Source: Ostreococcus lucimarinus (Eukaryota). Taken from it: a stretch of DNA of 64,000 nt. This document shows positions 1-64,000 of the stretch, one piece after another. The translations under genes were made by a program, and so were the position numbers. The first letter of the stretch is position 1; every line of letters begins with the position of its first letter. The stretch lies in assembly GCA_000092065.1 (NCBI GenBank), contig CP000587.1. The stretch is one strand, 5' to 3'. The notes under the pieces were generated by a model. That model saw only the letters and a program-made list of their open reading frames with translations. It made no database searches and was not told the DNA's origin.

Positions 1-6
1 GCGCGA

Positions 7-189
7 ATGGCGGGCGCGTTTAGCTGCGACGACGACGACGCGTGCGGTGGAGAACTACACGTCATCAGTCTCGTCGTCGGCGCGGGCGAAGCGGCGAGAC
101 TTCGCTCGACCGCCGACGCGCTTCGATGCCGCGTCGACGAGTTTGACATCGAAACGCTCGCCGAGATTCGTACGGCGCGCGCGCCGTAA
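7..189 (+). CDS. possible C-terminal end of an unidentified gene running in from upstream of the window
   Basis: Stop-bounded 60-aa ORF at the window edge. No recognisable domain. Kept only because it abuts the window start. Confidence 0.15.
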   Translation: MAGAFSCDDDDACGGELHVISLVVGAGEAARLRSTADALRCRVDEFDIETLAEIRTARAP

Positions 190-409
190 CCATCACGGAT
201 TATTTCGTTCGCGTCGCGCCGTTTGTTAGCCACGGCTCCGAAGGTCGTTCCCGTGGTATCACGCGCGACGGATGCTCCGAATGTATCACAGACGATATGT
301 AACAAGAATGTACAACGACTCAAGAAAACTCGCATTCTGCGTCGCGCGAGTCGGCGTCAGCTCGCCAAACCTTCAACCACTACCACCTCGCGTCACTCCG
401 CGACGCGAG

Positions 410-460
410 ATGTCTTCGAGCAGACACATCGCGCTCACCGCAATCGGCGGCGCGCTCGCG
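410..460 (+). CDS. putative exon 1 (MSSSRHIALTAIGGALA) of small membrane-anchored coiled-coil protein
   Basis: ATG at 410 in the frame of ORF 272..529. A GTGCGC donor-like hexamer starts at 461 exactly on a codon boundary. Splicing to 555 keeps the frame of ORF 522..1019 and creates a continuous N-terminal hydrophobic helix. Confidence 0.35.
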
Positions 461-554
461 GTGCGCGTCGACGCGTCTCGATCGCGTCTCGATCGCGCGC
501 GACGCGTTTCTTTTCGGTCTCGTGACTGACGACAGCTCGTTTTTCGTACGACAG

Positions 555-1019
555 GCAGCGGGCGCGTTCTACGGCCCGAGCGCTCTGGAAGTGTACACCG
601 CGGAGTCATCTCTGGCGACGGCGGAGCGGAAACTCGCGGCGGTGAAGGCGTTGGCGCGAGACGACGAGCAGAACTTCGCCAAGGCGCGTTCGCGGTGGAG
701 CGCGGTGACGTCGGCGTTTAAGGACGCGTCGGAACGCTATCGGAGAACGAAAGAAAGTCTAGACACTCGCTTGCGGGCGTTAGAACAGGCGAAACGCGCG
801 TACGAGGATACAAAGAGAGAGGTAGACGAGGCTGCGTGTGCGCTCGCAGAGGCGGAGAAGGATGAAGCGGAGGCGAATTTGACGCTCGCGAGGGCTCGGC
901 AAAAGCTCGGTACGCACGAGGAAGCAATCGCGCAGGCAAAGGTAGAGGTCCAGAAGCTGACGACGGTCGCTGAGGCTGCCATCAAAAAAATGAACGCGCT
1001 CAAGTTGCCGACGTTTTGA
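555..1019 (+). CDS. exon 2 of coiled-coil protein (hypothetical); ORF 522..1019 has no ATG near its 5' end
   Basis: 165-aa ORF rich in A/E/K/R heptad-like sequence. Its first codon in the track is GTG. A pyrimidine-rich tract plus CGACAG acceptor ends at 554. Confidence 0.5.
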   Translation, partial: AAGAFYGPSALEVYTAESSLATAERKLAAVKALARDDEQNFAKARSRWSAVTSAFKDASERYRRTKESLDTRLRALEQAKRAYEDTKREVDEAACALAEAEKDEAEANLTLARARQKLGTHEEAIAQAKVEVQKLTTVAEAAIKKMNALKLPTF

Positions 1020-1020
1020 C

Positions 1021-1090
1021 CTTTAATATTAGACTATCCTTCTACGTCGTCGTCGCTTTAATATTAGACTATCCTTCTACGTCGTCGTCG
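1021..1090. repeat. perfect 35-bp tandem duplication (2 copies)
   Basis: ctttaatattagactatccttctacgtcgtcgtcg occurs twice back to back. The second copy contains the last 8 codons and stop of the minus-strand SET gene. Confidence 0.9.
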
Positions 1091-2532
1091 GCGCACAACC
1101 AATCCACGTACGCACTGAGGGCGCCGAGTCCCACCCCTAGGAGGCGCTTCCGTTCGGCACGATACTCCACCGCTGCACGTCCGAAAGCCGTGGTATACTT
1201 TCTATTTTCTAATAACTCCGCTTCATCTTCTTCCAGCGTCGTGGCAAAGGCGTCCAACTCGCGCTCCCACGCCTCGCCGAGCTTCACGGCGTCGTCTAAC
1301 TCTCGCTGGATGTCGTCGCCTTCCAGCGTCCAGTCGTCGTCGGCCACGAGTTCTCTTCCCGGAGGTATTCCGCCGCACGCAGATGCCGTGACGGCAATTA
1401 TTCTGCGAACATCCTCTTCGGGCGTCGATCCACCTAGCACGCCCGACTCTTCCATCGCCTGCCGGAATGCGCCGAGCCGCAACGTGATGTTCGCGCCGCC
1501 CAATCGATCGTTGCGGTTACCTCGTAAACTAAAACCGTAACTCTCCATGAGTTCGTCGTTCGAGGCGTCGGGCTGGTATGAAATCGTCACTTCTTCGTCC
1601 GCGCCTTGGATTGGACGATTCGTTTCCAAGCAACACGCGCCACCGCCGCCGTCCACGCTTCCGCCTGTTACGACTCTCCAGTATGCGCCCTTCAATCCGC
1701 CGCCATCGCTCGCGCCAATTTTCTTCAACGCGGTGACGTTCGCGATATCGACGTGATTCGCCATATCCACACACGGTGCAAGCACCGCGACCTGCGTGTC
1801 GTCCGCCCCTCCCTCCTCATCTGCGCCCACCTCCGCGGCGATCGCGCGCGACGTCACCAACGCGTACCCCCAGCGCAAATCGTCCGGCGTCAGCTTCCCC
1901 GGCACCGCCCCGAACGGCACGCGATCGAACGCGAGCGAAACGAGCGACCTCACCTCTCGCGCCCGCCGCACCAGCGCTTCGTTTTGCGTCGACGCGAGCT
2001 CCTCATCCGTCGCCAACAGCGTCGACGGCAGCCCGTTCGCCGCCGTCGGCAACCACGCGGCGTACGCCTCCCAAATATCCCCACCCGCGCGCGTCGCGAA
2101 CAACAGCCAAAGCACCACCGCCAACTCACGATCATCCTCGTCCTTCGAGAACATCAAATCTTTGATCGCGTCCGGCACGGGGCGATTCCGTTTTTCCCAC
2201 GCGCCGACAATCTTCTTCGCCGTGGCGTCCGTCCCCGTCGCCAGCCCTCGTCCGACGGGGCACACGATGCACACGTCGAGCGGAACCTCTAAAAGGAGCT
2301 CGACGGCCTTCCATCCCGCCGGGGCCGTGGTGAAGAGGCCGCGACCGTTTTCGCCGCGTCCGAGGGCGACGCGCGAGCGCATGGAGGCTGACTTCATGAA
2401 GGCGTCGAAAGCTTCGGTTTCGGTGGTGATGAGCGCGCGCGTGGGCGCGGCGCGACCGCCGCGGCGCGGTCGTACCGTACGCCGCGGACGCGCGCGCGGA
2501 GCGAGACCGACGCGCGCGGGGGAGGCGCGCAT
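1069..2532 (-). CDS. SET-domain protein-lysine methyltransferase, Rubisco LSMT-like, with N-terminal transit-peptide-like region
   Basis: ORF 1069..2694 carries SET/LSMT motifs (GRGLFTT...ELMESYGF, C-terminal Rubisco-LSMT substrate-binding-like region). Start assigned to MRASPARVG (ATG about 2532) rather than the ORF's first codon. Confidence 0.7.
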   Translation of the reverse strand: MRASPARVGLAPRARPRRTVRPRRGGRAAPTRALITTETEAFDAFMKSASMRSRVALGRGENGRGLFTTAPAGWKAVELLLEVPLDVCIVCPVGRGLATGTDATAKKIVGAWEKRNRPVPDAIKDLMFSKDEDDRELAVVLWLLFATRAGGDIWEAYAAWLPTAANGLPSTLLATDEELASTQNEALVRRAREVRSLVSLAFDRVPFGAVPGKLTPDDLRWGYALVTSRAIAAEVGADEEGGADDTQVAVLAPCVDMANHVDIANVTALKKIGASDGGGLKGAYWRVVTGGSVDGGGGACCLETNRPIQGADEEVTISYQPDASNDELMESYGFSLRGNRNDRLGGANITLRLGAFRQAMEESGVLGGSTPEEDVRRIIAVTASACGGIPPGRELVADDDWTLEGDDIQRELDDAVKLGEAWERELDAFATTLEEDEAELLENRKYTTAFGRAAVEYRAERKRLLGVGLGALSAYVDWLCADDDVEG

Positions 2533-2690
2533 GGTGCGGACGACGCGCGGCGGCGTGTGCGGATGGAAGATGAAAGACGCGCGGACCCGAAGCGAAACGA
2601 ATATAAAGTAATCGTAACCATAACAAAATAACGTCGTTACGCGGCTGGTGGTTCTAAAGTAATCGTGCCGAATGGTGCGCGCGTCGTCGG

Positions 2691-4061
2691 TCACCCGTCG
2701 ACCTCACCGCTGATGTCCAAAAACTTGGCGGCGGTGTTGACGTCCTTGTCGCCGCGGCCGCTGCAGTTGAGGACAACCTTGGTGCCGTTGGGGAGACCAG
2801 GGCAGAGCTTCCACAAGTACGCCAAGGCGTGGGACGTTTCAAGGGCAGGGATGATACCCTCGAGACGAGAGGTGGCGACGAAAGCGTCGAGCGCTTCCTT
2901 GTCGGTGATGGCGTGGTACTCGGCGCGACCGAAATCCTTCAAGAAGGCGTGCTCCGGACCGATGCCCGGGTAATCGAGACCGGCGGAGATGGAGTGCGGC
3001 TCAACGATTTGACCCTCTTCATCTTGAATCAAGTACGAGAACGAGCCGTGAAGCACGCCCGGGGTGCCCAAGGTGAGCGTCGCGGCGTGCTTTTGGCCCG
3101 GCTCGATGCCTTCGCCGCCGGCTTCGACGCCGATGATGCGCACGGATTCGTCGTCGATGAACTCGTGGAACAGACCCATGGCGTTGGAGCCACCGCCAAC
3201 GCACGCGACGAGGATGTCCGGCAAACCGCCCCATTTCTCCATGGCTTGTCTTCTAGTCTCTTGACCGATGACGGCGTGGAAGTCGCGCACCATCATCGGA
3301 TACGGGTGCGGGCCCGCGACCGAGCCGAGGATGTAGTGCGTGTCCTCAACGTTCGTCACCCAGTCACGAATAGCCTCAGACGTCGCATCCTTGAGCGTGG
3401 CCGTGCCCGCGCGCACCGGTCGAACCGTGGCGCCGAGCAAACGCATGCGGAACACGTTGAGCTTTTGTCGCTCCATATCCGCCGCGCCCATGTAAATGAT
3501 ACACTCCAACCCGAATCGCGCGCACACCGTCGCCGTCGCCACGCCGTGTTGTCCCGCCCCGGTCTCAGCGATGATGCGCTTCTTCCCCATTCGCTTCGCC
3601 AACAGCGCTTGCCCGACCGCGTTGTTGATCTTGTGCGCCCCCGTGTGGTTCAGGTCTTCGCGCTTCAGGTACACGTCCGGCCCTTCCCCGTTCGCGTCCT
3701 TGAAGTGTTCGCTCAACCTTTCGGCGTAGTACAGCGGATTCTCGCGTCCGACGTAATCCTTCAGAATATCCTTCAGCTCCGCCTGGAACGCCGGGTCCGT
3801 CTTGATCGCCTCGTACTCCTTCTCCAGCGCCCGCAGCGCCGGGATCAGCGTCTCCGGCACGTACTTCCCCCCGTACGCGCCGTACCTCCCGTTCGCGTCC
3901 GGTCGCGACTGCTCCGAGATCTTCCCCTGCGTCGGCGGCGTCATCACGCGTCGCACGACGCGCGCGCCTCGCGTCGCCGCGCCCGTCGCGCGCGTCGCCT
4001 CGCGACGCCCCCCCGTCGTCGTCGTCGTCACCGCCGCGCCCATCGTTCGCGCCGTCGCCAT
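2691..4061 (-). CDS. TRPB: tryptophan synthase beta chain, plastid-targeted
   Basis: Full-length PLP-dependent TrpB ([25 protein letters not shown]) preceded by a Ser/Thr/Arg-rich transit peptide. ATG confirmed at 4059-4061 on the minus strand. Confidence 0.92.
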
Positions 4062-4439
4062 CGCGCCCGTCCGTTCGCGCGTCGCGCGTCACCCGCGCGT
4101 CGTCTTCGTCTCGCGTCTGACGCCCGTCGTTCACCGCGTCCGCGTCGTCGCGCGCCGCGCCGTCGTGTGCCGACGCGCGGGTGACGCGCGCGCGGCGTCC
4201 CTCGCCCTATCCGCGACCGACCGCCATCGTCGGACTGTTTGCCCACACGCGAGACGCGTTTTTTTCGCGACGTCACCGATTCGATCGATCGATCGCGCGC
4301 GCGCGACCGTCGTGGTGTCGATCGCGCGGCGCGCGCGATCGACGACGCGAGGTTCGATCGATCGATCGAGCGATCGATCGATCGATCGCGCGATCGCGCG
4401 CGACGGCGCGATTCGGCGCGCGAGACGGCGGCGCGCGCG
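4062..4439. promoter_or_regulatory. divergent intergenic region shared by TRPB (-) and the DEAD-box helicase (+)
   Basis: Head-to-head starts 378 bp apart. The region contains a CGATCG/GATC-rich microsatellite. Confidence 0.4.
4277..4402. repeat. (CGAT)n / CGATCG-rich microsatellite
   Basis: Runs of cgatcgatcgatcg interrupted by gcgcgc, visible directly in the sequence. Confidence 0.8.
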
Positions 4440-5909
4440 ATGTCGACGTGGGCGGACGACGACGGGGACCTCCCGCCGCCGCCCGGGTTCGAGGACGTCC
4501 GCGCGGGCGCGCACGCGGCGGAGATCGCGGACATCGCGAGCCAGCTCGGCGGCGCGCCGGCGATCGGGACGCGCGCGGACGCCGTGGACGCGCCGGATGT
4601 GGCGCTGAAGAGCGAGGGCCTGCGCGAGGAGCACGCGGGTGAGGTGGTGAAGGCGATCGTGGATCCGTCGACGCCGTACGCGAGCGCGAAGTCGTTCGAG
4701 GATCTCGGGCTGAGCGCGGAGCTGCTCAGGGGGCTGTACGGGGAGATGAAGTTTGAAAAGCCGTCGAAGATTCAGGCGGAGACGTTGCCGCTGATTTTGA
4801 TGCCGCCGCATCGGAATTTGATCGCGCAGGCGCATAATGGGAGTGGGAAGACGACGTGCTTCACGCTCGGGATGCTGAGCCGGATCGATCCGAATCTGAA
4901 GGCGCCGCAGGGGTTGATGATTTGCCCGACGCGAGAGCTCGTGGTGCAAAACGTGAGCGTGATGGAGAGGATGGGCAAGTACACCGGAGTCACGATCGCG
5001 TCCACGGCGGATCCGAAGTGGGATAACACAAATCGTAACAAAATCGTCGATCAAGCGGTGATCGGGACGCCCGGGAAGATTTTGCGATGGATGCGAGAGC
5101 GTCAGTTGGCGTGCAACAACATGAGAATTCTCGTCTTCGACGAGGCGGATCACATGATGGCCACGGATGGACATCGCGTCGACAGCACGAAAATTCTCAA
5201 GCATCTTTCCATGAACGCCAAGGCGTGGCAGGTGTTGCTATTCAGCGCCACGTTCAACGAGGCGGTGAAGAGCTTCGCGACCAAGGTGGTGCCAAACGCC
5301 AATCAAATCTTCATTCCGGCGACTGAGCTTTCGCTCGACGTCATCAAGCAACACCGCGTCGCGGTGAACACGGTGGAGGCGAAAGACGTGCTTTTGAAGG
5401 AGAAGATTTTCCCGCTGTGCGATAAGATTGGTCAGACGATCATCTTCGTTCGCACGCGCGAGGGCGCCAGACGTCTGCACGCGTCGATGAACGCGAGCGG
5501 ATACAAGTGCACCGTGATCGAAGGACAAATGGAGCACGCCGACCGCGATCGCGTCGTCAAGGAGTTCCGCGATGGACTGACGAAGATTCTCATCGCCACC
5601 GATGTCTTATCGCGCGGTTTGGACGTGAGCACGGTTACCCTCGTCATCAACTACGACATGCCGGTTGAGTTTCACAACCCGCGTTCGCCGAATTACGAAA
5701 CGTATTTGCACCGCATCGGTCGCAGCGGCCGGTTCGGTAAAAAAGGCGCGGCGTTCAACTTGATCTTAGGCGACTCCGAGCGCGCGATTTGCGATCAGAT
5801 CGAGTTGCACTTCAACCACAAAATCCCCGAAGTCGCGTTCAACGACGACGTGACGTTTGAAAAAGTGCTCGAAGACGCCGGTTTGATGTCGAAGGAAGAG
5901 GCGCTTTGA
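4440..5909 (+). CDS. DEAD-box ATP-dependent RNA helicase, DBP5/DDX19-like
   Basis: Motifs GSGKTTCF (Walker A), DEAD, SAT, HRIGRSGRFG. ATG at 4440 follows ORF-internal low-complexity sequence. Confidence 0.9.
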   Translation: MSTWADDDGDLPPPPGFEDVRAGAHAAEIADIASQLGGAPAIGTRADAVDAPDVALKSEGLREEHAGEVVKAIVDPSTPYASAKSFEDLGLSAELLRGLYGEMKFEKPSKIQAETLPLILMPPHRNLIAQAHNGSGKTTCFTLGMLSRIDPNLKAPQGLMICPTRELVVQNVSVMERMGKYTGVTIASTADPKWDNTNRNKIVDQAVIGTPGKILRWMRERQLACNNMRILVFDEADHMMATDGHRVDSTKILKHLSMNAKAWQVLLFSATFNEAVKSFATKVVPNANQIFIPATELSLDVIKQHRVAVNTVEAKDVLLKEKIFPLCDKIGQTIIFVRTREGARRLHASMNASGYKCTVIEGQMEHADRDRVVKEFRDGLTKILIATDVLSRGLDVSTVTLVINYDMPVEFHNPRSPNYETYLHRIGRSGRFGKKGAAFNLILGDSERAICDQIELHFNHKIPEVAFNDDVTFEKVLEDAGLMSKEEAL

Positions 5910-6013
5910 ATGCGGTCGACGCGTAATCACACACTACTAAGTACCTAGGACAAAACTATAGACGAATCGCGGGCCACCGCTAGCAGTACACGTTGTAATC
6001 CGGAGGCGAACCT

Positions 6014-7123
6014 TCACACTCGCTTCTTACTTTTTCGAGCCTCCTCGCGTCTCGCCTGTCGCGTGTCCACCACGGGCGGCTTCCATCGCAACCACTTCAC
6101 GAACGCGCGAACGCGCTTAAACACGCGCGTGACTAAACTTATCCCCGTTACCGCTAAAAACACTGAGCGCGCGAATCGCCACGCACCGCCGATGAATGTG
6201 AAGTTTCTAAATACGTAGAAAACGACGCAGACGGCGATCGCCGTCGCGCCTCGCGACGCCAATCGAATCAACGCATCCGCCATTAAATACGCTTTATCGG
6301 GCGTCCCTCCGCGCGTGGGATCGACCCAAAGCTCTTCCGCGCGCGTCACTTCGCGCAAACGCTCGGCGGCGACTTTATCAAACCTATTCGAAGTCAACAG
6401 TCGCTTGAACAGCGCTCGCGCGCCCGCGGCGTCCCCGACGTCGCCGCCTCGCGTCGCGTCGCACTCTTCCCGCGCTCCCTCCCCCTGCACGCGCGTCGCC
6501 AACCCAGCGACGTACCTTCGCAGCATCGCATCTCCCGCGCGCAGCACCCCGAGCTCATCTCCCGCGTCGCCCGCTTTGACGTACGTCGCCACCAACGCGT
6601 CGTCGCACCTCGTCGTCCCCGTCGCCTCCGCGCACGTCCTCGCGTCCGCGCCCAGCGTCCCAATCCCCGGCATCTTCGTCCAGTGTTCGTGCTCGCTCGC
6701 CCGAAACAAAAGCGCGCCGCCGATCTCGAGCGCGTCTCGCGTCGCCGCCGCTTCGTCGTCGCCCCGTCTCGCCGCGCGCGTCGCCGCGTCCCGCGCGCAC
6801 TCGCCGTCGAACAGGCAGCACCCCAGCGCGACGAGCTCGGCGAACGCCAGCCTCGGCGCGTCATCCGCGACGAATCCTCCGTACCGCGACGCCCCGAGCG
6901 CGGCGTCGCCGTCCGCGCGCGTCGCGTCGCGCGTCGCCGTCGCGAGAAACTTTTGCAATCGCGCGTCGGAATCGATCGCGCGTCGCGCGTCGCGCGCGCA
7001 CGCGCGTCGCGCCTCGGCGCACTCGGTGTCGACGTCGCTCGCGCGCGCGCGCGCGGCGAGCGCCGCGACGCACGCGAGGACGAGCGCGCCGAGGCGAGCG
7101 CGGCGACGACGCGACGTCGCCAT
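6014..7123 (-). CDS. hypothetical secreted/membrane cysteine-rich protein (signal peptide, C-terminal TM)
   Basis: ATG (MATSRRRRARLGALVLACVAALA) verified at 7121-7123. Hydrophobic C-terminal segment. No recognised domain. Confidence 0.5.
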   Translation of the reverse strand: MATSRRRRARLGALVLACVAALAARARASDVDTECAEARRACARDARRAIDSDARLQKFLATATRDATRADGDAALGASRYGGFVADDAPRLAFAELVALGCCLFDGECARDAATRAARRGDDEAAATRDALEIGGALLFRASEHEHWTKMPGIGTLGADARTCAEATGTTRCDDALVATYVKAGDAGDELGVLRAGDAMLRRYVAGLATRVQGEGAREECDATRGGDVGDAAGARALFKRLLTSNRFDKVAAERLREVTRAEELWVDPTRGGTPDKAYLMADALIRLASRGATAIAVCVVFYVFRNFTFIGGAWRFARSVFLAVTGISLVTRVFKRVRAFVKWLRWKPPVVDTRQARREEARKSKKRV

Positions 7124-7300
7124 TCGACGACGCGCGCGGTGTGACGACCACCGCGAGCGAAACGACGCCATTCGACGACGCGACCGCGGTTGAAACGAAC
7201 GACGACTCGACCGTCGATCGCGCGCGCGCGCGACGGCGGCGCGCGCGCGCGAGGCGCGCGCGCGGAACGAATCCGAATCGCGCGTCGGTAATCGAACGTC

Positions 7301-8326
7301 ATGACGGATGCGCCGAGCGCGTTCACGACGAAGCTGGCGTCGCTGAACGGGAGCGCGCAGTCGATCGAGACGCTCTCGCACTGGTGCATCTTTCACAGGA
7401 AAAACGCGCGGACGCTGGCGGGGACGTGGGACGAACGGTTGCGCGCGGCGGCGTCGAAGCAAAAGTTGCCGTTTTTGTACCTCGCGAGCGATATCGTGCA
7501 AAAGAGCCGGAAAAAGGGACCGGAGTGGGCGGACGCGCTGGTTGGGTACATGCCGGATGCGTGTAAACACGCGGTGGAGCACGGAGACGGGACGACGACG
7601 GAGAAGGTGAAGAAGTTGTTGCGCGTGTGGGGCGAGCGACAGTGCTTCCCGGGGGCGAGCACCGAGTCGTGGTTGGACGGCGCGAGCGACGGTGGTGGTG
7701 GCTCGACCGCGGTGGCGGCGAAAGTCGCGGCGCCGGCGGCGACGAGCGCGGCGCCGGTGGCGAAAAAGAACAAGAATGATTTGGCGGAAGTGCCGGCGCT
7801 GAGCGGCGACAACGCCGCGCTCGCGAAACTTTTGGTCAAGATGGAGAACGCCGAGCGCGACGTCGCCGCGGCGAGCGAACGCTTCGATGCGGACGTGCGA
7901 GAGGAGCTTTTAGACGAGACGAACGTAGAAAACGCGGAGGACCCAGTCGGGATGTTGCGAGCGGTGCAGTGCTGCGAGAGCGCAATCGTCTTCAAGCGAA
8001 ACGCCGTCGACACCATGACGGAAACCTTGGACACGCTCGAGAAGAAGCTCCGCGCCGCGCTCGCGCGCGTCGAAGCCGCGCGTGAATCTCAAAGCGGCGT
8101 CAACATGGGCGAACTGACGCAAATGATGATCAAGGCGCTCAAGGCGCGTAAGAAGGCGTCCAAGCGAAACGCCGACTTCATCGTGCGACAAATCGCCAGC
8201 GAAGCCGGCGACGCCCCGCTTCCCGAGCCCGTCGATTTCGACGCCGACGCCGACAATTACGACCCATCGGACGCGCCGGACGAATACCATCCCCCCGACG
8301 AGTCCAACAAGCGTCCTAGACGTTGA
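7301..8326 (+). CDS. CID (RPR) domain protein, RPRD1/Rtt103-like Pol II CTD-interacting factor
   Basis: N-terminal CID-like sequence (SLNGSAQSIETLSHWCIFHRK... LRVWGER) followed by a coiled-coil region. ATG at 7301. Confidence 0.6.
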   Translation: MTDAPSAFTTKLASLNGSAQSIETLSHWCIFHRKNARTLAGTWDERLRAAASKQKLPFLYLASDIVQKSRKKGPEWADALVGYMPDACKHAVEHGDGTTTEKVKKLLRVWGERQCFPGASTESWLDGASDGGGGSTAVAAKVAAPAATSAAPVAKKNKNDLAEVPALSGDNAALAKLLVKMENAERDVAAASERFDADVREELLDETNVENAEDPVGMLRAVQCCESAIVFKRNAVDTMTETLDTLEKKLRAALARVEAARESQSGVNMGELTQMMIKALKARKKASKRNADFIVRQIASEAGDAPLPEPVDFDADADNYDPSDAPDEYHPPDESNKRPRR

Positions 8327-8498
8327 CGCGCGACGCTTTTAATTTTCAGCCCGCCGGCGCCCCGTCCCCGTCGCCGCGTCGTCACACCGCGCCTCCCCTC
8401 GCGCGTCCCGACGTCGCTCGCGCGTTCCGTCGCCGTCCCATCGCGCGCGTCCGCGCGCCGTCCCGTCGCGCGCGCGTCCTCGCCGCACAGCGCGACCG

Positions 8499-8963
8499 TT
8501 GAGCGCCCGCGCGCGCGTCATGTCCGCGTACCCGCGCCCCGCGCACCCGTACGGCGCGTCCGCCGCGGGACTGACGTCGCGCCCCAACGCCTCGACCTCG
8601 GGCGGGGAGTTTCACGTGCACGTGGGCGCGGCGAGCGCGATGGATCTGGACGACGAAGTCGCGGGACTGCGAGGCAAGGTGAAGATGCTGAAACAAATGT
8701 CGAATCAAATCGGTGAAGAAGCGTCCGTTCGCGGGTCGTTGATCGACGCGCTGAGCGTGGACTTCAGCTCGAGCGACGCGGCGATGAAAGACGTGCGGAG
8801 GAAGGTGGAACACGCGTTTAAACAGGCGAAGAGCGGACATTTGATGGCGCTGATGTTCTTCGCGCTGTGCGCGTTCTTCGGAATGTTCGTCTTCGTCAAG
8901 TTTAGCAAGGTGATCTCGTACCTGGTGCCGCGCGGGACGGGACAGAGCGTGCGGCATCACTGA
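8499..8963 (+). CDS. Bet1/Sft1-like Qc-SNARE
   Basis: SNARE heptad region (DDEVAGLRGKVKMLKQMSNQIGEEASVRGSLIDAL) followed by a C-terminal transmembrane anchor (LMALMFFALCAFFGMFVFVKF). Confidence 0.6.
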   Translation: MSARARVMSAYPRPAHPYGASAAGLTSRPNASTSGGEFHVHVGAASAMDLDDEVAGLRGKVKMLKQMSNQIGEEASVRGSLIDALSVDFSSSDAAMKDVRRKVEHAFKQAKSGHLMALMFFALCAFFGMFVFVKFSKVISYLVPRGTGQSVRHH

Positions 8964-9065
8964 CGGCGTTCGCTCGAGCGGGCGTCGAATGGGCGCCGTA
9001 GCGTTAACAATCTCTAGTCTTCGTAGCGCGGTTTTAATTCGCGAGACGCGTTCGCGTCGTCTTCC

Positions 9066-9557
9066 TCACGCCTTGTGCTTCCTAATCTCACACGTAAACT
9101 CCGTGATCCCAACGCTATCGCCGCCGTTCTCGCAGTATTCGAACCATCCGTCGGGATCTTCGCTCAAATCCACGTCTCGCCACGTCGAACCGCCCTCGCT
9201 CTTCACCGTCGCGCCCTTCGTCGGGTAAAACTTTTCCAACTCCAGCCCTCGGCACTCGAATCCCATCACCGGCACCCACGTCCCCGACGCGTCGATGACC
9301 CCTTTCGTCGTCAAGCCCTTGACGTCGACGAAGGACACGCTGGCTTGCTTTTTAGAGTCGGGAAACTTCATCACAAAGTTGGCTTCGCCTCGTGAATTTT
9401 CCATCTCGACGACGTCGTCGGCGCTCATGAAGACGCCCTCGCGCGTTTCATCGCTCTGGGAGTCTTTGACGTCGAAGCAGTAGTGATAACCGGCGGGGAA
9501 CTCGACGCTCGCGACGTTTTCGAACTCGGCTTTGCAGTACAGAACGAGGAGCACCAT
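9066..9557 (-). CDS. DUF866/CZIB (C1orf123-like) CXXC zinc-binding protein
   Basis: MVLLVLYCKAEFENV start and overall similarity to the UPF0587 family. Start placed at the internal Met. Confidence 0.6.
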   Translation of the reverse strand: MVLLVLYCKAEFENVASVEFPAGYHYCFDVKDSQSDETREGVFMSADDVVEMENSRGEANFVMKFPDSKKQASVSFVDVKGLTTKGVIDASGTWVPVMGFECRGLELEKFYPTKGATVKSEGGSTWRDVDLSEDPDGWFEYCENGGDSVGITEFTCEIRKHKA

Positions 9558-9596
9558 GTTGTGGAGACGCTGCAAAATTCTAATTCAAGCTCTAAT

Positions 9597-11231
9597 TCAC
9601 GCGCGAGGGGACATTTCGATCGCGGTGGTGGTGATGGGTTCGTCGTTGAAGTCGTCTTCGCGATCGGCGTCGGCGACTGGAGTGTGGGCGTAGCCGTCGG
9701 CGTGCGGGTCGGCGCCGCCGAGACGCTCTTCGTACGTCTTGTGCACGCCGTACCCAGCGGTGGCCATGACGATGGAGACTAAGATGAGCGCGAGTTCGGC
9801 GCTGGCGGAATCGGCGATGGCGGCTATCGGGACGCCCATGACGTAACCTAAATCTCGCCAGAATCTAACGACACCTAAGGTGGAGGCGTAATGGCGCTCG
9901 TCCGGCGCGTGGTCGACGGCGGCGGCGGCGAGGACGGGATACGTCACGCCCGTACAGAAGCCGAGAGCCACGGAGGATAAAGTTAAATATGCCAGTTGCA
10001 TAGCTCTGAGTTCTGTCGCATCGGGGCTTCCGGACATGAACTTGCCGTGGAAACCAGCACCGAACGTGGCGACGAGGAGCGCCACGGCTCCGCCAATCAA
10101 GCCAAACGACATCGGCAGCTTACGTCCGATTTTGTCGCTCATCAACCCAGATGCGATTTGGGTGAAACCTTTCATGAACGAGTAGCACCCAGTGAAAAAG
10201 TCGCGCTCGCGTCCGGTTAACCCGAGTTGGTCGCGCGCCCACACGGACATGAGCCCCCACGCCACGGCGGTTTCAAAGTTTGCGCAAAACGCCGCGTAAC
10301 ACACGACGGCGGTGTTCTTATTACGCCACGTCGTGCGAATCATCGCCTCTTTCAAACTCTCGTTCGGCGCGGGTATCACCTGTAGGGAACCGCCGTCGCT
10401 GCTTTCGCAATCTCGCCCGCGCAACTCTTTGTCGTCCTCTTCTGGAATTTCGCTCGCCCACGCGACGTCGAAACGCCGCCCCGCCGCCAACGTCGCCAAC
10501 GTCTCCTTAAATACGAATATCGACACCAACAAGCCTATTAAACACATCATGAGCTCGATGCCCATCGGCACGCGCATGTACCCATCGCACGCGCACTCGC
10601 CCACGCACGCTTTCACCCAATCGTCCGCCACCGCGCACGTCTGCGCCGCGTTCGCCGCCGAGCACGCCGCCGACGGCGTCTGCGTCGTCCACGCGCACCG
10701 CACCCCCGAGCGCTCCATGGAACCGTAAAACTCTGCGAAAATTGCGATCGCGGTGTATCCGATCGTCTCGTTCAACCCCGACGCGAACCCTCTGCGCGCC
10801 TTCCCGCACAGGTCCACGCTCGCGAGCACGAGCGCCGTCCACGTCAACCCTTGCGCGCTGCCGAGGAAAAACGCCGACATCGTCACGACGCCGAACGATT
10901 TCCGCGCTCCCGCGATCATTCCCAACGCCGGCGCCGCGATCGCGACGCTCCATCCCGCGACGACGACGCGTCGCCGTCCGCGCGCGTCCGCCACCGCGCC
11001 GACGACCAAGTTCGCGCAGCTCTTCGCCAGCGCGAACGGCAGCAAGAACGACACCTTGGCCGCGGTCGACGTCTCCGCGAATTCCCGTCCCGCGGCGTCG
11101 AGCGACGCGAGCTTGTGCAGCTGCAGCGCGCCGCCGAGGAGCGTCGTGAGCGCGCACGCGACGACCAATTGGACGTCGGCGCGACGAGTCCAGCGCGGCG
11201 CGAGCGCGCGCGACGCGTCCGCGAGGCGCAT
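9597..11231 (-). CDS. major facilitator superfamily transporter
   Basis: Multiple predicted TM helices and MFS-like loop motifs. ATG (MRLADASR) verified at 11229-11231. The upstream part of ORF 9597..11525 is low-complexity. Confidence 0.6.
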   Translation of the reverse strand: MRLADASRALAPRWTRRADVQLVVACALTTLLGGALQLHKLASLDAAGREFAETSTAAKVSFLLPFALAKSCANLVVGAVADARGRRRVVVAGWSVAIAAPALGMIAGARKSFGVVTMSAFFLGSAQGLTWTALVLASVDLCGKARRGFASGLNETIGYTAIAIFAEFYGSMERSGVRCAWTTQTPSAACSAANAAQTCAVADDWVKACVGECACDGYMRVPMGIELMMCLIGLLVSIFVFKETLATLAAGRRFDVAWASEIPEEDDKELRGRDCESSDGGSLQVIPAPNESLKEAMIRTTWRNKNTAVVCYAAFCANFETAVAWGLMSVWARDQLGLTGRERDFFTGCYSFMKGFTQIASGLMSDKIGRKLPMSFGLIGGAVALLVATFGAGFHGKFMSGSPDATELRAMQLAYLTLSSVALGFCTGVTYPVLAAAAVDHAPDERHYASTLGVVRFWRDLGYVMGVPIAAIADSASAELALILVSIVMATAGYGVHKTYEERLGGADPHADGYAHTPVADADREDDFNDEPITTTAIEMSPRA

Positions 11232-11356
11232 GACGCGACGCGCGCGCGAGGCTCGAACGCGCGGGCGACGGCGCGCGTCGCGCGGCGCCGCGCGCGCGGC
11301 GCCGCCGCGCGCTTCTGAGTGCCGCGACCGGGACAGCGCCACTCTGCGCGCGACAT

Positions 11357-11384
<28 letters not shown>
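11357..11384. repeat. (GCGACG)n hexanucleotide microsatellite in the divergent promoter/5' UTR
   Basis: gcgacgcgacgcgacgcgacgcg read directly. Confidence 0.7.
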
Positions 11385-11389
<5 letters not shown>

Positions 11390-11394
11390 ACGCG

Positions 11395-12246
11395 ATGCGC
11401 GACGACGCGACGCCCGACGCGGTCGAGTTTCGCGGCGTCGACGATCTCGGACGCGACGTCGGGACGCACGAAGCGTTCTGGGCCGAGGTGGCGAAAAAGC
11501 GCTCGCACGGCGCCGACGGGAGCAAACCGACGTTTTACGCGAAGGGGATCGAGTACTGGGACGGCGTCGCGCCCGACGTCGACGGCGTGCTCGGTGGGTT
11601 CGCGCACGTGAGCGCGCCGGACGCTCGGGACAACGCGAAGCTGCTGGAGGACCTGCGGGGACGGGGACGAGGCGGCGCGAAGGCGAACGGGACGAAGACG
11701 ACGGCGTTGGATTGCGGCGCGGGCGTCGGACGGGTGACGAGCACGTTTTTGATCGAAAAATTTGATGAAGTCGATTTAGTGGAGCCGTGTCGACACTTTT
11801 TGGACGCAGCGGCGGCGGATGCGTTGGTGCGAGGGGACGGACGCGCGGACGGGCATCGCGCGAAGCGCTTCGTCGCGGAACCGTTGGAAAGTTTCGTTCC
11901 GGAGCGCGAGAGATACGACGTGATTTGGATTCAGTGGTGCATCGGGCACTTGACGGATGATGACTTCGTGGCGTTTTTGCGTCGTTGCAAGGATGGTTTA
12001 AGGGAAAACGGCGTCATAGTCATGAAGGAGAACAACGCGGCGAGCGGATTCATTTTAGATTTGGAAGACTCGTCCATCACTCGTTCGCACGAGTATTTGC
12101 TGCACATCATCAATCGCACAGGCATGCGCTGCCTCGAGCATCGTTTGCAGACTGGGTTTCCACCCGAGTTGTTCGCGGTTCGCATGTACGTCATAGTCCC
12201 TTCGTCCTCGTTCCGTCGTGTTGGAATACAAAATTCTTCTCGCTAG
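11395..12246 (+). CDS. protein N-terminal methyltransferase NTMT1/METTL11A-like
   Basis: IEYWDGVAPDVDGVLGGF, LDCGAGVGRVT (SAM motif I) and overall NTM1 layout. ATG at 11395. Confidence 0.75.
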   Translation: MRDDATPDAVEFRGVDDLGRDVGTHEAFWAEVAKKRSHGADGSKPTFYAKGIEYWDGVAPDVDGVLGGFAHVSAPDARDNAKLLEDLRGRGRGGAKANGTKTTALDCGAGVGRVTSTFLIEKFDEVDLVEPCRHFLDAAAADALVRGDGRADGHRAKRFVAEPLESFVPERERYDVIWIQWCIGHLTDDDFVAFLRRCKDGLRENGVIVMKENNAASGFILDLEDSSITRSHEYLLHIINRTGMRCLEHRLQTGFPPELFAVRMYVIVPSSSFRRVGIQNSSR

Positions 12247-12282
12247 GCTATCGTTACAGTGTACAGTATCTCTAATCATTAT

Positions 12283-13878
12283 TCATATAGGGGATTCTTC
12301 CCACACCACATCGCTCGCGTGGTCCATCTCATCGTCTTCCTCCATGCTCAGCCGGAGGTACTCTCCGCGAGCGAAGCGGTCCCATTCCGTCAAGTGCGGT
12401 TCTTCGCGCTCTTGTCGCATCAAGAACGGATCCCTCGTTTCAAATGCGATGAACTTGTTCATGTTGAAGAGAACGTTGAAGAAGTTGCCACTCATCTTGC
12501 TCGATCGTAAGTCGTTCAGAGTCACTCTCGCGTCGACTTCGGGCTTGAGCATATCCATCATTTGACACAAAATATCCTCGAACAGGACGGGTTCTTGCGC
12601 CAGGCATTCCATGCGTTGAATCTGTTCCTCATAAAAGTAGTATATCTCATCTCGCGTGATGACGCCGTCGTGATGAGTATCGATGCATTTGAACCAGTAA
12701 TCTAGCGCTAGCGGATGGTTCTTGTTTTCTTCACTCAAAATGAACCAAACAAAGTCTTCGTAGCTCATCTTCCCGGGCACGTCTGATTTGAACGGCCTCC
12801 CCGCCTGGTCAAATATCCTCGCCACGATTCTATACGTCAACGCGTGATTACCGTAATGCAATAAGTCTTCACGATTGATGAAAAAGTCATGGTCGGTATC
12901 GAGTTCCCAAAACTTGCAGTAGATGACGTAGAAATGCTCGTACGAAAAGTACTTCAACACGCGGTTGATGTCTTCCTCTTCTTCGGCGAGCAACATGTGC
13001 TCAAGCAAGTCTGATTTTCTCAACTCTCGCAGCGTCAAACGCCCGTTCCAGGTCGTGTTGCACTCGTAAAATATACGATAAATCACCGTTTCTACGTAAC
13101 GTTCCTGGAATTCGCGAGTGGTCTTCAAAAAATCCAAGCCCGGATGCGTTTGCGTCATCTCCGTGAGCACCTCGGTAAAGTCTGCGTGTTCCAACGCTCG
13201 AGCGTTTGGTCGTCGCAAAATTTCAAACATGGCTGAACTCACATCCTTCTGCCGACGAAGCGTAGAATTCCAATAACTAAACCATTGCTCACGCGTGACG
13301 ACATCCGCATTCGCCCCGGCCACGAGCTTCATCACACGTTTGGCGAAATATCGCGGCAATCCGACGACGTCTCGAACCACTCCCGCGAATGCCTCTAAAT
13401 TCATCCCAGTCAAGTGTCTTTCAAACATGCGCTCCGCCAACGCGACCTTTCCTGCGTTCACCTCTTCGCTCAAGCCTTCACCGCCTGGCTTGTAAAACGT
13501 CGGAATCGAGTGTGGCTCATTCGTCGCTCGAGTGAACAAAGACGCCTGCCTCGACAGCGGTCGCCTCGTAGGCGAAAACGCGCTCGTACCGTACCTCGAC
13601 CCTTTCTGCGGGCTCCTCGGTGGCGTTCCTATCGCTGCAGCGACGTTTGCGTGCATCGCACCGCTCTTCGGCTGTCGCAGCGGTTTCCCGGCCTTCGCAT
13701 CCTTCAACAGTTCGTACACCAAGTTTTGGCTCTCCGCCATGGATAACCAGTTTAAAAATAACTCGTCCAACTTCAGCTTACTGGACGGGAATTTCGACGC
13801 CGCGCTGATGTTTTCGTTCCCTGAGCGTTCGCCCAGGGGCGTTCGCGCGGGGACTTGGATGCTAAGAGACTTGGACAT
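12283..13878 (-). CDS. protein phosphatase 2A regulatory subunit B'' (PR72/TON2/FASS-like, EF-hand)
   Basis: Conserved B'' core with EF-hand (YWFKCIDTHHDGVITRDE). Full-length 531 aa. Confidence 0.8.
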   Translation of the reverse strand: MSKSLSIQVPARTPLGERSGNENISAASKFPSSKLKLDELFLNWLSMAESQNLVYELLKDAKAGKPLRQPKSGAMHANVAAAIGTPPRSPQKGSRYGTSAFSPTRRPLSRQASLFTRATNEPHSIPTFYKPGGEGLSEEVNAGKVALAERMFERHLTGMNLEAFAGVVRDVVGLPRYFAKRVMKLVAGANADVVTREQWFSYWNSTLRRQKDVSSAMFEILRRPNARALEHADFTEVLTEMTQTHPGLDFLKTTREFQERYVETVIYRIFYECNTTWNGRLTLRELRKSDLLEHMLLAEEEEDINRVLKYFSYEHFYVIYCKFWELDTDHDFFINREDLLHYGNHALTYRIVARIFDQAGRPFKSDVPGKMSYEDFVWFILSEENKNHPLALDYWFKCIDTHHDGVITRDEIYYFYEEQIQRMECLAQEPVLFEDILCQMMDMLKPEVDARVTLNDLRSSKMSGNFFNVLFNMNKFIAFETRDPFLMRQEREEPHLTEWDRFARGEYLRLSMEEDDEMDHASDVVWEESPI

Positions 13879-14289
13879 GGTCGACGGCGTCCCGGTCGTG
13901 AGGTTTGAATTTGAATTCGTGATTTGAAATCAATACGACTCGTGCGTCGAGTCGACTGCGCGCGATCGACTGCGCGCGGATCAATGATCCTCGACGCGAG
14001 TGTCTCACGGATTGCGCGTGTCACACGCGCGAGCGAGGTCGCGAACGACGCGCACTGCGGACGAATGCCGAAAATAGAAAATCCGGCCCTTTTTGTTTGG
14101 GACGCCGCGTCCCGGACGCGAGGGAGTACAGTGCTTGTTCAAATTTATTGCAACATCGTGCGTATCATCAACTTCAAAACGGCGCGCAATGGCGCGCATA
14201 CCAAAAATAAACCGACGAGCGGGTGTCGGCGGCGAAGATGAAGTGTAAGAATCGCGCTGCGGCGCAAGTGCGTGCGGGGCGGTCACCAG

Positions 14290-16758
14290 TTAGACGGTCG
14301 TCGCCTCGGTTGGTACGGGTGGGTTCCATTTGGCCTCGTACGTGCCGATCGGGAGAACGCCGACTTGCTCAGCGATAGCGTCGTCAAACTTCTCGGTGTT
14401 GCTACCGCTGTGCATGTGCGTGACGACGCCGTCCTTGAACACAAAGAACGTCGGCGTCGACTTGACGGCCAAGCGGTCACGCGCAAGGTGGATGGTACTC
14501 GCATTCTCGTTCCCGTAAATGCGCACGTATCGACACTTCTCGCGGTTGTCGCGCGCGCTTTGTTCAAAGTACGGCAAAAACTTCTTGCACGGCATGCAAG
14601 AGGTAAAGCCGACTTGCAGGACGACGGCGCGTCCCGTGCCCATCTCCTCTTCGAGGACTTGATCGACAGCGGCTTCGGTGTGCAACACTTGCGCCACCTC
14701 GGTCCCGATCACCGACTTATACCAGGTTTCGAATTGATCGAACGTTACTGACGACTCGCACTGCACGTCTATGTCGCAGACGAGCTCACGAACTTCGTCT
14801 TCGGGCAGGCGCACGCCCATGGCGGCGACCATGCGCACGAAGGCGTCCAAATCAATGGCGTCATCGTTAATGTCACCACCAAACTTCTCGAAAAGCTCGC
14901 GAAGTTGGATAGCAGACACGAGTTGCGGCGATCGGCCGACTTCTTTGCCGATCGCAGAACGCACGCGACGAATATCAGCCATGTACCTGAATCGGAAAGA
15001 GCCACCCGCGGCGGCGCCTCGCACGCCTTCGAGAGAGTTGGACCCGCCTATGATGAGCGGAGCAGCCGCCTTACCAGCTTGCACGACGCTCAGCTTTGGC
15101 ACCAGATGCGACCACTTGTCGAAGTTTCTCGCCGCGCTACCGCTGACGACCCATCGTTCCAAGCCACCGCGAGCGCAACGGCAGTTCTCGACCTTGGCCA
15201 AGTGCACCGCCATTCTCGTCGCCCATGCTTTCCACTCTTCTTCATCCTCGCAGTCATCAGCCGGAGGCTTAGCGTTCGCCCACTCTGGTTCGATCCATGA
15301 AATGGCGAGATCGGCTTCTCTGAAATCAGCATTCGTGCGAAGAACACCGTCTCTGAAGAGCGCGACGTGTACAGCTTCGTGGCCGGCGGTGACGACACCG
15401 GTCAAACCGCTCATCGCGTTGTCGGGATCGTCACTATCGAGGGTTTGACCAATCTTGACTCGTCTAGCGGCGTCGCCCCACAAGTCTTGGTGACCGTAAC
15501 CGTGCGCCTCGGCACCCGTGACGACGGTGACGTCCAAACCGACGGCGTTGCGCAACAGCTCCTCGGTTTCTTCGCGTTCGCGGCGTCCCTCGAAAGGGTT
15601 CAAAGTTTCCATCGCGGCGTACACGCTCGTGCCGCCCAACTTCTCGTCAGCGTGCCAAACACCCGGCAACGCGACAGAGACGGAACCTTGCCACTTCAGC
15701 TCCTTGGTGAGCGAGCGCAAAGCCGAGCCGACGGCGTTGATATCCAGCAGGGCGCCCTCGTCCAACGGAGCGGTGATGAGCTCAGACTCGAGTTCACCCG
15801 TGCGCACGTTCACGATCGCAGCGCTGACGATGCCTCCACTCGCGTACGCGCCAAGAATCGCTCTCGGGCCTTCGGCATATACCGATTCAAACGAGGTTTC
15901 CTCCTCCGCCCCGCGCGCGTCCTCGTCCACCTCCATGTCGGCGATACCCCGGCATTCATCCCCCTCCGCGCACGACGCCTTCTCTCCTCGCATCTCCATA
16001 CCGACTCGTCCGAGCGCCATCACCCCAGCCCCCATCGCGCCTCCAATCTTCAATCGATTGCTCGAGATCAACTTATACAGCACGCTCGCCGCGAGGCTGA
16101 TGGCCGGCATCGTCGCCAGCTTCACCGCCCAGCCCATGCCAACCTCCGCGAACAGCGCCTCGATCGCCGGCAATCCTCGCAGCGGTTCGCTTTTATCGCG
16201 TTTCAGCACGTGTATCGTCTCCATCGCCTCCGCGAACGTCACGCCTTGATGTTTCTTCGCGTCGTACGCCGGATCGCTGATGTCCACGTACCACACCTTG
16301 CCCTCGCCCCTCCCCGTCCCCTCGAGCGCGCTCTTCAGCGTCTGGCACACCGGGCACGCGCCGTCGTACAGGTACGCGTACTTCCAGTTCGCCGGTTCTT
16401 CGTCCGCGACCTCGGCGTCGTCGCTCGTCGCGCGCGTCGCGAACGACGCGCGACGTCGGCGCGCGACCGGCGCGACGTCGGCGCGGCGGCTCGACGGCGC
16501 CGCGCGCGCGCCGCGCGTCGAGGCGGACGTCGCGGCGCCGCACAAAGATCGAGGCGCGCACGTTTGCGCGCGCGCGCGCGCGAGCGGCGCGGCGCGCGGC
16601 ATGGCGAGCGGCGCGGTCTGCGGATACCCTCCGGCGGGCGTTAAACCGGGTTTAACGCCGGCGCGCGGAGAGACGCGGAGAGACGCGGAGAGAGGGAGAC
16701 GACGCGGAAGACGACGGCGAACGAAACATGGCGCGTCGAAAGACGCGAAAAACGTCAA
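14290..16758 (-). CDS. multidomain redox protein: DCC-type thiol-disulfide oxidoreductase + ASKHA sugar-kinase-like + EF-hand-like + thioredoxin-fold (CxxC)
   Basis: Motifs read in order N to C: YDGACPVCQ, a GAYASGGI-type kinase fold, VSGSAARNFDKW, and a C-terminal FTSCMPCKKF thioredoxin-like segment. The start may instead be MPRAAPLA at 16602. Confidence 0.55.
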   Translation of the reverse strand: MTFFASFDAPCFVRRRLPRRLPLSASLRVSPRAGVKPGLTPAGGYPQTAPLAMPRAAPLARARAQTCAPRSLCGAATSASTRGARAAPSSRRADVAPVARRRRASFATRATSDDAEVADEEPANWKYAYLYDGACPVCQTLKSALEGTGRGEGKVWYVDISDPAYDAKKHQGVTFAEAMETIHVLKRDKSEPLRGLPAIEALFAEVGMGWAVKLATMPAISLAASVLYKLISSNRLKIGGAMGAGVMALGRVGMEMRGEKASCAEGDECRGIADMEVDEDARGAEEETSFESVYAEGPRAILGAYASGGIVSAAIVNVRTGELESELITAPLDEGALLDINAVGSALRSLTKELKWQGSVSVALPGVWHADEKLGGTSVYAAMETLNPFEGRREREETEELLRNAVGLDVTVVTGAEAHGYGHQDLWGDAARRVKIGQTLDSDDPDNAMSGLTGVVTAGHEAVHVALFRDGVLRTNADFREADLAISWIEPEWANAKPPADDCEDEEEWKAWATRMAVHLAKVENCRCARGGLERWVVSGSAARNFDKWSHLVPKLSVVQAGKAAAPLIIGGSNSLEGVRGAAAGGSFRFRYMADIRRVRSAIGKEVGRSPQLVSAIQLRELFEKFGGDINDDAIDLDAFVRMVAAMGVRLPEDEVRELVCDIDVQCESSVTFDQFETWYKSVIGTEVAQVLHTEAAVDQVLEEEMGTGRAVVLQVGFTSCMPCKKFLPYFEQSARDNREKCRYVRIYGNENASTIHLARDRLAVKSTPTFFVFKDGVVTHMHSGSNTEKFDDAIAEQVGVLPIGTYEAKWNPPVPTEATTV
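16638..16658. repeat. 21-bp perfect palindrome gcgttaaacc-g-ggtttaacgc
   Basis: Inverted repeat with 10-bp arms and a 1-nt spacer in the 5' end/leader of the multidomain redox gene. Confidence 0.85.
16665..16700. repeat. 3 tandem copies of 10-bp unit cggagagacg
   Basis: Read directly, immediately adjacent to the palindrome. Confidence 0.8.
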
Positions 16759-16842
16759 TCGTTCGTGGTGCTAATGAATTCGATTGTGTTACACGGGTGG
16801 ACGCCGCGCGGTCGGAGACGGCGCGCGACGCGCCGGAACGCT

Positions 16843-17529
16843 TTAAAACCGCTCGGCCAAGCGCGCGGTGACGGCTCGCAAGCGCGAGTACACCTTGCCC
16901 GGAGGCGAGCCTAAGATGAGCGAACAAATCGCGTCTCGCGCCACCTTGATGTTCTGAAACGATCCTAAAATCCGAATGTGCTGATCGGCGATGACGATGC
17001 GCGTCCGCGTCGCGTTTTCAATCGTAAACTTCGTCTTTCCATTCTTCCCCGCCAATCGCCCGATCCCGCGGCTCATGTGCTCTCCCCGCAGCGTCTTCAC
17101 ATCCTTCACCTCAAAACACTCCAAGTACAAGTCATCCAACCTCAACAGCGCCACCGCGTCTTGCACGTCGAACCCGAGCAGAAACGCCTGCACGAAATCC
17201 GCGCTCTTCTGCAGCGCGCTCTCGTCCTCCGTCCTCTCCGTCGTCTTCAGCTCCACCTTTTTCGATTTCAGATTCATCCGCACGTCGATCTTCATCTGTT
17301 TCGTCACCGGTTCGTACAGCGCCATCCAGTGCTCTCGGAGCGGCGCGAACCGATGCGCCGGGACGTTCACCTTGCGGTACTCGTGTTTCGTTCCCTTTCG
17401 CGTCTCCGTGGGCGCGCCGAGCGGCGCGTACACCGGTCGCAGCGCGTCCGCGTCGTCGGCGACGATCGCGCCCGAGGCGTCGACCAACTCGCGCGCGTCG
17501 CGCTCCGTTCTCTTCGTCACCTTCGGCAT
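16843..17529 (-). CDS. PNO1: PNO1/Dim2 KH-domain pre-40S ribosome biogenesis factor
   Basis: C-terminal KH region (FTIENATRTRIVIADQHIRILGSFQNIKVARDAICSLILGSPPGKVY). ATG (MPKVTKR) verified at 17527-17529. Confidence 0.8.
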   Translation of the reverse strand: MPKVTKRTERDARELVDASGAIVADDADALRPVYAPLGAPTETRKGTKHEYRKVNVPAHRFAPLREHWMALYEPVTKQMKIDVRMNLKSKKVELKTTERTEDESALQKSADFVQAFLLGFDVQDAVALLRLDDLYLECFEVKDVKTLRGEHMSRGIGRLAGKNGKTKFTIENATRTRIVIADQHIRILGSFQNIKVARDAICSLILGSPPGKVYSRLRAVTARLAERF

Positions 17530-17730
17530 CGCGCGCGTCGCGGTGGCGCCGTCGCGCCGTCGCGCCGCCGCCGGGACGACCCGTACGGCGTCCCCTAATT
17601 TCACGAAATCCTCGTCGTGACTGTTTGCGCACACGCGACCGACCGATGTCGCATCTCAAGACTCGAGTCTACACACGGAACGAAGACACGCCCGCGCCGC
17701 GACGCGCGTCGGCGCAGACGCGCGCGCGCG

Positions 17731-19425
17731 ATGGCGCGACGTCGGACGCGCGACGGCGCGGCGCGCGTCGCGGTGGCGTGCGTCGCGCTCGTCGTCGCGC
17801 GATCGGTGCGCGCGACGACGACGGCGTCGTGCGCGGCGATGCTCGACGACGACGACGACGCGCCGCGGACGACGTACTCGAGCGCGCGGCGCGCGGAATC
17901 GCGCGAGGTGCGGTACGGGACGTCGTGGAACGCGAGCGGGGAGACGCGGGCGCGGGAGGACGGGGTGACGCTGCGACTGACGGCGCCGCCGTGGTGCGGG
18001 AGCACGCGAGCGCTGGCGCTGGCGCTGGAGCGCGAACTGGCGAGCGAACCGAGCGGAGGGGCGAGAGTGCTGTGGGAACGACCGTGGAGGCCGGAGCGGG
18101 AGGCGACGGGGGGGGCGATCGGGTCGTGGAGCGCGCCGCGGGCGGAGTTTGAGCTGGCGGACGCGAGCGGGACGCGCGTGCGATACGGCGGCGAGTGGAG
18201 CGCGGCGGGTCTGGCGCGCGCGGCGAGGACGCTGAACAGGGAGACGATGGGAAAGAACGAGAGCGTCATGACGCTTTGGCCGTTCGTGCGACTGCGAGAT
18301 AAGTACGCGGTGGCTGATTTTTTTGACAACGGCGCGGCGGAGCTGGCGGTGGTGGTGTTGGATCCGTGCAAGTCGGCGGACGGGTGCGCGTCGACGGCGT
18401 CGATGCGGCGACTTCGCGCGGCGATATTGGAGCGCATCGGGTACACGCCTAAGAATAGACTCGGCGTGTTGATGGGCGCGGACGCCTGGCGCATCGGTAC
18501 GAAGCTGCTGGACGAGTTTGACCCGGACGACATCACCGCTGTCGCCTTCGTTCGAGGCGCGTTGCACTCGGTATGGATGGGGAATAGGAAGAACGAGACT
18601 TCGGTCGAGCGATGGATCGATGAAATCAATAACGCGACGGTATCCACCGTCGTGCGACGCGGATTCTTCAGCCTGAGTGAGTTCAGCCCGGCGGTCGGCG
18701 CGCGGAAGTTGGCGATGATTTTTGCCAACGAAGCGAACGAAGATTTAGACGCTTTAGGCGTACACATTCATCACCTCGTGGATTCGAGTAGTTTAAACGC
18801 CACCGTGGGCGTGGTCGACACCAGCCGTGGGACGTGGTTGCTGTGTCAAATCACCGATAGTTGCGACGATTCCGGGGACGACGAGACGTCGCGGATTCAA
18901 GTCGCGCTGATCGACGTCGAAGAGGACTCTATTCAAACGGTAAACGTGTCCCCGCTTCCCGATGGCGCGCTGTCGGAGACGCGACCATTCACGCGGTCGG
19001 CGCGAAGCGTTCCCAAAACGCCCGCGGGCATGACTCCGCCTCGCGTGCCGCACATCGCGCGCAACCAACTCGATCACAAAGCTGCGCAAACGATGGCGCT
19101 TCGACGACAAGGGAAGTTTTCCGTGCTCTTCTCCTCGTCCGCGTGTGCGTTCTGTCAACGCTTTCTTTCGCTGCTCAACGCGGCGCTGGGCGATCTGGAC
19201 TACCGCGCGCTCGTCGACGGCACACAAACCGCTCGAGCGTTCCAAATCGACTGCGCCGTCAACGACTGCCACGACAGCTGGGACGCCGAAGCGCAATCAC
19301 TCGTCGGACGCGTCCTGCGCTACCCAACCTTGGTCACCTACGACGGCGCAACCGGCCGCATCGCGCGATACACCGGCGCCATGAACGCCAGAGACATCGC
19401 AGAATTCTTAGCCAATGATTTGTAA
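17731..19425 (+). CDS. secreted PDI-like protein with C-terminal thioredoxin domain (CAFC active site)
   Basis: Signal peptide (MARRRTRDGAARVAVACVALVVA). C-terminal Trx-like region (SSSACAFCQRF...RYPTLVTYDG). Confidence 0.5.
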   Translation: MARRRTRDGAARVAVACVALVVARSVRATTTASCAAMLDDDDDAPRTTYSSARRAESREVRYGTSWNASGETRAREDGVTLRLTAPPWCGSTRALALALERELASEPSGGARVLWERPWRPEREATGGAIGSWSAPRAEFELADASGTRVRYGGEWSAAGLARAARTLNRETMGKNESVMTLWPFVRLRDKYAVADFFDNGAAELAVVVLDPCKSADGCASTASMRRLRAAILERIGYTPKNRLGVLMGADAWRIGTKLLDEFDPDDITAVAFVRGALHSVWMGNRKNETSVERWIDEINNATVSTVVRRGFFSLSEFSPAVGARKLAMIFANEANEDLDALGVHIHHLVDSSSLNATVGVVDTSRGTWLLCQITDSCDDSGDDETSRIQVALIDVEEDSIQTVNVSPLPDGALSETRPFTRSARSVPKTPAGMTPPRVPHIARNQLDHKAAQTMALRRQGKFSVLFSSSACAFCQRFLSLLNAALGDLDYRALVDGTQTARAFQIDCAVNDCHDSWDAEAQSLVGRVLRYPTLVTYDGATGRIARYTGAMNARDIAEFLANDL

Positions 19426-19476
19426 AACGTTTCTCCGCCTCGCCGCCGCGCGCGCCGCCGCACACGTCGCCGCGCC

Positions 19477-20346
19477 ATGCCCGCGCGCGACCTCCTCCCC
19501 CGCGTCGCCCGTCGCGCGCTCGCGACCGCCGCCGCCGCGCCTCGGGCGTTCGTCCCGCCTCCCCTCCCTCCCTCTCTCGCCTCGTGCGCGCGCGTCTTCG
19601 CCGTCGCGAGCGGAAAAGGCGGCGTCGGAAAGTCAACCACCTGCGTCAACATCGCCGTCGCCCTCGCGCGTCTCGGCCATCGCGTCGCCCTGCTCGACGC
19701 CGACGTCTACGGACCGAGCGTCCCGACGCTCATGCGGCTCTCGGGTCAGCCGGTCGTGGACGCGGACGGACGCATGTTACCGATGGAGAATCACGGCGTG
19801 CGCTGCCAATCCATGGGATTTTTGATGAAACCGGGCGCGGCGGCGACGTGGCGCGGACCCATGGTGAGCGGCGCGCTGACGAAGATGATCCAAGACACGA
19901 GGTGGGGAGACGTCGATGTACTCATGGTGGACATGCCGCCGGGAACGGGAGACGCGCAGATTTCGATATCGCAGAAATTGCCGCTGACGGGCGCGGTGGT
20001 GGTGAGCACGCCGCAAGAGTTGGCGCTGGCGGACGCGAGAAGAGGGATCGATATGTACGGGAAAGTGAACACGGAGGTGGTGGGAGTGGTGGAGAATATG
20101 GCGTATTATTGTGAGAAGGACGGCACGCGGTCGTACGTGTTCGGACGGGGTGGAGCGAGGGCGACGGCGGCGGAACGAGGAGTGGAGTTTTTGGCGGAGG
20201 TGCCGTTAGACGCCACCATTCGGGAGAGCAGCGACGAGGGAGCGCCGATCGTCGTGCGCGATCCGGATGGCGAGGTGGCGGCAATTTATACGAACATAGC
20301 GCGGCGAATCATGGAGAAGACGCGGAGTTTTAGAGATGTAAGATGA
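19477..20346 (+). CDS. Mrp/NBP35-family P-loop ATPase, Ind1/NUBPL-like Fe-S cluster assembly factor with mitochondrial presequence
   Basis: VASGKGGVGKST deviant Walker A, Mrp signature, C-terminal CxxC-containing region. ATG at 19477. Confidence 0.8.
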   Translation: MPARDLLPRVARRALATAAAAPRAFVPPPLPPSLASCARVFAVASGKGGVGKSTTCVNIAVALARLGHRVALLDADVYGPSVPTLMRLSGQPVVDADGRMLPMENHGVRCQSMGFLMKPGAAATWRGPMVSGALTKMIQDTRWGDVDVLMVDMPPGTGDAQISISQKLPLTGAVVVSTPQELALADARRGIDMYGKVNTEVVGVVENMAYYCEKDGTRSYVFGRGGARATAAERGVEFLAEVPLDATIRESSDEGAPIVVRDPDGEVAAIYTNIARRIMEKTRSFRDVR

Positions 20347-20407
20347 TAGAGATTATATTGCACAGAAGGAATCACAAGTTTTGGGCTCGAATCGGTGGCT
20401 CGAAGGA

Positions 20408-22960
20408 TTAAATTTCATCCTCCGCTGCGAAATCGCCGAGCGGCTCGAAGTAACCAGGCGGTGTCGCTTGTTCGCGCTTGCCAAATGTGTCCTGGAACTT
20501 TTCGTACGCGCCATTGATCGCGTTACGGGCGGCATTAGGAACAGTCGTCGATAACGTACCGAGGTCATAGTTGGCGTGCACGTACATGGCGCCGTACGCC
20601 GCGACACCAAGGAAGGCTAAAAGCATGATGAACTGCACGAACATGCGACCTCGATGATGACCTCGTCTTCTTGGGCCATCGTCTCCGAGCGCCGCGCCAG
20701 GACTTGTGCATTTGTCGCCGGAAATGATGCGGAGATTCGAACTGGGCGTCGGCGGCTTGTGGTTGAGCGCGGCGCACTGAGTGTTCACGTTGTCTGAAGG
20801 CGCGCAGTGCGGCCATTGCGAGGCGTTAGGGACGTTGTAGACGCGTTCAGTCCCGTAGTCACACTCAGTATCGAACACACGCGAGCACTCACAAGTGCCA
20901 ACGATAGTGTACGCGCGGTCAAAGTCTTCGTCGTTGAAGCACTCGACGTCGAGTTTTCGGCGCTTCAACTCATACTTTTGTCCCATTAAGCACCCATGGC
21001 TTCCCGGCGCCGCAGGCGACCACATCTCGTAATCCGCGGCGCCACAAACCTTACCACCTGAGATGATTTCGTCGAAGTCGACGACGAAATATGATCCACG
21101 GTTTGGATCGGCGTGCACGGATTCCGCGGTCATGCCGTGAATAATGAAGACGTGCCCCTTTGACGAGGGATCCACGCGAATGTTGTGTACGAAAATCGAA
21201 TTCGCGAGCTTGAGCGTCGACCACGATTTCCCTTCGTTTAGACTGTATTCAATCACGTCCACGGGCATGAATTGCTTCGCGACGACTAGCAAACCACCGC
21301 GATTGCCGAACTCGTAGATGTACGCGCCTTTTTTGGATTCAATCCAAGTCGCCCCGCCGTCGCGCGAAATATACGTGTTGACTCGTGCCGGCTCGTCGGT
21401 GATGACGGCGTCGCCGACGTTACCCGTAGAGATGATCACGCCGGGCGCACTAGAGCGCGTGTACACGCCACCGAGTCGTCCATTCCAGTCTTCAGACGTA
21501 TCCCAATCCACGGCGCCGTGTAGGTGTAAGCCGTAGCGTTCGCAATCAAACTCGTCCTCAGCGCACGCATACTTGACGCCTTCCGCATCTGTGGCGGGCG
21601 CGGGGATCTTATGCCAAGTTCCGCCTGCGTTGAACGAGATTCGCGATTCGTAATACGCGCTATAATCGCCGTTTCGAATCGCGGCGCCGTCGATGAACGC
21701 CTTGTACGAAATCTGATTAGCGATGAAGACGCCTTCCAATCCGAGAACTTTGGCGAAATCTTGAACAAAGCTACCGCCGGAGTCTTTGACCATGGTGCGC
21801 ATGCTCATCGAAAAGAACGACATGGATTCATCCGATGCGTAGAGCTGGCTCATCGGTGCCCTGGCTTCGATGGCGCTGGTTTCAATGTGATCGACGGCGA
21901 TGAAATCTGGACCGGCGTCGTCGGCGTGAAAATCGTAAATCTCAAACGCATTCGCCGGCAAATTCATCGGGAAGCACGCCGTGTTGAACGACTTGCCTTG
22001 ATTGGTCGATATTTTGAGCACCACATTATTCGTGTTTACCTCGGACGACGGATGATTTTTCGCACCGTGTTTGTGATAATCTGCGCAGTCGGGCGGCGAC
22101 GCCGTATAAACGTCGCCATTTAAAATCTCAAACGCGTTTGCGCATTGCTCCACGAGCGTGTGCGTGGAGAACAAATCTTCAGATCGCACGAAATCAATAT
22201 TGTAATCCCATGCACCGCGATACGCGGCAAACTTCGTCCCATCGCGAAACACAGTGGCGTAAATAGGAGGATACGGCCCCGCGCCGTCGTCGGGCGCCCA
22301 GTCGAAATCCACAAACGACGCCACCTTACCCTTAGAATTGGCCACCATATCCGTCCACGTCTTCCCCAGATCCCCGCTCGCGAGCAATCTATTCACCCGA
22401 CACGCCATTCCTCCCGGACCCGGCCCCGCATCGCACGTTCGCACGAAACTCAACAGCCATCCCGCTCGTTTCGGATGCGGCCTAATCGCGCCCATCGCCC
22501 GTCCGCGTCCTCCCGGCACCACCTCCCCGGGATTCTTAAAGCACCCCTCCTCCCCGGTATGTGACACCTTCCCACACGGCTGCGTCCACGTCGTTCCCAA
22601 ATCCGCGCTCGCCCAGTACAGCTCCCCCATCGCGTCTTGCAGTATCAACTCGGGCGTCGACTTGAGCATCGCTCCGCGTTCGTCCGACGCCCCCGCGATG
22701 AGCATCGGCGGCGCTCGCAGCCGCGTCGAGCCGCTCAATTTCGACATCAACGACGTGAACGTCTTCCCGTCGTCTTCGCTGTACAGTAATTCGCGCGCGT
22801 CCGTGACGACGAAGACGCGTCCGTTCGCCGCGCTCTCGTGTCGCAGCCACACGAGCTGATCGATCACCCCGCGCGTGCTCCGCCGCTCCAGCGGCGCCGG
22901 CGCCGCGCGCGCCGCGCCCATCACCGCGATCACCGCGAGCGCGCCGATCGCGCCGCGCAT
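20408..22960 (-). CDS. VPS10/sortilin-family sorting receptor (BNR/Asp-box beta-propeller, 10CC module, C-terminal TM)
   Basis: Repeated SxDxGxTW boxes (SEDDGKTF, SADLGTTW, SGDLGKTW, SRDGGATW, SLNEGKSW), a Cys-rich 10CC region and a TM helix near the C-terminus. Signal peptide start MRGAIGALAVIAV. Confidence 0.8.
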   Translation of the reverse strand: MRGAIGALAVIAVMGAARAAPAPLERRSTRGVIDQLVWLRHESAANGRVFVVTDARELLYSEDDGKTFTSLMSKLSGSTRLRAPPMLIAGASDERGAMLKSTPELILQDAMGELYWASADLGTTWTQPCGKVSHTGEEGCFKNPGEVVPGGRGRAMGAIRPHPKRAGWLLSFVRTCDAGPGPGGMACRVNRLLASGDLGKTWTDMVANSKGKVASFVDFDWAPDDGAGPYPPIYATVFRDGTKFAAYRGAWDYNIDFVRSEDLFSTHTLVEQCANAFEILNGDVYTASPPDCADYHKHGAKNHPSSEVNTNNVVLKISTNQGKSFNTACFPMNLPANAFEIYDFHADDAGPDFIAVDHIETSAIEARAPMSQLYASDESMSFFSMSMRTMVKDSGGSFVQDFAKVLGLEGVFIANQISYKAFIDGAAIRNGDYSAYYESRISFNAGGTWHKIPAPATDAEGVKYACAEDEFDCERYGLHLHGAVDWDTSEDWNGRLGGVYTRSSAPGVIISTGNVGDAVITDEPARVNTYISRDGGATWIESKKGAYIYEFGNRGGLLVVAKQFMPVDVIEYSLNEGKSWSTLKLANSIFVHNIRVDPSSKGHVFIIHGMTAESVHADPNRGSYFVVDFDEIISGGKVCGAADYEMWSPAAPGSHGCLMGQKYELKRRKLDVECFNDEDFDRAYTIVGTCECSRVFDTECDYGTERVYNVPNASQWPHCAPSDNVNTQCAALNHKPPTPSSNLRIISGDKCTSPGAALGDDGPRRRGHHRGRMFVQFIMLLAFLGVAAYGAMYVHANYDLGTLSTTVPNAARNAINGAYEKFQDTFGKREQATPPGYFEPLGDFAAEDEI

Positions 22961-23062
22961 CGTCGACGCCCGCGCCGCGCGTCGACGCGTTCGCATCGCT
23001 CGATGACGAAATCGACGATCCCGTTCGACCGCACACGCGCGCGCGCCGCGCGCCGCGGCGCG

Positions 23063-23335
23063 ATGCGCGACGACGCGCCGTCGAAAGCCCCGCGCGAGGA
23101 CTACGTCGTCGTCGATCTCCCGCTCGAGCTCACGGACCTGCCGGGAGACGCGCTGAAGTTTGAGGATTTGGACACGCGAACGCCCAAGTTGCGCACGATC
23201 GACGGCGCGCGCTACGTCGGACGCTACGAGCTGACGTGCGGCGAGCAGCTCGTCGTCGGTTTCGACGGCGACGACGCGCTCGAGGCGCGGGTGCTGGCGA
23301 AGACGGAGCGGCGATTGAAATTCACGCCGGCGTAG
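23063..23335 (+). CDS. small hypothetical protein (90 aa), weak Ctf8-like pattern
   Basis: ATG verified at 23063. No confident domain assignment. Confidence 0.3.
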   Translation: MRDDAPSKAPREDYVVVDLPLELTDLPGDALKFEDLDTRTPKLRTIDGARYVGRYELTCGEQLVVGFDGDDALEARVLAKTERRLKFTPA

Positions 23336-23575
23336 GCGCGGGCGACGGCGCGCGTCGCGCGCGGCAATCTAAAACGTGGTCGTCGACGCGACGCCGCGAC
23401 GCGTCGGACGGCTCGACGACGCGGTTGTAACGTTACGTTCATCGGTAGCTCTAGCTCGGCGCGATGCGCGGCGCGGCGTCGCAAACCGGGATGGTCGTCG
23501 GCGGCGCGCGAGTCAACGGCGCGGAGTCAACGCGCGGCCGAGCCTCGAGCGCCGCACTCCCGCGCGCGCGACGCC

Positions 23576-23992
23576 ATGAGCGCCCCCGACGCGCTCGACC
23601 TCCCGAGCGATGGCTTCAAGCAGTTCGTCGAGCTGCAGGCCAAGTACGCGGAGAGCGCGTCGGCGATGAAATCGCTGCGACAGCGCGTGCAGCAGCGCGA
23701 GCACGACCGCGCGCGCGCGACGCTGACGACGCGCGAGCTGACCGCGCTCGACGACTGCGAGGGCGCGCGGTTGTTTAAACCGCTCGGTCGGTCGTTCGTG
23801 CTGGAAGATAAGGGCGCGCTCGTGGAGGCGCTGGAGGCGACGAGCGCGGCGGCGACGGAGGAGATCGAAAAGGCGATGGCGCGTCGGGAACACCTGAGCA
23901 AGGCGCTGAGCGACGCGGAGACGAATCTGAGAGAGCTGATGAACGGGAACGAGGCGTTGGCGAAGGAGTTGCAGGCGCGGGGGGTGATTTAG
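23576..23992 (+). CDS. prefoldin beta-type subunit (prefoldin 1-like)
   Basis: 138-aa coiled-coil/beta-hairpin/coiled-coil layout (FKPLGRSFVLEDKGALVEALE). ATG at 23576. Confidence 0.6.
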   Translation: MSAPDALDLPSDGFKQFVELQAKYAESASAMKSLRQRVQQREHDRARATLTTRELTALDDCEGARLFKPLGRSFVLEDKGALVEALEATSAAATEEIEKAMARREHLSKALSDAETNLRELMNGNEALAKELQARGVI

Positions 23993-24020
23993 GGCGGTTT
24001 TAGGCGCGTAGACGATGTAA

Positions 24021-24078
24021 GCGAGAAGATTGATTTGAGCGAGCGCGCGAGAAGATTGATTTGAGCGAGCGAGCGAGC
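24021..24078. repeat. tandem duplication of 24-bp unit gcgagaagattgatttgagcgagc, ending in a short (GAGC)n run
   Basis: Read directly. Lies in the convergent 3' intergenic region. Confidence 0.85.
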
Positions 24079-24090
24079 GTCCGAGGCGGC

Positions 24091-25632
24091 TCACGGTTGA
24101 GCGACGGGAGCGGTCGGCGGCGCGCCGCTCTCGTCTTCTTCGTGAGGCTTCCAAATGATGTGCCCGGTCATGCGACGGCGACGGCGACGGATTTGGTACA
24201 CTGCGCAGACGACGACGACGCCGACGAAGCAAAACGTCACGGCGAGCACGGCTGCGATGGTCGATCGATCGGCGCGTTTGAACCCGCGATCGTCGACGAC
24301 GTTCGCGAGGATATCGCACGCATCGCCGGAGAATCCGTCCTCACACACACAAGAAAACGACATCGCGATCTCGTCGTACACGCATTCGCCCGCGCGAGAG
24401 CAGTTTGACGAGAACGCGTCGTCGAGCCCGGGGCATCGCGTCGAGCAGTTCGTCCCCGGCGACGCGAATCCCGGAGCGCATCGACGGCATCGCGTCTTTG
24501 GTCGGCACTCGTACACTTCGGCGCCGACGCGAACGTCCGGTTCGTCGTACATTTTCTTCAAAAGCTTGTTGCCGTCGAGCAAGTTCATCACGATGGTCGG
24601 AATCGAAATGGAATCGGGCGGATGGGAACCGACCCAGTTGACCGCGGCGAGCGGCTCGAACTCGGTATCGATGATGACAGCCGCAACAGCGCCAGCTTTT
24701 TGACACGCGAGCGTTTTTTGTGAGAAGAAGCAACCACCTCGACTCGTCACACACACCGCCCCTCGCAAATCGGCGGCGTTGAGCATCGTCCCGCACGCCT
24801 CGTGATCAAACGGTGCGTTCGTGCGATTTGGAACCATCTGCGCTAGTAACCATGGCTCTGATGTGAGTGTTGCGTTCAAAAATCCATCCGTCGTGAACCA
24901 GCCCGTCGAAAAGTTGCCGAGAAATTTCCGCGCGTCGCCGGCGAGAAGAAAGTACTCGTCGTCAAACGCAACCGGCGTCGACATCGCGACCACCGCGCGT
25001 CCAGACACCGGCCCAGTACCCGTGCGCTCGGCCCCACGTCCTTGAAACGCATCGCCCGAATGTTGTTCGCCCAGGTAGCACGAGTTTGTATCGTTTCCGC
25101 ACGCGCCGTAATCCGGTTCGGCGACGAACGGCTCTCGTCTCGTGTACGTCTCATTCTCCGATCGTACCGTCACCGAAAGCGTACCATCGTCGAACTCACA
25201 GCCGTTGAAGTCCGAGAATCGCGCCAACCGCGACCCGAACAAGCGATGCGAGATTTCAAATCCCGATCGTAAACTGCCGCTGATCACGACGATTTGCAGG
25301 TACCAAACGCCGACGTCGATCGCGTCGACGTCGATGTTCAAGCTGTCTTCGTGCGGAAACAGTCCGAACGAAAGCGAATCGTTCGCATACACCCCTAACA
25401 TCTCAGGGTGTTCGAGCGCACCTCGGTGTAAGATGAATCTCGCCTCGTCATCCTCGTCCACGTACGCCGCCGCGTCGCCGTCGGATCGTCTCGCGTCGTT
25501 TCGGCTCTCGTCCGCGCCCTTCCTAAAACTAATCTCCACATCCATCGGTTCGCACGTCACCTCGAACGAAAACATCGCGTACGTCCCCGCCAGCATCGCC
25601 GGTCCCGCGTATCGCGTCACCGCGTTCTCCAC
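24091..25632 (-). CDS. PA (protease-associated) domain + EGF-like + TM protein, VSR/RMR-like sorting receptor relative
   Basis: PA domain (SRGGCFFSQKTLACQKAGAVAAVIIDTE...IPTIVMN), Cys-rich EGF-like module, TM helix (IAAVLAVTFCFVGVVVVCAVY). The N-terminus is unresolved: the first codon in the track is GTG and there is no in-frame signal peptide. Confidence 0.55.
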   Translation of the reverse strand: MENAVTRYAGPAMLAGTYAMFSFEVTCEPMDVEISFRKGADESRNDARRSDGDAAAYVDEDDEARFILHRGALEHPEMLGVYANDSLSFGLFPHEDSLNIDVDAIDVGVWYLQIVVISGSLRSGFEISHRLFGSRLARFSDFNGCEFDDGTLSVTVRSENETYTRREPFVAEPDYGACGNDTNSCYLGEQHSGDAFQGRGAERTGTGPVSGRAVVAMSTPVAFDDEYFLLAGDARKFLGNFSTGWFTTDGFLNATLTSEPWLLAQMVPNRTNAPFDHEACGTMLNAADLRGAVCVTSRGGCFFSQKTLACQKAGAVAAVIIDTEFEPLAAVNWVGSHPPDSISIPTIVMNLLDGNKLLKKMYDEPDVRVGAEVYECRPKTRCRRCAPGFASPGTNCSTRCPGLDDAFSSNCSRAGECVYDEIAMSFSCVCEDGFSGDACDILANVVDDRGFKRADRSTIAAVLAVTFCFVGVVVVCAVYQIRRRRRRMTGHIIWKPHEEDESGAPPTAPVAQP

Positions 25633-25943
25633 CAGCGGTACGACGTTCTCCCGATTCTCGCTCGCCCGCGCTGCTCGAGCGCCGCGTCGCCGTCAGTCGC
25701 CGCGCTTCACCCCTTCGCTTCGACGCACCACCGATCGCGAGTCCCGACGCCATCGCGATCGCCAGTAATTTTACGCGTTCCGCTCGCCATCGCCGCGTCG
25801 TTCGTCGCGTCATCGCGCGCCGTCGAGAAGTGTCGCGCGCGCGCCGCCGCCGCGAAGCCACCAGCCCGTGTGTTCCGCGTAATCGTCATCGTCATCGCAT
25901 CTTCGTCCGCGTCCGCGACACGCGCGCGCGCGCCGAGCCGACC

Positions 25944-28900
25944 ATGACGGCGCGAGACGGCGGAAGCAGTAACTCGGGCGTGTTGCGCCCCGCGCGCGCC
26001 GACGCGCGCGACGCGCGCGCGAAGAGAGACGTCGAGCGGCCAAACTTTAAGTGGGTGTTGAACGCCGACGCGCGCGAACGACGCGCGGCGTCGAACGGCG
26101 ACGCGACGACGACGACGATGATGACTGACGGATGGTGCGCGCGCAGTGGAGTGTGGGAGACGGAATACACGGAAAACGCCGAGGCGTTCGTCGACGCCGT
26201 CGGCGTGGCGCTGACGCGAAGATTCGCGGGACGAATCGACTTGAAGGAACTGCGACACGTCGCGCACGAAGACGATCGGTTGGAGGACACGACGGTGAGT
26301 GGAAACGTCGCGATGACGAACGTGAGCGCGATCGACGCGTGGACGGAGATTGTGAACAGCGACGGGTCGACGATGCGGACGCGGGCGAGGTGGGACGGCG
26401 ACGTGTGGGTGGAGACGGACGACTGCTTGTTGATGGAAACGAGACGATGGATGGAGAAGACGTCGATGATCGTGGCGAGAACGGTGACGGCGAGCGATGG
26501 AACGTTGGTGACGATGAAACAGTTCTTCAGACGCTTCGTGAAGGATGCGAGCGTGGCGGCTAACGCGGCGGCGGCGATCGGCGCGGCGAACGCGGCGGCG
26601 GACGCGGCGAAGATTGCAGAACAAGACGACAAGGCGAGCGACGCCGACGACGCGAGTATGTTCGCCGAGGCGATCGATTTCGGGTCGAGAATGTTTTCTG
26701 GACTCGGCTTCGGCGCTGGCTCGCCGAGAGCGGCGCAGTTGGAGATGGTGGATATCGTAAAGATGTTCAAGCTGCCCGCCGATACGGAGCTCTTGGCGAC
26801 GTTTGAGTGCTCGATCGTCACGCCGTCGACTTCGGCGGCTTCGTTGGCGAGTAAAGGTGATAAGGGAACATTGTACGTCGTCAAGTACGCGTTCTTATTT
26901 GTGAGCGACGACAAGAACAGTCAGGTGAAGTGGATCGCGGACGCCATGGCGATTCAAGAGTTGACCGTCGAGGGCGTGAATTCGATTTCGATGGAAACCG
27001 CAGATGGGTCGAAGATAAAGCTCAACGGCATGAAGCGACGCGACGATGCGTTCGATAGCATGATCGCTATGCTCGAGTCGATGCCGAACAGCGAAGAACC
27101 GTCACCCGCCATGGATGCGCGCCCGTGCGGCCCGCCGCTGAAGTTCGGGTTCCGGGCAGAATCGTACGTCTTCTTGCATCTCATCGACGTATCAGTCGAA
27201 GGCGCCGCGTCCAAGATGGCGGGCACACCCGTGACAACGATCACTTTCGGCGAAACGAGTAACACGGTGCACTCAAAGTCGCCGGTGCCGACAGGCTTTG
27301 GCGGTATTTGCGCGAACATCGGACAAACTCTCGCCTTGTCTATGGCGTCGCTGAACGAATTCGACGGCGAGCACGTGTCCATCTTGGTACGCGATGATAG
27401 AGGTGAAGAAGTCGGAGAAGCAATGCTTCCAGTTGCCGCTTTGCCACACGGCAGTGATGGGCGCGCCCACGTTCGCAGTGCGCCGTTCATCGTGCATTTG
27501 AGTGTTCCGCGCGTCAAGGTCGAAGCCGGCGCCGTCGGTTTACGTACAAAGCCTGTATCAAAGAACGCCGCGCGAGGCGTTGGTTCGCTAAACATCGCGG
27601 CTTGGATAGGATCATCGGCAGAAGCGATCGGTATGGGCGTAAGGAATGACGGCGAAGAAGGAACTATCGCGACGAAGGCCACGGTGCGAGTGACTCCAGC
27701 GTCGAGCGCGATCACCGTCGTCGCTCGCTCGGTGCGAGGCTTGCCACACGTTGAAGGTGAATCCATCCGTTGTATACTCACGTATGGTTCGCAGCGCGCC
27801 GAAACAAGTTCGACGAACTTCAGTATGGCAGACGATATGAAGTTCTCCTTCGGCGAGGCTTCGTTCAATGCAGAGGCTCCGTGCACTGGCGCGATTCGCG
27901 TCGACATCGTTACGACCGAAACCGGAAACTTGCTCGGGACCACCGAACTCGACGTTATGAAGCTGCCGAGACGTAAGACGGATAGGCACGGTAATGTAGC
28001 CGCAGCGCCATCTGGTCGCTATCACAAACTCTACTCGGGAGATGAGGGTGACGACGAAGATGTGGGATTTGTGTTCCTTCAGGCGTACGTCGATCCAGCG
28101 GTGACGTATTCGCAGTCACAGAAACCTGTGCTAGGAGAGCTGTCCATCAAGGTGCTCAAACTAAATGGTCTTCCTGAAAGCTGCGCGCCGGCGCTCATCG
28201 CAAATGTCGGCGACGCGTGGGCGCTTTTGCCTGGGTTTGGCGGCGGCGGCCCTTCCGGTTGGAAGCGAGAACTGCACGCCGCCGTGCGCGATGCCGCCGA
28301 TCAATGCACGATTGGTATTTATAACCGAAACAAGTCAGATGAAATGTTGGGTAAGATTAAATTCTCGCCGTTTAGTCTTCCGGAACACGGGCGCGCGCTC
28401 GTATGCACGGTTCCTCTGACGACGCGAGACGTCTTCGGTTCGGGCGACGACAACGGCGAGGCTACGGTTCGGTTGCAGTTCAAGCAAAAAGTGAGCAACA
28501 CCGCGTTGTTCTTTCATTATTGCACACCGATGCTACCGATGAGTGCGTATCGTTACGGAGATATGGATGAGATTATGCGAGATTTGGACATTATAAACTA
28601 CGAGCATCTCGTGACCGGTCGCGACGCTTTGCCCGAACCCCTAGTGCGATCGATTTTGGATGTGAGCGATACTGATCCGTCCATCGCGACGACGCGACGC
28701 ACAAAAGCGAGCGCGATGCGTCTCGCCGCGACGCTGGAGTCGTTCGGTGACGTGCTCAAGCCTCTCACGCAGGCAGTGACGTGGGAAAAGCCGATGTACA
28801 CCGCCGCGCTCCATATTTCAATCTTCATGTGCCTGTGGTTACCGCGACTGACATTCGTGGGCTACTTCGCATTCATCGCGTGGTACATTTCGCTGCGAAA

Positions 28901-29345
28901 TAAACCGCGCGTCTTCACCGCTTTGGGGGAGGACAAGAGCAAGTTGGCTGGTTCTGTCAACGTCTCAAAGGCACCACCCGGGAGTACGTTGTCGCCGCTC
29001 TCATCTCTCGTTCGCGAATCGTACGGCGTCGCCGCGAGAGCGACACCTTCGAACGACGCGTACGACGCTGTTGTGCAGATTAGCTTTTGGTGTCAAGCAC
29101 AAGTGGAATTCCTGCGCGCGCCGTTGGAGAAGTTCAACGCGATTTTGACTTGGGAGGACGAGAGCGAGAGCGCAAAGTACCAAACGCTCTTCTTGGGTGC
29201 CGCAGTCGGCTTCCTGTTTATCCCTTTCAGGTTCGTCGCGGCGGCTATTTTGTTCGTGTGTTTGCGACATCCATGGGCGGCTAAGCCTCCGTTACCACCG
29301 TATAAAGTCGCGTTAGCGCGAAGAAGCATCGCGCCGGCGGCTTAA
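25944..29345 (+). CDS. MCTP-like multi-C2-domain membrane protein with N-terminal FABP/calycin-like and GRAM-like domains and C-terminal PRT_C two-helix membrane anchor
   Basis: FABP-like segment (VWETEYTENAEAFVDAVGV...TVTASDGTLVTMKQFFRR), GRAM/PH-like segment, three C2-like segments, PRT_C-like C-terminus with two hydrophobic helices. ATG at 25944. Confidence 0.55.
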   Translation: MTARDGGSSNSGVLRPARADARDARAKRDVERPNFKWVLNADARERRAASNGDATTTTMMTDGWCARSGVWETEYTENAEAFVDAVGVALTRRFAGRIDLKELRHVAHEDDRLEDTTVSGNVAMTNVSAIDAWTEIVNSDGSTMRTRARWDGDVWVETDDCLLMETRRWMEKTSMIVARTVTASDGTLVTMKQFFRRFVKDASVAANAAAAIGAANAAADAAKIAEQDDKASDADDASMFAEAIDFGSRMFSGLGFGAGSPRAAQLEMVDIVKMFKLPADTELLATFECSIVTPSTSAASLASKGDKGTLYVVKYAFLFVSDDKNSQVKWIADAMAIQELTVEGVNSISMETADGSKIKLNGMKRRDDAFDSMIAMLESMPNSEEPSPAMDARPCGPPLKFGFRAESYVFLHLIDVSVEGAASKMAGTPVTTITFGETSNTVHSKSPVPTGFGGICANIGQTLALSMASLNEFDGEHVSILVRDDRGEEVGEAMLPVAALPHGSDGRAHVRSAPFIVHLSVPRVKVEAGAVGLRTKPVSKNAARGVGSLNIAAWIGSSAEAIGMGVRNDGEEGTIATKATVRVTPASSAITVVARSVRGLPHVEGESIRCILTYGSQRAETSSTNFSMADDMKFSFGEASFNAEAPCTGAIRVDIVTTETGNLLGTTELDVMKLPRRKTDRHGNVAAAPSGRYHKLYSGDEGDDEDVGFVFLQAYVDPAVTYSQSQKPVLGELSIKVLKLNGLPESCAPALIANVGDAWALLPGFGGGGPSGWKRELHAAVRDAADQCTIGIYNRNKSDEMLGKIKFSPFSLPEHGRALVCTVPLTTRDVFGSGDDNGEATVRLQFKQKVSNTALFFHYCTPMLPMSAYRYGDMDEIMRDLDIINYEHLVTGRDALPEPLVRSILDVSDTDPSIATTRRTKASAMRLAATLESFGDVLKPLTQAVTWEKPMYTAALHISIFMCLWLPRLTFVGYFAFIAWYISLRNKPRVFTALGEDKSKLAGSVNVSKAPPGSTLSPLSSLVRESYGVAARATPSNDAYDAVVQISFWCQAQVEFLRAPLEKFNAILTWEDESESAKYQTLFLGAAVGFLFIPFRFVAAAILFVCLRHPWAAKPPLPPYKVALARRSIAPAA

Positions 29346-29366
29346 TGTAAAAACGAAGTAAATTTA

Positions 29367-29810
29367 TTAAAACCTCGGTGGTGCGAGCTCTTTCATCATG
29401 CGAATCATCTTGGGCGTCATGTCATTCGGTTTGACGTGAATGAATGACATCATCTTCTCCCTGTCAGCTTCCATTCTTGCGATTCGGGCCGCACTGTCGA
29501 CCCAGAGGTGTTCCCACACGCTCATGTCCTTGTCGAGTCCAAGCTCAGAGAGCGTCTTGGAATCCTCGAGCTCGACTCCTCCCGGGGCGCCACCGCGCTT
29601 GAGCATCTCCACCCTCTCACCGAGTTCTGCTTGCACTTTAGCCTTGACATCCTTCACGGTTTCCTCGGGCGCACAAAACACTCGAACCGTCCTTGCGCGC
29701 TCCAACGGTTTTCGCTCTTGCTGAAAGTGCGTCAGATACGGGTGCTTCGAATCCTCCTCAGCGGGGAGCGCGCTCACCCGAATCTTCACTTTGCCGTCCT
29801 CGCGCGCCAT
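29367..29810 (-). CDS. hypothetical small protein with ubiquitin-like fold
   Basis: 147 aa. ATG verified at 29808-29810. UBL-like core (KVKIRVSALP...VRVFCAPEETVKDVKAKVQ). Confidence 0.4.
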   Translation of the reverse strand: MAREDGKVKIRVSALPAEEDSKHPYLTHFQQERKPLERARTVRVFCAPEETVKDVKAKVQAELGERVEMLKRGGAPGGVELEDSKTLSELGLDKDMSVWEHLWVDSAARIARMEADREKMMSFIHVKPNDMTPKMIRMMKELAPPRF

Positions 29811-29918
29811 GGCCGCGTGAAATCGATTTTTATGCGTCGTCGTGTGCGCTTTTCACGGCCAGTGCGCGCTGAAACGCTCGCGAAACGTCTCGATTGTAAC
29901 GAACCTCACCAACCAACA

Positions 29919-30980
29919 ATGTCACATCGAAAAGTCGTCACCGCACGCCGCACGACCGCGCGCACCGCGATGACCGCGCGCGACGGTTTCGCCACTCCAC
30001 CCGGCGAGCTCAACGGTGACTGGTGCGCGGACGTCGTCAGCTCTCCGAGCACGTCCAGCGTGCGCCGCGCGCGCGATGAATCGACGAAAACGCGCGAGCA
30101 GTGGTTTCAGACGTTCGAGCAAACATTCATCTTTCGCGAAGGATACGGCGTCGCGGACGCGTTCGATTTCGATGACGTGCTGTACTTCGTGCGCGACGAC
30201 GATGAGGTGTTCGTCCGGCGGTGGAGCGAAGGGATGGTGATCGATATCGACGATGCAGCGTTCGTGGACGTGGACTGGCGCGCGACGACAAAGTTGAACG
30301 CGTGCGCGCAGAGCGCGTACGAAGTAGTCATAGGACAGTTTAGCGCGAAGGATAGGAGCGATTTGATGACGACGGCGCGTGTAAGGGCGTATGCGTCGCC
30401 GTTTTACACCGAATTGAACGAGCTCGCGATGCCGACGAAGAATGTGGGTAGGTATCCACTGTTGTGCTTTACGTTTGACGACGCGTTGACGTTGGACGCG
30501 GCGCGAGGGAATACGGCGTACGTGACACTGAAACGCACGGTCGGGAACGCGAGAGTTAAATATAGCGCGACATCGGCGTCGACGTCTCCGAGCGCATCGT
30601 CGTCGGCGATGATGGAGATGGATGGCGAAGAAGGTGCGGATGTTGTGTTTTCCACGCACGCCGCGCTCTCGGACGAGACGCCGACAAAGCTCGGCAGAGC
30701 GTTACTCGAAACGGTGACCAAATCGCCCAAGCGCGGGCGATTGGCATTACCTTCGCCGAAGAGAATCATAGCAAGCCCCGTGCGAGCGGTGCGTAAATTA
30801 TTAGGAACCCCGAAGACGCCGAAGGGCGGCGGCTCGCACGATCCCAGATCCGGCGTCGAGCTCTACCCGGCGGGCGACGGCAAATTCGCCGTCCGCTCGC
30901 TCCTCGCGCCGTGCGCTGACATCGTGTACGAGATCGCTTCGACGAGAAACGGCGCCCCTTTCGGTTCGGTGTTCGCGTAG
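29919..30980 (+). CDS. hypothetical protein (353 aa)
   Basis: ATG at 29919 inside ORF 29508..30980. No recognised domain. Ser/Pro/Lys-rich C-terminus. Confidence 0.4.
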   Translation: MSHRKVVTARRTTARTAMTARDGFATPPGELNGDWCADVVSSPSTSSVRRARDESTKTREQWFQTFEQTFIFREGYGVADAFDFDDVLYFVRDDDEVFVRRWSEGMVIDIDDAAFVDVDWRATTKLNACAQSAYEVVIGQFSAKDRSDLMTTARVRAYASPFYTELNELAMPTKNVGRYPLLCFTFDDALTLDAARGNTAYVTLKRTVGNARVKYSATSASTSPSASSSAMMEMDGEEGADVVFSTHAALSDETPTKLGRALLETVTKSPKRGRLALPSPKRIIASPVRAVRKLLGTPKTPKGGGSHDPRSGVELYPAGDGKFAVRSLLAPCADIVYEIASTRNGAPFGSVFA

Positions 30981-31063
30981 CGCACCAAAAATCACACCAA
31001 AAAGTCGAGTCAACTCAAAAACTGAAAAAGCGTCATAAACGCACGCCCGCGGACCGTTACGCG

Positions 31064-32110
31064 ATGTTCGGCCTCTCGCGTCCGCCGCCGCGCGCGAGCG
31101 CCCGAGCGCCTCCTCGCGCGTCGTTCGACTCGACGTTCGCGAAGGTGTTCGAGTCGCGCTGGCGTCGATCCGACATCTCGCGCGGCGCCTGGCGCTGGCG
31201 CGATGATTTGCGACTCGTCCTGTTGCGGCACGCGAAGTCGGATTGGTCCGACGACACGCTGCCCGATAAGCGACGCCCGCTCGCGGCGAAGGGCAGACGA
31301 CGCGCGATGCGGTGCGCGACGCGGTTGGACGAGCGCGCGTGGACGCCGGATTTGATACTGACGAGCGACGCGACGAGGTGCCTGGAAACGCTCGAGGCGA
31401 TGGGCGACGCGGTGGAGGCGTTTCGGACGGCGCCGGTGATATTAGTGCCGGACTTTTACGACAAGACGCACGGGGACGAAGGCGATGTGTCGCAGGCGAA
31501 GAGCGCCAAAGTGATCGGGAAACGCGTCGGAGTCGAGGTGGGACTGGGGACGATGCAACCGCGAACCGTGATGTGCGTGGGCCATAATTTCGGATTCGAG
31601 CTCGCCGCGCGCTCGTTTTGCGGGAGCGCGAACGTTGAATTGAAGACGGCGCACGCGGCTTTGCTCACGGCGAGAGGACCGGCGAGACGTGGAGAGCGAG
31701 CATTCAAGGTAATCGTCGCACCTTTGGACGACACTGCGCTCGCGTTTGAAGTGTGGAATCGCGAGCTACGAGGTTCGACGAGCGTGATGTTTTGCGTGTG
31801 CGACGTTGCGGTGTGCGCGGTTATCGACGATGCGCCGCCCGAACGCAATCATCACGATGATGCGTGGCAGCGCGCCTTTACCGACCACAAGTTTCGGCTC
31901 GAAGCGGTGTTGAATCCCGAAGAGCCGGAGAGCGCGTCGGAAATCATCAAACGCGTCGTCGAGCGTATGATTGAAGAGCTCATCGATAGCGATATGTCGT
32001 CGGAGGAAGTACTCGAGCGCGTCATCGCGCAAGCCGAAAGCGTCGAAGACGCTATGAGTCACCAATCGCGGGCGCTTGGAAGCGGCGATTTCGAAATCGA
32101 AGAGTGGTGA
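31064..32110 (+). CDS. histidine phosphatase superfamily (PGAM/SixA-like) protein
   Basis: LVLLRHAKSDW catalytic RHxxS motif. ATG at 31064. Confidence 0.65.
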   Translation: MFGLSRPPPRASARAPPRASFDSTFAKVFESRWRRSDISRGAWRWRDDLRLVLLRHAKSDWSDDTLPDKRRPLAAKGRRRAMRCATRLDERAWTPDLILTSDATRCLETLEAMGDAVEAFRTAPVILVPDFYDKTHGDEGDVSQAKSAKVIGKRVGVEVGLGTMQPRTVMCVGHNFGFELAARSFCGSANVELKTAHAALLTARGPARRGERAFKVIVAPLDDTALAFEVWNRELRGSTSVMFCVCDVAVCAVIDDAPPERNHHDDAWQRAFTDHKFRLEAVLNPEEPESASEIIKRVVERMIEELIDSDMSSEEVLERVIAQAESVEDAMSHQSRALGSGDFEIEEW

Positions 32111-32188
32111 TCAAGTGCCGATTCTTTATTCTTTATTCTTTACAAATGCAACTCAAGCATCAAGCCATTCTTTATCAATCTTATACGT

Positions 32189-33733
32189 CTAATCCTTCCC
32201 CTTACGTCGCGCAAACAGTGTTTTTTCCTCCGAACAATTCGAAAACAAGTGCTCGACGAACACATCATCGTACCCAGCATCACGACACTGCTCTATGCAC
32301 GTGTCGATTACCTTTAACCAATTTTCTCGGCGTTTGCAAAAGTTCTTCGTCGACATAACCAACCAAGACTCCTTCATCGAGCTGAATTTTGTGGAAAAGT
32401 CGAGTGCAATTCGCAAGCATGCCTCAGGGTGCATGTTTGCGTCGCATACGACTAATCGAAGCTCTCCACTTGCCGTCGATTGTAATCCTTCGCGCACGGT
32501 TTCCACAGCGTCTTCAGCGAGCACTCGCAAGTGCGTCATAGTGGTCGGAAACGGGTTGAGCGTAATCTCTGCCGGGTCGATCGCCCATACGCAACCGGTC
32601 GTCAAACGCTCGCTCAATACTTGCGTCCAACCGCCCGGAGCGGCACCGATGTCTACACAGTTCCAATCGCCTTCAATCGGCACGCGCCCGCGGAGCAACG
32701 CTTCATGAAGTTTGAAGTACGCGCGACACAATGGCTTAACCTCGACGCGATAGTCTTGGAGCTTTAACGGGAAGTAAAACGCCAAATCGTCCATCGACGC
32801 CTCGCCAGCCGGCGGCAATTGCGGGGCGTCTATTTCTGGTAGTACCTGCGTCGGCGCGCTCCCGGTCACCTCCATCGTCTCGTAAATCCCGCTCGTTTTC
32901 CACACTCCTACGTAAGCGCGATCCCATAAGTTAACCGCATCGATGCAATGCGTACAGTCGCGAGTCGTTATACCGCCGCCCAAAGGCTTGCACGCGAGTG
33001 TGTCCCCTCGCGCATCGATAATGCGATCCATGGCGTCGTGAAGTCTTCCTTCGAGCCAGCGCGGCGCGGCGCGCACTCGCGCGTACACCGGCTTCTCTCG
33101 CGTCGCCCCAGACTCTTCGACGCACGCATCGATACACTTCTCTAACCACGCATCCATAGCGCGAATCGCTTCGTCATCCCACTCCAACCCCTCGAACGTC
33201 CTACTCCAACCACCCTCTCGCGGAAACACGAACGTCCGCTTCGTCTTCGCCATCCCGTACGGTTCCTCTCTATACAGCGCTCGCATCGCTCCCGCCGCGC
33301 CGAGCGCGTCACTTTTTATACATATCAGCGCATCCGTGTGTCTCGACAATTTGATTCGCCCCGCCTTAACCACGGCTCGCGGACCTAAAATTCTTCGCGC
33401 GCGCTCGACGTGTCGCGCCGCCATCTCCATGTCCACCATCAAGCACACATCCATCTCCCACGCCTCGCACGGTTCGTGCCTGAGCCAGCAATCGCGCGCG
33501 TCGCCGCGGTCACAAAATCCGTACTTTTCAAACGTCTCGCATCGCGGGCGCGACGGCACGTCGAGGTGCGCGCGCTGACAGTTTGGAAAGTCACAACTCT
33601 TGTCCCGGAGCATGAAGAGTTTACACAGCTCGCGTCCGTCGCTCGCGCGCGGCGTCCGCGGTTTACCAGCCGGCGGACGTATGCCCGCGATGGCGGCGTC
33701 GACGTACCGCGCGTCGTCGCACGGGCGCGACAT
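32189..33733 (-). CDS. CCCH zinc finger + FtsJ/RrmJ-type 2'-O-ribose methyltransferase
   Basis: Two CCCH fingers (CKLFMLRDKSCDFPNCQRAH, CETFEKYGFCDRGDARDCWLRHE) and FtsJ motifs (CVDIGAAPGGWTQVL...VVCDA). Start uncertain: ORF reaches 33868, MSRPCDD at 33733 used. Confidence 0.55.
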   Translation of the reverse strand: MSRPCDDARYVDAAIAGIRPPAGKPRTPRASDGRELCKLFMLRDKSCDFPNCQRAHLDVPSRPRCETFEKYGFCDRGDARDCWLRHEPCEAWEMDVCLMVDMEMAARHVERARRILGPRAVVKAGRIKLSRHTDALICIKSDALGAAGAMRALYREEPYGMAKTKRTFVFPREGGWSRTFEGLEWDDEAIRAMDAWLEKCIDACVEESGATREKPVYARVRAAPRWLEGRLHDAMDRIIDARGDTLACKPLGGGITTRDCTHCIDAVNLWDRAYVGVWKTSGIYETMEVTGSAPTQVLPEIDAPQLPPAGEASMDDLAFYFPLKLQDYRVEVKPLCRAYFKLHEALLRGRVPIEGDWNCVDIGAAPGGWTQVLSERLTTGCVWAIDPAEITLNPFPTTMTHLRVLAEDAVETVREGLQSTASGELRLVVCDANMHPEACLRIALDFSTKFSSMKESWLVMSTKNFCKRRENWLKVIDTCIEQCRDAGYDDVFVEHLFSNCSEEKTLFARRKGKD

Positions 33734-34919
33734 CGCGCGCGACCGTGTGCGGCGGCGGCGGCGCCGGCCGCAAAAAGTGCGCTTCATCGCACCACCGCTC
33801 GGGACGGCGACCGCACAGCGCCGCGGCGGCATGGCGACGCGCGTCATCGCGCCCGGCGGTGCGCGCATTTATGCGCGACGCGCGCGCATCGCGCTCGTCG
33901 CGCGCGGCCGCGGCATCGCGCGATGCGCGGCGGTTGAAGATGAATCAGCGCTGAGCGCGAGCGCGAGTCCCGAGGCGTGCGCGCGGCGCGTGCGCGACGG
34001 CGACGCCACGCTGATTTGCGGCGAGGGCGACTTTTCCTTCGCGCTCGCGTTCGCCACGGCCGCGAGCGCGAACGCGCGCATCGTCGCCACTTCGCTCGCG
34101 GCGAGAGAGGAAGTCGTCGAGGCGTGGCGCGGCGGCGACAACGTGGACGCGCTGCGTAAGCGCCCGAACTGTCGAGTCGAACACGGCGTCGACGCGACGA
34201 CGCTCTCGACGACGTTCGCGAAAGAAACGTTCGATCGCGTGTTGTTTAATTTTCCGCACATTCCGGGGAAGGCGAAGATGGATAGGAATCGAGAGTTGTT
34301 GGCGGCGTATTTGCGCGAGGCGCTGCGCGTCGCGCCGAACGGCTTCGTGGAGTGCGCGTTGGCGCCCGGGCAAGGCGGAACGCTTGTGGACGGTGAAAAT
34401 AGGAGAGAGTATGGAAATTCATGGCAGTGTTACACGCACGGCGCGGAAAATGGCGCGTTGCTCGTGGAGGCGGTTCGGTTTGAAGACGCCGCGTGGCGCG
34501 CGCGAGGATACGAATCGCGCGGGCACTGGCGAGGCTTACGAGCGGAGCGCGGATTTCTCACCGAGGGCGGCGTCGTGCATGTATTTTGCGCTGAATCCCG
34601 CGCGCGCGAGCTTGGATTAGAGTGCGATCACTGCGTCCCGTTCACGCGCGACGTGAGCGTGTGGGCGAGCGCCGCCGACGACGATTCGGCTTTGACGGTT
34701 CGGCGCGCGTTCGAGCGCGCGTGCGGCGATTTCGACGCGCGCGTATCGAGCGTCGAACGCATCGATGAGTGGCGCGATGATAGCGGACGGACGAGCGAAA
34801 CGTTCCGAGTGGAGTACGCGTCGAGAACTATGGCTCTGACGCGAGCGCGCGTCAATGCGTGGAACGACGCGGCGCGAAACGCGCTCGGCGATCGACTGCG
34901 CGGGGTCGCCCCGACGTAA
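33612..34919 (+). CDS. FDXACB1-like protein: BMT5/DUF2431 rRNA methyltransferase domain + C-terminal ferredoxin-fold anticodon-binding (FDX-ACB) domain
   Basis: LICGEGDFSFA...LFNFPH (DUF2431) and C-terminal FDX-ACB-like region. First ATG at 33612; an alternative start at MATRVIAP (33831) is possible. Confidence 0.6.
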   Translation: MKSLHSSRPSLARGVRGLPAGGRMPAMAASTYRASSHGRDIARDRVRRRRRRPQKVRFIAPPLGTATAQRRGGMATRVIAPGGARIYARRARIALVARGRGIARCAAVEDESALSASASPEACARRVRDGDATLICGEGDFSFALAFATAASANARIVATSLAAREEVVEAWRGGDNVDALRKRPNCRVEHGVDATTLSTTFAKETFDRVLFNFPHIPGKAKMDRNRELLAAYLREALRVAPNGFVECALAPGQGGTLVDGENRREYGNSWQCYTHGAENGALLVEAVRFEDAAWRARGYESRGHWRGLRAERGFLTEGGVVHVFCAESRARELGLECDHCVPFTRDVSVWASAADDDSALTVRRAFERACGDFDARVSSVERIDEWRDDSGRTSETFRVEYASRTMALTRARVNAWNDAARNALGDRLRGVAPT

Positions 34920-34986
34920 CGTTCTTTCGTTGTACTATTTGTAACATTACCCCTTCTGTCCGGTCGTATTAATCCTCGAAGCACCT

Positions 34987-35811
34987 TCATCTCGCCACGA
35001 GCGTCGGCGGAGCCGGAAGCCGATACGAGTAGTCGCCTTCGAGGTCTAAATCTCTCCCCCCCTCGCCGCCGTTCCGCACGCGCACCACTTCAATCTCAAA
35101 CAGCAACGGACCGTCGCGATAATTTTCCATCCGCCTCTTCGCCGCGAACGTGTCCGGCTGCGGAAAAACGTCGTCGTCGACCCATCCCAAGTTTGGAGGC
35201 ACCAGAATTCGCCGTATCCCGCCCTTACGCATCCCCACCACGCACGGCGTGACCGCTCGCGGAAGCTTCGTCGCCCCCAGCGTCGCCGTCTCGAAATCTC
35301 CCACGTCGTCCCTCCCCTCGTAGCCGTATCCGCGACCGTACAACAGAATCGGCGTCCCGCCGCTCGAAAACTTAAAGTACGCCCCCGACGACAGTCTGTA
35401 CACCTTGAACGCGAAATCGACGCGCGACCCCGCGACGGCTTCCTCGCCCTCCTCGCCCGCGGCGTACTCGCGATACCGCAACCCGGATCGAAGCGTCGTC
35501 GTCGGCGCGTCGTCGTCGAGCTCGGCGTCCTTTTCGTCTCGCATCGCCTCCGCGCGTCGCATCGCCGCGACGCGCGCGTCGTACGTCTCCCTGCTTCTCG
35601 CCGTCGACGTCGGCGGCGGTTTCCCGAGTCCGTACGCCTCCGCGCGCGGCGTCTCGAGCGCGCGCGTCACCGCGACCGTCGCCGCCGTCGTCATCAACCG
35701 TCGCCTCGACGCGCCTTCGCTCGCGCGCGTCGCCGCGCGCGTCGCCGCGCGCGTCGTCGAGCGTCGCGTCGACGCGCCCGCGTTCGTCCGCGACGCCGCG
35801 CGCGTCCGCAT
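34987..35811 (-). CDS. FKBP-type peptidyl-prolyl cis-trans isomerase with N-terminal targeting peptide (likely plastid lumen)
   Basis: FKBP core ([19 protein letters not shown]...[20 protein letters not shown]). ATG verified at 35809-35811. Confidence 0.7.
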
Positions 35812-35907
35812 CGCCGCGCGTCGCGCGCCGTCGTCTCGCGCGCGATCGAATCGTCGCGATCGATCGACGCCATTCCGTCGCGCGCGCGCGGATTCGACGC
35901 TCGAGCG

Positions 35908-36189
35908 ATGGCGCTCCCGGCCAAGGCGGCGAACGCGAACCCGTCGCTGGTGCTGCCGTCCGAGCTCGTCGAGCGGTGCGTCGGGAGCCCGCTGTGGGTG
36001 CTCATGAAGAGCGAGCGAGAGTTGGTCGGGACGCTGCGAGGCTTCGACGTGTACGTCAACATGGTGCTCGAGGACGTCACGGAGTACGAGACGACGGCGG
36101 AGGGACGGCGGGTGACGGGGCGGTTGGATCAGATCCTGCTGAACGGGAACAACATCGCGATGCTGGTGCCGGGGGGGGGGCCGGAGTAG
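35908..36189 (+). CDS. LSM5: U6 snRNA-associated Sm-like protein LSm5
   Basis: Sm1/Sm2 motifs ([20 protein letters not shown]...[15 protein letters not shown]). ATG at 35908. Confidence 0.8.
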
Positions 36190-36337
36190 GGACGGCGCGG
36201 CGGATCGCAAAGCGCGACGCGCGGAGTAGAGAAACGAACGGTAGATTTTAATCGGATGCGACGAGCGATCGATCGGATGCGTGGATTGGTTTCGTGACGA
36301 CGCGATGCGATGGCGTTACGCGGCGCGGTGTCGGACC

Positions 36338-39310
36338 TCAGGGGGGCGCGACGTCGGCGGCGAGCGGGACGCGCGCGCGGGCGTCGGACCAAATCGCGTC
36401 TGCGCTCTTGTTTGCCGCGGAATTTGATTTCCTGCACGCGACTTTGACTGTTTTTAGCCGCGCGTTGTTTCGATCGAACTCGCGCTCGACGCGTGTCGCG
36501 CGCGAGCGAATCGCCTCTAGAACCTTGAGCGCGGTGTCCACGCCGACGTTGGCCTCGCGCACTTCGCCCATGATGTCGCTCAGGCGTGTCTCCGCGGCTT
36601 CGAGCTGCGCTTTGAGCGAGCTCACCTTGCGTTCGCGACGCTCGGCGTTGCTCGTTTTCGTTTTGTGCTTGCGCTTGGCGATTTCCCACATGCGCAACGC
36701 CGCGGATTCCGCCGCCGACGCGTGCACGACTTTGTGCGACGTCATCGTCGCTTGCTCTTCTGTACTGAGCATTAAGCTCCGCATCTTGTTCTTGTTCGCT
36801 TCAATCTTTTCCAGTCGTTCGCGCTCGAACGGGGTCAGCACGTTCGTGATCTCGTCGCGCATCTTTTCCCACTCGACGCGTAAACCCGGGAAGTGCTTGC
36901 TGAGAATCTTTTGTTCCTTTTGCCGCCGCTCGCGACACGGTTCCCAGTTACACGGACACCCGAGTCCGTGAAGCTTACCACCGCTCTGAAGAAACTCATT
37001 TGTTCGTTCTTCTCTCTCACGGATCTCGCTGTACTCATCCACCCGCGTGCTTTGATTCGCCAGAGCGCCGTCGAGCGGCGTCAGAGACTCTTGCTCGTCG
37101 ACGGCTTCGACAGAGGATCCCGCGCGCGTTTCCGCAGCGTACACGCCGACGGGGCCTTTCGTGCCCTCAACTTTTGACGCAACTAAAACTGTATTTGTCT
37201 CCGCCTTGGCTACTGAAAACGCAGCGATTTCTGTCTTCGTCAGCGGAGTGCTGCAGCCCATCGGAAACGAATCGCGGCACTGCCAAACCTTGGATTTGCG
37301 CGCCTTTAACATTTGATCAAACGGAATCTCGCGCCATCGGTCGCAGACATCGCATGCGATCCAACTGTCGCGATAGTCTTCGCACGCCACTCGGTGAAGC
37401 CGGGTGGTGAGTTCGATGAACGGCGGGCTTTTCACGAATTTGCCGTCGACGGGAATGTTAAACTCGCCGGCGGCGTGGAATTCGTCGTGAAAGCGGCTAT
37501 AAATATCAGCCTGTTGCGGATGCGTTGGGGACACGATGCAAAACACACAAATCCCGAATCCTATCGGACAGTTCGAATAGTCTTTGAACTGCACCGCCTT
37601 GCGCCGCAGGTGAATGCGAGGAAAAGGCAGAAGGCGTTGGAAGTAGCTCGTGTCGGTAGAGTTTCGGCACACGAGGATGATGCCAGGGCAATGTTCCCAC
37701 TCCACTTCGTTGATCGCTCGATTGATAAACCGCCATTGCACCTGGGCTTCGTATGGAGGGTTCACCAAGACGTGATAACCTGCCCACGGGTTAGACATCT
37801 TCAGTCCATCGTCCTTCTTGTCGTAACATTTTTCTGCGGGAATGTTTGGCCTGAGATGCGAATTCGTGCACGGGTCGAGTAAACCTTTGATGAGCGGCGC
37901 TTCAATCGTAGGGAGATCGAGTCCAAACACTTTACACGCGCCGTGAACTATCCAATCTGGCGTTAATCCGACTTTCATCGACTCCAGCGCTTGTACATTT
38001 GCCTTGTTCGTCGCCTCGGCGTCCGACTCTTCGTCGCTCGACGAACTCGCATCCGATGTCGACCACGGATCGGACCATTCTTCAACTTCGGCCGCATCTG
38101 CGCACCGAAGCGCCTTCAGCGCGCTCCCACGTGATTTTCGTCTCGATGCGGACTCGTTATACCATAGTAGCATACCTTCGCGGTACGAAGATTGCCTTTG
38201 GGCGTCGTACGGCGCTAAATCTTCCTTGGACGCCCACTCAAAGCAGTTGCTACCGAATAACTTGACGAGAGCCAAACTGCCCTCGGGTTTGATGTCAAGA
38301 AGATCGTACGCGTTTGCGCACTGTCGAAGCTTCCACGTGCGACCGGGCCACCACTGTCCTTTGTGGGTCGAGCGCAATCGCACCCAAACAATCATACCGG
38401 GTGGGAATTCCGTCAACTCGGCGTCTCGGCGCTTGATAAAACGCGAATCCGGCCGGCGCTCTCGCCTGGGCTTTTGTGTGTTCGCCGCTCCACTCTGCAC
38501 CGATGACGGTGTCGTCGTCGCGGCCTTTTTCGGCGTCTTCGTGACTTTTTTAGTGTATTTGCTCTTAGGAGCGAGCGAGCCAGCGGAGCTCTGGTCCGGT
38601 ATCGGCGTCATCGGCGCCGGCGTCGCCGGCTCATCTACTACGCAGTCGGTCGATCCCGCCGCGCGCGCGCCAACTTTATCCTTTATCGTTGCCGGCGCGC
38701 TCCTCGTCGCCTCGTCCCCATCCATCGCCGGGACATCGACGCTCAACCCCATCGTCCTCGTCTTCGCCGGCGCCCGCCCCCCGCGCGGCGTCTCCCCAAC
38801 CGTCGCCGGCGCCGACTTTTCCATCCGTTTCGATCCCGCGTCCGACCTCTCCGCGCCGACCGCGATCGCTCGCGCCCTCATTTCTCCGCCCACCGCCGCC
38901 TCGCCGCGTCCATCACCCCCCCCCCGCGCCCGCTTCGTTCCGCTCGGCGTTCGCTCGCCGCGCTCGCGCTCGGCGCGTCGCCGCCTGCACGCTCGACTCT
39001 GCGCGTTCTTCTTCGCCCTCGCCAGCTCCCGCGCCGTCGCGCCGTCGTCATCGCGCGTCGTCGTCGTCACCGCGACCGCGTCGTCGTCGTCGCGCGTCCG
39101 CGCGCGCCCTCCCGAGCGCACGGCGACGCGCTGCGTCGGCCAGTGGAGGCGAAACGCGCGCGAGGGCGCGACGCCATCGGCGTCGTCGCGCGGCGCGCGC
39201 GCGCCCGCGGGCGGTCTCGACGCGCGAGACGCGCGGCCGTTGAGCTCGGCGTTGAGCGCGCGCGCGAGTTCGACGCTCGCGAGGTCGTCGGGCGACGCGC
39301 GCGCGGACAT
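36338..39310 (-). CDS. chromatin-reader/methyltransferase-like protein: PWWP domain + NPPY-motif N6-adenine MTase-like core + CW-type zinc finger + C-terminal coiled coil
   Basis: PWWP (MIVWVRLRSTHKGQWWPGRTWKL), YHVLVNPPYEAQ (MTase motif IV-like), CW finger (WIACDVCDRWREIPF...WQC). First codon in the track is TTG; first ATG (MSARASPDD) about 39310. Confidence 0.55.
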   Translation of the reverse strand: MSARASPDDLASVELARALNAELNGRASRASRPPAGARAPRDDADGVAPSRAFRLHWPTQRVAVRSGGRARTRDDDDAVAVTTTTRDDDGATARELARAKKNAQSRACRRRRAERERGERTPSGTKRARGGGDGRGEAAVGGEMRARAIAVGAERSDAGSKRMEKSAPATVGETPRGGRAPAKTRTMGLSVDVPAMDGDEATRSAPATIKDKVGARAAGSTDCVVDEPATPAPMTPIPDQSSAGSLAPKSKYTKKVTKTPKKAATTTPSSVQSGAANTQKPRRERRPDSRFIKRRDAELTEFPPGMIVWVRLRSTHKGQWWPGRTWKLRQCANAYDLLDIKPEGSLALVKLFGSNCFEWASKEDLAPYDAQRQSSYREGMLLWYNESASRRKSRGSALKALRCADAAEVEEWSDPWSTSDASSSSDEESDAEATNKANVQALESMKVGLTPDWIVHGACKVFGLDLPTIEAPLIKGLLDPCTNSHLRPNIPAEKCYDKKDDGLKMSNPWAGYHVLVNPPYEAQVQWRFINRAINEVEWEHCPGIILVCRNSTDTSYFQRLLPFPRIHLRRKAVQFKDYSNCPIGFGICVFCIVSPTHPQQADIYSRFHDEFHAAGEFNIPVDGKFVKSPPFIELTTRLHRVACEDYRDSWIACDVCDRWREIPFDQMLKARKSKVWQCRDSFPMGCSTPLTKTEIAAFSVAKAETNTVLVASKVEGTKGPVGVYAAETRAGSSVEAVDEQESLTPLDGALANQSTRVDEYSEIREREERTNEFLQSGGKLHGLGCPCNWEPCRERRQKEQKILSKHFPGLRVEWEKMRDEITNVLTPFERERLEKIEANKNKMRSLMLSTEEQATMTSHKVVHASAAESAALRMWEIAKRKHKTKTSNAERRERKVSSLKAQLEAAETRLSDIMGEVREANVGVDTALKVLEAIRSRATRVEREFDRNNARLKTVKVACRKSNSAANKSADAIWSDARARVPLAADVAPP

Positions 39311-39460
39311 TCGCGCGCCGATGTGCGCCACGTCAGCGCGAGGCGACGAGTGGATGACGGAGGACGGCGCTCGAAAGTGTGGTGAAAAATACAACGCGCG
39401 CGGAGGTTCGAGCGCGTGATGCGGTGGTGTCGGCGCGCGAGCGAGCGCGCGGTGGGATGA

Positions 39461-40669
39461 CTACGGTCCGGGCGATGCGGACGACGACGAAGACGGCGTC
39501 GCGGCGGTGTCGGACGAAGGCTTTGCGGATTTACGGTCGCGGCGGCGATCCGCCGGCGGCGGCGACGGCGGACCGGCGCGCGAGCGAGCGCCGCGATCTT
39601 GACACCAGCAGTAGAATCGAGTCGTGTGCGCGGCGCCATCGTGGTCGACGGTGCGACGTAAGAGCTCGATACCGGCGTTGGGGTCGCTCGTGGCGTCGTC
39701 GGGGACGACGACGGGGCGGTCCTTGAGCGTGATGTCGAACCAGCGCTTCGCGACGCCGTGATCTCTGCGCTTCGCGGCTTGGTACAGGCGCATGGAGATT
39801 CTGGCGTCGACGCAAGGGTCGTGCGCCTCACCTTCTTCTTGAATTTTCTCTCCCAAGAATTGCTCGGCGAGCGCGCGAAGCTTGAACGGCAGGTGCGTGT
39901 GGCGAAGATAGAGTGGAAATTGCGCCGTGTCTCGCCGCATTCCCTTCTTCCATTTGATGTCCAATACCTCGAGATCGTGCTCGACGGAGTGACCAATCAA
40001 CAAGTGCTTGACACCGACGTGCTCTCGTCGAGTCTGAACCGCCTTGCCGAGCAAAATTTGCACCACTATCGCTCTCACGCGCTCGAGCGACGGCGCGTCG
40101 GCGAGCTTCTCTGGCGTCGCCCCCGTCAATTCTTCTCGATAATCCGTGACTTCTTCCCCGGGATTCACCCAAGTGTGAAGTAATATCTCACCACTAGATC
40201 CTACAACGCACACGCGCGCGCACGCGTGTTTTTCACCCGCCTCACCGACGCCCACGAATTCGCAATCGAGCGCCACGCACGGCCAGTCGTCCACGTCGTC
40301 GTCCGCGTCCTCCGTCTCGCGAAAGATGCACGCGTGACTCGCCGTCGCCTCATCATCTTGAAATATTTCATAGCACCTCTCACACCCTGCCCGCTTATAC
40401 GCCTCCGCACACGACGCCTTGGGCAAATTCCCGACCAAATGTTGTCTCAGCGTGTCGTACGACGGAAAGTGTCGTCCGCACGCGTTGCACACGGCGTCGT
40501 GCGCGCTGTGCTGCACCAGCTTCCAGTGCGCCTCCAACGCGGTCGAATCCGCAAAGAATTTATGACAACACGCGCACGGTTTCTTCTGCGTCCGTTTCGT
40601 CGCCACTTTAAGTCCACACGCACCGAAATGACTCGACACCTCCGCCACCGTCGCGTCCGCGTCGCCCAT
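39461..40669 (-). CDS. C2H2 zinc finger + DEDDh 3'-5' exoribonuclease (REX4/ISG20-like)
   Basis: VALDCEFVGVG (Exo I), HSVEHDLEVL, HDPCVDARISMRLY (Exo III with H). N-terminal C2H2-like fingers. ATG verified at 40667-40669. Confidence 0.7.
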   Translation of the reverse strand: MGDADATVAEVSSHFGACGLKVATKRTQKKPCACCHKFFADSTALEAHWKLVQHSAHDAVCNACGRHFPSYDTLRQHLVGNLPKASCAEAYKRAGCERCYEIFQDDEATASHACIFRETEDADDDVDDWPCVALDCEFVGVGEAGEKHACARVCVVGSSGEILLHTWVNPGEEVTDYREELTGATPEKLADAPSLERVRAIVVQILLGKAVQTRREHVGVKHLLIGHSVEHDLEVLDIKWKKGMRRDTAQFPLYLRHTHLPFKLRALAEQFLGEKIQEEGEAHDPCVDARISMRLYQAAKRRDHGVAKRWFDITLKDRPVVVPDDATSDPNAGIELLRRTVDHDGAAHTTRFYCWCQDRGARSRAGPPSPPPADRRRDRKSAKPSSDTAATPSSSSSASPGP

Positions 40670-40869
40670 CCTTATCTGCTCGATTCGTCTCTCACGCGCC
40701 CTCTCCCGCGCTCGACCGCGTCTCGCGCGTCCGCGACCGCGCCGTCGCGCGCGTGCGCGTTCGACGCGTCTCCTCTCTCTCGCGCGCGCCGATCGACCGC
40801 GCGGTCGCGTCGCGCGGCGTCCGTTCGCGCGCGGTCGCGTCGCCGATCGGTCACCGGCGCGCTCGGCGT

Positions 40870-40891
40870 CGCGCGCGCGCGCGCGCGCGCC
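40870..40891. repeat. (GC)11 alternating purine-pyrimidine tract in divergent promoter
   Basis: gcgcgcgcgcgcgcgcgcgcgc read directly. Potential Z-DNA former. Confidence 0.7.
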
Positions 40892-41111
40892 CGCGCGTCG
40901 GCGCCGCGCGGGCGTGCGCGTCGACGGCGACGCGACGGGACGCCGACGACGCCGACGACGCGCGCGCGCGCGTCAACGAATGCGGACCCGCGACGTGCTG
41001 TCGCCGTTCGGTCGAACAATCCGCAGAGCGCGACGACGCGTCCGCGCGACGCGAGACGAGTCGCGCGCGAAGAGACGCGCGCGAACGATCGCGCGCGAAG
41101 AGACGCGCTCG

Positions 41112-43562
41112 ATGACGTCGGCGATGCGGGACGCGAAGGCGTCGCTGCGTGACTTTTCGAGCGACGATTTCGATCGCGTGCGGTGGATTAACGAGCAAAC
41201 GCGCGCGCGAATCGGCGACGCGGGAGGGAGCGGGCGCGACGCGACGGCGCGGGATGGATCGGCGGTGGTGGCGCGCGCGGTCGGAGAGGGGACGCGAGGG
41301 ACGAGCGCGTCGCCGTTGGAACGATTTTTGGCGGATTTGGAACTGCAGCTGCAGTTGCTCGGCGAAGATCTGTCGATGTCGCTGGAAGAGCGCTCGCGCG
41401 AGGGTGTCGCGCGCGTGCCCAAGGCGGTGAAGGAGATAGAAGTCGTCGAGGGGCGGGTGAAGCGTCTGCACGAGGAAGTGCGAGGGATATTGGATCGATT
41501 GGACGAGGTGGAGTCGGAGTCGCGCGCGAGCGTGGAAGCGCTGCGACAGCTCGACGCGGCGAAACAACGCATGGAGAGCGCGCGAGAGACGCTGCAGGAG
41601 GCGAATGGACTAGCAGATTTGATGGCGAGTGTGGACGGGATCTTTGCGAGCGGGAATATTCGTAACATGTCCGAGTCGTTGGCGCGGATGAAGCGCGGTT
41701 TAGCCGTCGTGGGCGACGTGCCAGAATTCGCCGACGGGCAAGACAAGGTGAACGCGTTCGAGCACAAGCTCGAGGCGATCGTCAGACCGGCCTTGATCAC
41801 GGCGTTGGAGTCACAAAACAGCACGGCGGCTCGCGAACATCGCGACGTGTTGCGCACTACCGGCCGCGGTTCGGCGTTGGAGAGCATTTATGCGGACACG
41901 CGCGTGACGTCTCGCATGCTCAAGCAGTGGAAGTCGCGCGAGCGCGATGCGACGACGACTGACGCTGGGAGGCTGGACGCTTCGGTGCATATGATCGATG
42001 AATTCTTGAAGTATTGCGCCACCGCTCTCAAAGAGGAGATATCTTGGTGCTCGAGTACGTTCCCCGAAGACGCCGTGCTTTTGATTCCGTTGTCTTGGTG
42101 TTCGCTTCACACCACGCTCGAAACGTCCATCACGGAGAAGCTCAGCTCGCTAACGCTCGAGCAACTCGTCTCGGCTCGAAATTCGTTCCAAACGTACGTC
42201 GAAGACGTTGGGATAGCGTTTACAAAACTCGCCGGCGACGCTGCAGCGCACGCGAACGCCGACGCCGTCAAGGGCGCCATCGGCGACGCGTTGATGGCGA
42301 TTGTCGAGCCTTTCATCGCGGTTGAGCAGCGTTTCGGCCAGCTCGCGCTTGCAGACATACGAACTACTTTAGATTCTTCGGTAAACATCCCTGAGGCACA
42401 GTCTATTGCGACGTCGGACGACTTGACCGCAGTTATACAAAGCGTGCTCGCCACGCTGCCGAAAGCCATCGACGTCTTCGGCGTCGTCATAGACAGATGC
42501 GAGGCGATTACCGCTGGCGTTGAGACGATGACTTGCATTCATGCGATTGAAAGTGGAATGGAACACTACGTCGATTTAGTCGCGCTCGTCCTTCGTGACT
42601 TGAGAAACGCGGCCGGTTTGATTGACTCGACCGCGACGAACATGAACTCAAACACGACTTCCGCGGGCGAAGAATTCATCAGAGGATCGCTCAGTATGCT
42701 GGACATGATCAACGCCATCCCGAACGCACTGTTAGATTTCGAGTCCGATCTACGTGCAAAGCTTCTGAAGCTTCGAGCGACGCTGCGACCGGCTTTGGAT
42801 GTTACTTTGGAGCTTGGTGACGGACCAAAAAGCCGTACGCTCCTCGGTTTGAGCATCGCGGCGCACGCGGCGCGATCACGAAAGTTGGCCACGTTCCTTG
42901 ACAAGGTGGCGGATGCCGCGGTGAAGCACTCGCTCGATGGATCCATAATTCCGGTCGGTGCTGAGCACATGAACGCTCTGACTAGATCACTCGAAAAATT
43001 CGTGTACGACACTCTCCTCGGGCGGGTGTCGCTCGAACTCAAGGGAATCAGCACGTCTGAGGTTTGGAGCGCCAAACCTGCCGAGAGCGCGTATAAACTC
43101 CCGACGTTTAGCGCTTATCCGCAAGAGCGAATGACGAATGCAGGTGAATATCTGCTTTCATTGCCGCAGCATCTGGATAACATGCACGACGACGACTTGG
43201 CTCGCGCGACGTCGCTTTCGGGCGACTCGAATGCGGCGCAAGAGCCGGCGACTTCCGAGGCGTGGATTGCGAAAATCGCCGAAGCGAGTGCTGAGTTGCT
43301 CTTGAAAGAAGTGCGTGCCATCGCGTCGCTCACCGACCAAGGCGCTGCGCAGTTGTCGGCGGATTTGGAGTATTTTTCGAACATAGTTGCAGCGCTCTCA
43401 CTCGCGCCACCCAGCGCGCTCATCGCCTGGTACAAGTGCGCGAGCGCGCCTCGCGACGAATACGAAGATTTTGCACGCGCTGCGACTTCAGAGGGCATCG
43501 ACGTGCGCGTCGTGCGAGCCGCCGCGGCGACGCGAGGGATTAAGTTAAGTAGTTCTTTGTAA
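41112..43562 (+). CDS. conserved oligomeric Golgi complex subunit 7 (COG7)-like
   Basis: Length and helical-bundle character. C-terminal region (GAAQLSADLEYFSNIVAALSL) resembles COG7. ATG at 41112. Confidence 0.5.
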   Translation: MTSAMRDAKASLRDFSSDDFDRVRWINEQTRARIGDAGGSGRDATARDGSAVVARAVGEGTRGTSASPLERFLADLELQLQLLGEDLSMSLEERSREGVARVPKAVKEIEVVEGRVKRLHEEVRGILDRLDEVESESRASVEALRQLDAAKQRMESARETLQEANGLADLMASVDGIFASGNIRNMSESLARMKRGLAVVGDVPEFADGQDKVNAFEHKLEAIVRPALITALESQNSTAAREHRDVLRTTGRGSALESIYADTRVTSRMLKQWKSRERDATTTDAGRLDASVHMIDEFLKYCATALKEEISWCSSTFPEDAVLLIPLSWCSLHTTLETSITEKLSSLTLEQLVSARNSFQTYVEDVGIAFTKLAGDAAAHANADAVKGAIGDALMAIVEPFIAVEQRFGQLALADIRTTLDSSVNIPEAQSIATSDDLTAVIQSVLATLPKAIDVFGVVIDRCEAITAGVETMTCIHAIESGMEHYVDLVALVLRDLRNAAGLIDSTATNMNSNTTSAGEEFIRGSLSMLDMINAIPNALLDFESDLRAKLLKLRATLRPALDVTLELGDGPKSRTLLGLSIAAHAARSRKLATFLDKVADAAVKHSLDGSIIPVGAEHMNALTRSLEKFVYDTLLGRVSLELKGISTSEVWSAKPAESAYKLPTFSAYPQERMTNAGEYLLSLPQHLDNMHDDDLARATSLSGDSNAAQEPATSEAWIAKIAEASAELLLKEVRAIASLTDQGAAQLSADLEYFSNIVAALSLAPPSALIAWYKCASAPRDEYEDFARAATSEGIDVRVVRAAAATRGIKLSSSL

Positions 43563-43673
43563 CGATTAGCGTTTCGCTTACAGAGCTTGATTTGTTACAA
43601 AGTTCCGAATTCTAGAAGAATGTTGTGGTATTGCGCCGCGAGAGTTCTTGTGTCAACTTCTGAGACTGAAGAA

Positions 43674-45136
43674 TCAGATGACAGTGCCAGCCTTGATCAC
43701 GGCATCCTTGATGACGACAATGATGCCATCGCGGATGATGTAACCTTCGCTTTCGCAATCCTTATCCATGACGCCAGCCTCATTGAGGATTTGGCAGTTT
43801 TCACCAATGCGCGCGTTCTTGTCGATGATGGCTTTGCGAATCTTCGTGCCGGCGCCAATACCGATCGGCGTGCAGCCCGGAAGGCTAGCCGGGTCGCATT
43901 CTTCGAGGCTCTCGTAGTAATCAGCACCCATGACGAGTGTGTCCTCCAAATCACACCCTTCGTTGACCGTCGATCTCAAACCAACCATGACGTTTTTGAG
44001 CTTGGCTTGCTTGATGGTGCAGCCGTCGCCGATCGTGGAGCGCTCGATTTCGCAATCTTGCACCTTGCTCGGCGGCAAGAAGCGAGACTGGGTGTAGATC
44101 GGCGCGTTGCGATCGTAGAAACTGAACTTCGGGTTCGGGTCGTTGCACTCCAAGTTGGCGTGGAAAAACGCATCGACGGTACCGATGTCCTCCCAGTATC
44201 CGTCGTACAAGTGAGCGACCACCTTCATGCCCTTCTGAGCCGCCATCGGGATGATTTCACCACCGAAATCGTTCGCTTCCGGGAAATCATCTTGAAGCAC
44301 CTGCTCCATAGCCTTGGCGTTGAACACGTAGATACCCATCGAGGCAATGTACGGCATTTCCTTGGCGCGTTCCGCGTCCAAGCCTAAGATGGTGGTGTCG
44401 CATTGCATCGCCTTGAGAGCGTCACCCTTGGGCTTTTCGGAGAACTCGATGATGGTGGCGTGTTCGTTAATCTTCATCAAGCCGAAAGAGCTGGCTCGCT
44501 TCTCATCCGTCGGCAAAGCGGCGACGGTGATGTCGGCGTTCTTCGCGCGGTGGTCGCGAATAAACGGACGGTAATCCATGCGGTACAAGTGATCGCCCGA
44601 AAGAATCAAGTATTCCTCGCACCCGCTCTCGGCAAACAACCACAAGTATTGACGAACAGCATCCGCGGTACCTTGGAACCACGCCTTGTTGATCGGGCTC
44701 TGTTGAGCCGCGAGCACTTCGACGAATCCCTGACGCGTGTACGTCCCGATGTTCGTGTTGTACGCCTGGGACAAGTGTCTGTTCAAAGATGCGCTGTTAA
44801 ACTGCGTCAAGCAGTACACCTTGTTGATGTCAGAGTTGATACAGTTCGACACCGGGATATCGATCAAGCGGTAGTTCGCCCCCAACGGCACCGCCGGCTT
44901 CGCCCGCTTCTTCGTCAACGGGTACAATCGCGTCCCCGCGCCGCCGCCGAGAATGATGGACAACACGTTATCCATCGACGCATCGTGTTCCTTCTTCCCC
45001 TCGCTCTTCTCGTGCATCGCCGGCGACGTCGCATGAATCATCACCGCCGCCCGCGTCTCGACGCGTCGAATCGCGCGCGCATTCTTCGCCGCGCCTCTCG
45101 TCTTAATCGCCGCCGTCCCGCGCGCGCTCGCCCGCG
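43674..45136 (-). CDS. glucose-1-phosphate adenylyltransferase (ADP-glucose pyrophosphorylase) small-subunit type, main exon
   Basis: [24 protein letters not shown] and a full NTP-transferase plus left-handed beta-helix C-terminus. The in-frame region upstream of the core is open to an acceptor CGCAG ending at 45137. Confidence 0.9.
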
Positions 45137-45314
45137 CTGCGTTCGTCCAATCGCGATCCCGTCAGTCTTCCATCCTCGTCCCGCCCGCTTCGCGTCCTCC
45201 CGCGCGCGCGTCGCGTCCGCGTCGTCCACCACCGCGCGTTCGCGCGCGCCTCCGACGCGCGCGCGCGTCGTCGCGCGGCCCGCTTCGCGTCATCGCGTCG
45301 CCGCGCGTCGTCGA

Positions 45315-45342
45315 CATCGAATCGAATCGAATCGATCGCGAT
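45315..45342. repeat. (ATCGA)5 pentanucleotide microsatellite inside the proposed AGPase intron
   Basis: atcgaatcgaatcgaatcgaatcgatcg read directly. Confidence 0.8.
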
Positions 45343-45430
45343 CGTTCGTCCCGTCGTCGCGCGTCGAGGCGCGTCGTCGCGCCGCGCCGCGGTCGGCGTC
45401 GATCGTTCGCGCGCTCGTTCGATCGCGCAC

Positions 45431-45551
45431 CCGTCATCGCGCGCGTCGTCGTCGTCGCGCGCATCGTCGTCGCCGTCGAAATGTGCGGCGTCGACGACGC
45501 GCGTCGACGCGCGATATCCGATCGCGCGCGCGCGCGCGCGTCGTGAGCCAC
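45431..45551 (-). CDS. putative AGPase exon 1 encoding start of plastid transit peptide (MAHDARARARSDIARRRASSTPHISTATTMRATTTTRAMT-G)
   Basis: ATG at 45549-45551. Donor GTGCGC after a phase-1 G. Splicing to 45136 restores the AGPase frame exactly. Inferred intron 45137..45430 (294 nt). Confidence 0.45.
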
Positions 45552-45766
45552 TCGTTTCTTGGAACTGGTGATGGGTCTCGGAATGCGTCAAGTACGGGAA
45601 TTCGAGCGTTCGATCTTGGATTTATGCAACGCGCGAAACGTCGCGGGCGACGCGAACCGACTTATTTTAGGCGCGCGGAGGCGCGCGGTTGACTCGCGGG
45701 CGGCGCGCGGCAGAGCGCGGCCGGTGGCGCGCGACGTCGACGGGAGGGATCGAGCGCGCGCGTGAG

Positions 45767-48280
45767 ATGGTCGGACGCGTCGCGGTGTTCGCGCGGGTGC
45801 GGCCGAGGGATGGACGCGGGCGCGAGGAGGACGACGGCGAGGGCGCGGAGGCGGGCGGGGAGGACGGCGACGGCGCGGGACGGCGAGGGGCGTGGATCGA
45901 GGACGGACGCGTGGTGAGCGTGAAATCGACGACGTCGGTGAACGGCGTCACGCGGAGGTTCGCGGTGGACGGGGCGTTCGACGGGAGGGCGACGCAGCGG
46001 GAGGTGTACGCGGAGACGTGCGCGCCGGTGCTCGAGGCGGTGCGGAGCGGGTGTCGAGGATGCGTGCTCGCGTACGGACAGACGGGGTCGGGGAAGACGT
46101 ATTCACTACTGAATGGGGGTGGCGATCGAGCCGAACGCGAGGCGTCGACGAGCGAAGGTGGCAACGGGGGGCCGGGACTCGTGCCGAGAATCGCGGTGGA
46201 TTGTTTCGCGCGAGCGGCGAGCGACGCGAGGCACGCGTACGAGGTGTCGTGCGCGATGGCGCAGATTTATAACGAACAGGTCGATGATTTGGTAGCGAAA
46301 AAATCGGGATTACGTGTCGTTCCCGCGAGCGATGGCTCGGGGTGGGAGATTGAGAACTTATCGTGGACGCCGTGTCGAAGCGCCGAGGACGTTCTCGAGT
46401 GTTTTCGTCGCGGGCGATCGCGATTGGTGTACGCCGAGACGCATATGAACAAGCAGAGCTCGAGATCCCACTGTGTGTTTCAGATGAAAATCGAACGCAT
46501 CGAGCGACCGATCGAGGCGGATGTCGATCGCGACGAGGATGAGGATGAAGACGGAACCGCGCAGCTCGTCGCCGTGGAGAAGCGTCTCGGACTGCTCACC
46601 ATCGTCGACTTGGCCGGAAGTGAGCGACAGAAGAAGACGCAGAACGTCGGCGCGCGATTCAAAGAGGCGTTGAACATCAACACCAGCCTGCTCGCTCTAG
46701 GGAACGTCGTAAGTGCGCTCGCGGCGGGGCACAGGCACATCCCGTATCGTGATTCCACGCTTACGAAAATCTTAGAGCCGAGCCTGAACGGCAAGAGTCG
46801 CACGGTTCTGCTCGTGTGCGTCAGCTCCGAGATCGAGCACGCGAACGAAAGCGCGAATTCGCTCGACTTTGCCACGCGTGCGATGCGAATCGTGACTTCA
46901 CCCGAGGTTCGTTCGTCCTTAGTGGACATGGACCCTCGCAAACTGACGCAACAATTGCGCGGTCAATGCGACGACGAAGCGGTGGCGCGTCTGATGGATG
47001 AAGTCACTTCGCTTCGTCGCGCGCTCGCAAACGCGACGAAAAGTTCGGAGGATGACATTAACGCGATGAAAAAGTCGCGCGATTCGCTTCAACACGAGAT
47101 TTGCAGCGCGAGATTGGCGTTGGAGTCTTCGAAGAGGGCGCTCGAGCAAGCGAAGAGCGAGTCGACGACAAAGACGCGCGAGTTGGATGCGATTGAAAAT
47201 CAGCGTAGCGCGCTCGATTCGCGCGTACGCACGCTCGTGGTAAAGTTGAGCACGTCTTCGAATGAGCTGCAGAACGAGAGAGCAAAGTTCAAAGAGGAAT
47301 CAGCGCGACTTGTGGCGGACGCGCGGAAATTGGACGCGCAATTGAGCGCCGAGCGCGCGTCAGCTTCGCACACGCTCAAGCGCATGGAACATCTCAATAA
47401 GCTCGCGAGCGAGCTGAAGGTATCCAACGATTCCAATATCGTTGAGAACGCCAAGCTTAAAGCCGAAAATGTGCGGCTTCGGTCGACTGTTGGATCGCAG
47501 CGGATGGACAACGCGAGATTGATGCGCAGACACGCGGCGCTCGAATCGAAGCACGCCCTCGTCGTCGCCGAACGCGCCGAGCTCGTGTGCGAGTGCGAGT
47601 CCCTATTCATCGAGAACAAATTCATGGTCGTAATACGTGACGCTCTGGCGGCGGCTTGCGACGCAAAAATATCCGAAATGACTCGACGATATGTCAAGTT
47701 GGATGCGATTCGCGCGAGACATTCCATGGCCCGACGAGCGGCCGCTCGTCGATCGACCGAGCGCACGGCGATATTGATGGCTTTAGAGCGATCGAACAAG
47801 GGCGTATTGAAGCACGTGCGCGACTTAGAGAACCACAGGAGCGCCAGTGACGAGAGATACGCTCGAGAACTCGCGGCAGCGCGCGCCGAAGGCGACGCGC
47901 ATCGTCAGCGCGCCAAAGCCGCCGCGCGACTCCACGCTCTCTCCGCCGACCGTCAGCTCGAGCGAGGTTTAGTCTTAACCAAGCTCGCGCGCAATGGCAA
48001 GCGTTACGATCGACTTGTCCGCGTCGATCCATTCACCGGTGCGCTTGAGGCCGCGCAGTTGCCTCGCCGGTTCAAGAAAATCGCGCCGCGGCGCGCCGCG
48101 AGCGACGGCGCCCCGACCGCCGTCGACCGATCGCCGTCCCTCGCTATGACGCGAGACGACCAGCGCGACGTGGTTTCAATTTCTTTACAGAATCGCACGT
48201 TTGATATCGAGGCCACGCACGGCGCCGACCTCGTGTGGGGTCTCGCCCTCGCTCGCCGGTTTGGCGTTCGCGACGGCTGA
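45767..48280 (+). CDS. kinesin motor protein with long coiled-coil stalk
   Basis: N-terminal motor (GQTGSGKTYSL, SSRSHCVFQ, VDLAGSER) followed by a coiled coil. ATG at 45767. Confidence 0.85.
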   Translation: MVGRVAVFARVRPRDGRGREEDDGEGAEAGGEDGDGAGRRGAWIEDGRVVSVKSTTSVNGVTRRFAVDGAFDGRATQREVYAETCAPVLEAVRSGCRGCVLAYGQTGSGKTYSLLNGGGDRAEREASTSEGGNGGPGLVPRIAVDCFARAASDARHAYEVSCAMAQIYNEQVDDLVAKKSGLRVVPASDGSGWEIENLSWTPCRSAEDVLECFRRGRSRLVYAETHMNKQSSRSHCVFQMKIERIERPIEADVDRDEDEDEDGTAQLVAVEKRLGLLTIVDLAGSERQKKTQNVGARFKEALNINTSLLALGNVVSALAAGHRHIPYRDSTLTKILEPSLNGKSRTVLLVCVSSEIEHANESANSLDFATRAMRIVTSPEVRSSLVDMDPRKLTQQLRGQCDDEAVARLMDEVTSLRRALANATKSSEDDINAMKKSRDSLQHEICSARLALESSKRALEQAKSESTTKTRELDAIENQRSALDSRVRTLVVKLSTSSNELQNERAKFKEESARLVADARKLDAQLSAERASASHTLKRMEHLNKLASELKVSNDSNIVENAKLKAENVRLRSTVGSQRMDNARLMRRHAALESKHALVVAERAELVCECESLFIENKFMVVIRDALAAACDAKISEMTRRYVKLDAIRARHSMARRAAARRSTERTAILMALERSNKGVLKHVRDLENHRSASDERYARELAAARAEGDAHRQRAKAAARLHALSADRQLERGLVLTKLARNGKRYDRLVRVDPFTGALEAAQLPRRFKKIAPRRAASDGAPTAVDRSPSLAMTRDDQRDVVSISLQNRTFDIEATHGADLVWGLALARRFGVRDG

Positions 48281-48385
48281 GCCGCCGCCTCAGCCGCCGC
48301 CTCATTCCCCACCGGTCCTCACCGTCGTGATCGATCGCGTGCGGCGTCGCGTCGCCCGAGTGTGGAACAAACATCGACTCCGCGC

Positions 48386-48802
48386 ATGTCCGGCGGTCGC
48401 TCGCGGTCGCAGAAGCACCAAAACCGCGTGCCGTTCGTCGCCAAGCGGGACATCAAGCGCAACGAGGGCGACCGCGAGCGCGAGCTCGGCCTCCGTAACC
48501 TCGCCCTGCAGAACGTCTGCAAGCGATGTCAGCAAAAGATCGTCTGGCGCTTTCAAATGGGCAAGTATAAAGCGAAGAAACCGGGCACGCGCGGTCGGTG
48601 TAACAAGTGCGAGCAGAAGAGCGTGCGCATGGCGTACCGAAGCCTTTGCGACGCGTGCGGCAAGGCGCACGATTTGTGTCCGGGATGTCAGCACCCACCG
48701 AGCGAGGCGAACGCGAGTCGCGACGTGCCGGAAGCATGCGCGTCGTCCGGCTCAGATTCCGACGCTGAATCGGAACCAGCGTCCGACGGCGAGGAATCTT
48801 AG
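48386..48802 (+). CDS. C9orf85-homolog zinc-ribbon protein
   Basis: SRSQKHQN...CKRCQQKIVWRFQMGKYKAKKPG..CNKCEQKSV...CDACG...CPGC matches the C9orf85 family pattern. Acidic Ser-rich tail. Confidence 0.55.
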   Translation: MSGGRSRSQKHQNRVPFVAKRDIKRNEGDRERELGLRNLALQNVCKRCQQKIVWRFQMGKYKAKKPGTRGRCNKCEQKSVRMAYRSLCDACGKAHDLCPGCQHPPSEANASRDVPEACASSGSDSDAESEPASDGEES

Positions 48803-48867
48803 TCGCCGCCAGGCGAACGCGTGAGTGTAACAAACATCTGTAGAGTAGTCTCCACTTTCCCGCGCGC

Positions 48868-50625
48868 ATGAGACGCGAGAGCAGCCCGTTGCTCGTGGAC
48901 GTCGTCGCGGACGATGATTTAGACGACGACGACCCGACGACGTCGTCTCTGGACGCGCGCGTCACCTTTACGCAGCTGTTATCGCTCGCGAAACGCGAGT
49001 GGGACACGTTACTCTTCGGGACACTCAGTCTGCTCGTTCGCCTGCCGTTCTCGGTGTCGATGCCGCATTTCACGAGCGTCGCGATCGGGGCGTCGATTGA
49101 CGGCGATGAAGCGCGATTTCGCGCCAACGTCACGCGGTTCCTGGTCGTTGGCGTGGTGAACGGAGTTTTAGACTTTAGCAATGTGTTCCTCTTTGCGTTG
49201 GCGCAGAGTCGCGTGGCGAGGCGGTTGCGGAATCGAGCGTTCGCGGCGACGCTGAGGAAAAATATGGCGTATTTTGATGCGAGAACGTCGGGTAAAATAA
49301 ATTCGACGGTGACGAACGATACGAGCGCGGTGAGCGCGAATTTGTCTTGGCTGTTACGCAGCTGCGTGGAAGCGGTCGTCAGGTGCGTCGGTGTCGGCGC
49401 ATATCTTTTGTTTTGGGTGAACTTCGAGCTCGGTGCGTTGGCGCTCGTCGTGATACCGATAACAAGCGTGGTCAATTACTTCTATGGCAAGTTATTGAGC
49501 GCTAACGCAGAGTCAGTGCAAGAGACGTTGGCGAAATCGAACGGCGTGGCGCAAGAAACTATTTCAAACATCGTCACGGTGCGATCGTTCGCGAACGAAC
49601 CGTTTGAACGCAGACGGTTCGGCGATGCCATAGATGAGTGGTACGAGCAGTCGTATCGCGCCGCGCAACTGTCAGGATGGTACTATTCGTTTATGTATTC
49701 GCTCGTGTCGGCGTGTTTCGTGCCGGCGGCAATTCTGTACGTAGGAGGTGGATTCGTCGTCGACGGCTCGATGCACGCCGAAAAGCTCGTTGCGACCATG
49801 CTTTATTCTGCGATTTTACAAGAGTATTTCGGGAATCTTTTGAGCTCTTTTACGAATTTGTTCGCCGCGCGAGGTGCAGCGGCGGAATTGTTCAAAGTTT
49901 TGGCCAAGAACGAGCGAGAAGACGACGACGCGGACAATGGCGCGACGCTACCCATCGACGACGTGAAGGGAGCAATATCGTTTTCAAACGTCTCCTTCTC
50001 GTATCCGACTCGACCGGATATTCCCGCGCTCTCGGGCGTGAGCTTCGATGTGTCGCCCGGCGAGATCATCGGCATCGTTGGTCGGAGTGGTTGCGGCAAG
50101 TCTACAGTGTTCGCACTGCTACAGCGTTTCTACACCGAATTTAGCGGCGACATCACACTCGACGGAGCGCGCATCGAGACGCTCTCGCCGAACTGGCTCC
50201 GGCGTCACTGCTTCGCGCTCGTTGGCCAAGAGCCAGTACTTTTCAACGGCACAATTCTTTCTAACATTGCGTACGCTCGTTTGGGCGCCGGAATCGATCG
50301 GGAGCGTGCGATTGAGTGCGCTAAGACTGCGCTGATCCACGACGTCATCGAAGACGAACTCGGCGGCTACGATACACACGTCGGAGAGCGGGGTTGTCAA
50401 TTGTCAGGCGGCCAAAAGCAGCGCGTCGCAATTGCTAGAGCGTTGTACTCGTCTCCGCGGGTGTTATTATTGGACGAACCCACGAGCGCTCTTGATTTAG
50501 AAGCCGAATCCATCGTTACCGCGGCTTTGCGAAAAGCCGCTCGCGGACGAACAACGATCGTCATATCACACACGCCCGTCGACTCGTTCGTCGACAGAAC
50601 TTTAGAACTCTCCCCTAGAACATAG
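48868..50625 (+). CDS. ABC transporter B-family half-transporter (TMD-NBD)
   Basis: Six-helix TMD then NBD (GRSGCGKST, LSGGQKQRVAIARAL, LLLDEPTSALD). ATG at 48868. Confidence 0.85.
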   Translation: MRRESSPLLVDVVADDDLDDDDPTTSSLDARVTFTQLLSLAKREWDTLLFGTLSLLVRLPFSVSMPHFTSVAIGASIDGDEARFRANVTRFLVVGVVNGVLDFSNVFLFALAQSRVARRLRNRAFAATLRKNMAYFDARTSGKINSTVTNDTSAVSANLSWLLRSCVEAVVRCVGVGAYLLFWVNFELGALALVVIPITSVVNYFYGKLLSANAESVQETLAKSNGVAQETISNIVTVRSFANEPFERRRFGDAIDEWYEQSYRAAQLSGWYYSFMYSLVSACFVPAAILYVGGGFVVDGSMHAEKLVATMLYSAILQEYFGNLLSSFTNLFAARGAAAELFKVLAKNEREDDDADNGATLPIDDVKGAISFSNVSFSYPTRPDIPALSGVSFDVSPGEIIGIVGRSGCGKSTVFALLQRFYTEFSGDITLDGARIETLSPNWLRRHCFALVGQEPVLFNGTILSNIAYARLGAGIDRERAIECAKTALIHDVIEDELGGYDTHVGERGCQLSGGQKQRVAIARALYSSPRVLLLDEPTSALDLEAESIVTAALRKAARGRTTIVISHTPVDSFVDRTLELSPRT

Positions 50626-50645
50626 CGCATCAATCAAAATAGAAT

Positions 50646-52130
50646 CTAGGATGGTTTACGATCCATCAAGCCCCCACCCCACGCATCAGGAGACCAATCT
50701 GCGAGATTATCCGGCGGTACAAGAGTTCCCGCGCCTCCACCAATCAAACATCTCACCGCTTCGCTCTTCGTCACAGCGTAATGAAAGCGCGCGCTAAACC
50801 AATCCGCGAGGTGAGACTTCATCGTGTGTTTCGTCTCATCACAGGGTGCAGCGGCGTCTAACAAACGTTCTGTCGCTGCTTCCCACGTTAAACGATGGAT
50901 TTCATCATCCGTCATCGGTTTTGGCGTCGACGTTGTGACTTCTCTAATGCACTTTGCAAACTCATCCATATTGGAATACGTGCGACAATTTGGAAACGTG
51001 GCAAAGAACGCGTTGCTCGGATGTTCTGCGCACACGACGAATTTGCCCATCGCCAACGCCTCCGCGGACGTCGTCGCGACGACGTCAGACAGTGATGGAT
51101 TAATGAATACCTTGTAATCGAGAATTTTCTCATTCGCGTGATCCAGACGACCGAGCAAGCTCAGCGGCAGAGCCTTCTCAGCTACAGCTGCTTTCACGTC
51201 GGCAAAATCATCACCATCACCGTATACGTCCATTTCCAAGCGTTCTTTTGCACTTTTAGCGTACTTTTCGTTGAAATCGCCCACCACGTGCATCAACTCT
51301 GAGTATCCTTTCGCCCAAACGCACTTTCCGATGAAATACGCCCCGCGACTAAACGCCCCGCTGCCTTCCTTCTTGATTCGTTTCGCCTTCTCTCTACCAG
51401 CATCGATGAATCCATTTGACACACCGTGCACGTTTTGCGTGATCGACCGCGCAAACTCTTGTACCGCGTCCGACAATTTGATGACCTTGTGTGTGTGGCA
51501 TCGCGCCGTCAAATGATTAATCCAACGCAGTATCTGCTCCTTACGTTCACCATCCTCCTCTCGTCGCGCGTATTCCAAGTAATTTGTGTGAATGATTCCA
51601 ACCACATGCTTAAACCGCGACGTCCACCGCGCTCCGGGGTGATACCAGCACAAATGCTCCGGCTCCTCGAGTATCGCCACGTCTCTGCTCGCCTTCGGCA
51701 CGCGCAACGTGATATCCCCCACGGGCACGATGCTTCCCTTGTCCGTCGCGTACCTTCCCGGATACCACGCGATCAAAATTTTTGGCGCGAATCCCACGCG
51801 TTTTTTGGTCCAGTCCATGATGTACGCCTCTTGTTCGCTCGGCGTCTTGAACTCGACGCGCTTTGGGTAGACGATCCTCTGATCCTTTCTCGCCAACCAC
51901 GGTACTAAGAGCGTCACCTCGCGCGTGGTGTCTCCGTTCGCCAGATACACCGCTCGGAGCAACGGATTAACGCTCGTCCCCGTCATCCACGGCAGCGCGG
52001 CGGTGGTGACGATGACGAATTTACGTCCGGGCGCGCGCAGGTCCTTGGGGTTCGTTCGCGAGCGTTTCTTCGCTCGACGCTCGTTGAGATCGCCGAGCGA
52101 ACCGCGGCTGAACATGCGCTTGAGGACCAT
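50646..52130 (-). CDS. digalactosyldiacylglycerol synthase (DGD1/DGD2-like GT4 glycosyltransferase)
   Basis: VIVTTAALPWMTGTSVNPLLRAVYLA signature and a GT4 C-terminal domain. ATG verified at 52128-52130. Confidence 0.75.
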   Translation of the reverse strand: MVLKRMFSRGSLGDLNERRAKKRSRTNPKDLRAPGRKFVIVTTAALPWMTGTSVNPLLRAVYLANGDTTREVTLLVPWLARKDQRIVYPKRVEFKTPSEQEAYIMDWTKKRVGFAPKILIAWYPGRYATDKGSIVPVGDITLRVPKASRDVAILEEPEHLCWYHPGARWTSRFKHVVGIIHTNYLEYARREEDGERKEQILRWINHLTARCHTHKVIKLSDAVQEFARSITQNVHGVSNGFIDAGREKAKRIKKEGSGAFSRGAYFIGKCVWAKGYSELMHVVGDFNEKYAKSAKERLEMDVYGDGDDFADVKAAVAEKALPLSLLGRLDHANEKILDYKVFINPSLSDVVATTSAEALAMGKFVVCAEHPSNAFFATFPNCRTYSNMDEFAKCIREVTTSTPKPMTDDEIHRLTWEAATERLLDAAAPCDETKHTMKSHLADWFSARFHYAVTKSEAVRCLIGGGAGTLVPPDNLADWSPDAWGGGLMDRKPS

Positions 52131-52351
52131 TTTTATGCGCGTTCGTATTCCGCGCGCGCGCGCGCGATCGGGTCGCGCGCGGTAGAATGACGACCGACCG
52201 CTCCAACTGTCTTTCGAAACGCGAGTCGGCGAGTCAGACGCGGACGCGAGCGGGACGCCAGCGAGTGGTTTACAGTGTAAGCGGTTACACAGCGATTACA
52301 TCGTCGAGCTAAGGTGAGTTGTCATACTCGCGGGCTAGTGCGATGGAGCGA

Positions 52352-54283
52352 TCACGGGGGGAGCTGCTGCCAGGCGTGGGTGAGCCACTTGGTGACCTCG
52401 TTCGCCAACGCCTGCTCGCGAATCGATTTTTGTCGCGCGCGGTCTGGGTGAAACTTTAACATCGCCTGGCGGTAGCTCTTTTGGAGCAAACGCTTGGTTG
52501 ATCGACCGTGTTGGTCGATGCTCACGCCGCAGCGGTAGAGGAACAGACGGAGGTCCGCGTGCATGGCCCAGATGGAGACTTGATGGACGGCTGCACGTTT
52601 GGCGTGATCCTCCTCTTCGCTCGCCTTCTTTGCTCTTTGTTTCGCTTCGACCGCCGCACGCTCTTCATCGCGCTTACGCTTCTTCTCGTTGAAGGCGGCT
52701 TGACCGGTGTCGCGCTTTTTCGTGAGCGCGTTGACGTAATCCTCTCGTTCGACGAGTGTCGAGACGTCGATACCCACATCCGTCGCGCACCTTCGCAGGT
52801 CCTTGATAGACATTTTCGTGGGATCAACACTGAGCAAAGTGTCCCATGCCTCGCACTCCGCATCAAAACGACTTTTCGTCGCCGCACTCGCGGTCGGTTC
52901 CTCAGGTTTTTGTCTCTGCTTCGACATCGGCGACGCCGCCGGCGACGCTGAGGCGTCGGCGCCTGTTCGCAATCCCTCGCACCGTTCCACTGTGCGGTGA
53001 AACAGTTTCAACGCATGTTGATACGAACTACGCGCTGCGGCGGCGGCGAATTGACTTTGCTGGTACTTCCCCGCGACCATTTGCAAGTTATCTTTGTGCC
53101 ATTGGCGGAGCGCGTAATCTGCTCCTCCGCGCATCGTGCGTTGGAAATCGAGCTGGCACTGCGCGAGTGTTTGTCGCATCGCCACCTCCGTGTTCAGCGC
53201 GGAGACGAGTTGTCTATGCGCTTGTTTCAGCGCAGTTCTCGCGTTTTGCAACTCCGTAGGATCGTCGGGTAATCCCTCCGGTGGACACGGCGGTATTCGC
53301 GCCGCCTCCGCTTGTTGGCGAGCCTCCTCGCGTCCCTGTTGCCCCCCCCACATGGACGGCTCTTCGCGGCGAGGCGGTTCGGCGTAGTCGTGCGGACACG
53401 TCTCCGCTTCGCGCGGAGGAAGGTTCGGCTTACCGTACCCTCGGGCTCGAGCCCAATTGATCGGGCAGTCCTTGTTCGATCGCGACTGTCTCGCCGCCTG
53501 CGAAGACGACGCCGTCGCCGGGCTCCCCTCTTCGCGTCGCCGCTTAGCGTGCGTCCAATCGTCATTCTCTACCTCGATGACATCGTCTTCTACCTCGTCG
53601 CCGTCTTCGTCGTCGACGTTCTCGTCCTTTGCGCTCGCCTCGGGCGCGCTCGCCTTTCTCGCGTTCCTCGCGCTTCGCCTCGTTCCCTCGCTCGTCGTCG
53701 TCGTCGTCGTCGACGACGGCGACGTCTTCCCGTGCACGCTACTCTCACGTCGCGTCTTTCTCGTCGCCGCCGCCGCCGCCTCCTCCGCTCGTTCGTTCGC
53801 CCCGTCTTCTCGCCGCCGTCTCGGCGTCCCGCTCGCGTCCTCCTCGCTCGCGATATCGATCACCTCCGCCGCTCCGCGTCCTCCTCCCGCCCCTTTCGCG
53901 CCGTCGTCCTCGCCTCCGCCGTCCCCGACGTCCAACACGTACCCGAACCTCGTCCCTCGCGCCTTGCTCCACGCGAAAAACAGCACCTCGCCTCGCTTCA
54001 GAAACGCCTTCGCCCGCGGCTTCAGCATCCGCAGCGCGCCGAATTTATCCTGCACGAACACCTCGCTCGCCGCCGTCCTGAGCTCGATCGCGCACTCCGG
54101 CGTCGTCACCAGCGCGACGGTCACGATGTGTCTCGGCAGCGTCGGGTCCGCGAATCCCAGCGCGCGCGCGTCGTTCAGTAATTCTTTCGGCGTCCCGAGA
54201 GGGTCGATGTCGATCCTCTTCGCCCCGCGCGGCGCCTGCACCGGTCGCAGGCTCGCGCGCGTCGCATCGCTCGTCGCGCGCAT
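52352..54283 (-). CDS. hypothetical nuclear-type protein with SAP motif and C-terminal J-domain (HPD)
   Basis: SAP-like MSIKDLRRCATDVGIDVSTLVEREDYVNALTKK. J-domain (LLQKSYRQAMLKFHPDR). Long acidic/Arg-rich linker. ATG verified at 54281-54283. Confidence 0.5.
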   Translation of the reverse strand: MRATSDATRASLRPVQAPRGAKRIDIDPLGTPKELLNDARALGFADPTLPRHIVTVALVTTPECAIELRTAASEVFVQDKFGALRMLKPRAKAFLKRGEVLFFAWSKARGTRFGYVLDVGDGGGEDDGAKGAGGGRGAAEVIDIASEEDASGTPRRRREDGANERAEEAAAAATRKTRRESSVHGKTSPSSTTTTTTSEGTRRSARNARKASAPEASAKDENVDDEDGDEVEDDVIEVENDDWTHAKRRREEGSPATASSSQAARQSRSNKDCPINWARARGYGKPNLPPREAETCPHDYAEPPRREEPSMWGGQQGREEARQQAEAARIPPCPPEGLPDDPTELQNARTALKQAHRQLVSALNTEVAMRQTLAQCQLDFQRTMRGGADYALRQWHKDNLQMVAGKYQQSQFAAAAARSSYQHALKLFHRTVERCEGLRTGADASASPAASPMSKQRQKPEEPTASAATKSRFDAECEAWDTLLSVDPTKMSIKDLRRCATDVGIDVSTLVEREDYVNALTKKRDTGQAAFNEKKRKRDEERAAVEAKQRAKKASEEEDHAKRAAVHQVSIWAMHADLRLFLYRCGVSIDQHGRSTKRLLQKSYRQAMLKFHPDRARQKSIREQALANEVTKWLTHAWQQLPP

Positions 54284-54393
54284 CGCGCGCTATCGCGCCA
54301 TCGCGTCGCGCCGCGCGCGCGTCGAGGTGTGCGGCGCGCCGGCGCGGAAAAGCGCCGCATTGCGGGACGCGCGTCGCATCGAATTCGTCGTCG

Positions 54394-55752
54394 ATGATGT
54401 CTTCGGCGCGCGCGCCTCGCGCGGGCGCGCGCGCGACGGGCCGCGGACGACGCGCGCGCGCGACGGCGGCGACGGCGGCGCGGCGCGCGACGTCCGCGGC
54501 GGCGCGCGGCGCGACGGGACGACGCGCGATCGGATCGGTGACGCGCGCGTCGGCGGCGGCGACGCGCGACGCGACGGCGGACTCGCGCGTGCCGGTGACG
54601 ATCCTCACCGGGTTCCTCGGCAGCGGGAAGACGACGCTGCTGAATCACGTGCTGAAGGCGGAACACGGGAAACGAATCGTGGTGATCGAGAATGAATTCG
54701 GCGAGGTGGACATCGACGGCGAACTCGTGGCGTTTCGCGAGAGCGGGGACGAGGACATCATGCTGCTGAACAACGGATGCCTGTGCTGCACGGTGAGGAG
54801 TGATTTGGTGGAGATGCTGATGAGACTGGTGAAGGAGAAGAAGGGAATGTTCGATCACATTCTCATCGAGACGACGGGGTTGGCGAACCCGGCGCCGATT
54901 ATTCAGACGTTTTATTTGGAGCCGGCGCTGTTGGATTCGTTGAGGTTGGACGGGGTCGTCACGCTCGTCGACGCGAAGCACGCGGAGCTGCATTTGGATG
55001 AAGTGAAACCGGCGGGGGTGGTGAACGAATCGCTGGAGCAGGTGGCGTTCGCGGATCGAATCGTCTTGAATAAGACTGATTTGGTGACGGACGCGCAAGC
55101 CAACGCGTTGGAGTATCGGTTACGGACGATTAACGACTTGGCGAAGATCGGTCGAGCGTCGATGGCTAAGGTAGATTTGGACTTCGTGCTCGGCGTCGGT
55201 GGGTTCGATTTAGAGCGCGTGCAAGATCAAGTCTTACCCGACGAACCGAAAAAGACAGAGGCGCATGATCACGGCCACTCGCACGCCGCCGGCGAGGAAT
55301 CGTGCGAAAAGTGCGATCACGACGACGGCCACAGCCACTCGCACGGCGAAGAGCATTCCCACTCACACGCGCACTCTCACGGTGTCGAAGCGGACGCCGA
55401 TTGCGAGGTTTGCGGTGAACACGGCCATTCGCACTCGCACCACGTGCACGACGACGCCGTCGGAAGCGTCTCCCTCTCCCTCGACGGTGACCTCGATCTC
55501 GATCTCGTCAACGATTGGCTCGGTTTACTCTTAAACGAGCGTTGGGAAGACTTATACCGCATGAAGGGCGTCCTCGCCATTCAAGGTTGCGACGAGCGTT
55601 ACGTCTTCCAGGGCGTCCACGCGTTATTCGAGGGCATGCCCGACCGCGCGTGGAAAGCCGACGAGACGCGTTCGTCCAAGCTCGTCTTCATCGGCAAAGA
55701 TCTCGACCGCGCCGAGTTACAGCGCGACTTCGAGGCGTGTCTCAGCCGTTAA
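54394..55752 (+). CDS. COG0523/CobW-family GTPase metallochaperone (ZNG1-like) with His-rich insert and N-terminal targeting peptide
   Basis: GFLGSGKTTLLNHVL P-loop, GCLCCTV CxCC motif, HxHSH-type His-rich block. ATG at 54394. Confidence 0.8.
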   Translation: MMSSARAPRAGARATGRGRRARATAATAARRATSAAARGATGRRAIGSVTRASAAATRDATADSRVPVTILTGFLGSGKTTLLNHVLKAEHGKRIVVIENEFGEVDIDGELVAFRESGDEDIMLLNNGCLCCTVRSDLVEMLMRLVKEKKGMFDHILIETTGLANPAPIIQTFYLEPALLDSLRLDGVVTLVDAKHAELHLDEVKPAGVVNESLEQVAFADRIVLNKTDLVTDAQANALEYRLRTINDLAKIGRASMAKVDLDFVLGVGGFDLERVQDQVLPDEPKKTEAHDHGHSHAAGEESCEKCDHDDGHSHSHGEEHSHSHAHSHGVEADADCEVCGEHGHSHSHHVHDDAVGSVSLSLDGDLDLDLVNDWLGLLLNERWEDLYRMKGVLAIQGCDERYVFQGVHALFEGMPDRAWKADETRSSKLVFIGKDLDRAELQRDFEACLSR

Positions 55753-55881
55753 TCCCACATTTTTTCCCACCGCCTCGCATCGCGCGCTCGTTCATTTATA
55801 ATATCCATCCGAGACGCCCGCGCGCTCGCGCTCGCCCGCGCGATCGATCCAACATCCGTCGTCATTCTCAGACTCCAGACC

Positions 55882-57048
55882 ATGTTCGCCTCGCGCGCGC
55901 GCTCGATCGCGCGCGCGTTCACCCGCGCGCGCGCGCTCATCGCGCTCGCGTGCGTCGCGCGCGTCGCGCTCGCGCGCGCCGACGAAACGGCGCAAGATGT
56001 CGACGCGCACGCGACGTGGCTCCGACGCGAATTGCCGCGGTATCGCGCGCGCGCGGCGTCGTGCGTCGCGTGCCAGCGCGTGCTCGCGCACTTTGACGAA
56101 CACCTCGTGCTCGCGCTTCAAGACATCACGAACGCGGAGCGACGGAAGGCGACGAGCGCGACGGGGGAAAGGCGATTCGACGCGGCGCGGTACGGCGCGT
56201 ACGAGAGCGTCATCGAAGAGGCGGTGCCGCGAGCGTGCGCGACGACGAGCGTGGCGTTGAATCGAACGCTGCGCGTCGCGTGCGAGAGGATGATCGAAAG
56301 AAGCGAGGATGAGGTGGTGAAGTTGTATTACGAGGTCGGGAAGGCTATGGAAAGAGGAGAGAAGGAAGCGGATTTGGGGGAGGCGCTGTGCGGGGCGAAC
56401 GGCGCGATGGGCGGCGCGTGCGAGGACGCGGAGACGGCGGCGTGGACGGTGTCGGAGTTGGAGGCGCTGGAGACGGCGGCGATGAAGGTTTCGAGGGAAG
56501 ACTTGAATCCGTGGGACACCGCGCCGGGACACGAGGGCGAGTTCCTGAGCGAGCCCGAGTACGCGGCGCCGAAGAAGGGGGAGGTGGCCAGAATCGTTGC
56601 GTCGGATTTTTATAAGCGCATCATTTTGGAGAGAGACATCGACGCGGTGGTGTACTTTTCGTATCCGACGAAGGCCAAGGAGTTTCACGAGGCGTATGAG
56701 CAGACGCACGCGCTTCTCGCCGAAGTCCTGGAGGATGCGAAAGATTTGATCATCGCCCAAATAGACGTCGAGAAGAACGACGTGCCACCTCCGTACGCCG
56801 ACATGGCGACGACGCCGTGCGTGCTGTTGTACCGGGCGAAAAAGAAGGAGAACCCGAGATGGGTCCCCTTGCGCACGGAGGCGGGAGAGTACATCACGGG
56901 CGAGTCTGCGCCCACACTCGCAGACGTGTTGACCATGGTGAGCAAGAACGCAAAAACAAAGAAGACAAAACGCGAAGCCGACAAAGCCTTGGTCGAGGCC
57001 TCGGCGGAGGAATTGCACTCGAATCGCGCGAAGGATGATGAACTGTAG
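55882..57048 (+). CDS. ER-lumenal ERp29-like thioredoxin-fold chaperone with signal peptide and C-terminal KDDEL retrieval signal
   Basis: Signal peptide. ERp29-like b-type Trx fold without CxxC (VVYFSYPTKAKEFHEAYEQ). Ends ...AKDDEL. Confidence 0.55.
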   Translation: MFASRARSIARAFTRARALIALACVARVALARADETAQDVDAHATWLRRELPRYRARAASCVACQRVLAHFDEHLVLALQDITNAERRKATSATGERRFDAARYGAYESVIEEAVPRACATTSVALNRTLRVACERMIERSEDEVVKLYYEVGKAMERGEKEADLGEALCGANGAMGGACEDAETAAWTVSELEALETAAMKVSREDLNPWDTAPGHEGEFLSEPEYAAPKKGEVARIVASDFYKRIILERDIDAVVYFSYPTKAKEFHEAYEQTHALLAEVLEDAKDLIIAQIDVEKNDVPPPYADMATTPCVLLYRAKKKENPRWVPLRTEAGEYITGESAPTLADVLTMVSKNAKTKKTKREADKALVEASAEELHSNRAKDDEL

Positions 57049-57402
57049 AACTGTATTTTAATTGCATACATGTGCTGGCGGTGTGTAGCCGCGTTCAAGC
57101 AAGAACGGTAGGATGAACTCGCAAAACGTGTTCCATGTCGTGGAAGTCGAAATCGATTGTCCGCGCGAGATTCCCGTCGTGTCGGCAGCGTACGTGATGG
57201 AAGATTCGACCAACGCACGTCTTGGCTCGTTGGTCGCCGCGTGTGCGAGCGTGCAAAGCGCACAAATTACGGCGAGTCTTAATTGCAATTGCGTGGACAT
57301 GAAACGCGCGCGTGGAATTGAGACCTGGCCTCGGCGCCCCAAACATTCACATGACGTTCGTTTGCGCGATAGTTTGGATCAATTGACAAATTATTTTAAT
57401 GT

Positions 57403-58497
57403 TTAAACAAGCGCCGATGCACGGCACTGCGCGTGCGCGTTTAATGCAGTTTGAGCCTGCTCAACCTCGGCTCGTGAACGAACGCTATGTGCCCATTCGG
57501 TGACGGAAGTCGCCGCTTTCGTACCCTCCGCGGCGCTCGCAAGCGACTTCGCCGCGTGCATCAATTCTCCGTTTGCTAAGTGAGTTTCCGCCTTGGCGAT
57601 GGCGCCTTCAATACCCTGCGCGCCTTCGTCGGATGTATCCTTCACGCGAAGCAGTGAAGCGGCGTACGCTAAACCGTGCGCTAACATACCGCCACCGTCT
57701 TGCGGAACCAACGACAACTTTCTCGCCGTGTCCCGAACGCGTTCCAGCTGTTCCGCCAATTGCAAGCGCGTGGGAACGCCTCGCTTTGCCATATCTTGAT
57801 CCAAGCCTTGAATGATGGTGGCGATGAACGGATCCTTTTTTGCGCACGTGTTGAGCAGCGCTAGTGCGTCTTCGAAGGCTTCGCCGTTCTCCACGCGAGA
57901 TCCGAAATCCATGACGGCGAGCTCAAAGCTTTGCACTGCGTGCGCTCGCTCGAGCGCTTCGCGGCGCTTCGTCAGCACTTGTCTCAAAGCTCCCATGCGG
58001 ATGCGCTCTTCATCTAGCGCCTTGATTCGCTCGATGCGTTCAGCGACCAGAAAGTCTGCGTGCTCTGCTTTCAATTTTTTCTCTTGCGTCTTCAGAGCGC
58101 GTTCTTTATCGACGACGGCGCGCTCCTTTTCTCTTTCGAGTTGACGAGAGGCGTCCTCGGCGCGCTGCTCCAAGACGTTGATCGCAGCGATGAGCTCGTC
58201 CGTAACCGATCGCTCGGCACTGACGACAGTTTCGAAGTTTTGAACCATCGACGAGGATAACTCGCTGAAAATTTTCATGTCGGATTCGGATTGAACCTTC
58301 ATGCCGTCCCTTAACGCCGCCTTTTCGTCGTCGCTCAGAGTTTCTCCGAGTGTTTTGACGGCTTCTTCGAGCAGCCGCGCCGCGCTCAGAGATTTCGAAG
58401 CGTTCATAATGCTGACATTTTCTCGCGCGGGCGGTTTCGGTACGTTCACTTTCGCGAGCACTTCAGGTTCCTTTTGATCCGGTTCGTCTTGCGGCAC
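57403..58497 (-). CDS. MIC60: Mic60/mitofilin (MICOS subunit), exon 2 encoding coiled coil and conserved C-terminal mitofilin domain
   Basis: C-terminal mitofilin signature (RLQLAEQLERVRDTARKLSLVPQDGGGMLAHGLAYAASLL). The first codon of ORF 57403..58497 is GTG immediately after ...cgctcgcag on the minus strand. Confidence 0.7.
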   Translation of the reverse strand: MPQDEPDQKEPEVLAKVNVPKPPARENVSIMNASKSLSAARLLEEAVKTLGETLSDDEKAALRDGMKVQSESDMKIFSELSSSMVQNFETVVSAERSVTDELIAAINVLEQRAEDASRQLEREKERAVVDKERALKTQEKKLKAEHADFLVAERIERIKALDEERIRMGALRQVLTKRREALERAHAVQSFELAVMDFGSRVENGEAFEDALALLNTCAKKDPFIATIIQGLDQDMAKRGVPTRLQLAEQLERVRDTARKLSLVPQDGGGMLAHGLAYAASLLRVKDTSDEGAQGIEGAIAKAETHLANGELMHAAKSLASAAEGTKAATSVTEWAHSVRSRAEVEQAQTALNAHAQCRASALV

Positions 58498-58762
58498 CTG
58501 CGAGCGAAAGACGCGCCGTCAGTACGAGTAAATCTTCGAGTTAATTGCGAATGAAAGATGTCGGCTGGCTCACAGGAACGAGGCGAGGTAAAGCCACGAG
58601 CCTTAGAACTCCAGCGGCGCTTGACGCGCGGTTTGCATGCGTGCGCGCCAAGCTAGCATTTAATGTTGGCCCTTGATAGGTCCGGCGCGGCACCGAGAAG
58701 CCGCGACAGATGAGTATAAGGCCCCGAGAATAAGCGTCACAAAAATACGAAATGTTGCGTAC

Positions 58763-59731
58763 CTCTACGTTGGCGAGGAAGTCCGCGGTCGCGCTGAACG
58801 CGTCCGACAGTTCATCTTTCGCCGTTTCTTTGCCATCCTTCTTCGACTCGGTTGTGGCTTTCTTCGAGTTCGTCAACTCTTTCGCGTCGGGCTGCTTGAC
58901 GATTTCGATTTGCACCTCGACGTCTTTCCGCGCCGCCGCCGCCTTTGGTTTCGCCCGTCGCGGCGGCGGAGGCCTATCTTCCTCGTCCACGACGCTCATG
59001 GAATACGCTAAAAGCGCCGCGATCCCAGCACCGGCGGCGGCTAGAAGCGCCGTGCGATTCGACCCGCTTTCCTCCGTCGGCGTCGCGTTCGCCGCCGCGG
59101 GCGGCGCCGTCGCCGCCGCGCCCGCCGGCTTCGATAACGGCTCCCTCAACACCGTCCCTTTCGTCGCCATCGACTTCGCCTCCGCCAACACCGATTCATG
59201 CAGCGGAAACGTCGCCGCCTTCGCGTGCGGCATCACCCTATTGCCGCTCGTCGGCGGCGGCGCCGCCGTCGCCCGCGCCCGCGCCGTCGCCCGCGCCGCC
59301 GCCGTCGCGTCCCCCATCGTCGCCTTATACGTCCTCGGATCCCCCAACACCGATTCATGCAGCGGAAATTTCTTCGCCGCCGCGTGCGGCACCGCGCGAA
59401 TCTTCCCGATCGGCGGTTTCTTCTTCCTCGACGTCTTCGCCTTCGCCGGCGCCGCGCGCGCCGTCCCCGTCCCCGTCTTCGCCTTCGCCCGCCCCTTTCC
59501 ACCGCCCCTCGCCGTCGCCGTCGCCGCGCCATCCCCCGACGTCGACTTCGTCGTCGTTTTCGTCGTTTTCGTCGCGTATCCGCGTCCGAGCGCGTCCGCG
59601 CGCGCCGCGCGCGTCGCCGACGCCGCGATCCACGCCCGCGCGGTCGTCCCCACGGACGCGCTCGCGCCGCTCCCTCGCGCCGCCATCGCGTCGAGCGCCG
59701 CCGCGCACGCGCGCGCGCGACGCGTCGTCAT
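58763..59731 (-). CDS. MIC60: Mic60/mitofilin exon 1 (mitochondrial presequence, TM anchor, Lys/Ala-rich region)
   Basis: ATG (MTTRRARACAAAL). TM helix (TALLAAAGAGIAALLAYSM). Exon ends ...ANVE directly before GTACGC. Phase-0 splice to 58497 gives a continuous 688-aa Mic60. Inferred intron 58498..58762. Confidence 0.6.
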
Positions 59732-59863
59732 CCCGCGCGCGCGCTCGGGCGTCCGCGCGCGCGACGACGCGATGCGCGACGCGCTGTGCCGTCGCGCGCG
59801 CGACGACGCGCGTCGCCGTCACTTCCGCGCGCGACCCGACGTCGCGCCGGCGACGCGCGCGCG

Positions 59864-60631
59864 ATGTCGACGCCCCGGGCGAGCGTCGCGGCGTTGACCG
59901 CGCCCGCGCGCGTCGGCGCGCGCGCCGCGAGCGCGCGCGGGCGCGACGCGACGCCGTTTCGTCGCGCCGCCGCCGCCCCGCGACGACGCGCGGCGACGGT
60001 CGTCGCCATGGCGCACCCGCGGCGCGTGCAAAAGGTCCAGCAGCAGATGCGACGAGAGATTTCGAGCATGATGCAGAGCGATAAGAACCTGCGAGCGATG
60101 ATCTCGCCCGAGGAACGCATGGGGGTGGATCACATGCTGAGCGTCATGGCGACGGTGGCGGACGTCGAGGTGAGCAACGATTTGCAAGTGGTCAAGGTGT
60201 ACGTGAGCATCCTGGGAGACGAGCGAGGGAAGAATAACGCGATAAAGGGGATGAAACGAATGGAGCAGTACGTGCGAAGGAAGATCGGACGGAGGATGAG
60301 CTTGCGGTTGACGCCGGAGATTCGGTTCATTTACGACGACTCGTTCGAGCGAGGGCAAAAGGTGAGCGCGTTGTTGGATGAGATTCGTTTGGAGAATAGG
60401 AATAAGACGGCGAAAAAGTACGGGAAGGACGCGTTGATGTCGGTGGAGGACGTGATCGCGGAACGGGGGGAAGTGGAGGATGAAGATGAGTCGGAATGGG
60501 GGATGGACGACGACGCGGTGTGGGACGAGATGCTGGACGGCGTCGAGGACGCGTTGAATGACTTTGACGACGACGACGAAGACGACGAAGACGACGAAGA
60601 CGATGAGTCCATTCGCATCATCGACGTGTAA
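59864..60631 (+). CDS. RBFA: ribosome-binding factor A (RbfA), organellar (plastid-type) with transit peptide and acidic C-terminal tail
   Basis: RbfA KH-like core (RRVQKVQQQMRREISSM...LQVVKVYVSILGD...LRLTPEIRFIYDDS). ATG at 59864. Ends with a (D/E)-rich tail. Confidence 0.8.
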   Translation: MSTPRASVAALTAPARVGARAASARGRDATPFRRAAAAPRRRAATVVAMAHPRRVQKVQQQMRREISSMMQSDKNLRAMISPEERMGVDHMLSVMATVADVEVSNDLQVVKVYVSILGDERGKNNAIKGMKRMEQYVRRKIGRRMSLRLTPEIRFIYDDSFERGQKVSALLDEIRLENRNKTAKKYGKDALMSVEDVIAERGEVEDEDESEWGMDDDAVWDEMLDGVEDALNDFDDDDEDDEDDEDDESIRIIDV

Positions 60632-60690
60632 ATTTAATTATTAGTTGAGAGACTGGTGTTTTAATTCTACTGCTATTTTTCCACTTTGCC

Positions 60691-61836
60691 TCACAGCGTC
60701 GACAACACGTTTTGCGCCTTCGACGCCAGGATCTTCACAGCCTCCTTGAAAATCGTGCCGGGCGCCATCTGCCCGATCGTTTCGATGGTAAAAATGAAGT
60801 GGTCCTTACGTTTGCGCACGGCAATCTTATCCGCCCACCCTGGTTCACCCGTAAGCTCGCGCACGCGCTCGACGCAAAAGTCGCACCCGCGCGACTCGAC
60901 CACCTTGACCGTCTTTTTATCACCCTTTCCTTCGCACGCGTAACACTTGTGCGTCTCGCTAAAGTTTGCACACTTTTTCATGAACTCATCCGCGTCCGCG
61001 CCCGTGATGGGCTCTAAAATCGTAATCTCCGGCACCATCTTGTACCAACACGTGCCCACGGGCGACCACTTCGCGTGCTCCTGTCCGATGCCCTTGACGC
61101 AGTGGCATTCGAGTTCCACCTCTTGACCGGGCGCGAGTTTCACGAGCAAAATATCGTCGTGCACGCATCCAAGCTCTTGATCGCCGACGACTTCCTTCTG
61201 TGAGCGCTTAAAATCGGAATACTTTGCCCCGTTCTCCTCCGGAAGCTGACTCCCCTCCGGACACCACGTCAACGCGTTCGAGTACACCGACCGATTCACA
61301 ACCTCACCGAGCGTGCCGTCGGGATTCCGTTCCTTATGACACCGCACGTGCATCTTCAGCACGATCGTATTCGTCTCGTTCGCCGCGTCACCCTCCCCTC
61401 GATACTCAAACATCGCCGGATCCGCCTTAATCGGCACCAAACCGAGTCGATGCGCGAAAACCTCGTCCGCGACGACGCTCGTATTATTCACCACGAACAC
61501 CTTCTCAATCGCCATCGTCGGCACCTCACTGAGTATGATCCTCCGAAACGCGTTCGCAAACGCCGGCGAGCACCCCTCGAGCTCGAACACGCACCGCTCC
61601 TCGTCGCTCGTCGTCAGCGTCAGCGCGAACGTCTCTCGAAACCGCTCCGCGCTGAACGCGAAATCCTTCCCCACGCTCGCGTACGCCCCCCCGTACGCCA
61701 CCTCGTTCACGTTCGCGTTGTGCTCCGCTCCCGCGCGCACGTAGTGCCTCTGCTCTTCCAATCGCTCGAGCATCCGTCGCATCTGCGCCGAGACGTCGTC
61801 GTCGCGCGTCGCGCGCGCCGCCGCCGCCTTGCCCAT
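60691..61836 (-). CDS. RNA polymerase I/III shared subunit RPAC1 (AC40)/Rpb3-like
   Basis: Rpb3/RpoA-like dimerisation motif (RRIILSEVPTMAIEKVFVVNNTSVVADEVFAHRLGLVPI). ATG verified at 61834-61836. Confidence 0.6.
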   Translation of the reverse strand: MGKAAAARATRDDDVSAQMRRMLERLEEQRHYVRAGAEHNANVNEVAYGGAYASVGKDFAFSAERFRETFALTLTTSDEERCVFELEGCSPAFANAFRRIILSEVPTMAIEKVFVVNNTSVVADEVFAHRLGLVPIKADPAMFEYRGEGDAANETNTIVLKMHVRCHKERNPDGTLGEVVNRSVYSNALTWCPEGSQLPEENGAKYSDFKRSQKEVVGDQELGCVHDDILLVKLAPGQEVELECHCVKGIGQEHAKWSPVGTCWYKMVPEITILEPITGADADEFMKKCANFSETHKCYACEGKGDKKTVKVVESRGCDFCVERVRELTGEPGWADKIAVRKRKDHFIFTIETIGQMAPGTIFKEAVKILASKAQNVLSTL

Positions 61837-62300
61837 CGCGTCGTCGCGATTCGTTCGCGATTCGTTCGCCTCTCGTTCGCCTCTCGCGGTTCGCCGCTCG
61901 ATCGACGCGCGTTCGATCGCCGAAGTGCGTCGCCGTCGCCGCCGCCGCCGTCGTCGTCGGCGCGTCGCGCGCTCGCGCCGTCGCGCGCGCGCGCGCGTCG
62001 CGGCGAATTCTCGTTGCGTCGTCCGTGTGTGTCTTCACCATCAAAGTATCACTACATAGTCACTCACGCCATCTGTATACGTTACCTACTATCGTATAGA
62101 AACACGTTCGACGCCCAGTATCGAGCACACGCGCGACGCGTTCGAACGCCCGGCGACGCGCGCACTTCGCGGCGCGTCGACGCGGCGCGCGACGCGTGCG
62201 CGCGCCGACGCGCGACGCGCGGTGACGTGAAATCGCGACGCGCGACGATAGCGCGCGCGCGACGATCGAGCGCGGCGAGAGCGCGCGACGAGAGCGCGCG

Positions 62301-64000
62301 ATGGATTTCGACGACGGCGCGGACGACGACGACGCGTTCGCCGCGATCGACGTCGACAGCGTCGTGCGAGGCGCGCGCGCGGCGAGAGACGCGTCAAACG
62401 AGACGCGCGCGACGTCTCGGGGAAGCGCGGGCGGGAAGGGCGCGGAAGGAGGACGACGGCGGGAGGGATGGGACGCGAAGGAGAACGCGGGGCGCGACGA
62501 AGACGCGACGCCGGCGGCGAGGCGGGACGCGATGCGCGCGGGCGCGAACGCGCGGGAGGAGGGGACGGGGAATCAGTTGACGGTGACGTCGATGTTTGCC
62601 GCGGCGGCGGGGGCGCGGGCGCGACCGACGACGGTGCTCGGGGAGGTTCGGGAACGGTTGGCGCGCGCGCCGGAGACGACGACGACGACGACGGGGATCG
62701 GGCGGGAGAAGAAGCGAAAAGAAAGCGCGCCGGCGAAGAGGAAGCATCAGGGGACGCTGCCGAAGGAGTTGATGATTCGTAAGTGTCCGGACAAGGCCCG
62801 GGAGCTGGAGGCGTTGATGACGAATTTGGCGCCGGACGCGCTGGGCGCGAGAGACGCTTCGGGCTTGACGCGGTGCGATTCCGCGGGCGGACCCGAGGGG
62901 TTGCCCATGGATCCGGAAGCGATTCAAACGTACGTCTATCCGGCGCAGATTTCGCGGCGTGATTATCAGTTTGACATGGCGCGTAACGCCCTGCTGACGA
63001 ACTCACTGGTATGCCTGCCCACGGGTTTGGGCAAGACGCTCATCGCGGCGGTGGTGATGTACAACTATTACCGATGGTTTCCCACGGGGAAGATTATTTT
63101 TATGGCGCCCACGCGACCTTTAGTGGATCAACAGATGTCAGCGTGTCACACCGTGGTGGGGATTCCCGCCTCTGACACCATCGTATTGATGGGAAGCACG
63201 AAGAAGGACGACAGCGGATCGAGACGAGACTTTTGGCGAGAGAAACGTCTCTTCTTTTGCACCCCGCACACGGTAGCGAACGATTTGGAAAGCGGCGATT
63301 TGGACGCCAAACAAATCGTGTGCGTCGTCGTCGATGAAGCGCACCACGCGCGAGGACAGTACGCTTCCGCGGAAGTGCTTCGTTTACTTCACGAACGAAA
63401 AGTGAGATTTCGTTTATTGGCGCTCACGGCGACGCCGGGGCAAGGATTGGACGAAGTTCAAAAAGTCGTCGAGACGCTGCGCATCGGACGTATCGATTTC
63501 AGAAGCGACCAAGACCCCGATGTTTCGCGTTACACGCACAAGCGCGAGATGACTGTGGAAAAGGTCAAGCCCGATCAGGCGATGTCTCACGTGCAGGACA
63601 TGCTGTGCGAGCTACTGCGCCCGTGCTGCGCGCAACTCGTCAACATGGGCGCGCTCGGCGAAGCGGGCTTTCGAATGTTGACGTTTATTAAAAATAAAGC
63701 CACAAACGGGGCATCGCGCGTCGAACCACCGGCGTGGTTCACGCTGCAATCCGCACAGCAGGCGATATATAGAAATCAGCACCAAGTGCGCGCCAGAGGG
63801 CAAGCGTTAGGCTTGCTCGAGACCGCGATGGAACTCAGTAAGGCGTACGAGCTTTTGCTCAAGTACGGCGCCAAGAGCGCGTACGATTACATCGATAAGC
63901 GCGGTCGAGACAAGAGCAACACGCTCGTTCATCGCAGCGACCCAGTATCAGTAGAGTTGGTGGATTTGATTCGTTCGATGTCGTCAAACGGCGCACATCA
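62301..64000 (+). CDS. FANCM/Mph1/Hef-like DEAH-box DNA helicase, 5' complete and 3' truncated by the window end
   Basis: ATG at 62301, open to the window end (absent from the ORF track because there is no stop). Helicase motifs LPTGLGKT (I), VVDEAHHA (II, DEAH), LTATPG (III). Confidence 0.8.
   Translation, partial: MDFDDGADDDDAFAAIDVDSVVRGARAARDASNETRATSRGSAGGKGAEGGRRREGWDAKENAGRDEDATPAARRDAMRAGANAREEGTGNQLTVTSMFAAAAGARARPTTVLGEVRERLARAPETTTTTTGIGREKKRKESAPAKRKHQGTLPKELMIRKCPDKARELEALMTNLAPDALGARDASGLTRCDSAGGPEGLPMDPEAIQTYVYPAQISRRDYQFDMARNALLTNSLVCLPTGLGKTLIAAVVMYNYYRWFPTGKIIFMAPTRPLVDQQMSACHTVVGIPASDTIVLMGSTKKDDSGSRRDFWREKRLFFCTPHTVANDLESGDLDAKQIVCVVVDEAHHARGQYASAEVLRLLHERKVRFRLLALTATPGQGLDEVQKVVETLRIGRIDFRSDQDPDVSRYTHKREMTVEKVKPDQAMSHVQDMLCELLRPCCAQLVNMGALGEAGFRMLTFIKNKATNGASRVEPPAWFTLQSAQQAIYRNQHQVRARGQALGLLETAMELSKAYELLLKYGAKSAYDYIDKRGRDKSNTLVHRSDPVSVELVDLIRSMSSNGAH

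Follow-up and report, generated by a model that had tools for sequence, protein, structure and literature searches.

The window analysed here, a stretch of 64,000 nucleotides from the green picoalga Ostreococcus lucimarinus, carries on its minus strand an open reading frame of 822 codons. An earlier note had described it as a fusion of a DCC thiol-disulfide oxidoreductase, an ASKHA-type sugar-kinase-like domain, an EF-hand-like segment and a thioredoxin (TRX). This locus raises two questions: whether all four modules belong to one gene, and what a kinase-like domain bracketed by redox modules might do in the cell.

One intron-less gene encodes the four modules

The gene model comprises the following features. 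Residue numbers follow the 822-codon frame throughout, so that the protein's Met1 carries the number 53.

14290-16758, minus strand: open reading frame of 822 codons, TTG-started, without an internal stop
14290..16602, minus strand: complete coding sequence, single exon, 770 amino acids plus stop, ATG at 16602
16603..16758, minus strand: 52 in-frame codons 5' of the ATG, containing no ATG and outside the annotated protein; probably 5' UTR
16408..16602, minus strand: N-terminal presequence, residues 53-117, by composition; putative organellar targeting peptide

The encoded 770-aa protein matched XP_001418952.1 / A4S0D0, an Ostreococcus lucimarinus entry recorded as "predicted protein", in every residue. 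Because the frame is uninterrupted and the match to RefSeq is exact, the locus is a single, real, intron-less nuclear gene. All four modules proved real, and their order, both CxxC motifs and the label "EF-hand-like" held as previously described. The 822-aa frame was also present, but its first 52 codons are non-coding and the protein starts at the ATG. The neighbouring genes, encoding a PP2A B''-type EF-hand protein and PNO1, offered no functional clue.

The full fusion was found, with the modules in the same order, in Ostreococcus clades, Bathycoccus, Cymbomonas (KAK3245275.1) and Tetraselmis chui; in Mesostigma only the last three are present. The modules are fused rather than split in related algae, a point that the earlier note had proposed to check, and a single MMETSP transcriptome contig of Tetraselmis contains all four. 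A profile search of 1.84 billion representative proteins detected the middle domain in just 28. EF and/or TRX-like sequence followed the middle domain in 16 of the 16 examined matches that reach the C-terminus, one of which had the EF pair without an intact TRX; the other 11 real matches were short fragments or were left uninspected. Many metagenomic homologues are likewise fragments, and these are explained by prokaryotic gene callers working on short or intron-containing eukaryotic contigs. The unusual architecture and the fragmentary homologues are all that speaks for an annotation or assembly artefact joining two or more genes, and we consider such an artefact extremely improbable, given the absence of a stop in 822 codons and the recurrence of the full architecture on many independent contigs from several genera, including that of the Tetraselmis transcriptome. 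Three homologues carry a precomputed PF20207 label, which a Pfam scan at E <= 1 did not reproduce. A literature search for the architecture or the accessions found no paper. The protein belongs to a small, unstudied green-algal family, an elaborated relative of the chloroplast Ca/redox sensor calredoxin.

The presequence is rich in Ala, Arg, Ser and Thr, and its length and sequence differ between homologues. Its first 66 residues include 20 Ala, 13 Arg and 7 Ser and have a net charge of +9. An organellar presequence is plausible from this composition, which alone does not separate plastid from mitochondrion. The protein is probably targeted to an organelle, and probably to the plastid, a call made from composition and analogy only.

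The N-terminal module is a DCC1-like domain with a Cx5C tail

Three features define the N-terminal redox module.

16039..16371, minus strand: DCC1-like thiol-disulfide oxidoreductase domain, residues 130-240 (Pfam PF04134)
16345..16356, minus strand: DCC redox motif C135-P-V-C138, inside D132-G-A-C-P-V-C
15946..15987, minus strand: tail after the DCC domain, GEKASC263AEGDEC269RG, with a family-specific Cx5C pair

The PF04134 match had an E value of 2.1e-19 and 71.2 bits against a cut-off of 27.8, and covered positions 2-112 of the 113 in the profile. The DxxCxxC motif occurs in all members whose N-terminus is intact. The Cx5C pair was invariant in every DCC-bearing member and missing from the members without DCC. 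Word-indexed homologue searches with diverse full-length and DCC-module alignments retrieved nothing beyond members of this family and fragments of them, and no solved structure for the DCC module was detectable by sequence. We read this module as a second redox centre of the protein, with a putative function in thiol-disulfide exchange.

The PPGK-derived middle domain is most likely a pseudokinase

The middle region contains two features.

14959..15870, minus strand: degenerate PPGK/ROK-type ASKHA domain, residues 297-600, from profile comparison and motif inspection
15154..15198, minus strand: Mamiellales-only insertion AKVENC526RC528ARGGLER, from the alignment

Domain searches supported the ASKHA sugar-kinase-like region that had been proposed here: the domain has the ASKHA/ROK fold, and both this fold and the overall homology to PPGK/PPGMK are strong. 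The homology was clear only with a profile built from diverse sequences; a Mamiellales-only profile of the middle domain retrieved no bacterial PPGK/ROK at E <= 1e-3 among the 1.84 billion representatives. Pfam ROK (PF00480) gave no match in the window protein, and relatives exceed its threshold (for example P0030, 38.1 vs 22.9). The PPGK model NCBIfam NF045942 has an equivalog cut-off of 250 bits; the window protein scored 32-36, and none of its relatives reached the cut-off in any case shown.

We then compared the motifs of the domain with those of active enzymes. The phosphate-1 motif reads LGAY305, in which Tyr replaces the Asp of GIDIGGT and is invariant across members. The catalytic motif is VVTG415AEAHGYGH, with Gly at the position of the catalytic Asp; in all members INDADAAGLAE has become (T/S)GAEAxGxGE, and Thr, Ser or Ala takes the place of the Asn before the lost Asp. 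All members have also lost the sugar-binding motif ExGH; the residues that align with ELGH of 1woq show no conservation. Phosphate-2 is degenerate in Ostreococcus (VVTAGHEAVH, GTGIG -> GHEAVH) and reads GRG in most members; behind it, a conserved Trp-rich segment stands in place of the PPGK sequence. VVSGSAA and EGVRGAAAGG are kept. Since the phosphate-1 Asp, the catalytic Asp and ExGH are missing in every member, the middle domain is most likely a pseudokinase.

A rival reading, in line with the redox- and/or Ca-regulated plastid enzyme of the earlier note, is an active sugar kinase driven by polyP or ATP and switched by the flanking redox modules and the EF hands. Besides the strong fold and homology, the kept adenosine-type GG loop, the kept C-terminal AGxxGAA and the invariant Glu of TGAE near the lost Asp could be cited in its favour, and this Glu, two residues after the Asp position, could in principle act as a substitute base. 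However, the family-wide loss of the three motifs, the degenerate phosphate-2 of Ostreococcus and the low PPGK score make an active kinase very unlikely. As a pseudokinase, the domain may bind nucleotide or phosphate, given its partly retained Gly-rich loops (GxG, GG).

Three cysteines, C503, C526 and C528, are conserved only in Ostreococcus and Bathycoccus. We considered whether CRCARGGLE might be left over from CxCGxxGC, the zinc motif of classical ROK kinases, and rejected this, as the segment lies in the Mamiellales-only insertion just before the adenosine loop, at a different position.

The C-terminal half resembles calredoxin

The C-terminal half is made up of an EF-hand pair and a thioredoxin domain.

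14710..14913, minus strand: EF-hand pair, residues 616-683, degenerate in Ostreococcus, corresponding to calredoxin EF3-EF4
14359..14691, minus strand: calredoxin-type thioredoxin domain, residues 690-800, with the insertion G749-N-E-N752 and cis-Pro P769
14587..14598, minus strand: TRX active site C721-M-P-C724, preceded by Ser720 and followed by Lys725

The last domain is a thioredoxin (PF00085) by a Pfam HMM score above threshold, its CxxC and its cis-Pro, and all complete family members keep CxPC and cis-Pro. In thioredoxins Trp normally precedes CxxC, and the Ser found here could lower or alter TRX activity. The likeness of the EF-TRX half to calredoxin was a point absent from the earlier note. 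The TRX domain alone scored 81.8 bits with calredoxin and 75 bits with generic thioredoxins, a small margin. The residues that couple the domains in the EF3/EF4-to-TRX unit of calredoxin (T236, K242, K263, N267, N269) were found here as well. In calredoxin, D157 contacts N269; D664 is the counterpart of D157 here, and N752, its partner, has also been retained. The protein has one EF pair where calredoxin has four EF-hands, with the PPGK-like domain in the place before that pair.

Both EF loops are altered in Ostreococcus. EF1 (G627 to A639) has Gly at position 1, a one-residue insertion and Ala at position 12, and EF2 (D664 to Q675) has Asp at position 1 and Gln at position 12; the position-12 Glu is absent from both loops in every Ostreococcus sequence. 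E12Q is a standard substitution for knocking out Ca binding in EF-hands. Pfam EF-hand_7 scored the window protein at 21.4 bits, under the threshold of 30, and its relatives at 42-56 bits. Canonical EF loops were found in Tetraselmis and most other distant members, in EF1 of Mesostigma and in EF2 of Bathycoccus. Because both loops lack the position-12 Glu, Ca control is doubtful in Ostreococcus. The proposal of a redox- and/or Ca-regulated enzyme therefore finds no support: the kinase-like domain lacks catalytic residues, and regulation by Ca is in doubt for Ostreococcus, though relatives have canonical loops.

Nevertheless, the Ostreococcus protein might itself still work in full as a Ca2+ sensor-responder of the calredoxin type, with non-canonical loops that bind Ca2+ and switch TRX. 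In favour of this, four oxygen ligands remain in EF2 (D664 at position 1, Q at 3, E at 5 and T at 9), the D664/N752 pair is kept, and there are the relatives with canonical loops. Against this stand the two changed positions 12, the Gly and the insertion of EF1, and the low EF-hand_7 score, and we judge such a sensor unlikely.

An AF2 prediction of the full-length protein with 11 close homologues had a pLDDT of 44.5 and was unusable. A three-domain model with 21 diverse sequences gave a pTM of 0.71, which hints at a defined domain arrangement.

Discussion

These data are best explained, in our view with fair probability, by an organelle-targeted redox protein of the calredoxin type, in which the pseudokinase is a scaffold or ligand sensor and DCC a second redox centre. 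The TRX domain would be the working end and reduce target disulfides, possibly those of a 2-Cys peroxiredoxin by analogy with calredoxin. Its activity would be set via the interface between the EF pair and TRX, in a Ca2+-responsive manner in most family members; in Ostreococcus, where Ca ligands are lost, the EF pair would probably be a fixed structural adaptor. The pseudokinase would not phosphorylate sugar. It may instead serve as a scaffold for dimerisation or docking, or as a sensor of a phospho-ligand, and may relay information to TRX via the long connecting helix. DCC and the Cx5C tail would form the second thiol-disulfide centre, which could take up electrons from, or pass them to, other parts of one polypeptide or dimer.

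A more speculative extension, to which we give a low probability, is a plastid sensor-responder with three inputs, possibly the ancestral form behind the calredoxin of Chlamydomonas. Here the pseudokinase would have been repurposed as the receptor of a phospho-ligand (polyphosphate, nucleotide or sugar phosphate), its conformation and Ca2+ at the EF pair would jointly gate TRX, and DCC/Cx5C would supply or drain electrons internally. If this is true, metabolite status, Ca2+ and thiol redox would be linked directly in one polypeptide.

To our knowledge, calredoxin is the only described protein that directly couples Ca2+ sensing to thioredoxin activity in the chloroplast, and it has so far been treated as a Chlamydomonas-type oddity. 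A related EF-TRX unit is now found within a larger conserved protein of prasinophytes, Chlorodendrophyceae and the basal streptophyte Mesostigma. The family offers a handle on the origin of calredoxin, on the roles of DCC domains and on the role of a sugar-kinase pseudoenzyme beside a thioredoxin, whose covalent linkage parallels TRX z with FLN1/2. Its EF-hands form a natural series: the loops are canonical in Tetraselmis and in other distant members, half-degenerate in Bathycoccus and fully degenerate in Ostreococcus, and this series allows a comparison for the gain or loss of Ca2+ gating of a thioredoxin. Ostreococcus tauri is genetically tractable.

Comparison with known systems

The DCC module shares with the DCC family a PF04134 score well above threshold and an intact DxxCxxC. 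According to a review, Arabidopsis DCC1 reduces its partner protein CA2 (PMC7598583). Characterised or typical DCC proteins are small and stand-alone, whereas here the module has a Cx5C tail and is fused to three more modules.

Compared with PPGK and polyphosphate/ATP-glucomannokinase (1woq, NF045942; ROK, ASKHA), the middle domain differs by Asp -> Tyr, ND -> (T/S/A)G and the loss of ExGH; it is also eukaryotic and fused to redox modules, and the characterised PPGK enzymes that we know of are bacterial. ROK-family repressors (Lmo0178, 5f7p/5f7r), which were among the structural matches, likewise use a ROK domain without kinase chemistry, for sensing and oligomerisation. They have a DNA-binding domain where this protein has redox partners, and NagC-type ROK repressors generally keep the sugar-binding residues that are lost here.

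With calredoxin (CRX, Cre03.g202950; 5e37; Chlamydomonas reinhardtii) the EF-TRX half is alike, and the residues coupling Ca site 4 to the active site are kept. Calredoxin consists of four high-affinity EF-hands and TRX and nothing else; the present protein combines a pair of EF-hands, each of them degenerate in Ostreococcus, with an extra PPGK-derived pseudokinase of ~300 aa and, in most family members, DCC at the N-terminus. Its active site reads SCMPC, that of calredoxin WCRPC, and Gln154 in the coupling path of CRX has not been conserved.

A functional analogy, not homology, is offered by TRX z with FLN1/FLN2, in which a thioredoxin of the plastid works in conjunction with a sugar-kinase-like protein. 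FLN1/2 are reportedly without fructokinase activity, a finding said to be that of Arsova et al. 2010. By this analogy the protein might chiefly play a structural part in a larger complex of the organelle, with dispensable redox chemistry, as TRX z and FLN1/FLN2 do in the plastid RNA polymerase. TRX z and FLN1/FLN2 interact thiol-dependently, the biological activity of the sugar-kinase-like partner itself is unknown, and this pairing of a plastid TRX with an inactive sugar-kinase-like protein is a precedent for redox chemistry that standard growth conditions do not require (PMC4036507). In addition, conservation of the pseudokinase is very strong (mean column identity of 83% within Mamiellales), and its invariant Trp/Arg could form an interaction surface. 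However, the DCC CxxC, the Cx5C tail, the TRX CxPC and the cis-Pro are conserved family-wide, which argues for selection on chemistry, and we regard a mainly structural role as quite unlikely beside the calredoxin-type redox protein favoured above. TRX z and the FLN proteins are separate polypeptides, with a pfkB fold in FLN and no EF-hands or DCC, whereas here a thioredoxin and a ROK/ASKHA domain are joined in one polypeptide.

Gene model and domain architecture of the four-module protein

The window is eukaryotic DNA with a G+C content of ~60%, and its minus strand carries the following uninterrupted frame:

14290..16758, minus strand, ORF of 822 codons beginning at TTG

The frame is open and stop-free, as the earlier note had it, but its first 52 codons contain no ATG and the protein itself comprises 770 aa from the ATG at 16602, exactly matching XP_001418952.1 (UniProt A4S0D0), an Ostreococcus lucimarinus CCE9901 entry whose annotation goes no further than "predicted protein" or "Thioredoxin domain-containing protein". 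Residue numbers below follow the 822-codon ORF, in which Met1 of the protein is residue 53. Overlapping long ORFs in other frames had no homology support and are chance products of high-GC DNA. Pfam assigned a DCC1-like domain to residues 130–240 (E 2.1e-19, 71.2 bits, cut-off 27.8) and a thioredoxin (TRX) domain to residues 710–795 (24.6 bits, cut-off 23.5), and the two motifs quoted in the earlier note were located at 131–139 (YDGACPVCQ) and 720–724 (SCMPC). An EF-hand pair at residues 619–681 remained below threshold (21.4 bits vs 30). Residues 307–561 gave a weak but long match to NCBIfam polyphosphate-glucose phosphotransferase (E 1e-7), whose 32 bits are far under the equivalog cut-off of 250 bits. 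Among PDB sequences, the best match was 5e37, "EF-hand domain-containing thioredoxin" (99 residues without gaps, E 1.7e-9), with ordinary thioredoxins ranking behind it at E ~1e-5; 5e37 is Chlamydomonas calredoxin (PMC4911631). In three Ostreococcus-clade homologues (P0019, P0020 and P0022), precomputed annotation has PF20207 lying between DCC and TRX, which a fresh Pfam scan of P0019 (E ≤ 1) failed to recover.

The upstream neighbour (16843–17634, minus strand) encodes a PNO1-type KH-domain ribosome-biogenesis protein (KH_PNO1_2nd, E 7e-41), and its stop codon and the ATG of the studied gene are only ~240 bp apart. Short intergenic gaps are typical of the compact Ostreococcus genome. Downstream, a 531-aa protein (12283–13878, minus strand) carries EF-hand_13 and an EF-hand pair (E 1.2e-29), an arrangement that characterises PP2A regulatory subunit B''; this neighbour has no connection with the studied gene and sits where GC is lower (0.516, 12–14 kb). 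A divergent 602-aa ORF (17617–19425, plus strand), ~1 kb upstream, ends in a weak thioredoxin-like domain with C-A-F-C (PF13098, 24.6 bits vs a cut-off of 27) and could represent another TRX-fold gene with no relation to the studied one; the 388-aa minus-strand ORF overlapping it (17601–18767) is probably spurious.

The fusion is conserved in green algae

The 25 close homologues (62–99% identity), from Ostreococcus clades and Bathycoccus prasinos, were collinear wherever complete, the shorter entries being truncated gene models. An exhaustive search of 1.84 billion representative proteins with the middle-domain profile returned only 28 matches at E ≤ 1e-3, none of them an ordinary ROK kinase. 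The longer matches, which include Cymbomonas tetramitiformis KAK3245275.1 and Tetraselmis chui, share the order DCC, ROK-like, EF pair, TRX. Since the Tetraselmis chui sequence is an MMETSP transcriptome contig, the four modules lie on one mRNA there. A form without DCC (presequence, ROK-like, EF, TRX) was found in Mesostigma viride Mv09621 and at least two metagenomic lineages. Leaving aside P0047, a repeat protein, EF and/or TRX-like sequence followed the middle domain in all 16 examined matches that reached a C-terminus, including P0029, which has the EF pair and lacks an intact TRX domain; the remaining 11 of the 28 were short fragments or outside the inspected set. P0047, a 1788-aa protein of bacterial appearance with repeat units of ~100 residues, aligned six times to a 66-residue part of the profile (E 5.5e-8); this match looks spurious and probably reflects composition or repeats, not homology. 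The modules are thus fused rather than split in related algae, in the same order in Ostreococcus, Bathycoccus, Cymbomonas and Tetraselmis and with DCC missing in Mesostigma, and the family therefore covers Chlorophyta and a basal streptophyte in three- and four-module forms. That the modules were wrongly joined into one ORF as a gene-fusion artefact is effectively excluded.

The middle domain is best described as a pseudokinase

When ten diverse middle domains were combined into a profile, it matched PDB 1woq, the Arthrobacter inorganic polyphosphate/ATP-glucomannokinase (PPGMK), across 251 of its 272 positions (E 2.6e-28), with other ROK kinases scoring far below. Of the ten domains, all matched NCBIfam PPGK (best E 1.3e-35) and six matched Pfam ROK as well. 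These matches bear out the ASKHA sugar-kinase-like core proposed earlier and place it more narrowly, within the ROK family, on the PPGK branch. Residues 283–822, modelled by AlphaFold with 21 diverse sequences, gave pLDDT 74.9 and pTM 0.71.

The Asn-Asp pair of ROK kinases provides the catalytic base and sugar ligands. In this family, INDADAAGLAE of PPGMK became (T/S/A)GAEAxGxGE, so that Asn-Asp is Thr/Ser/Ala-Gly in every member; the Asp of phosphate-1 GIDIGGT is an invariant Tyr, and the residues corresponding to the sugar-binding ELGH (ExGH) motif are unconserved. In phosphate-2, most members have GRGIG for GTGIG, and Ostreococcus has GHEAVH, while the adenosine-loop PDxIIIGG and C-terminal AGxKGAA motifs are retained. 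New invariant residues comprise the Glu of TGAE, several Trp and one Arg, and mean column identity within Mamiellales is 83%. Because conservation is this high and the catalytic motifs are gone, the domain is under selection, but apparently not for sugar phosphorylation. Loss of the phosphate-1 Asp, Asn-Asp and ExGH argues against the regulated enzyme suggested in the earlier note, and an active kinase is quite unlikely despite the PPGK match. Judged by its motifs, the domain is best described as a pseudokinase, whose partly kept glycine loops leave room for binding of a phosphorylated ligand.

Calcium ligands are lost in Ostreococcus

The Glu at position 12 of an EF-hand is a bidentate Ca2+ ligand, and E12Q is a standard inactivating substitution. 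Both loops are canonical in Tetraselmis and most other distant members (e.g., DNDGNGELDARE and DTDNSGSVSFSE); EF2 lacks the position-12 Glu in Mesostigma and a few other members, and of the two Bathycoccus loops only EF2 (DMDDSNKISFEE) is canonical. All Ostreococcus sequences depart from the consensus in both loops: in EF1, position 1 is Gly, one residue is inserted and position 12 is Ala, and in EF2 (D-V-Q-C-E-S-S-V-T-F-D-Q) position 12 is Gln. With the position-12 Glu gone from both loops, the Ostreococcus protein is unlikely to bind Ca2+ with high affinity. The putative Ca-binding segment noted earlier is thus present as an EF-hand pair, but with its ligands lost; that Ca2+ sensing is retained in Ostreococcus is possible, though disfavoured.

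Redox centres and comparison with calredoxin

The TRX CxPC and cis-Pro are intact, and the residue preceding CxxC, normally Trp, is Phe/Tyr in the family and Ser in Mamiellales. GE(x)xSC-x5/6-CR follows the DCC domain in every DCC-bearing member (C263 and C269 in the window), and the Mamiellales pseudokinase adds C503, C526 and C528, absent from members outside Mamiellales. C135/C138 of DCC, C263/C269, C503/C526/C528 and C721/C724 of TRX are potentially up to four thiol or metal centres. The Mamiellales-specific C-R-C insertion within the pseudokinase (15154–15198, minus strand), together with the third conserved Cys (DDC503), could form a lineage-specific regulatory disulfide or metal site. 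A purely structural role for the protein is possible but improbable, given that the redox cysteines are conserved.

The Tetraselmis EF pair and TRX domain aligned collinearly with calredoxin EF3–EF4 (residues 111–191) and TRX (206–313), respectively (E 3e-24). Calredoxin also ranked first for the TRX-only family profile (81.8 bits), by a small margin since human TRX1, next, reached 75 bits. The GNxN segment aligned to calredoxin without gaps, whereas generic thioredoxins needed a four-residue gap; by alignment, this shared insertion is a more specific calredoxin signal than the score. In calredoxin, the path between the active-site cysteines and Ca site 4 runs through T236, K242, K263, N267 and N269 (PMC4911631). 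These residues correspond to T719, K725, R746, N750 and N752 (ungapped offset +483); N267 and N269 fall within GNxN, and every family member keeps the Thr and the two Asn.

The presequence is rich in A/R/S/T (net charge +9), which, with the chloroplast location of calredoxin, suggests import into an organelle. The TRX domain would be the catalytic output, its competence hinging on the adjoining EF pair as in calredoxin, where the TRX domain shows no activity on its own (PMC4911631). The pseudokinase may act as a scaffold or dimer interface, or as a ligand-sensing input through the long helix linking it to EF1. The DCC/Cx5C unit may be a second redox centre exchanging electrons with TRX or its targets; Arabidopsis DCC1 reduces a partner protein (reviewed in PMC7598583). 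On sequence and model grounds, the family would be a solid lead for work on chloroplast redox and Ca2+ signalling. A literature search turned up no publication that describes this architecture or cites the accessions. Taken singly, the modules belong to known kinds, and the EF-TRX unit resembles calredoxin; the novelty lies in the conserved joining of this unit to a PPGK-derived pseudokinase and DCC, in the spread of that combination across green algae and in the graded loss of Ca2+ ligands in Mamiellales.

Follow-up and report, generated by a model that had tools for sequence, protein, structure and literature searches.

An early account of the chlorophyte-type Dam clade was reportedly given by Iyer et al. 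in 2011. Its family 1 was predicted in 2016 by Iyer, Zhang & Aravind (BioEssays; PMC4738411), who found in chlorophytes an architecture in which a BMB/PWWP domain, a Dam-type methyltransferase and a ZfCW/PHD-X module are combined, usually as a single copy in chlorophyte algae, and who had Ostreococcus tauri among the species analysed. The core of this family was placed in group-2 (M.EcoKI/M.TaqI-like), which is marked by a helix before the core at the N-terminus and by the degeneration of the strand-3 helices to coil, and the function proposed for it matches the chromatin-targeted adenine methylation that we propose here (PMC4738411). In our literature searches we found no biochemical or genetic work on any member of the family beyond this prediction.

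The gene described here lies in a 64-kb window, by which we mean the whole stretch of Ostreococcus lucimarinus DNA that was analysed, and it almost certainly belongs to 'chlorophyte-type Dam' family 1 as an orthologue. Its predicted model shows the group-2 features, an N-terminal helix and coil rather than helices around strand 3; one copy is present within the window, and the named homologues (Trebouxia, Coccomyxa and Astrephomene) are all green algae. We observed no essential difference between family 1 of Iyer et al. 2016 and the Ostreococcus protein. The combination of PWWP, Dam-type methyltransferase and CW is therefore already known as a published prediction, and the original prediction was wrong to hold that this reader and writer architecture is not an annotated family (PMC4738411). 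Our finding is a rediscovery of a prediction ten years old and not a new kind of system. The domain architecture, the Dam homology, the methyltransferase fold, the strong conservation of the motifs and that of the architecture across green algae were shown here by computation; what is added to family 1 is a census of motif IV as N-P-x-[YF], an apparently degenerate PWWP cage in Ostreococcus, and a conserved helix with a coiled coil at the C-terminus.

The ORF listing gives an ORF of 1018 codons at 36338..39394 on the minus strand, opening with TTG. The TTG at 39394 is probably not the true start; the first ATG is codon 29, at window position 39310, and gives a candidate methyltransferase coding sequence at 36338..39310 (-), a single exon of 990 aa plus stop. 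Its coordinates, and those of every part given below, were checked by translation. The same 990-aa product was called, identical, on independent Logan contigs. It sits in a 90%-identity cluster (n=185) in which every named member is a 'hypothetical protein', the label that databases still attach to members of the family. The N-terminal region of about 300 aa (38399..39310, -) is Ala/Arg/Gly-rich and of low complexity by composition, and is not conserved, as homologues show gaps there in our alignment (A1).

This region is followed by a PWWP domain (38165..38398, -; residues 333-410 in the numbering of the 1018-codon ORF) with the motif QWWPG, which matches Pfam PF00855 at E 2.8e-7, its 31.4 bits exceeding the gathering cut-off of 25.6. 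The cage positions were assigned by presumed correspondence to F236/W239/W263 of DNMT3B, and at two of them, each F/Y in core-chlorophyte homologues, the Ostreococcus domain carries Gly and Leu. Of the three residues of the aromatic cage, two thus appear to be missing, and the methyl-lysine cage looks degenerate; this was judged by inspection of the sequences, because a phmmer search of PDB with the PWWP segment gave no useful match.

The second reader domain, a CW-type zinc finger, was located at 37235..37372 (-; residues 675-720) by Pfam, homologue, profile and Foldseek matches. Its zinc ligands C681, C684, C706 and C714 are in place, as are the conserved W678, W687 and W704. The single sequence stays under the Pfam cut-off (PF07496; 19.4 vs 27.5 bits), and a zf-CW match is found in 22 of 24 homologues (best 7.9e-11). 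The family profile matches the CW structures of ASHH2, MORC3 and ZCWPW2, with a best E of 2.1e-5 for ASHH2, and Foldseek matches the CW region to the SDG8/ASHH2 CW domain with a probability of 0.98-0.99. A PHD finger is additionally present in 10 of the 24 homologues. PWWP, NPPY core and CW in one protein, as claimed in the original prediction, are hence real (PF00855; CW matches from homologues, profile and fold; NPPY at 545-548). ZCWPW1 and ZCWPW2 also carry a CW finger and a PWWP domain on one polypeptide. Their domain order is CW then PWWP, and they are without an enzymatic domain, whereas the Ostreococcus protein has a methyltransferase between PWWP and CW.

The Dam-type (PF05869-like) class-I SAM methyltransferase core occupies 37388..37972 (-; residues 475-669) and begins with an LTPDW helix at its N-terminus, continues through strands 1-7 and ends in a helical extension. 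The reading of NPPY as motif IV of an amino-methyltransferase core is supported by profile, fold and PHROG evidence, and in the profile and fold evidence and the predicted model a Rossmann-type SAM methyltransferase fold surrounds it. A SAM motif I had been looked for upstream of NPPY, and we found the equivalent LDPCTN at the end of strand 1, in the SAM-binding loop (37862..37879, -; residues 506-511), along with Y-D closing strand 2 and DGL..W; orthology to a non-methyltransferase family was not found. Neither of the outcomes that the original prediction had named as refuting it was thus obtained. The D-P of LDPCTN is invariant in phage and algal relatives, and the complete motif is present in 83 of 110 family members. 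Across the aligned homologues, the named ones being those listed above, core columns are on average 60% identical. LDPCTN, NIPAE, DGL, RNSTDT, FKDY and PIGFG are close to invariant in the family, which argues for a selected enzymatic pocket.

As a single sequence, the Ostreococcus protein scores 14.8 bits (E 0.023) with Pfam PF05869 Dam, below the gathering threshold of 28.1 bits, and E<0.1 is reached by only 6 of 24 homologues. Phage relatives were gathered by tblastn of a phage collection, and a profile of the algal core aligned with one phage PF05869 protein at 97.4% (E 1.3e-11) and with eight phage proteins at 99.2% (hhalign; E 2.9e-19, 150 columns); all eight match PF05869, the best at 5.4e-17. 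The core also matches PHROG 111 'DNA methyltransferase' (E 4.2e-10). The choice between MT-A70, PCIF1, N6AMT1 and Dam, posed by the original prediction, is settled by the eight-protein alignment as Dam-like, and judged by these comparisons the protein is a divergent sister group of PF05869 and not a Pfam-defined member. A Pfam scan of the whole protein matched none of the MT-A70, PCIF1 and N6AMT1 families, and membership of MT-A70 (METTL3/METTL4/AMT1) was rejected on this basis. Against PDB sequences, phmmer with the core and CW segment matched CW domains only, and the family profile matched PHD as well as CW domains without reaching any methyltransferase; among the close relatives none has a solved structure. 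When a representative library was searched at E<=1e-3, the best 150 of 3283 matches were all from the algal family.

The small Dam methyltransferases of phages and bacteria (PF05869/PHROG 111), examples of which are QHZ59869.1 of Alteromonas phage PT11-V22 and the methyltransferases of Vibrio and Planktothrix phages, are stand-alone enzymes of 170-245 aa without chromatin domains. Their catalytic core is homologous to ours over about 150 columns, sharing the N-terminal (Y/L)TP helix, the LDP of motif I, DGL..W, motif IV as N-x-x-[YF], (S/N)ST(S/D)..(W/Y)F and a C-terminal RF..xF...GE element. Unlike them, the algal core carries an 11-residue insert before strand 1. Motif IV of the phage enzymes is NHPF, NHPY or NPPY, so that the first middle residue varies, whereas in algae it is the second.

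In the Ostreococcus protein motif IV is NPPY (37751..37762, -; residues 545-548 by translation and model) and comes straight after strand 4, HVLV (model strand 67-70). It had been argued that this is no chance tetrapeptide. The profile and fold evidence bears this out, but the tetrapeptide by itself says little, since the six-frame ORFs of the window, 85,058 aa in all, contain [DN]PP[YFW] 3 times; a second ORF with such a motif (6219-7190, +), for which Pfam gave nothing, was set aside as chance. A census of 108 family members gave NPP[YF] in 40, NP[DE][YF] in 48, NP[SA][YF] in 13 and other forms in 7. The family motif is thus N-P-x-[YF], with the canonical NPP[YF] in only 37% and the second proline replaced by Asp/Glu in 44% and by Ser/Ala in 12%, while N, P and the aromatic are retained in about 101 of the 108. 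Although the Ostreococcus protein has a canonical motif IV and motif I, xPPx is not kept across the orthologous family, and from the aligned sequences NPPY is judged to be lineage-specific within it. Loss of the second proline is unusual among active amino-methyltransferases and counts against activity.

Downstream of the CW finger lie a conserved helix motif, LTPFERERLEKIEANKNKMRSLM (36770..36838, -), which follows a family-wide pattern LTx[FL]ExxRxx[RK]IxxN+xx[LM]xxL in the same alignment, and a predicted C-terminal coiled coil (36401..36715, -). The latter has only weak Tropomyosin and SMC-type matches, and when the whole protein was scanned with NCBIfam, only coiled-coil noise (SMC, Rad50) came up; the region is likewise charged and helical in the aligned homologues.

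On balance we favour, with modest confidence, the candidate role of an active chromatin-targeted DNA adenine methyltransferase; from the sequence and predicted structure we infer catalytic activity, DNA and not RNA as the substrate, a target sequence and a specificity for histone marks. The protein would be nuclear, with a catalytic core probably descended from small phage/bacterial Dam-type (PF05869) N6-adenine DNA methyltransferases and embedded among chromatin modules, PWWP upstream and CW immediately downstream, then the conserved helix and coiled coil. The CW finger would bind the methylated H3K4 tail, and PWWP and the basic N-terminus would bind nucleosomal or linker DNA; together these contacts may retain the protein at nucleosomes close to active transcription start sites. 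Through LDPCTN, Y-D and DGL..W the Dam-like domain would bind SAM, and an adenine would be flipped into the N-P-P-Y pocket and methylated at N6 in accessible linker DNA. The coiled coil probably serves oligomerisation or partner binding. The apparent loss of two cage aromatics from the PWWP domain counts against this role, as do two further observations: a separate target-recognition domain is not evident in the protein, and the best structural neighbour of the core is PCIF1, an RNA cap methyltransferase, at 13% identity.

Inactive methyltransferase paralogues usually lose residues of motif IV, as in EPPL of METTL14. It is conceivable, but rather unlikely, that the protein is an inert pseudo-methyltransferase whose Dam-like domain is a scaffold or a module binding DNA, SAM or 6mA, its role then being confined to that of a chromatin reader or adaptor, much as METTL14 or AMT6/7 assist a partner that is active. 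The loss of the second proline in about 60% of the family would fit this, as would partner binding by the conserved helix and coiled coil, and PCIF1-derived DIRS1 copies of the same group were judged inactive by Iyer et al. (PMC4738411); furthermore, the AMT1 pathway suffices to explain the 6mA pattern (PMC12695648). Against it stand the canonical NPPY and intact motif I of the Ostreococcus protein, and in the family the retention of N, P and aromatic together with nearly invariant other pocket motifs.

Less probable still is a co-transcriptional RNA adenine methyltransferase of the PCIF1/CAPAM kind, which would methylate cap-adjacent or internal adenines of nascent RNA, CW and PWWP placing it on the H3K4me/H3K36me chromatin of transcribed genes. 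In sequence the protein stands nearest to phage Dam-type DNA methyltransferases and not to PCIF1; identity to the latter, the cap-specific m6Am RNA methyltransferase, is just 13%, neither its WW domain nor its family was matched in Pfam, and no RNA-binding domain was detected. On these relationships, the Ostreococcus protein is not considered a PCIF1/CAPAM member. It is most improbable that the gene is an artefact, whether through an NPPY arising by chance in an unrelated protein, contamination by phage or bacterial DNA, or the false joining of two genes: the chance motifs elsewhere in the window and the sub-threshold single-sequence Pfam Dam match would allow for it, but it is refuted by the profile, fold and PHROG evidence for a real methyltransferase core, by flanking eukaryotic housekeeping genes (LSm5, REX4, COG7 and FKBP, the adjacent LSm5 being identical to the O. 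lucimarinus protein) and by the recurrence of a collinear PWWP/PHD-Dam-CW in Trebouxia, Coccomyxa and many metagenomic green algae.

Methylation at GATC/CATG-type sites was reportedly found in a 2015 account of 6mA in Chlamydomonas. In Ostreococcus and Micromonas, 6mA lies in nucleosome linkers a short way downstream of active TSSs, at H3K4me3 nucleosomes (PMC12695648). The same 2025 survey credits AMT1 with eukaryotic 6mA at ApT sites, chlorophytes included, and robust 6mA is reported only in species encoding AMT1 (PMC12695648), so a Dam-type writer is not needed for the known pattern. The AMT1/MT-A70 complex of ciliates, fungi and green algae belongs to an unrelated methyltransferase family with a DPPW motif and acts as a heteromer with p1/p2, whereas the Ostreococcus protein has fused histone readers; the product proposed for both is 6mA in linker DNA close to H3K4me3-marked TSSs, and both are present in the same organisms (PMC12695648). 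The gene encodes a second candidate adenine methyltransferase, unrelated to AMT1, deeply conserved and fused to histone-reading modules. As a speculative pair of alternatives, which taken together we consider doubtful, either the Dam-type enzyme would be a second, AMT1-independent 6mA writer guided by CW to H3K4-methylated nucleosomes, or the shift from NPP[YF] to NP[DE][YF] in core chlorophytes would mark a changed substrate or chemistry in a methyltransferase bound to chromatin. As a second writer the enzyme may add 6mA de novo or outside ApT, GATC/CATG-type sites being an example, or may seed marks that AMT1 maintains. If active, it would couple a histone mark directly to DNA adenine methylation and could explain the initial targeting of 6mA to H3K4me3 nucleosomes. 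Its function is experimentally tractable, since O. tauri is amenable to genetic transformation; PMC12695648 cites a study of the PEG-mediated kind.

The product of 36338-39394 (-), with residues numbered here on the 1018-codon ORF, combines a PWWP domain, an NPPY methyltransferase-like core and a CW zinc finger in one protein. The original prediction had proposed this architecture, and it was confirmed by a Pfam PWWP match, a family CW profile and Dam-type core profiles. The PWWP domain (residues 333-410, window 38165-38398 (-)) scored above the Pfam gathering score with an E-value of 2.8e-7. The single-sequence matches to zf-CW (residues 678-709, 19.4 bits against a higher cut-off) and to Dam (PF05869; residues 517-586, E 0.023, spanning the NPPY of motif IV at residues 545-548, window 37751-37762 (-)) were weak, and both became firm once family information was added. 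Of the 36 relatives retrieved by a homology search, those that are named come from green algae (Trebouxia, Coccomyxa, Astrephomene).

Among 24 aligned homologues, zf-CW was matched in 22, a PHD finger in 10 and PWWP in five. Among CW structures, the family profile matched those of ASHH2, MORC3 and ZCWPW2 (E down to 2.1e-5), and Foldseek matched the finger to the SDG8 CW-H3K4me1 complex. The four zinc cysteines of the CW fold (C681, C684, C706 and C714) and its three tryptophans (W678, W687 and W704) are in place. The CW finger is a domain type that reads H3K4 methylation. In a comparison of sequences, core-chlorophyte homologues are aromatic at two PWWP positions (G[FY]xxWP ... [FY]YG[ED]H) that are Gly and Leu in the Ostreococcus domain (KGQWWPG ... 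VKLFGSN). By analogy with DNMT3B, these would be two of the three methyl-lysine cage positions; the cage thus appears incomplete and, if the assignment is right, the domain may bind DNA rather than methyl-lysine. C-terminal to the CW finger lies a 23-residue helix motif, LTPFERERLEKIEANKNKMRSLM (residues 853-875, window 36770-36838 (-)), followed by a coiled coil. Both are kept in most full-length homologues, the helix as LTx[FL]ExxRxx[RK]IxxN+xx[LM]xxL, for which no Pfam match was found.

A tblastn search of a phage collection gave a single significant hit for the METHYLTRANSFERASE core, a 'methyltransferase' from an Alteromonas phage, and this protein is a genuine member of PF05869 (33.3 bits). 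A profile built from the algal core alignment matched it with 97.4% probability (E 1.3e-11). The same profile matched eight aligned phage proteins, each of which has a PF05869 match of its own, with 99.2% (E 2.9e-19, 150 columns); the window protein's own core matched PHROG 111 'DNA methyltransferase' with an E-value of 4.2e-10. An AlphaFold2 model of the core and CW finger (253 aa) was confident (pLDDT 88.4, pTM 0.84). It places an N-terminal helix and strands 28-33, 46-49 and 67-70 in the core, the last being HVLV with NPPY directly after it, and the remainder of a Rossmann-type sheet downstream of NPPY. Against viral models, Foldseek retrieved phage 'DNA N-6-adenine-methyltransferase' proteins with E-values down to 5e-8. 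On the N-terminal side of NPPY the SAM-binding elements hardly vary: LDPCTN closes strand 1, Y-D closes strand 2, and DGL..W is also in place. Since both the Rossmann fold and SAM motifs are found around NPPY, the methyltransferase interpretation stands as a candidate.

The window protein almost certainly belongs to the 'chlorophyte-type Dam' family, a clade defined by Iyer, Zhang and Aravind (BioEssays 2016, PMC4738411) among the group-2 N6A-MTases, which are M.EcoKI/M.TaqI-like and include PCIF1 as another clade. The PWWP, Dam-type methyltransferase and CW architecture was thus already described, and the claim that it is an undescribed family is not supported, because the family to which the protein belongs as an orthologue was published in 2011/2016. 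The two group-2 hallmarks, an N-terminal helix and replacement by coil of the helices around strand 3 (PMC4738411), are visible in our model. An O. tauri protein with PWWP and CW, which may be the orthologue of this gene, was drawn in a 2012 survey of PWWP proteins, where no methyltransferase domain was noted in it (PMC3457860). We found no experimental study of any chlorophyte-type Dam member in the literature.

The best-supported reading is that the protein would be a chromatin-tethered Dam-type DNA N6-adenine methyltransferase; that it is an active DNA enzyme we regard as somewhat better than an even chance. A 2025 nanopore survey detected 6mA in Ostreococcus and Micromonas in nucleosome linkers just 3' of active transcription start sites, mainly at ApT and co-localising with H3K4me3 nucleosomes (PMC12695648). 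Fusion of a CW finger to a Dam-like core fits this pattern well, and the protein is an experimentally tractable candidate for coupling histone marks to adenine methylation. The same survey found robust 6mA only in species encoding AMT1, an MT-A70-type enzyme, and did not consider the Dam-type family (PMC12695648). AMT1 alone may be sufficient for the pattern, which favours an inert methyltransferase-like scaffold, as does the relaxation of motif IV across the family. Of 108 members placed on the core HMM, 40 (37%) have NPP[YF] as motif IV, 48 (44%) NP[DE][YF], 13 (12%) NP[SA][YF] and seven another sequence; family-wide it reads N-P-x-[YF], the second proline varying. Only some lineages therefore have the canonical NPPY: it is carried by the window protein and several metagenomic or transcriptomic homologues, and the named core chlorophytes have NPDY (Trebouxia, Coccomyxa) or NPEF (Astrephomene). 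The other pocket motifs hardly change across the family, so that simple decay is not favoured, and the D/E-type members may still be active; given this strong pocket conservation and the canonical motifs of the window protein itself, we consider an inert scaffold unlikely.

The phage relatives, unlike the algae, vary at the other middle position of motif IV (NHPF, NHPY, NPPY), so that Asn and the aromatic residue stay fixed across both groups. Four Vibrio and Pseudoalteromonas phage Dam-like sequences (L005 301-909, L006 304-897, L007 298-909 and L009 166-900) have NHPF or NHPY in place of NPPY, followed directly by a Cys-rich stretch of some 40 inserted residues (PCKK...C.K..C...RG.HI), which may be a zinc-binding insert serving as a target-recognition element. 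Taken alone, the tetrapeptide carries little weight, since the six-frame ORFs of the window contain [DN]PP[YFW] three times; a second one, in 6219-7190 (+), an ORF with no Pfam match, illustrates chance occurrence.

A little less probable than the scaffold is an RNA methyltransferase acting co-transcriptionally. The nearest solved fold is indeed that of PCIF1, but the sequence affinity is to phage DNA-Dam, and the window protein carries no RNA-binding or WW modules. An artefact is excluded.

The Dam-type gene is a single-exon nuclear gene. The ORF tool gave it a TTG start, and on translation ATG first appears at codon 29 (window 39310); two independent Logan assemblies give the identical ATG-initiated product of 990 aa. 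Its 90%-identity cluster holds 185 sequences, every named one a 'hypothetical protein'. The adjoining LSm5 gene (35908-36189 (+)) shows full identity with Ostreococcus lucimarinus CCE9901 XP_001418730.1, and REX4, COG7 and an FKBP-like protein are encoded by the remaining flanking genes; this marks the window as ordinary O. lucimarinus chromosomal sequence. For the Dam-type gene (36338-39310 (-)), none of 40 of the 185 cluster members had an NCBI accession, and REX4 (39461-40669 (-)) is 402 aa in the window, with only a 278-aa 'partial' model at NCBI. Both genes may have been missed or mis-modelled in the CCE9901 reference annotation. Other long ORFs within 35000-41000, among them 38004-39419 (+) of 471 aa, lie antisense to or overlap real genes and were rejected as genes, being Ala/Arg/Ser-rich and typical of spurious ORFs at ~60-66% GC. 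Local GC drops to 0.52-0.55 at 12001-14000, 42001-44000 and 50001-52000, against a background of about 0.60-0.67.

Follow-up and report, generated by a model that had tools for sequence, protein, structure and literature searches.

The window analysed here is a stretch of 64,000 nucleotides from Ostreococcus lucimarinus CCE9901. On its minus strand lies a nuclear gene that encodes the small, catalytic subunit of ADP-glucose pyrophosphorylase (AGPase); this gene is back to back with a divergent kinesin gene (Table). The core of the encoded protein scored 641 bits against the family profile NCBIfam NF002772 (cut-off 537), covering profile positions 1-429 of 429, and 439 against TIGR02091 (cut-off 425). 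The subunit type was assigned by comparison with solved structures: we obtained 641 bits for the small-subunit chain 9xuk_A and 521 bits for the large-subunit chain 9xuk_B, and the best named matches were small subunits as well. The plant small-subunit structures 9xuk_A and 1yp2_A matched at E ~1e-190, starting from residue 61 of the spliced model described below. For potato 1YP2 / 9XUK chain A, 438 residues could be aligned with the O. lucimarinus protein, the 23-residue loop included. An exact-sequence look-up identified the public model of this gene as XP_001418959.1 / ABO97252.1, the MDNVLSI... protein of O. lucimarinus CCE9901.

Table. Features of the AGPase locus in positions of the window; exon, intron and splice-site rows describe the predicted gene model.
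Feature	Position	Strand	Remarks
Exon 2: rest of leader and complete AGPase small-subunit core	43674..45136	-	from the ORF listing; stop codon 43674-43676
Start codon of the public model	44973..44975	-	MDNVLSI...; single exon, 433 aa, record name 'predicted protein'
Exon 2, 5' part	45042..45136	-	rest of the transit-peptide-like leader (31 residues), no in-frame ATG
3' splice site ACGCAG^	45137..45142	-	phase 1; last intron base 45137; reads ...GGACGAACGCAG^
Predicted GT-AG intron, 294 nt	45137..45430	-	73% G+C; ends GTGCGC...ACGCAG
Putative branch-point motif GACTGACG	45160..45167	-	branch A 45162, 25 nt before the 3' splice site
Pentanucleotide microsatellite (TCGAA)4.8 on the plus strand	45311..45335	.	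Tandem Repeats Finder, period 5; inside the intron
5' splice site GTGCGCG	45424..45430	-	phase-1 donor; first intron base 45430
Exon 1, coding part	45431..45464	-	ATG, 10 codons and 1 base (MRATTTTRAMT, then G); ends in phase 1
Region between AGPase and the divergent kinesin gene	45465..45766	.	first ATG of kinesin 45767, plus strand

The region between the two genes includes a (CG)9 run at 45523-45540 (detected with Tandem Repeats Finder) and presumably holds a bidirectional promoter together with the AGPase 5' UTR. Upstream of ATG 45464, the minus strand is free of ATG as far as 45900. Any AGPase transcript beginning in this region would therefore have 45464 as its first AUG, and in an unspliced one five AUGs (45464, 45437, 45317, 45293 and 45173) would precede ATG 45041.

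We consider it likely that the AGPase gene begins in a short exon 1 that is missing from the annotation and that is followed by an intron of 294 nt; splicing is here predicted from the genomic sequence. A base-by-base check agreed with the first-pass annotation that the minus-strand ATG 45464 opens a reading frame, the proposed upstream exon, encoding MRATTTTRAMT. Exon 1 and the donor read ATG CGC GCG ACG ACG ACG ACG CGC GCG ATG ACG G^GTGCGCG (the caret marks the splice site throughout), so the phase-1 donor G^GTGCGC does follow RAMT as had been proposed, with the first intron base at 45430, and the intron length given was exact. The phase-1 acceptor ACGCAG^ was also where it had been described. 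The spliced coding sequence is in frame, contains no stops, encodes 498 aa and continues into MIHATSP.... The predicted join brings together positions 45431 and 45136, and the codon at the junction (G+CG) encodes Ala. The spliced mRNA would be expected to read ...GCGATGACGG^CGCGGGCGAG... at the junction, where the end of exon 1, ...GCGCGATGACGG, would be joined to CGCGGGCGAGCG....

Both exons share one genomic frame (294 = 98 x 3), and the sole in-frame stop of the intron is TGA 45164-45162, which lies within the branch-point motif. The first-pass annotation had placed a stop about 90 codons upstream of the core. This was not correct, as the TGA is 41 codons from ATG 45041 and 72 codons from GGGAGTRL. 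It was right that no in-frame ATG occurs between this stop and ATG 45041. The count of about 25 residues before the GGGAGTRL loop holds only approximately, the actual number being 31 from ATG 45041, 23 from ATG 45017 and 9 from the annotated ATG 44975. The reported (ATCGA)5 microsatellite is real, with 4.8 copies of a unit, TCGAA, that is a rotation of ATCGA. The upstream exon and the intron proposed in that annotation are, in our view, probably correct.

The public model XP_001418959.1 and the proposed precursor come from the same locus and their 433 C-terminal residues are identical. The public model is without the 65 N-terminal residues proposed here, and hence without a targeting leader. 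Elsewhere in the window, positions 410-554 are a second likely case of a missed short first exon.

We compared the splice signals with those known for this species. In O. lucimarinus, GTGCGTG is the 5' site of EST-confirmed introns outside chromosome 2, of which 87% contain ACTGAC and 66.5% GACTGACG (PMC2483917). The AGPase donor GTGCGCG has 6 of the 7 bases of this consensus, with C instead of T at position +6. The branch motif is an exact GACTGACG, the extended O. lucimarinus consensus, and it is the sole ACTRAC in the intron. Among 36 in-frame and stop-free combinations of ATG, GT and AG, only the 45430-45137 intron has both a donor matching at 6/7 or better and an ACTRAC, and this is true with either of the exon-1 ATGs (45464 or 45437). 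As to chance occurrence, the evidence is mixed. In a window this rich in GC, neither the donor nor the branch motif is by itself uncommon. The GTGCGTG-like donor motif alone is common there (21 observed vs 15.8 expected), and loose donor-plus-branch composites were not enriched in the window (20 observed vs 17.5 expected). The shuffle test of the donor side was weak (p ~0.14 for the window; product ~0.002 over five lineages, which are not independent). The presence of ACTRAC 10-55 nt before the 3' site gave p = 0.006 for the window in the shuffle test, and the arrangement was seen again in every relative that we looked at (see below). The branch point and acceptor, on the 3' side of the intron, have much stronger support than its 5' side.

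The AGPase intron resembles the EST-confirmed non-chromosome-2 introns of O. lucimarinus (Irimia & Roy 2008, PMC2483917; Lanier et al. 2008, PMC2367439), which are of GT-AG type, with a 5' site of the GTGCG kind and with GACTGACG close to their 3' ends. As in that class, the gene is located on an intron-poor background of the non-chromosome-2 type. The length of 294 nt is within the size range reported for the species (mean 188 bp, maximum 1773 bp; PMC2483917; PMC2367439). The differences are the C at donor position +6, where that class has T, and the fact that this intron is missing from the public gene annotation. Judging by its ends, donor, branch motif, frame and conservation in orthologues, it would be a U2-type GT-AG intron of the O. 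lucimarinus non-chromosome-2 class.

We analyzed the composition of the leader that splicing would add. The first 43 residues of the spliced model include 13 Ala, 9 Arg, 9 Ser+Thr and 1 Asp/Glu, with a net charge of +10. Only from residue 61-66 of the spliced model onwards is there homology to the solved plant small subunits and to the bacterial-type family profile, so the leader is an N-terminal addition. We infer that the first ~43 residues are a putative chloroplast transit peptide and that the protein would be imported into the plastid. The first-pass annotation had put the transit peptide on a separate upstream exon. This is true of the start codon and of the first 11 of the ~43 leader residues, while the other ~32 residues are encoded in exon 2. 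The end of the leader (...TRAAV followed by M) resembles the leader ends of relatives (...AVAV followed by D or S), although this is a resemblance only. Potato 1YP2 / 9XUK chain A are products of plastid-directed, nuclear-encoded precursors, like the precursor proposed here. The leaders of these plant small subunits are unrelated in sequence to that of O. lucimarinus, as is usual for transit peptides.

The same region was examined in other Ostreococcus lineages, five of them with the complete layout (L015, L017, L020, L021 and L025) and one, L027, represented by a contig that starts inside the intron. The order kinesin-AGPase-COG7 is the same in all five. Together with the window, six lineages have a short ATG exon, a phase-1 donor of the G^GTRCGT type, an ACTRAC and a YAG^ acceptor. 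The short ATG exons of the five relatives encode MATTMR, MSSAVC, MLGHTTTSTTLT, MALSMSANFT and MALSMRANAQ. The donors of these five relatives are all phase-1 G^GT(G/A)CGT, and the phase-1 acceptors found in relatives are (A/G)CGCAG^, ACACCAG^, TTTACAG^ and GAACAG^. L015, L017, L020 and L021 have exactly one ACTRAC, located 22-40 nt before the 3' site (shuffle p 0.002-0.009 each). L025 also has one, ACTGAC, further upstream than in these four. The seventh lineage, L027, keeps GACTGACG and a phase-1 ACAG^ acceptor.

The exon-2 part of the leader is conserved in frame and aligns with the leaders of relatives, having KTRG and an R-x-A-V-A-V end in common. In the window, L015 and L017, exon 2 contains no in-frame ATG before MDNVLSI or MIHATSP. 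An upstream start codon is therefore required by the exon-2 leader extension in these three lineages. When the upstream region was aligned between lineages, only low-complexity matches were obtained, and the interior of the intron could not be aligned with the orthologous introns. Therefore, conservation rests on motifs, order and phase.

Further, we compared 10 metagenomic O. lucimarinus variants across exon 1, the intron and the exon-2 leader. Exon 1, donor, branch motif and acceptor are kept in the ten variants, exon 1 being invariant and the acceptor identical. The intron is 294, 295, 296 or 298 nt long, which corresponds to indels of +1, +2 and +4 nt, and the spliced product stays in frame also with introns of 295, 296 and 298 nt. 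The sole indel in the exon-2 leader is 3 nt long and in frame. Frame-breaking indels are tolerated only inside the proposed intron. One allele, L012 from sample 3300048111, has lost exon 1 together with the donor through an apparent deletion of 178 nt and has a new in-frame ATG in exon 2. This is in line with a gene whose start codon normally comes from exon 1.

We also looked for spliced products in protein and metagenome collections, most of which derive from DNA assemblies, so that negative results are weak. None of the predicted spliced precursors was present, as an exact sequence, in a collection of 15 billion proteins; we tried the window type, the commoner 'TAL' variant, GTG-extended forms and those of four relatives. 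The splice junction pattern, with 0-30 nt of slack, had 0 matches in JGI metagenome contigs, a weak result as these are apparently DNA assemblies. A profile of six spliced N-termini retrieved one uninformative genomic fragment and a single 86-aa N-terminal query retrieved no match; both searches have poor sensitivity for such short, low-complexity queries. Cluster members of 477, 493, 537 and 558 aa were considered as spliced forms and rejected, since they are unspliced genomic ORFs predicted by prokaryote-style callers. The only transcript-derived protein of a relative is that of Ostreococcus sp. RCC789 (MMETSP0930, P0010), which begins MCIVVCVCFT.... The codons for this N-terminus are the last 30 nt of the homologous intron, of which at least the 3' end was therefore retained in the transcript. 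Papers on AGPase of O. tauri trimmed the leader and did not discuss gene structure. According to the paper on re-annotation of O. tauri, most of the early intron models for Ostreococcus were wrong, with 7% validated before re-annotation and 89% afterwards.

According to the explanation that we favour, the AGPase mRNA would start in the ~300-bp region shared with the kinesin gene, and its first AUG, 45464, would open the 11-codon exon 1. The canonical U2-type intron 45430-45137 (GTGCGCG...GACTGACG...ACGCAG) would be removed, and exon 1 would be joined in phase 1, via the Ala codon, to the long exon 2. The resulting precursor of 498 aa would be directed to the chloroplast by its leader of ~43 residues, with the catalytic core beginning at about residue 61-66. 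If the intron were retained, the first AUG would give a 100-residue peptide ending at the branch-point TGA, and the enzyme could then be made only in a leaderless form. Of the two exon-1 ATGs (45464 and 45437), the former is presumed to initiate translation.

Other explanations have to be weighed against this one. The intron might be real and end at 45137, with a different 5' end or start. Translation could begin at ATG 45317 or 45293 in combination with a weaker donor at 45256, 45232 or 45229; it could begin at ATG 45437; or the first exon could be non-coding. We assign little probability to this. The branch point and acceptor are indeed far better supported than the donor side, in-frame alternatives exist on paper, and several consensus-like donors compete in L021 and L015. 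However, the alternative donors in the window all match GTGCGTG at 4/7 or less, the +1, +2 and +4 nt indels found in 45430-45256 contradict any model that reads this stretch as coding sequence, and the variants L001 and L012 have lost ATG 45317. With a non-coding exon 1, no AUG would precede the leader in exon 2, and a start at ATG 45437 implies the same intron with a leader 9 residues shorter. It is also conceivable that the mRNA is unspliced or internally initiated and that translation begins at a non-AUG codon between 45161 and 45042 (e.g. ACG, ATT or AAG), giving a shorter leader without exon 1. The frame is open and leader-like for 40 codons upstream of ATG 45041, prokaryote-style gene callers choose GTG or TTG here in relatives, and allele L012 suggests that a 22-residue leader from this point (MKTRG...) may be viable. 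We regard such a start as extremely unlikely: it leaves the conserved splice signals and the short ATG exon unexplained, scanning past five upstream AUGs would be needed if transcription begins in the intergenic region, and we identified no near-cognate codon in strong context between 45161 and 45042.

Splicing might not occur at all. In that case transcription would begin within the intron or downstream of it, and the start codon would be ATG 45041 (MIHATSP...) or 44975. The enzyme would then have no transit peptide, and the leader-like frame would be a by-product of GC-rich DNA, in which long open frames arise by chance. This would match the public gene model, the absence of the spliced product from the protein and metagenome collections searched, and the RCC789 protein that begins within the homologous intron. 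We consider it very unlikely, as several observations speak against it. With ATG 45041 as the start, the first 22 residues have no Arg and a net charge of -1, and such an acidic stretch is unlike a targeting signal. The upstream extension has been kept open with a 3-nt indel only, and it resembles the leaders of relatives. No counterpart of ATG 45041 exists in L015 and L017. The single ACTRAC found 22-40 nt before a YAG at the start of the extension across lineages would remain without explanation. Moreover, the starch granule of Ostreococcus is made inside the plastid, therefore AGPase must be imported.

A further reading is that Ostreococcus may switch between long-leader, short-leader and leaderless AGPase by intron retention or by an internal transcription start. 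It is suggested by the fact that the intron is in frame with both exons, that its sole in-frame stop lies in the branch point, and that starts of the RCC789 type exist. Some relatives have an in-frame ATG in the last 30 nt of the intron, and one transcript-derived protein starts there. We give this reading very little credence. If it were true, allele L012, with its missing exon 1 and its new exon-2 ATG, would capture one moment in the turnover of these modes. Switching would resemble the small-subunit gene of cereals (barley, wheat), where alternative first exons allow one gene to produce plastidial and cytosolic forms. In cereals targeting is set by the first exon joined to a common body, as proposed here. 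In contrast to the cereal gene, we saw in O. lucimarinus no evidence of two first exons or of a cytosolic form, and exon 1 encodes only 11 leader residues.

Micromonas introner elements are families of repeated introns in Mamiellophyceae. They are GC-rich, a few hundred bases long and inserted in genes of this group, like the AGPase intron. An introner or repeat identity of the intron was rejected: the best other match in the 64-kb window was low-complexity, with 73% identity over 187 nt, and in a blastn search against the window all stretches above 100 nt were low-complexity, with identity of at most 74%.

In summary, under the favoured explanation the intron is canonical and ordinary and a 5' exon was overlooked, which is a correction of a gene model and not new biology. 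Beyond annotation quality, current understanding is not challenged. If the favoured model is true, the public protein record of a central starch-synthesis enzyme in a model picoalga is truncated and has no leader. Localisation predictions, inventories of the plastid proteome and comparative studies that start from XP_001418959.1 would then misplace AGPase. The case would also point to a systematic weakness of gene finders, which miss very short first exons in the intron-poor, GC-rich genomes of Mamiellophyceae.

We analyzed the AGPase (ADP-glucose pyrophosphorylase) locus and compared it with the public gene model. A complete AGPase is encoded by a 456-codon ORF at 43674-45044 (-), with in-frame ATGs at 45041, 45017 and 44975. 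The frame is open for 40 further codons upstream of ATG 45041, up to a TGA at 45164-45162, and this stretch holds no ATG, as the first-pass annotation had claimed. Its distances had to be corrected: the stop lies 72 codons, not about 90, upstream of the GGGAGTRL loop, and 31 residues counted from ATG 45041, not about 25, precede the loop. Exact look-up returned XP_001418959.1 / ABO97252.1, a 433-aa MDNVLSI protein starting at ATG 44975 and named 'predicted protein' (O. lucimarinus CCE9901). Therefore the deposited model has one exon and no N-terminal leader. The AGPase scored 641 bits against NCBIfam NF002772 (cut-off 537) and E ~1e-190 against the plant small-subunit structures 9xuk_A and 1yp2_A; in the 9xuk comparison the small-subunit chain gave 641 bits and the large-subunit chain 521 bits. 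By these matches the product is a small-subunit-type AGPase. In the spliced model, homology starts at residue 61-66, and all residues before it are thus an N-terminal addition.

The order COG7-like gene (+, PF10191), AGPase (-), kinesin (+, PF00225) at 40914-48280 is kept in all Ostreococcus-like contigs examined. The kinesin/AGPase intergenic region carries an AAAATA duplication polymorphism at 45661-45668, beside TAAAATAAG and CATAAAT motifs, and a (CG)9 run (45523-45540) lies immediately upstream of the proposed exon 1.

We consider it likely that the annotated AGPase exon lies downstream of a missed 34-nt coding exon 1 and a canonical 294-nt intron, and that the gene encodes a predicted 498-aa plastid-directed precursor. 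The donor G/GTGCGC and acceptor ACGCAG/ suggested in the first pass do give an in-frame splice, with an Ala codon (G+CG) at the junction, and the pentanucleotide microsatellite placed in the intron is present there. No ATG lies on the minus strand between the divergent kinesin start (45767) and the one that opens exon 1. The 43-residue leader contains 13 Ala, 9 Arg, 9 Ser+Thr and 1 acidic residue (net charge +10); the N-terminus from ATG 45041 has a net charge of -1 and no Arg. Judged from sequence, the leaders of the window and its relatives have transit-peptide composition. The upstream exon had been described as the transit peptide; it supplies the start codon and 11 residues, and the greater part of the leader is encoded by the 5' part of exon 2, which is unannotated.

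Proposed splice features of the AGPase gene in the window and in other Ostreococcus lineages (slash, splice site)
Locus	Feature	Position	Strand	Exon 1 and donor	Branch motif	Acceptor
Window	exon 1	from ATG 45464	-	ATG CGC GCG ACG ACG ACG ACG CGC GCG ATG ACG G, then GTGCGCG		
Window	intron, exactly 294 nt	45430 (first base) to 45137 (last base)	-	GT start		ACGCAG end
Window	pentanucleotide repeat inside intron	45311-45335				
L015	splice signals			MATTMR, G/GTGCGTG	GACTGACG	GCGCAG/
L017	splice signals			MSSAVC, G/GTGCGTG	GACTGACG	ACGCAG/
L020	splice signals			MLGHTTTSTTLT, G/GTACGTG	GACTAACG	ACGCAG/
L021	splice signals			MALSMSANFT, G/GTACGTG	GACTGACC	TTTACAG/
L025	splice signals			MALSMRANAQ, G/GTACGTC	CACTGACG	ACACCAG/
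L027	splice signals			contig begins within intron	GACTGACG	ACAG/CG, phase 1

Irimia & Roy described an atypical 5' consensus, GTGCGTG, in O. lucimarinus introns confirmed by ESTs and lying outside chromosome 2, with ACTGAC in 87% and the extended GACTGACG in 66.5% of them (PMC2483917). The candidate donor GTGCGCG matches this consensus at 6/7 positions, and the intron holds an exact GACTGACG at 45167-45160 (-), whose branch A precedes the AG by 25 nt. We enumerated all ATG/GT/AG combinations upstream of the core that gave an in-frame, stop-free product (n = 36). Only the intron proposed in the first pass, with either exon-1 ATG, combined a donor of at least 6/7 with ACTRAC in range; no other upstream ATG exon did so.

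Further, we assessed chance expectation (G+C of 61% in the window and 73% in the intron). The window contained 8 copies of GACTGACG (4.2 expected), 21 of GGTGCGYG (15.8 expected) and 20 loose donor-plus-branch composites (17.5 expected). For the window, shuffling scored for a short ATG exon ending G/GTRCGYG in the correct phase gave p ~0.14; the product over five related, non-independent lineages was ~0.002. Therefore, the donor side on its own is not compelling. Unlike it, the 3' side (branch motif and acceptor) is compelling. ACTRAC occurs exactly once per intron in five orthologous introns, each time 22-40 nt ahead of the proposed 3' site (shuffle probability of this placement 0.002-0.009 per lineage).

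Two more composites of donor, ACTGAC and AG form candidate introns at 17806-18002 (+) and 14268-14779 (+), one of them preceded by an ATG-started stretch, MARRRTRDGAARVAVACVALVVARS. A second likely short first exon was observed at 410-1019 (+), where ATG 410 and then 17 codons (MSSSRHIALTAIGGALA) are followed by a putative 94-nt intron, 461-554 (+), with GTGCGCG, GACTGACG and ACAG/. Near its start, exon 2 offers no in-frame ATG of its own, and the predicted spliced product is a 171-aa coiled-coil-like protein.

Orthologues in other Ostreococcus lineages (77-85% protein identity) were all in the kinesin-AGPase-COG7 arrangement. In each, a short ATG exon ends in phase 1 at a consensus donor and is followed by an intron of ~300-500 nt with one branch motif; the acceptor, also in phase 1, opens a leader-like extension. 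The relatives' intron lengths (315, 367, 430 and 440 nt) are not all multiples of three. We observed no alignment of upstream regions between lineages beyond the splice motifs. The spliced leaders aligned weakly but recognisably, with KTRG and an R-x-A-V-A-V end in common. As exon 2 of the window, L015 and L017 has no in-frame ATG ahead of the enzyme core, an upstream start is required. In a lineage related to L014 (proteins P0141 and P0148 of the P0005 cluster) the intron by chance reads through in frame, so prokaryote-style callers report 'AGPases' of 537 and 558 aa with a spurious N-terminal extension, MTGARRVGDDRAMMTTTGTTMMRDRS, within which MMTTTGTTMMR resembles an exon-1 equivalent.

The exact 455-aa ORF product was found on hundreds of metagenomic contigs, and for 12 of these the upstream region was aligned with the window. 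All ten full-length contigs (L002-L011) were identical in exon 1, donor, branch point and acceptor. Their introns differed by 11 substitutions and by indels of +1, +2 and +4 nt (lengths 294, 295, 296 and 298 nt); in the exon-2 leader the one indel measured 3 nt and fell at a hypervariable spot (AAI vs AL or AC; AA in L001, which is cut off upstream). Thus, frame-breaking change is tolerated only within the proposed intron. In variants with the +1, +2 or +4 indels, exons 1 and 2 are in different genomic frames, yet in frame once spliced. The hypervariable spot, 45103-45108 (-) in the transit-peptide region, reads GCG ATT (A-I) in the reference and CTG (L), TGC (C), ATG (M) or a plain 3-nt deletion (A) in metagenomic variants, with changes always in frame.

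In the natural O. lucimarinus-like allele on contig L012, as assembled, 178 nt are deleted between two direct repeats of CGACGCGCG (L012:2740-3010; window 45543-45366 missing). The deleted segment covers exon 1 and the donor and runs 64 nt into the intron, leaving the branch point and acceptor untouched. Exon 2 of L012 has a new in-frame ATG at window ~45107, shared by L013 from another sample, whose contig ends there. That the deletion and a new ATG occur together is to be expected on the view that exon 1 is the usual source of the start codon.

The main contrary evidence against the splicing model is P0010, the sole transcript-derived sequence (MMETSP0930, Ostreococcus sp. RCC789). It begins MCIVVCVCFT, and the coding sequence for these residues is the polypyrimidine end of the orthologous intron, its last 30 nt (L021:2990-3031), so the assembled transcript was either unspliced there or begun inside the intron. 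L020 has an in-frame ATG (MCDYFLTRDA) just ahead of the acceptor. Possible causes of this pattern are a retained intron, an internal start site and an assembly built from pre-mRNA, and there is a slim chance that, in some lineages, retention is regulated or an internal start is used. Were the window's intron kept in the mRNA, scanning ribosomes would terminate at the branch-motif TGA after synthesising a 100-residue peptide. The predicted spliced precursors of five lineages were absent from the protein collection by exact look-up, the exon 1/exon 2 junction was not found in JGI metagenome contigs, and N-terminal peptide searches returned nothing informative. GTG/TTG-started and read-through ORFs were among the collection entries. 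Since these resources are mostly DNA assemblies with prokaryote-style gene calls, the missing spliced forms weigh little.

In O. tauri, re-annotation raised the share of validated introns from 7% to 89% (PMC4378021). As introns in early Ostreococcus gene models are known to be error-prone, the two-exon AGPase model is an ordinary annotation correction. In summary, it is a well-known kind of case and unsurprising, and the corrected model is useful for localisation and for pathway inventories.

Follow-up and report, generated by a model that had tools for sequence, protein, structure and literature searches.

Introns host many of the small nucleolar RNAs of Ostreococcus tauri, in which 72 of 131 snoRNAs are intronic (Bousquet et al., 2020; PMC7671301). 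The intronic H/ACA snoRNAs of this species measure 140-200 nt (PMC7671301), and O. tauri H/ACA snoRNAs carry an H box of the form ACAUNA immediately after the 5' hairpin and end three nucleotides beyond an ACA.

The locus described here is the nuclear gene for MIC60 (mitofilin) in Ostreococcus lucimarinus CCE9901. It consists of two coding exons and one intron, and was analyzed within a window of 64,000 nt (contig CP000587.1) whose numbering is used throughout. Its intron hosts a conserved RNA core that resembles the O. tauri H/ACA snoRNAs in its intronic location, in its size, in the form and position of its H box, and in the 3' border of its conservation. The core differs from them in showing no sequence similarity to any listed Ot-snoRNA, in its much higher sequence invariance, and in residing in a gene of mitochondrial architecture rather than in a ribosome-biogenesis gene. 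In algal introns, alternative splicing can also be governed by riboswitches or other structures, as with the TPP riboswitches of THI4 and THIC. Conserved 'poison' splice sites are a further precedent, and introner elements occur in Micromonas. Taken together, the sequence comparisons presented below lead us to favor, with some reserve, a reading in which MIC60 is a two-exon gene whose intron hosts an H/ACA-type RNA that would be released.

The MIC60 gene and its splice junction

The original prediction had joined two adjacent minus-strand open reading frames lying in different frames (58541..59731 and 57403..58497) across a 265-nt GTACGC...CGCAG intron, and its coordinates and sequence statements all hold. 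Exon 1 closes with ...GCCAACGTAGAG, after which the intron begins with GTACGCAAC, and ...TACTGACGGCGCGTCTTTCGCTCGCAG immediately precedes exon 2 (Table 1). The two reading frames differ because 265 mod 3 = 1. Removal of the intron in phase 0 leaves an uninterrupted product of 687 aa plus stop, the proposed length of about 688 aa counting the stop codon. Translation from the second Met (59686, the RefSeq start) gives 672 aa.

Table 1. Features of the MIC60 locus of O. lucimarinus, in window coordinates.
Feature	Coordinates	Strand	Remarks
MIC60 exon 1 CDS	58763..59731	(-)	323 codons; colinear with orthologues
MIC60 exon 2	57403..58497	(-)	364 codons + TAA; coiled-coil region and C-terminal mitofilin domain
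Spliceosomal intron	58498..58762	(-)	265 nt, phase 0, GTACGC...TACTGAC...CGCAG
5' splice site GTACGC	58757..58762	(-)	GTGCGT, GTACGT, GTAAGT or GTAGGT in other lineages
Branch-site-like TACTGAC	58518..58524	(-)	17 nt upstream of acceptor CAG; CTGAC or CTAAC in all lineages
GTGAGCC, donor of the RefSeq/UniProt model (CCT|GTGAGCC)	58567..58573	(-)	in 3' strand of hairpin 3; model intron 58498..58573, 76 nt
Conserved structured RNA core, ~170 nt	58556..58725	(-), MIC60 sense	predicted stable intron-derived RNA, H/ACA-like
Hairpin 1	58668..58723	(-)	GGCC lower stem, 7/8-nt internal loop (invariant UACUCA / CCU.UCA), 10-bp upper stem, variable apical loop
Hinge ACAUUA, fitting H box ANANNA	58661..58666	(-)	14 nt after hairpin 1 upper stem
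Hairpin 2	58619..58653	(-)	perfect 11-bp stem, 3 compensatory pairs
Hairpin 2 loop ACGCAUGCAAACC	58630..58642	(-)	13 nt, invariant
Hairpin 3	58564..58615	(-)	GCUGG/CCAGC basal stem, invariant AGUUCUAAGG and GUGAG strands, variable loop
Hairpin 3 candidate pocket strands			AGUUCUAA/UGUGAG
ACA trinucleotide	58559..58561	(-)	invariant; sequence conservation ends 1-3 nt beyond

The encoded protein is typical of the MIC60/mitofilin family (PF09731) in its C-terminal mitofilin domain, its single transmembrane (TM) segment and its presequence-like N-terminus. Exon 1 encodes an Arg/Ala-rich, presequence-like N-terminus, followed by the TM segment and a Lys/Glu-rich linker ending ...ADFLANVE. The presequence and TM anchor predicted for the upstream frame agree with inspection of the sequence by eye, which finds 10 R/K against 2 D/E as well as 20 Ala in the first 60 aa, and one strong hydrophobic segment, the predicted anchor, at aa 227-248. 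Two PH..A..FPLHES motifs occur in the roughly 225 aa ahead of the TM segment, a stretch that is unusually long when compared with the short pre-TM segment of yeast Mic60. The downstream frame starts at a GTG and encodes the mitofilin C-terminal domain, as had been proposed: exon 2 alone matches Pfam Mitofilin PF09731 with E=1.3e-37 (130.5 bits), and the spliced protein matches it over residues 260-679, spanning the junction, with E=6.7e-32 (111.6 bits; gathering cutoff 27.4 bits). Exon 1 alone does not match this domain, and a PDB sequence-profile search returned nothing. Across orthologues, exon 2 is 63-98% identical, and the gene order RPAC1-RbfA-MIC60-...-CobW is kept. O. lucimarinus Mic60 clusters with UniProt A4S0F6, 'MICOS complex subunit MIC60', and an exhaustive search with an O. 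mediterraneus-type orthologue as query produced 342 family matches. This search reached a Micromonas-like relative, whereas word-indexed protein searches for Mic60 relatives recovered neither Micromonas nor Bathycoccus.

Several comparisons place the junction to the nucleotide. Firstly, the intronless orthologue of metagenome lineage L035 reads ...AAG GTG GAG GTG CCT GAG..., the end of exon 1 abutting the start of exon 2. Secondly, the protein of the O. mediterraneus type, whose gene also lacks the intron, aligns colinearly over the junction (ADFLANVP-EPEH), colinearity with orthologues being a check that the original prediction had named. Thirdly, the intron occupies the same position in every intron-bearing lineage examined (at least eight, comprising O. 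tauri and metagenome lineages L002-L008); in each, GT directly follows the conserved ...(N/K)VE codon, and a CTRAC branch site and (C/A)AG acceptor are present. The phase-0 GAG|GTG join and the 265-nt intron are thus upheld by sequence, by conserved splice signals and by intronless relatives, and we regard this two-exon structure as almost certainly the correct MIC60 gene, splicing itself being inferred.

A two-exon model of MIC60 with another donor already exists in RefSeq and UniProt (XP_001418964.1, identical to A4S0F6; 735 aa). Neither this model nor the conserved structured RNA that fills most of the intron had been remarked upon in the original prediction. The public protein is identical to the spliced product in exon 2 and, from Met16, in exon 1, and contains 63 additional residues that are translated intron; the exact 687-aa protein has no copy in the protein collection searched. 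Similarly, the public O. tauri model, named 'myosin class II heavy chain', includes 52 extra aa drawn from the same conserved RNA, and requires an additional mini-intron whose AG acceptor is missing elsewhere. Were the RefSeq/UniProt model right, the intron would measure 76 nt and the conserved core would encode a 63-aa insertion in Mic60. In O. lucimarinus and L002 no stop closes the frame across the core, and GTGAGC is a good donor. In O. tauri, however, as in at least nine further lineages (L003, L005, L007, L008, L017, L021, L023, L028, L029, and L031), read-through to this downstream donor falls out of frame and/or meets one or two stops; the protein stays intact nowhere but in O. lucimarinus, its closest relative and part of the L004 group. 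Further counting against the 76-nt intron are the supplementary mini-intron of the O. tauri model, the lack of any insertion in both intronless orthologues, and a conservation that is greater for nucleotides than for amino acids and is accompanied by compensatory changes in stems. The model is therefore highly improbable. A protein-coding cassette exon of the kind implied by the O. tauri model was also considered and rejected, since most lineages lack the upstream AG that it requires, and reading frames are not the same between lineages. The public models are mis-spliced because a strongly conserved, folded RNA of some 170 nt inside the intron is translated as protein; gene prediction would have extended the open reading frame through the core to a cryptic GTGAG donor inside hairpin 3.

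A conserved structured RNA within the intron

The core makes up about two thirds of the intron. Its identity across lineages is 84-92%, compared with 34-49% at four-fold sites, 10-49% in the intron flanks, and 63-74% for the amino acids of exon 2. Four-fold sites and flanks are saturated across the lineages compared, and identity of this order where neutral sites are saturated indicates that the core is under present selective constraint. The core nevertheless carries frame-shifting indels between lineages, and the combination of high nucleotide conservation with such indels marks the 63 extra residues of the public model as not coding-like. The borders of conservation are sharp, coinciding with the base of the 5' hairpin on one side and with the third nucleotide beyond the ACA on the other, and leaving the real splice sites and branch site outside.

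For the predicted structure, 98.6% of cells are paired, as opposed to 35-40% when the partners are slid. Double compensatory changes are seen at four pairs, the apical stem of hairpin 3 shows GC to AU covariation, and about 12 pairs show single changes compatible with G.U, which on the other strand would be A.C. Hairpin 2 contains 27 consecutive invariant nucleotides. The covariation score was reached by 0 of 500 shuffles, in a test that draws on few independent lineages and on a structure derived from the same sequences; the folding z-score is -2.3. A covariance model built on the core matches the window at 58552..58731 with 207.8 bits. On the strength of these sequence patterns, the core is very likely to be a functional RNA element.

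Comparison with known RNA families returned no match: Rfam 15 yielded none at E<=10 on 58300..58950 and none at gathering thresholds in the whole 64-kb window, and neither an Sm site nor C/D or Pol III boxes can be made out in the core. Judged by eye and against O. tauri snRNA sequences, U1, U2, U4, U5, U6, U11, U12, U3, MRP, SRP, and 7SK do not fit. Likewise by eye, the core fits neither a telomerase template nor SECIS, and the m1/m2 motifs of U17/snR30 occur in it in the wrong order.

Possible relationship to H/ACA RNAs and to other classes

The layout proposed for the core comprises a 5' hairpin with an internal-loop pocket, an ACAUUA hinge, an extra stem-loop, a 3' hairpin, and an ACA three nucleotides from the end. 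Of 11 distinct sequences, 10 conform to the H box consensus at the hinge, with ACAUUA or AAAUUA, and L008 has AAAUUG. The hinge context recurs as GGCAACAUUAACC in Ot-HAsno27 and GCGACAUUAACA in Ot-HAsno54, and a further shared box context is ...GGGACAUCU in Ot-HAsno81. A hinge 14 nt beyond the first upper stem, together with conservation that ends at ACA+3 nt, reproduces the layout of Ot-HAsno27. In hairpin 1, a 7/8-nt internal loop located 14 nt from the H box agrees with the 14-16 nt expected of a guide pocket. Hairpin 3, in contrast, has only small internal loops and no large open pocket in its minimum free energy fold, and lies 12-13 nt from the ACA where 14-16 would be expected. The core also has three exterior hairpins where box H/ACA architecture has two, although Ot-HAsno27 and Ot-HAsno74, both accepted H/ACA RNAs, likewise fold into three. 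Given the spacing of the ANANNA hinge, the apparent end at ACA+3 and these three-hairpin precedents, membership of the H/ACA class is the simplest explanation, and we consider the core a candidate H/ACA-type RNA with about even chances of being one. Such an RNA would leave the excised intron through debranching and exonucleolytic trimming, and would build up as a box H/ACA small RNP.

Scans for guide-type complementarity to O. tauri U1, U2, U4, U5, U6, and U3 gave nothing above shuffled controls, and the same holds for the universal rRNA core, for which E. coli 16S and 23S served as a proxy for Ostreococcus rRNA. On these scans the core RNA is for now an orphan. Two individual leads were dropped: a 9-mer common to the core and Ot-HAsno23 (GTTCTAAGG) belongs to the basal stem of Ot-HAsno23 and is uninformative, and a putative LSU rRNA stretch (CUUAGAACU), complementary to AGUUCUAAG, does not have its U correctly placed. 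Invariance of the core, in loops as well as stems, is greater than in typical guide snoRNAs, and this counts against the H/ACA type.

The core could alternatively be a cis-acting structure, riboswitch-like or autoregulatory, that controls processing of the MIC60 pre-mRNA rather than a trans-acting RNA that is released. Hairpin 3 would then sequester the cryptic GUGAG donor, or the structure would switch between a productive upstream and an unproductive downstream donor. Among the metagenome loci the element occurs in the Mic60 intron only; where the intron is missing the element is missing too, and none turned up within +-10 kb. A GUGAG donor that is invariant and consensus-like is enclosed in a helix, and inspection of the sequence finds that UACUCAU of hairpin 1 is complementary to GUGAG(U). 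The premature stops that follow use of the downstream donor in most lineages would be expected of regulated unproductive splicing, and the lack of guide targets fits as well. In pairing a conserved structured RNA with an alternative donor that is unproductive if used, the MIC60 intron indeed resembles riboswitch and poison-site introns. It differs from algal riboswitch introns in matching no known aptamer family, Rfam recognizing no ligand-binding family, and in conservation borders that fit a trimmed RNP, set at the hairpin base and ACA+3 with the splice and branch sites excluded. Moreover, the box contexts match those of O. tauri H/ACA snoRNAs, and O. mediterraneus and L035 possess MIC60 without the core. 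A cis-acting role is accordingly a minority reading that we judge unlikely.

The O. tauri survey lists one unclassified medium-size noncoding RNA candidate of relevance, Ot-mncR130 (chromosome 7: 538176-538327, minus strand, 152 nt; PMC7671301, Table S2), and no second candidate falls within the mirrored 8-kb interval of the O. tauri MIC60 locus. It lies on the same strand relative to MIC60, is similar in size, at 152 nt as against about 170 nt for the core, and is separated by no more than approximately 220 nt from the core's mirrored coordinate on the 781-kb RCC1115 contig, the orientation of contig to chromosome being assumed. The core is possibly Ot-mncR130, the correspondence being one of coordinates, and this candidate would then be possible evidence that the core is expressed. 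Ot-mncR130 was not called a snoRNA by the snoReport/snoGPS screen and is of low abundance, at about 2 TPM (PMC7671301). Should the two be the same, both observations would count against the H/ACA type.

That the core is probably among the RNAs left unclassified in the O. tauri survey is one of several points which would suit an intron-derived RNA that is stable and acts in trans but belongs to some other, perhaps new, class, with ACGCAUGCAAACC and AGUUCUAAGG acting as protein- or RNA-binding sites. Three hairpins instead of two, the very high invariance of the hairpin 2 loop and upper stem, and the lack of matches in Rfam and in the guide-target scans point in the same direction. Hinge spacing, ACA+3 end and three-hairpin relatives nonetheless fit the H/ACA class more simply, and none of the Sm, C/D or Pol III signals that might define another class is evident, leaving this proposal distinctly unlikely.

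Distribution and origin of the intron

Each of the 23 metagenome loci that share the invariant 21-mer of the core has it between Mic60 exons 1 and 2, as expected of a single-copy element. Intron-bearing lineages form one clade (80% neighbor-joining bootstrap), while the sister clade, consisting of O. mediterraneus and L035, and a Micromonas-like outgroup are contiguous at the intron site; no copy of the core was detected in the 20-kb and 5.6-kb stretches searched in intronless lineages. The Micromonas-like MIC60 has a putative 129-nt intron of its own, which sits some 55 codons farther downstream, at a non-homologous position.

Restriction of the intron to one Ostreococcus clade, together with the uninterrupted AG|GT proto-splice site of the intronless relatives and outgroup, might suggest that the core is a functionless remnant of a mobile, introner-type element or other repeat that made the intron. 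Against such an origin, blastn of the intron and the covariance model revealed no second copy in the 64-kb window, the 23 metagenome matches include none outside Mic60, terminal repeats were not noticed in the alignment of the introns, and the core is conserved where neutral sites are saturated. A remnant is hardly credible on these grounds. More speculatively, and with the odds against it, the intron may have been gained in the ancestor of O. lucimarinus and O. tauri through insertion of a structured RNA gene of about 170 nt at the GAG|GTG proto-splice site of an uninterrupted MIC60 exon. Two independent, precise intron losses are the alternative to a single gain.

Implications

The MIC60 gene was already annotated; overall, this is an ordinary gene carrying a modestly interesting passenger RNA. 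Two reference proteins nevertheless call for correction, A4S0F6 (by 63 aa) and the O. tauri model (by 52 aa), the surplus in each being translated noncoding RNA, a contaminant in alignments of this widely studied mitochondrial protein and in predictions of its structure. Structured RNAs of this kind are missed when gene models absorb them, the O. tauri survey having screened annotated intergenic and intronic sequence only (PMC7671301). With the core, the small noncoding RNA catalogue of the smallest free-living eukaryotes gains a structured RNA that is under strong constraint and restricted to one genus. If the insertion scenario were true, the intron would owe its existence to a new functional RNA and be made up of little else; this RNA would be a previously unknown orphan of H/ACA-like type or a cis-regulatory structure of a new class. 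Presence in one clade, precise absence from its sister, and absence at this site in the Micromonas-like outgroup make this locus a tractable case in which to ask whether an intron has been retained, or born, for the RNA that it carries.

Gene structure and choice of donor

MIC60 had been annotated beforehand in O. lucimarinus (XP_001418964.1, UniProt A4S0F6, 735 aa), and the adjacent ORF matches XP_001418736.1 of strain CCE9901 exactly. The public MIC60 model begins at Met16 of the upstream ORF and, after ...FLANVE, carries 63 more residues (VRNISYFCDAYS...LPRLVP) before continuing into VPQDEPDQ; its donor therefore lies downstream, at CCT|GTGAGCC, which leaves an intron of just 76 nt. The original prediction had instead described two adjacent minus-strand ORFs, the second opening with GTG, to be joined in phase 0 at GAG|GTG, and so the choice between two competing donors is a real question. 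Re-reading of the coordinates and sequence showed the two-ORF description to be accurate (see table).

Coordinates of features at the MIC60 locus
Feature	Position	Strand	Remarks
Upstream ORF	58541..59731	minus	ATG start; passes ...GCCAACGTAGAG, then into GTACGCAAC...
Downstream ORF	57403..58497	minus	GTG start immediately 3' of ...TACTGACGGCGCGTCTTTCGCTCGCAG
Intron, GAG|GTG junction	58498..58762	minus	265 nt, phase 0
Intron, public model	58498..58573	minus	76 nt
Hairpin 2 invariant loop	58630-58642	minus	13 nt
PH..A..FPLHES motif, first copy	59345-59392	minus	aa 115-129 of Mic60
PH..A..FPLHES motif, second copy	59186-59230	minus	aa 168-182 of Mic60
Adjacent ORF	55882..57045		XP_001418736.1

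Excision of the 265-nt intron gives an uninterrupted product of 687 aa (about 688 had been claimed), in which the Pfam Mitofilin match (PF09731) spans residues 260-679 and crosses the junction (E=6.7e-32). Exon 2 on its own matches PF09731 with E=1.3e-37, and the Pfam search found no such match in exon 1 on its own. The N-terminus is rich in Arg and Ala, and aa 227-248 form the sole strong hydrophobic segment. GC content is 70% in exon 1 and 55-56% in the intron and exon 2; the kilobase of highest GC in the window (59001-60000; 76% vs a mean of 61%) contains exon 1 and a short divergent interval up to a plus-strand RbfA-like gene. In exon 1 the motif (R/N)..(L/M/V)PH..A..FPLHES(V/I) also occurs twice within the approximately 225 aa N-terminal to the membrane anchor, and both occurrences are kept in all Ostreococcus lineages, including the intronless O. 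mediterraneus type, amid low-complexity and weakly conserved sequence.

Orthologous loci from O. tauri and metagenome assemblies, all of which share the gene order RPAC1, RbfA, MIC60 and then CobW, bear directly upon the donor. Firstly, every intron-bearing lineage has GT directly 3' of the conserved ...VE codon, a branch site CTGAC or CTAAC, and an acceptor (C/A)AG. Secondly, two lineages are intronless: in the O. mediterraneus type (L006/L032; so named after the species label on clusters at >=90%) the protein is colinear across the junction (ADFLANVP-EPEH...), and L035 reads AAG GTG GAG GTG CCT, the nucleotide-exact union of exon 1 end and exon 2 start. Thirdly, read-through to the downstream GTGAG donor stays open and in frame in no lineage other than O. 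lucimarinus, L002 (its closest relative) and part of the L004 group; it is frameshifted and/or interrupted by one or two stops in O. tauri, L003, L005, L007, L008, L017, L021, L023, L028, L029 and L031. In the O. tauri model (713 aa; 'myosin class II heavy chain' by name), 52 aa are inserted at the matching site, and the extra AG acceptor that this model requires is missing 5' of the intron core in most lineages. Two mini-introns flank this 52-aa 'exon' (L001:4021-4297; GCA_002158475.1, KZ155778.1), which is the conserved RNA core in translation; the model is likely an annotation artefact and its name a misnomer. Judged from these sequences, only the GAG|GTG junction yields an intact Mic60 in all lineages. 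The original prediction is correct in observation and interpretation and, though ordinary as a gene structure, improves on the public models, leaving two reference proteins in need of correction.

A conserved RNA within the intron

Intron translations of the relatives share ...ARTHANRAS.AAGVLRVVASPRLVPVSQPT..., yet in differing frames. DNA identity between lineages is 85-90% at intron positions ~38-207, and the remainder of the intron is unalignable except for the splice signals. Since one-nucleotide indels break the frame within this core, it is non-coding.

Identity between the five main lineages
Region	Identity
Intron core	84-92%
Exon-2 four-fold degenerate sites	34-49%
Intron flanks	10-49%
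Exon-2 amino acids	63-74%

Within one metagenome lineage (L004, L009, L017, L022, L028), the 5' flank, which is not conserved, carries small indels that toggle the exon-1 read-through between open and frameshifted; the flank is thus free to evolve and the core is not. The core is a strongly constrained intronic RNA restricted to the genus.

RNAalifold predicts three hairpins in the core. Across 11 distinct sequences, which represent few independent lineages and also supplied the structure, 98.6% of cells are paired vs 35-40% with partners slid, and the covariation score was equalled in 0/500 shuffles; the folding z-score is -2.3. Double compensatory changes occur at four pairs, of which hairpin 2 has three and the apex of hairpin 3 the fourth (GC->AU), and G.U-compatible single changes at about a dozen pairs of the predicted fold establish the MIC60 sense strand as the RNA strand. 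The invariant loop of hairpin 2 includes the palindrome GCAUGC, through which loop-loop (kissing) dimerisation could be conceived, and hairpin 1 has a UACUCAU complementary to the GUGAG(U) of hairpin 3; every one of these positions is invariant, making covariation uninformative on either pairing.

Resemblance to box H/ACA RNAs

Rfam returned no match locally at E<=10 and none over the whole window. Several features nonetheless point to box H/ACA: the 5' border of the conserved block coincides with the base of hairpin 1, which has a 10-bp upper stem, a variable apical loop, and a 7/8-nt internal loop whose two strands, UACUCA and CCU.UCA, are invariant; ACAUUA, matching ANANNA, lies exactly 14 nt 3' of the upper stem; and the block ends in ...CCAGCC(G/A)ACAU, conservation being lost <=3 nt past ACA. 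Against this assignment, hairpin 3 has no obvious pocket and its distance to the ACA is 12-13 nt, the hinge reads AAAUUG in one lineage, and hairpin 2 is unusually rigid at its top, where 27 nt are invariant. No guide-type target was found in O. tauri snRNAs or U3, nor in the universal rRNA core, for which E. coli rRNA served as proxy.

O. tauri has 131 catalogued snoRNAs, 72 of them intronic and 35 H/ACA (Bousquet et al., 2020; PMC7671301). The box contexts of the core are the same as those of Ot-HAsno27 (GGCAACAUUAACC), Ot-HAsno54 (GCGACAUUAACA) and Ot-HAsno81 (...GGGACAUCU), and three exterior hairpins, with an additional stem-loop 3' of the H box, are shared with Ot-HAsno27 (202 nt) and Ot-HAsno74 (185 nt). 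Separately, the low-abundance, 170-nt, intronic 'H/ACA snoRNA' Ot-HAsno66 (O. tauri chr 7: 270441-270612; PMC7671301 Supplementary File 3) includes GACCCUAAACCUAAACCUGG, similar to a sequence that would pair with a TTTAGGG-type telomere repeat, and might be a telomerase-RNA-like template candidate.

Distribution and prior record

There is no second copy of the intron in the 64-kb window, and searching the metagenome collection for an invariant 21-mer gave 23 loci, the element lying between MIC60 exons 1 and 2 in 23/23. R1, a covariance model of the core, found no match within +-10 kb of MIC60 in O. mediterraneus-type contigs, none in L035 and none in a Micromonas-like locus. An NJ tree built on the C-terminal domain and rooted with an outgroup places the intron-bearing lineages in a single clade (80% bootstrap) and the two that lack the intron as sisters (100%). 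MIC60 of the Micromonas-like relative L036 (66% GC) is contiguous at the Ostreococcus intron site; together with the tree, this means that one gain or two precise losses explain the pattern. A pyrimidine-rich 129-nt stretch (L036:1583-1711), bordered by GTGCGT...TCGCAG and with the ORF in frame throughout, is probably an intron, at a non-homologous position ~55 codons 3' of the Ostreococcus site; the related metagenome ORFs P0109 and P0116 begin shortly 3' of it.

None of four 8-9-mers of the element (0/4) occurs in the supplementary sequences of PMC7671301, which comprise snoRNAs only. Mirrored onto the 781,149-bp contig of O. tauri RCC1115, the element falls at 537,944-538,110 on the minus strand, and the sole Table S2 candidate in the matching 8-kb interval is Ot-mncR130, an unclassified 152-nt RNA (chr 7, 538176-538327, minus) present at ~2 TPM in medium-size libraries and with more reads in small-RNA libraries (PMC7671301). 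On these mirrored coordinates, identity of the two is plausible. That survey kept only reads from annotated intergenic or intronic sequence (PMC7671301), so it could have truncated or missed a core that was annotated as CDS.

Possible biogenesis and significance

Splicing of the MIC60 pre-mRNA at GAG|GT...CAG|GTG would release a lariat that may then be debranched and trimmed down to an RNP-protected core, giving an H/ACA-type RNA of ~170 nt. Debranching and trimming is the standard route to intronic snoRNAs. The cryptic GUGAG donor would be buried within hairpin 3. The main rival holds that the core is a cis-acting control element for MIC60 splicing or expression. What the locus adds, beyond an ordinary gene structure, is an intronic RNA under strong constraint and confined to the genus, as well as a pair of reference proteins that call for correction.
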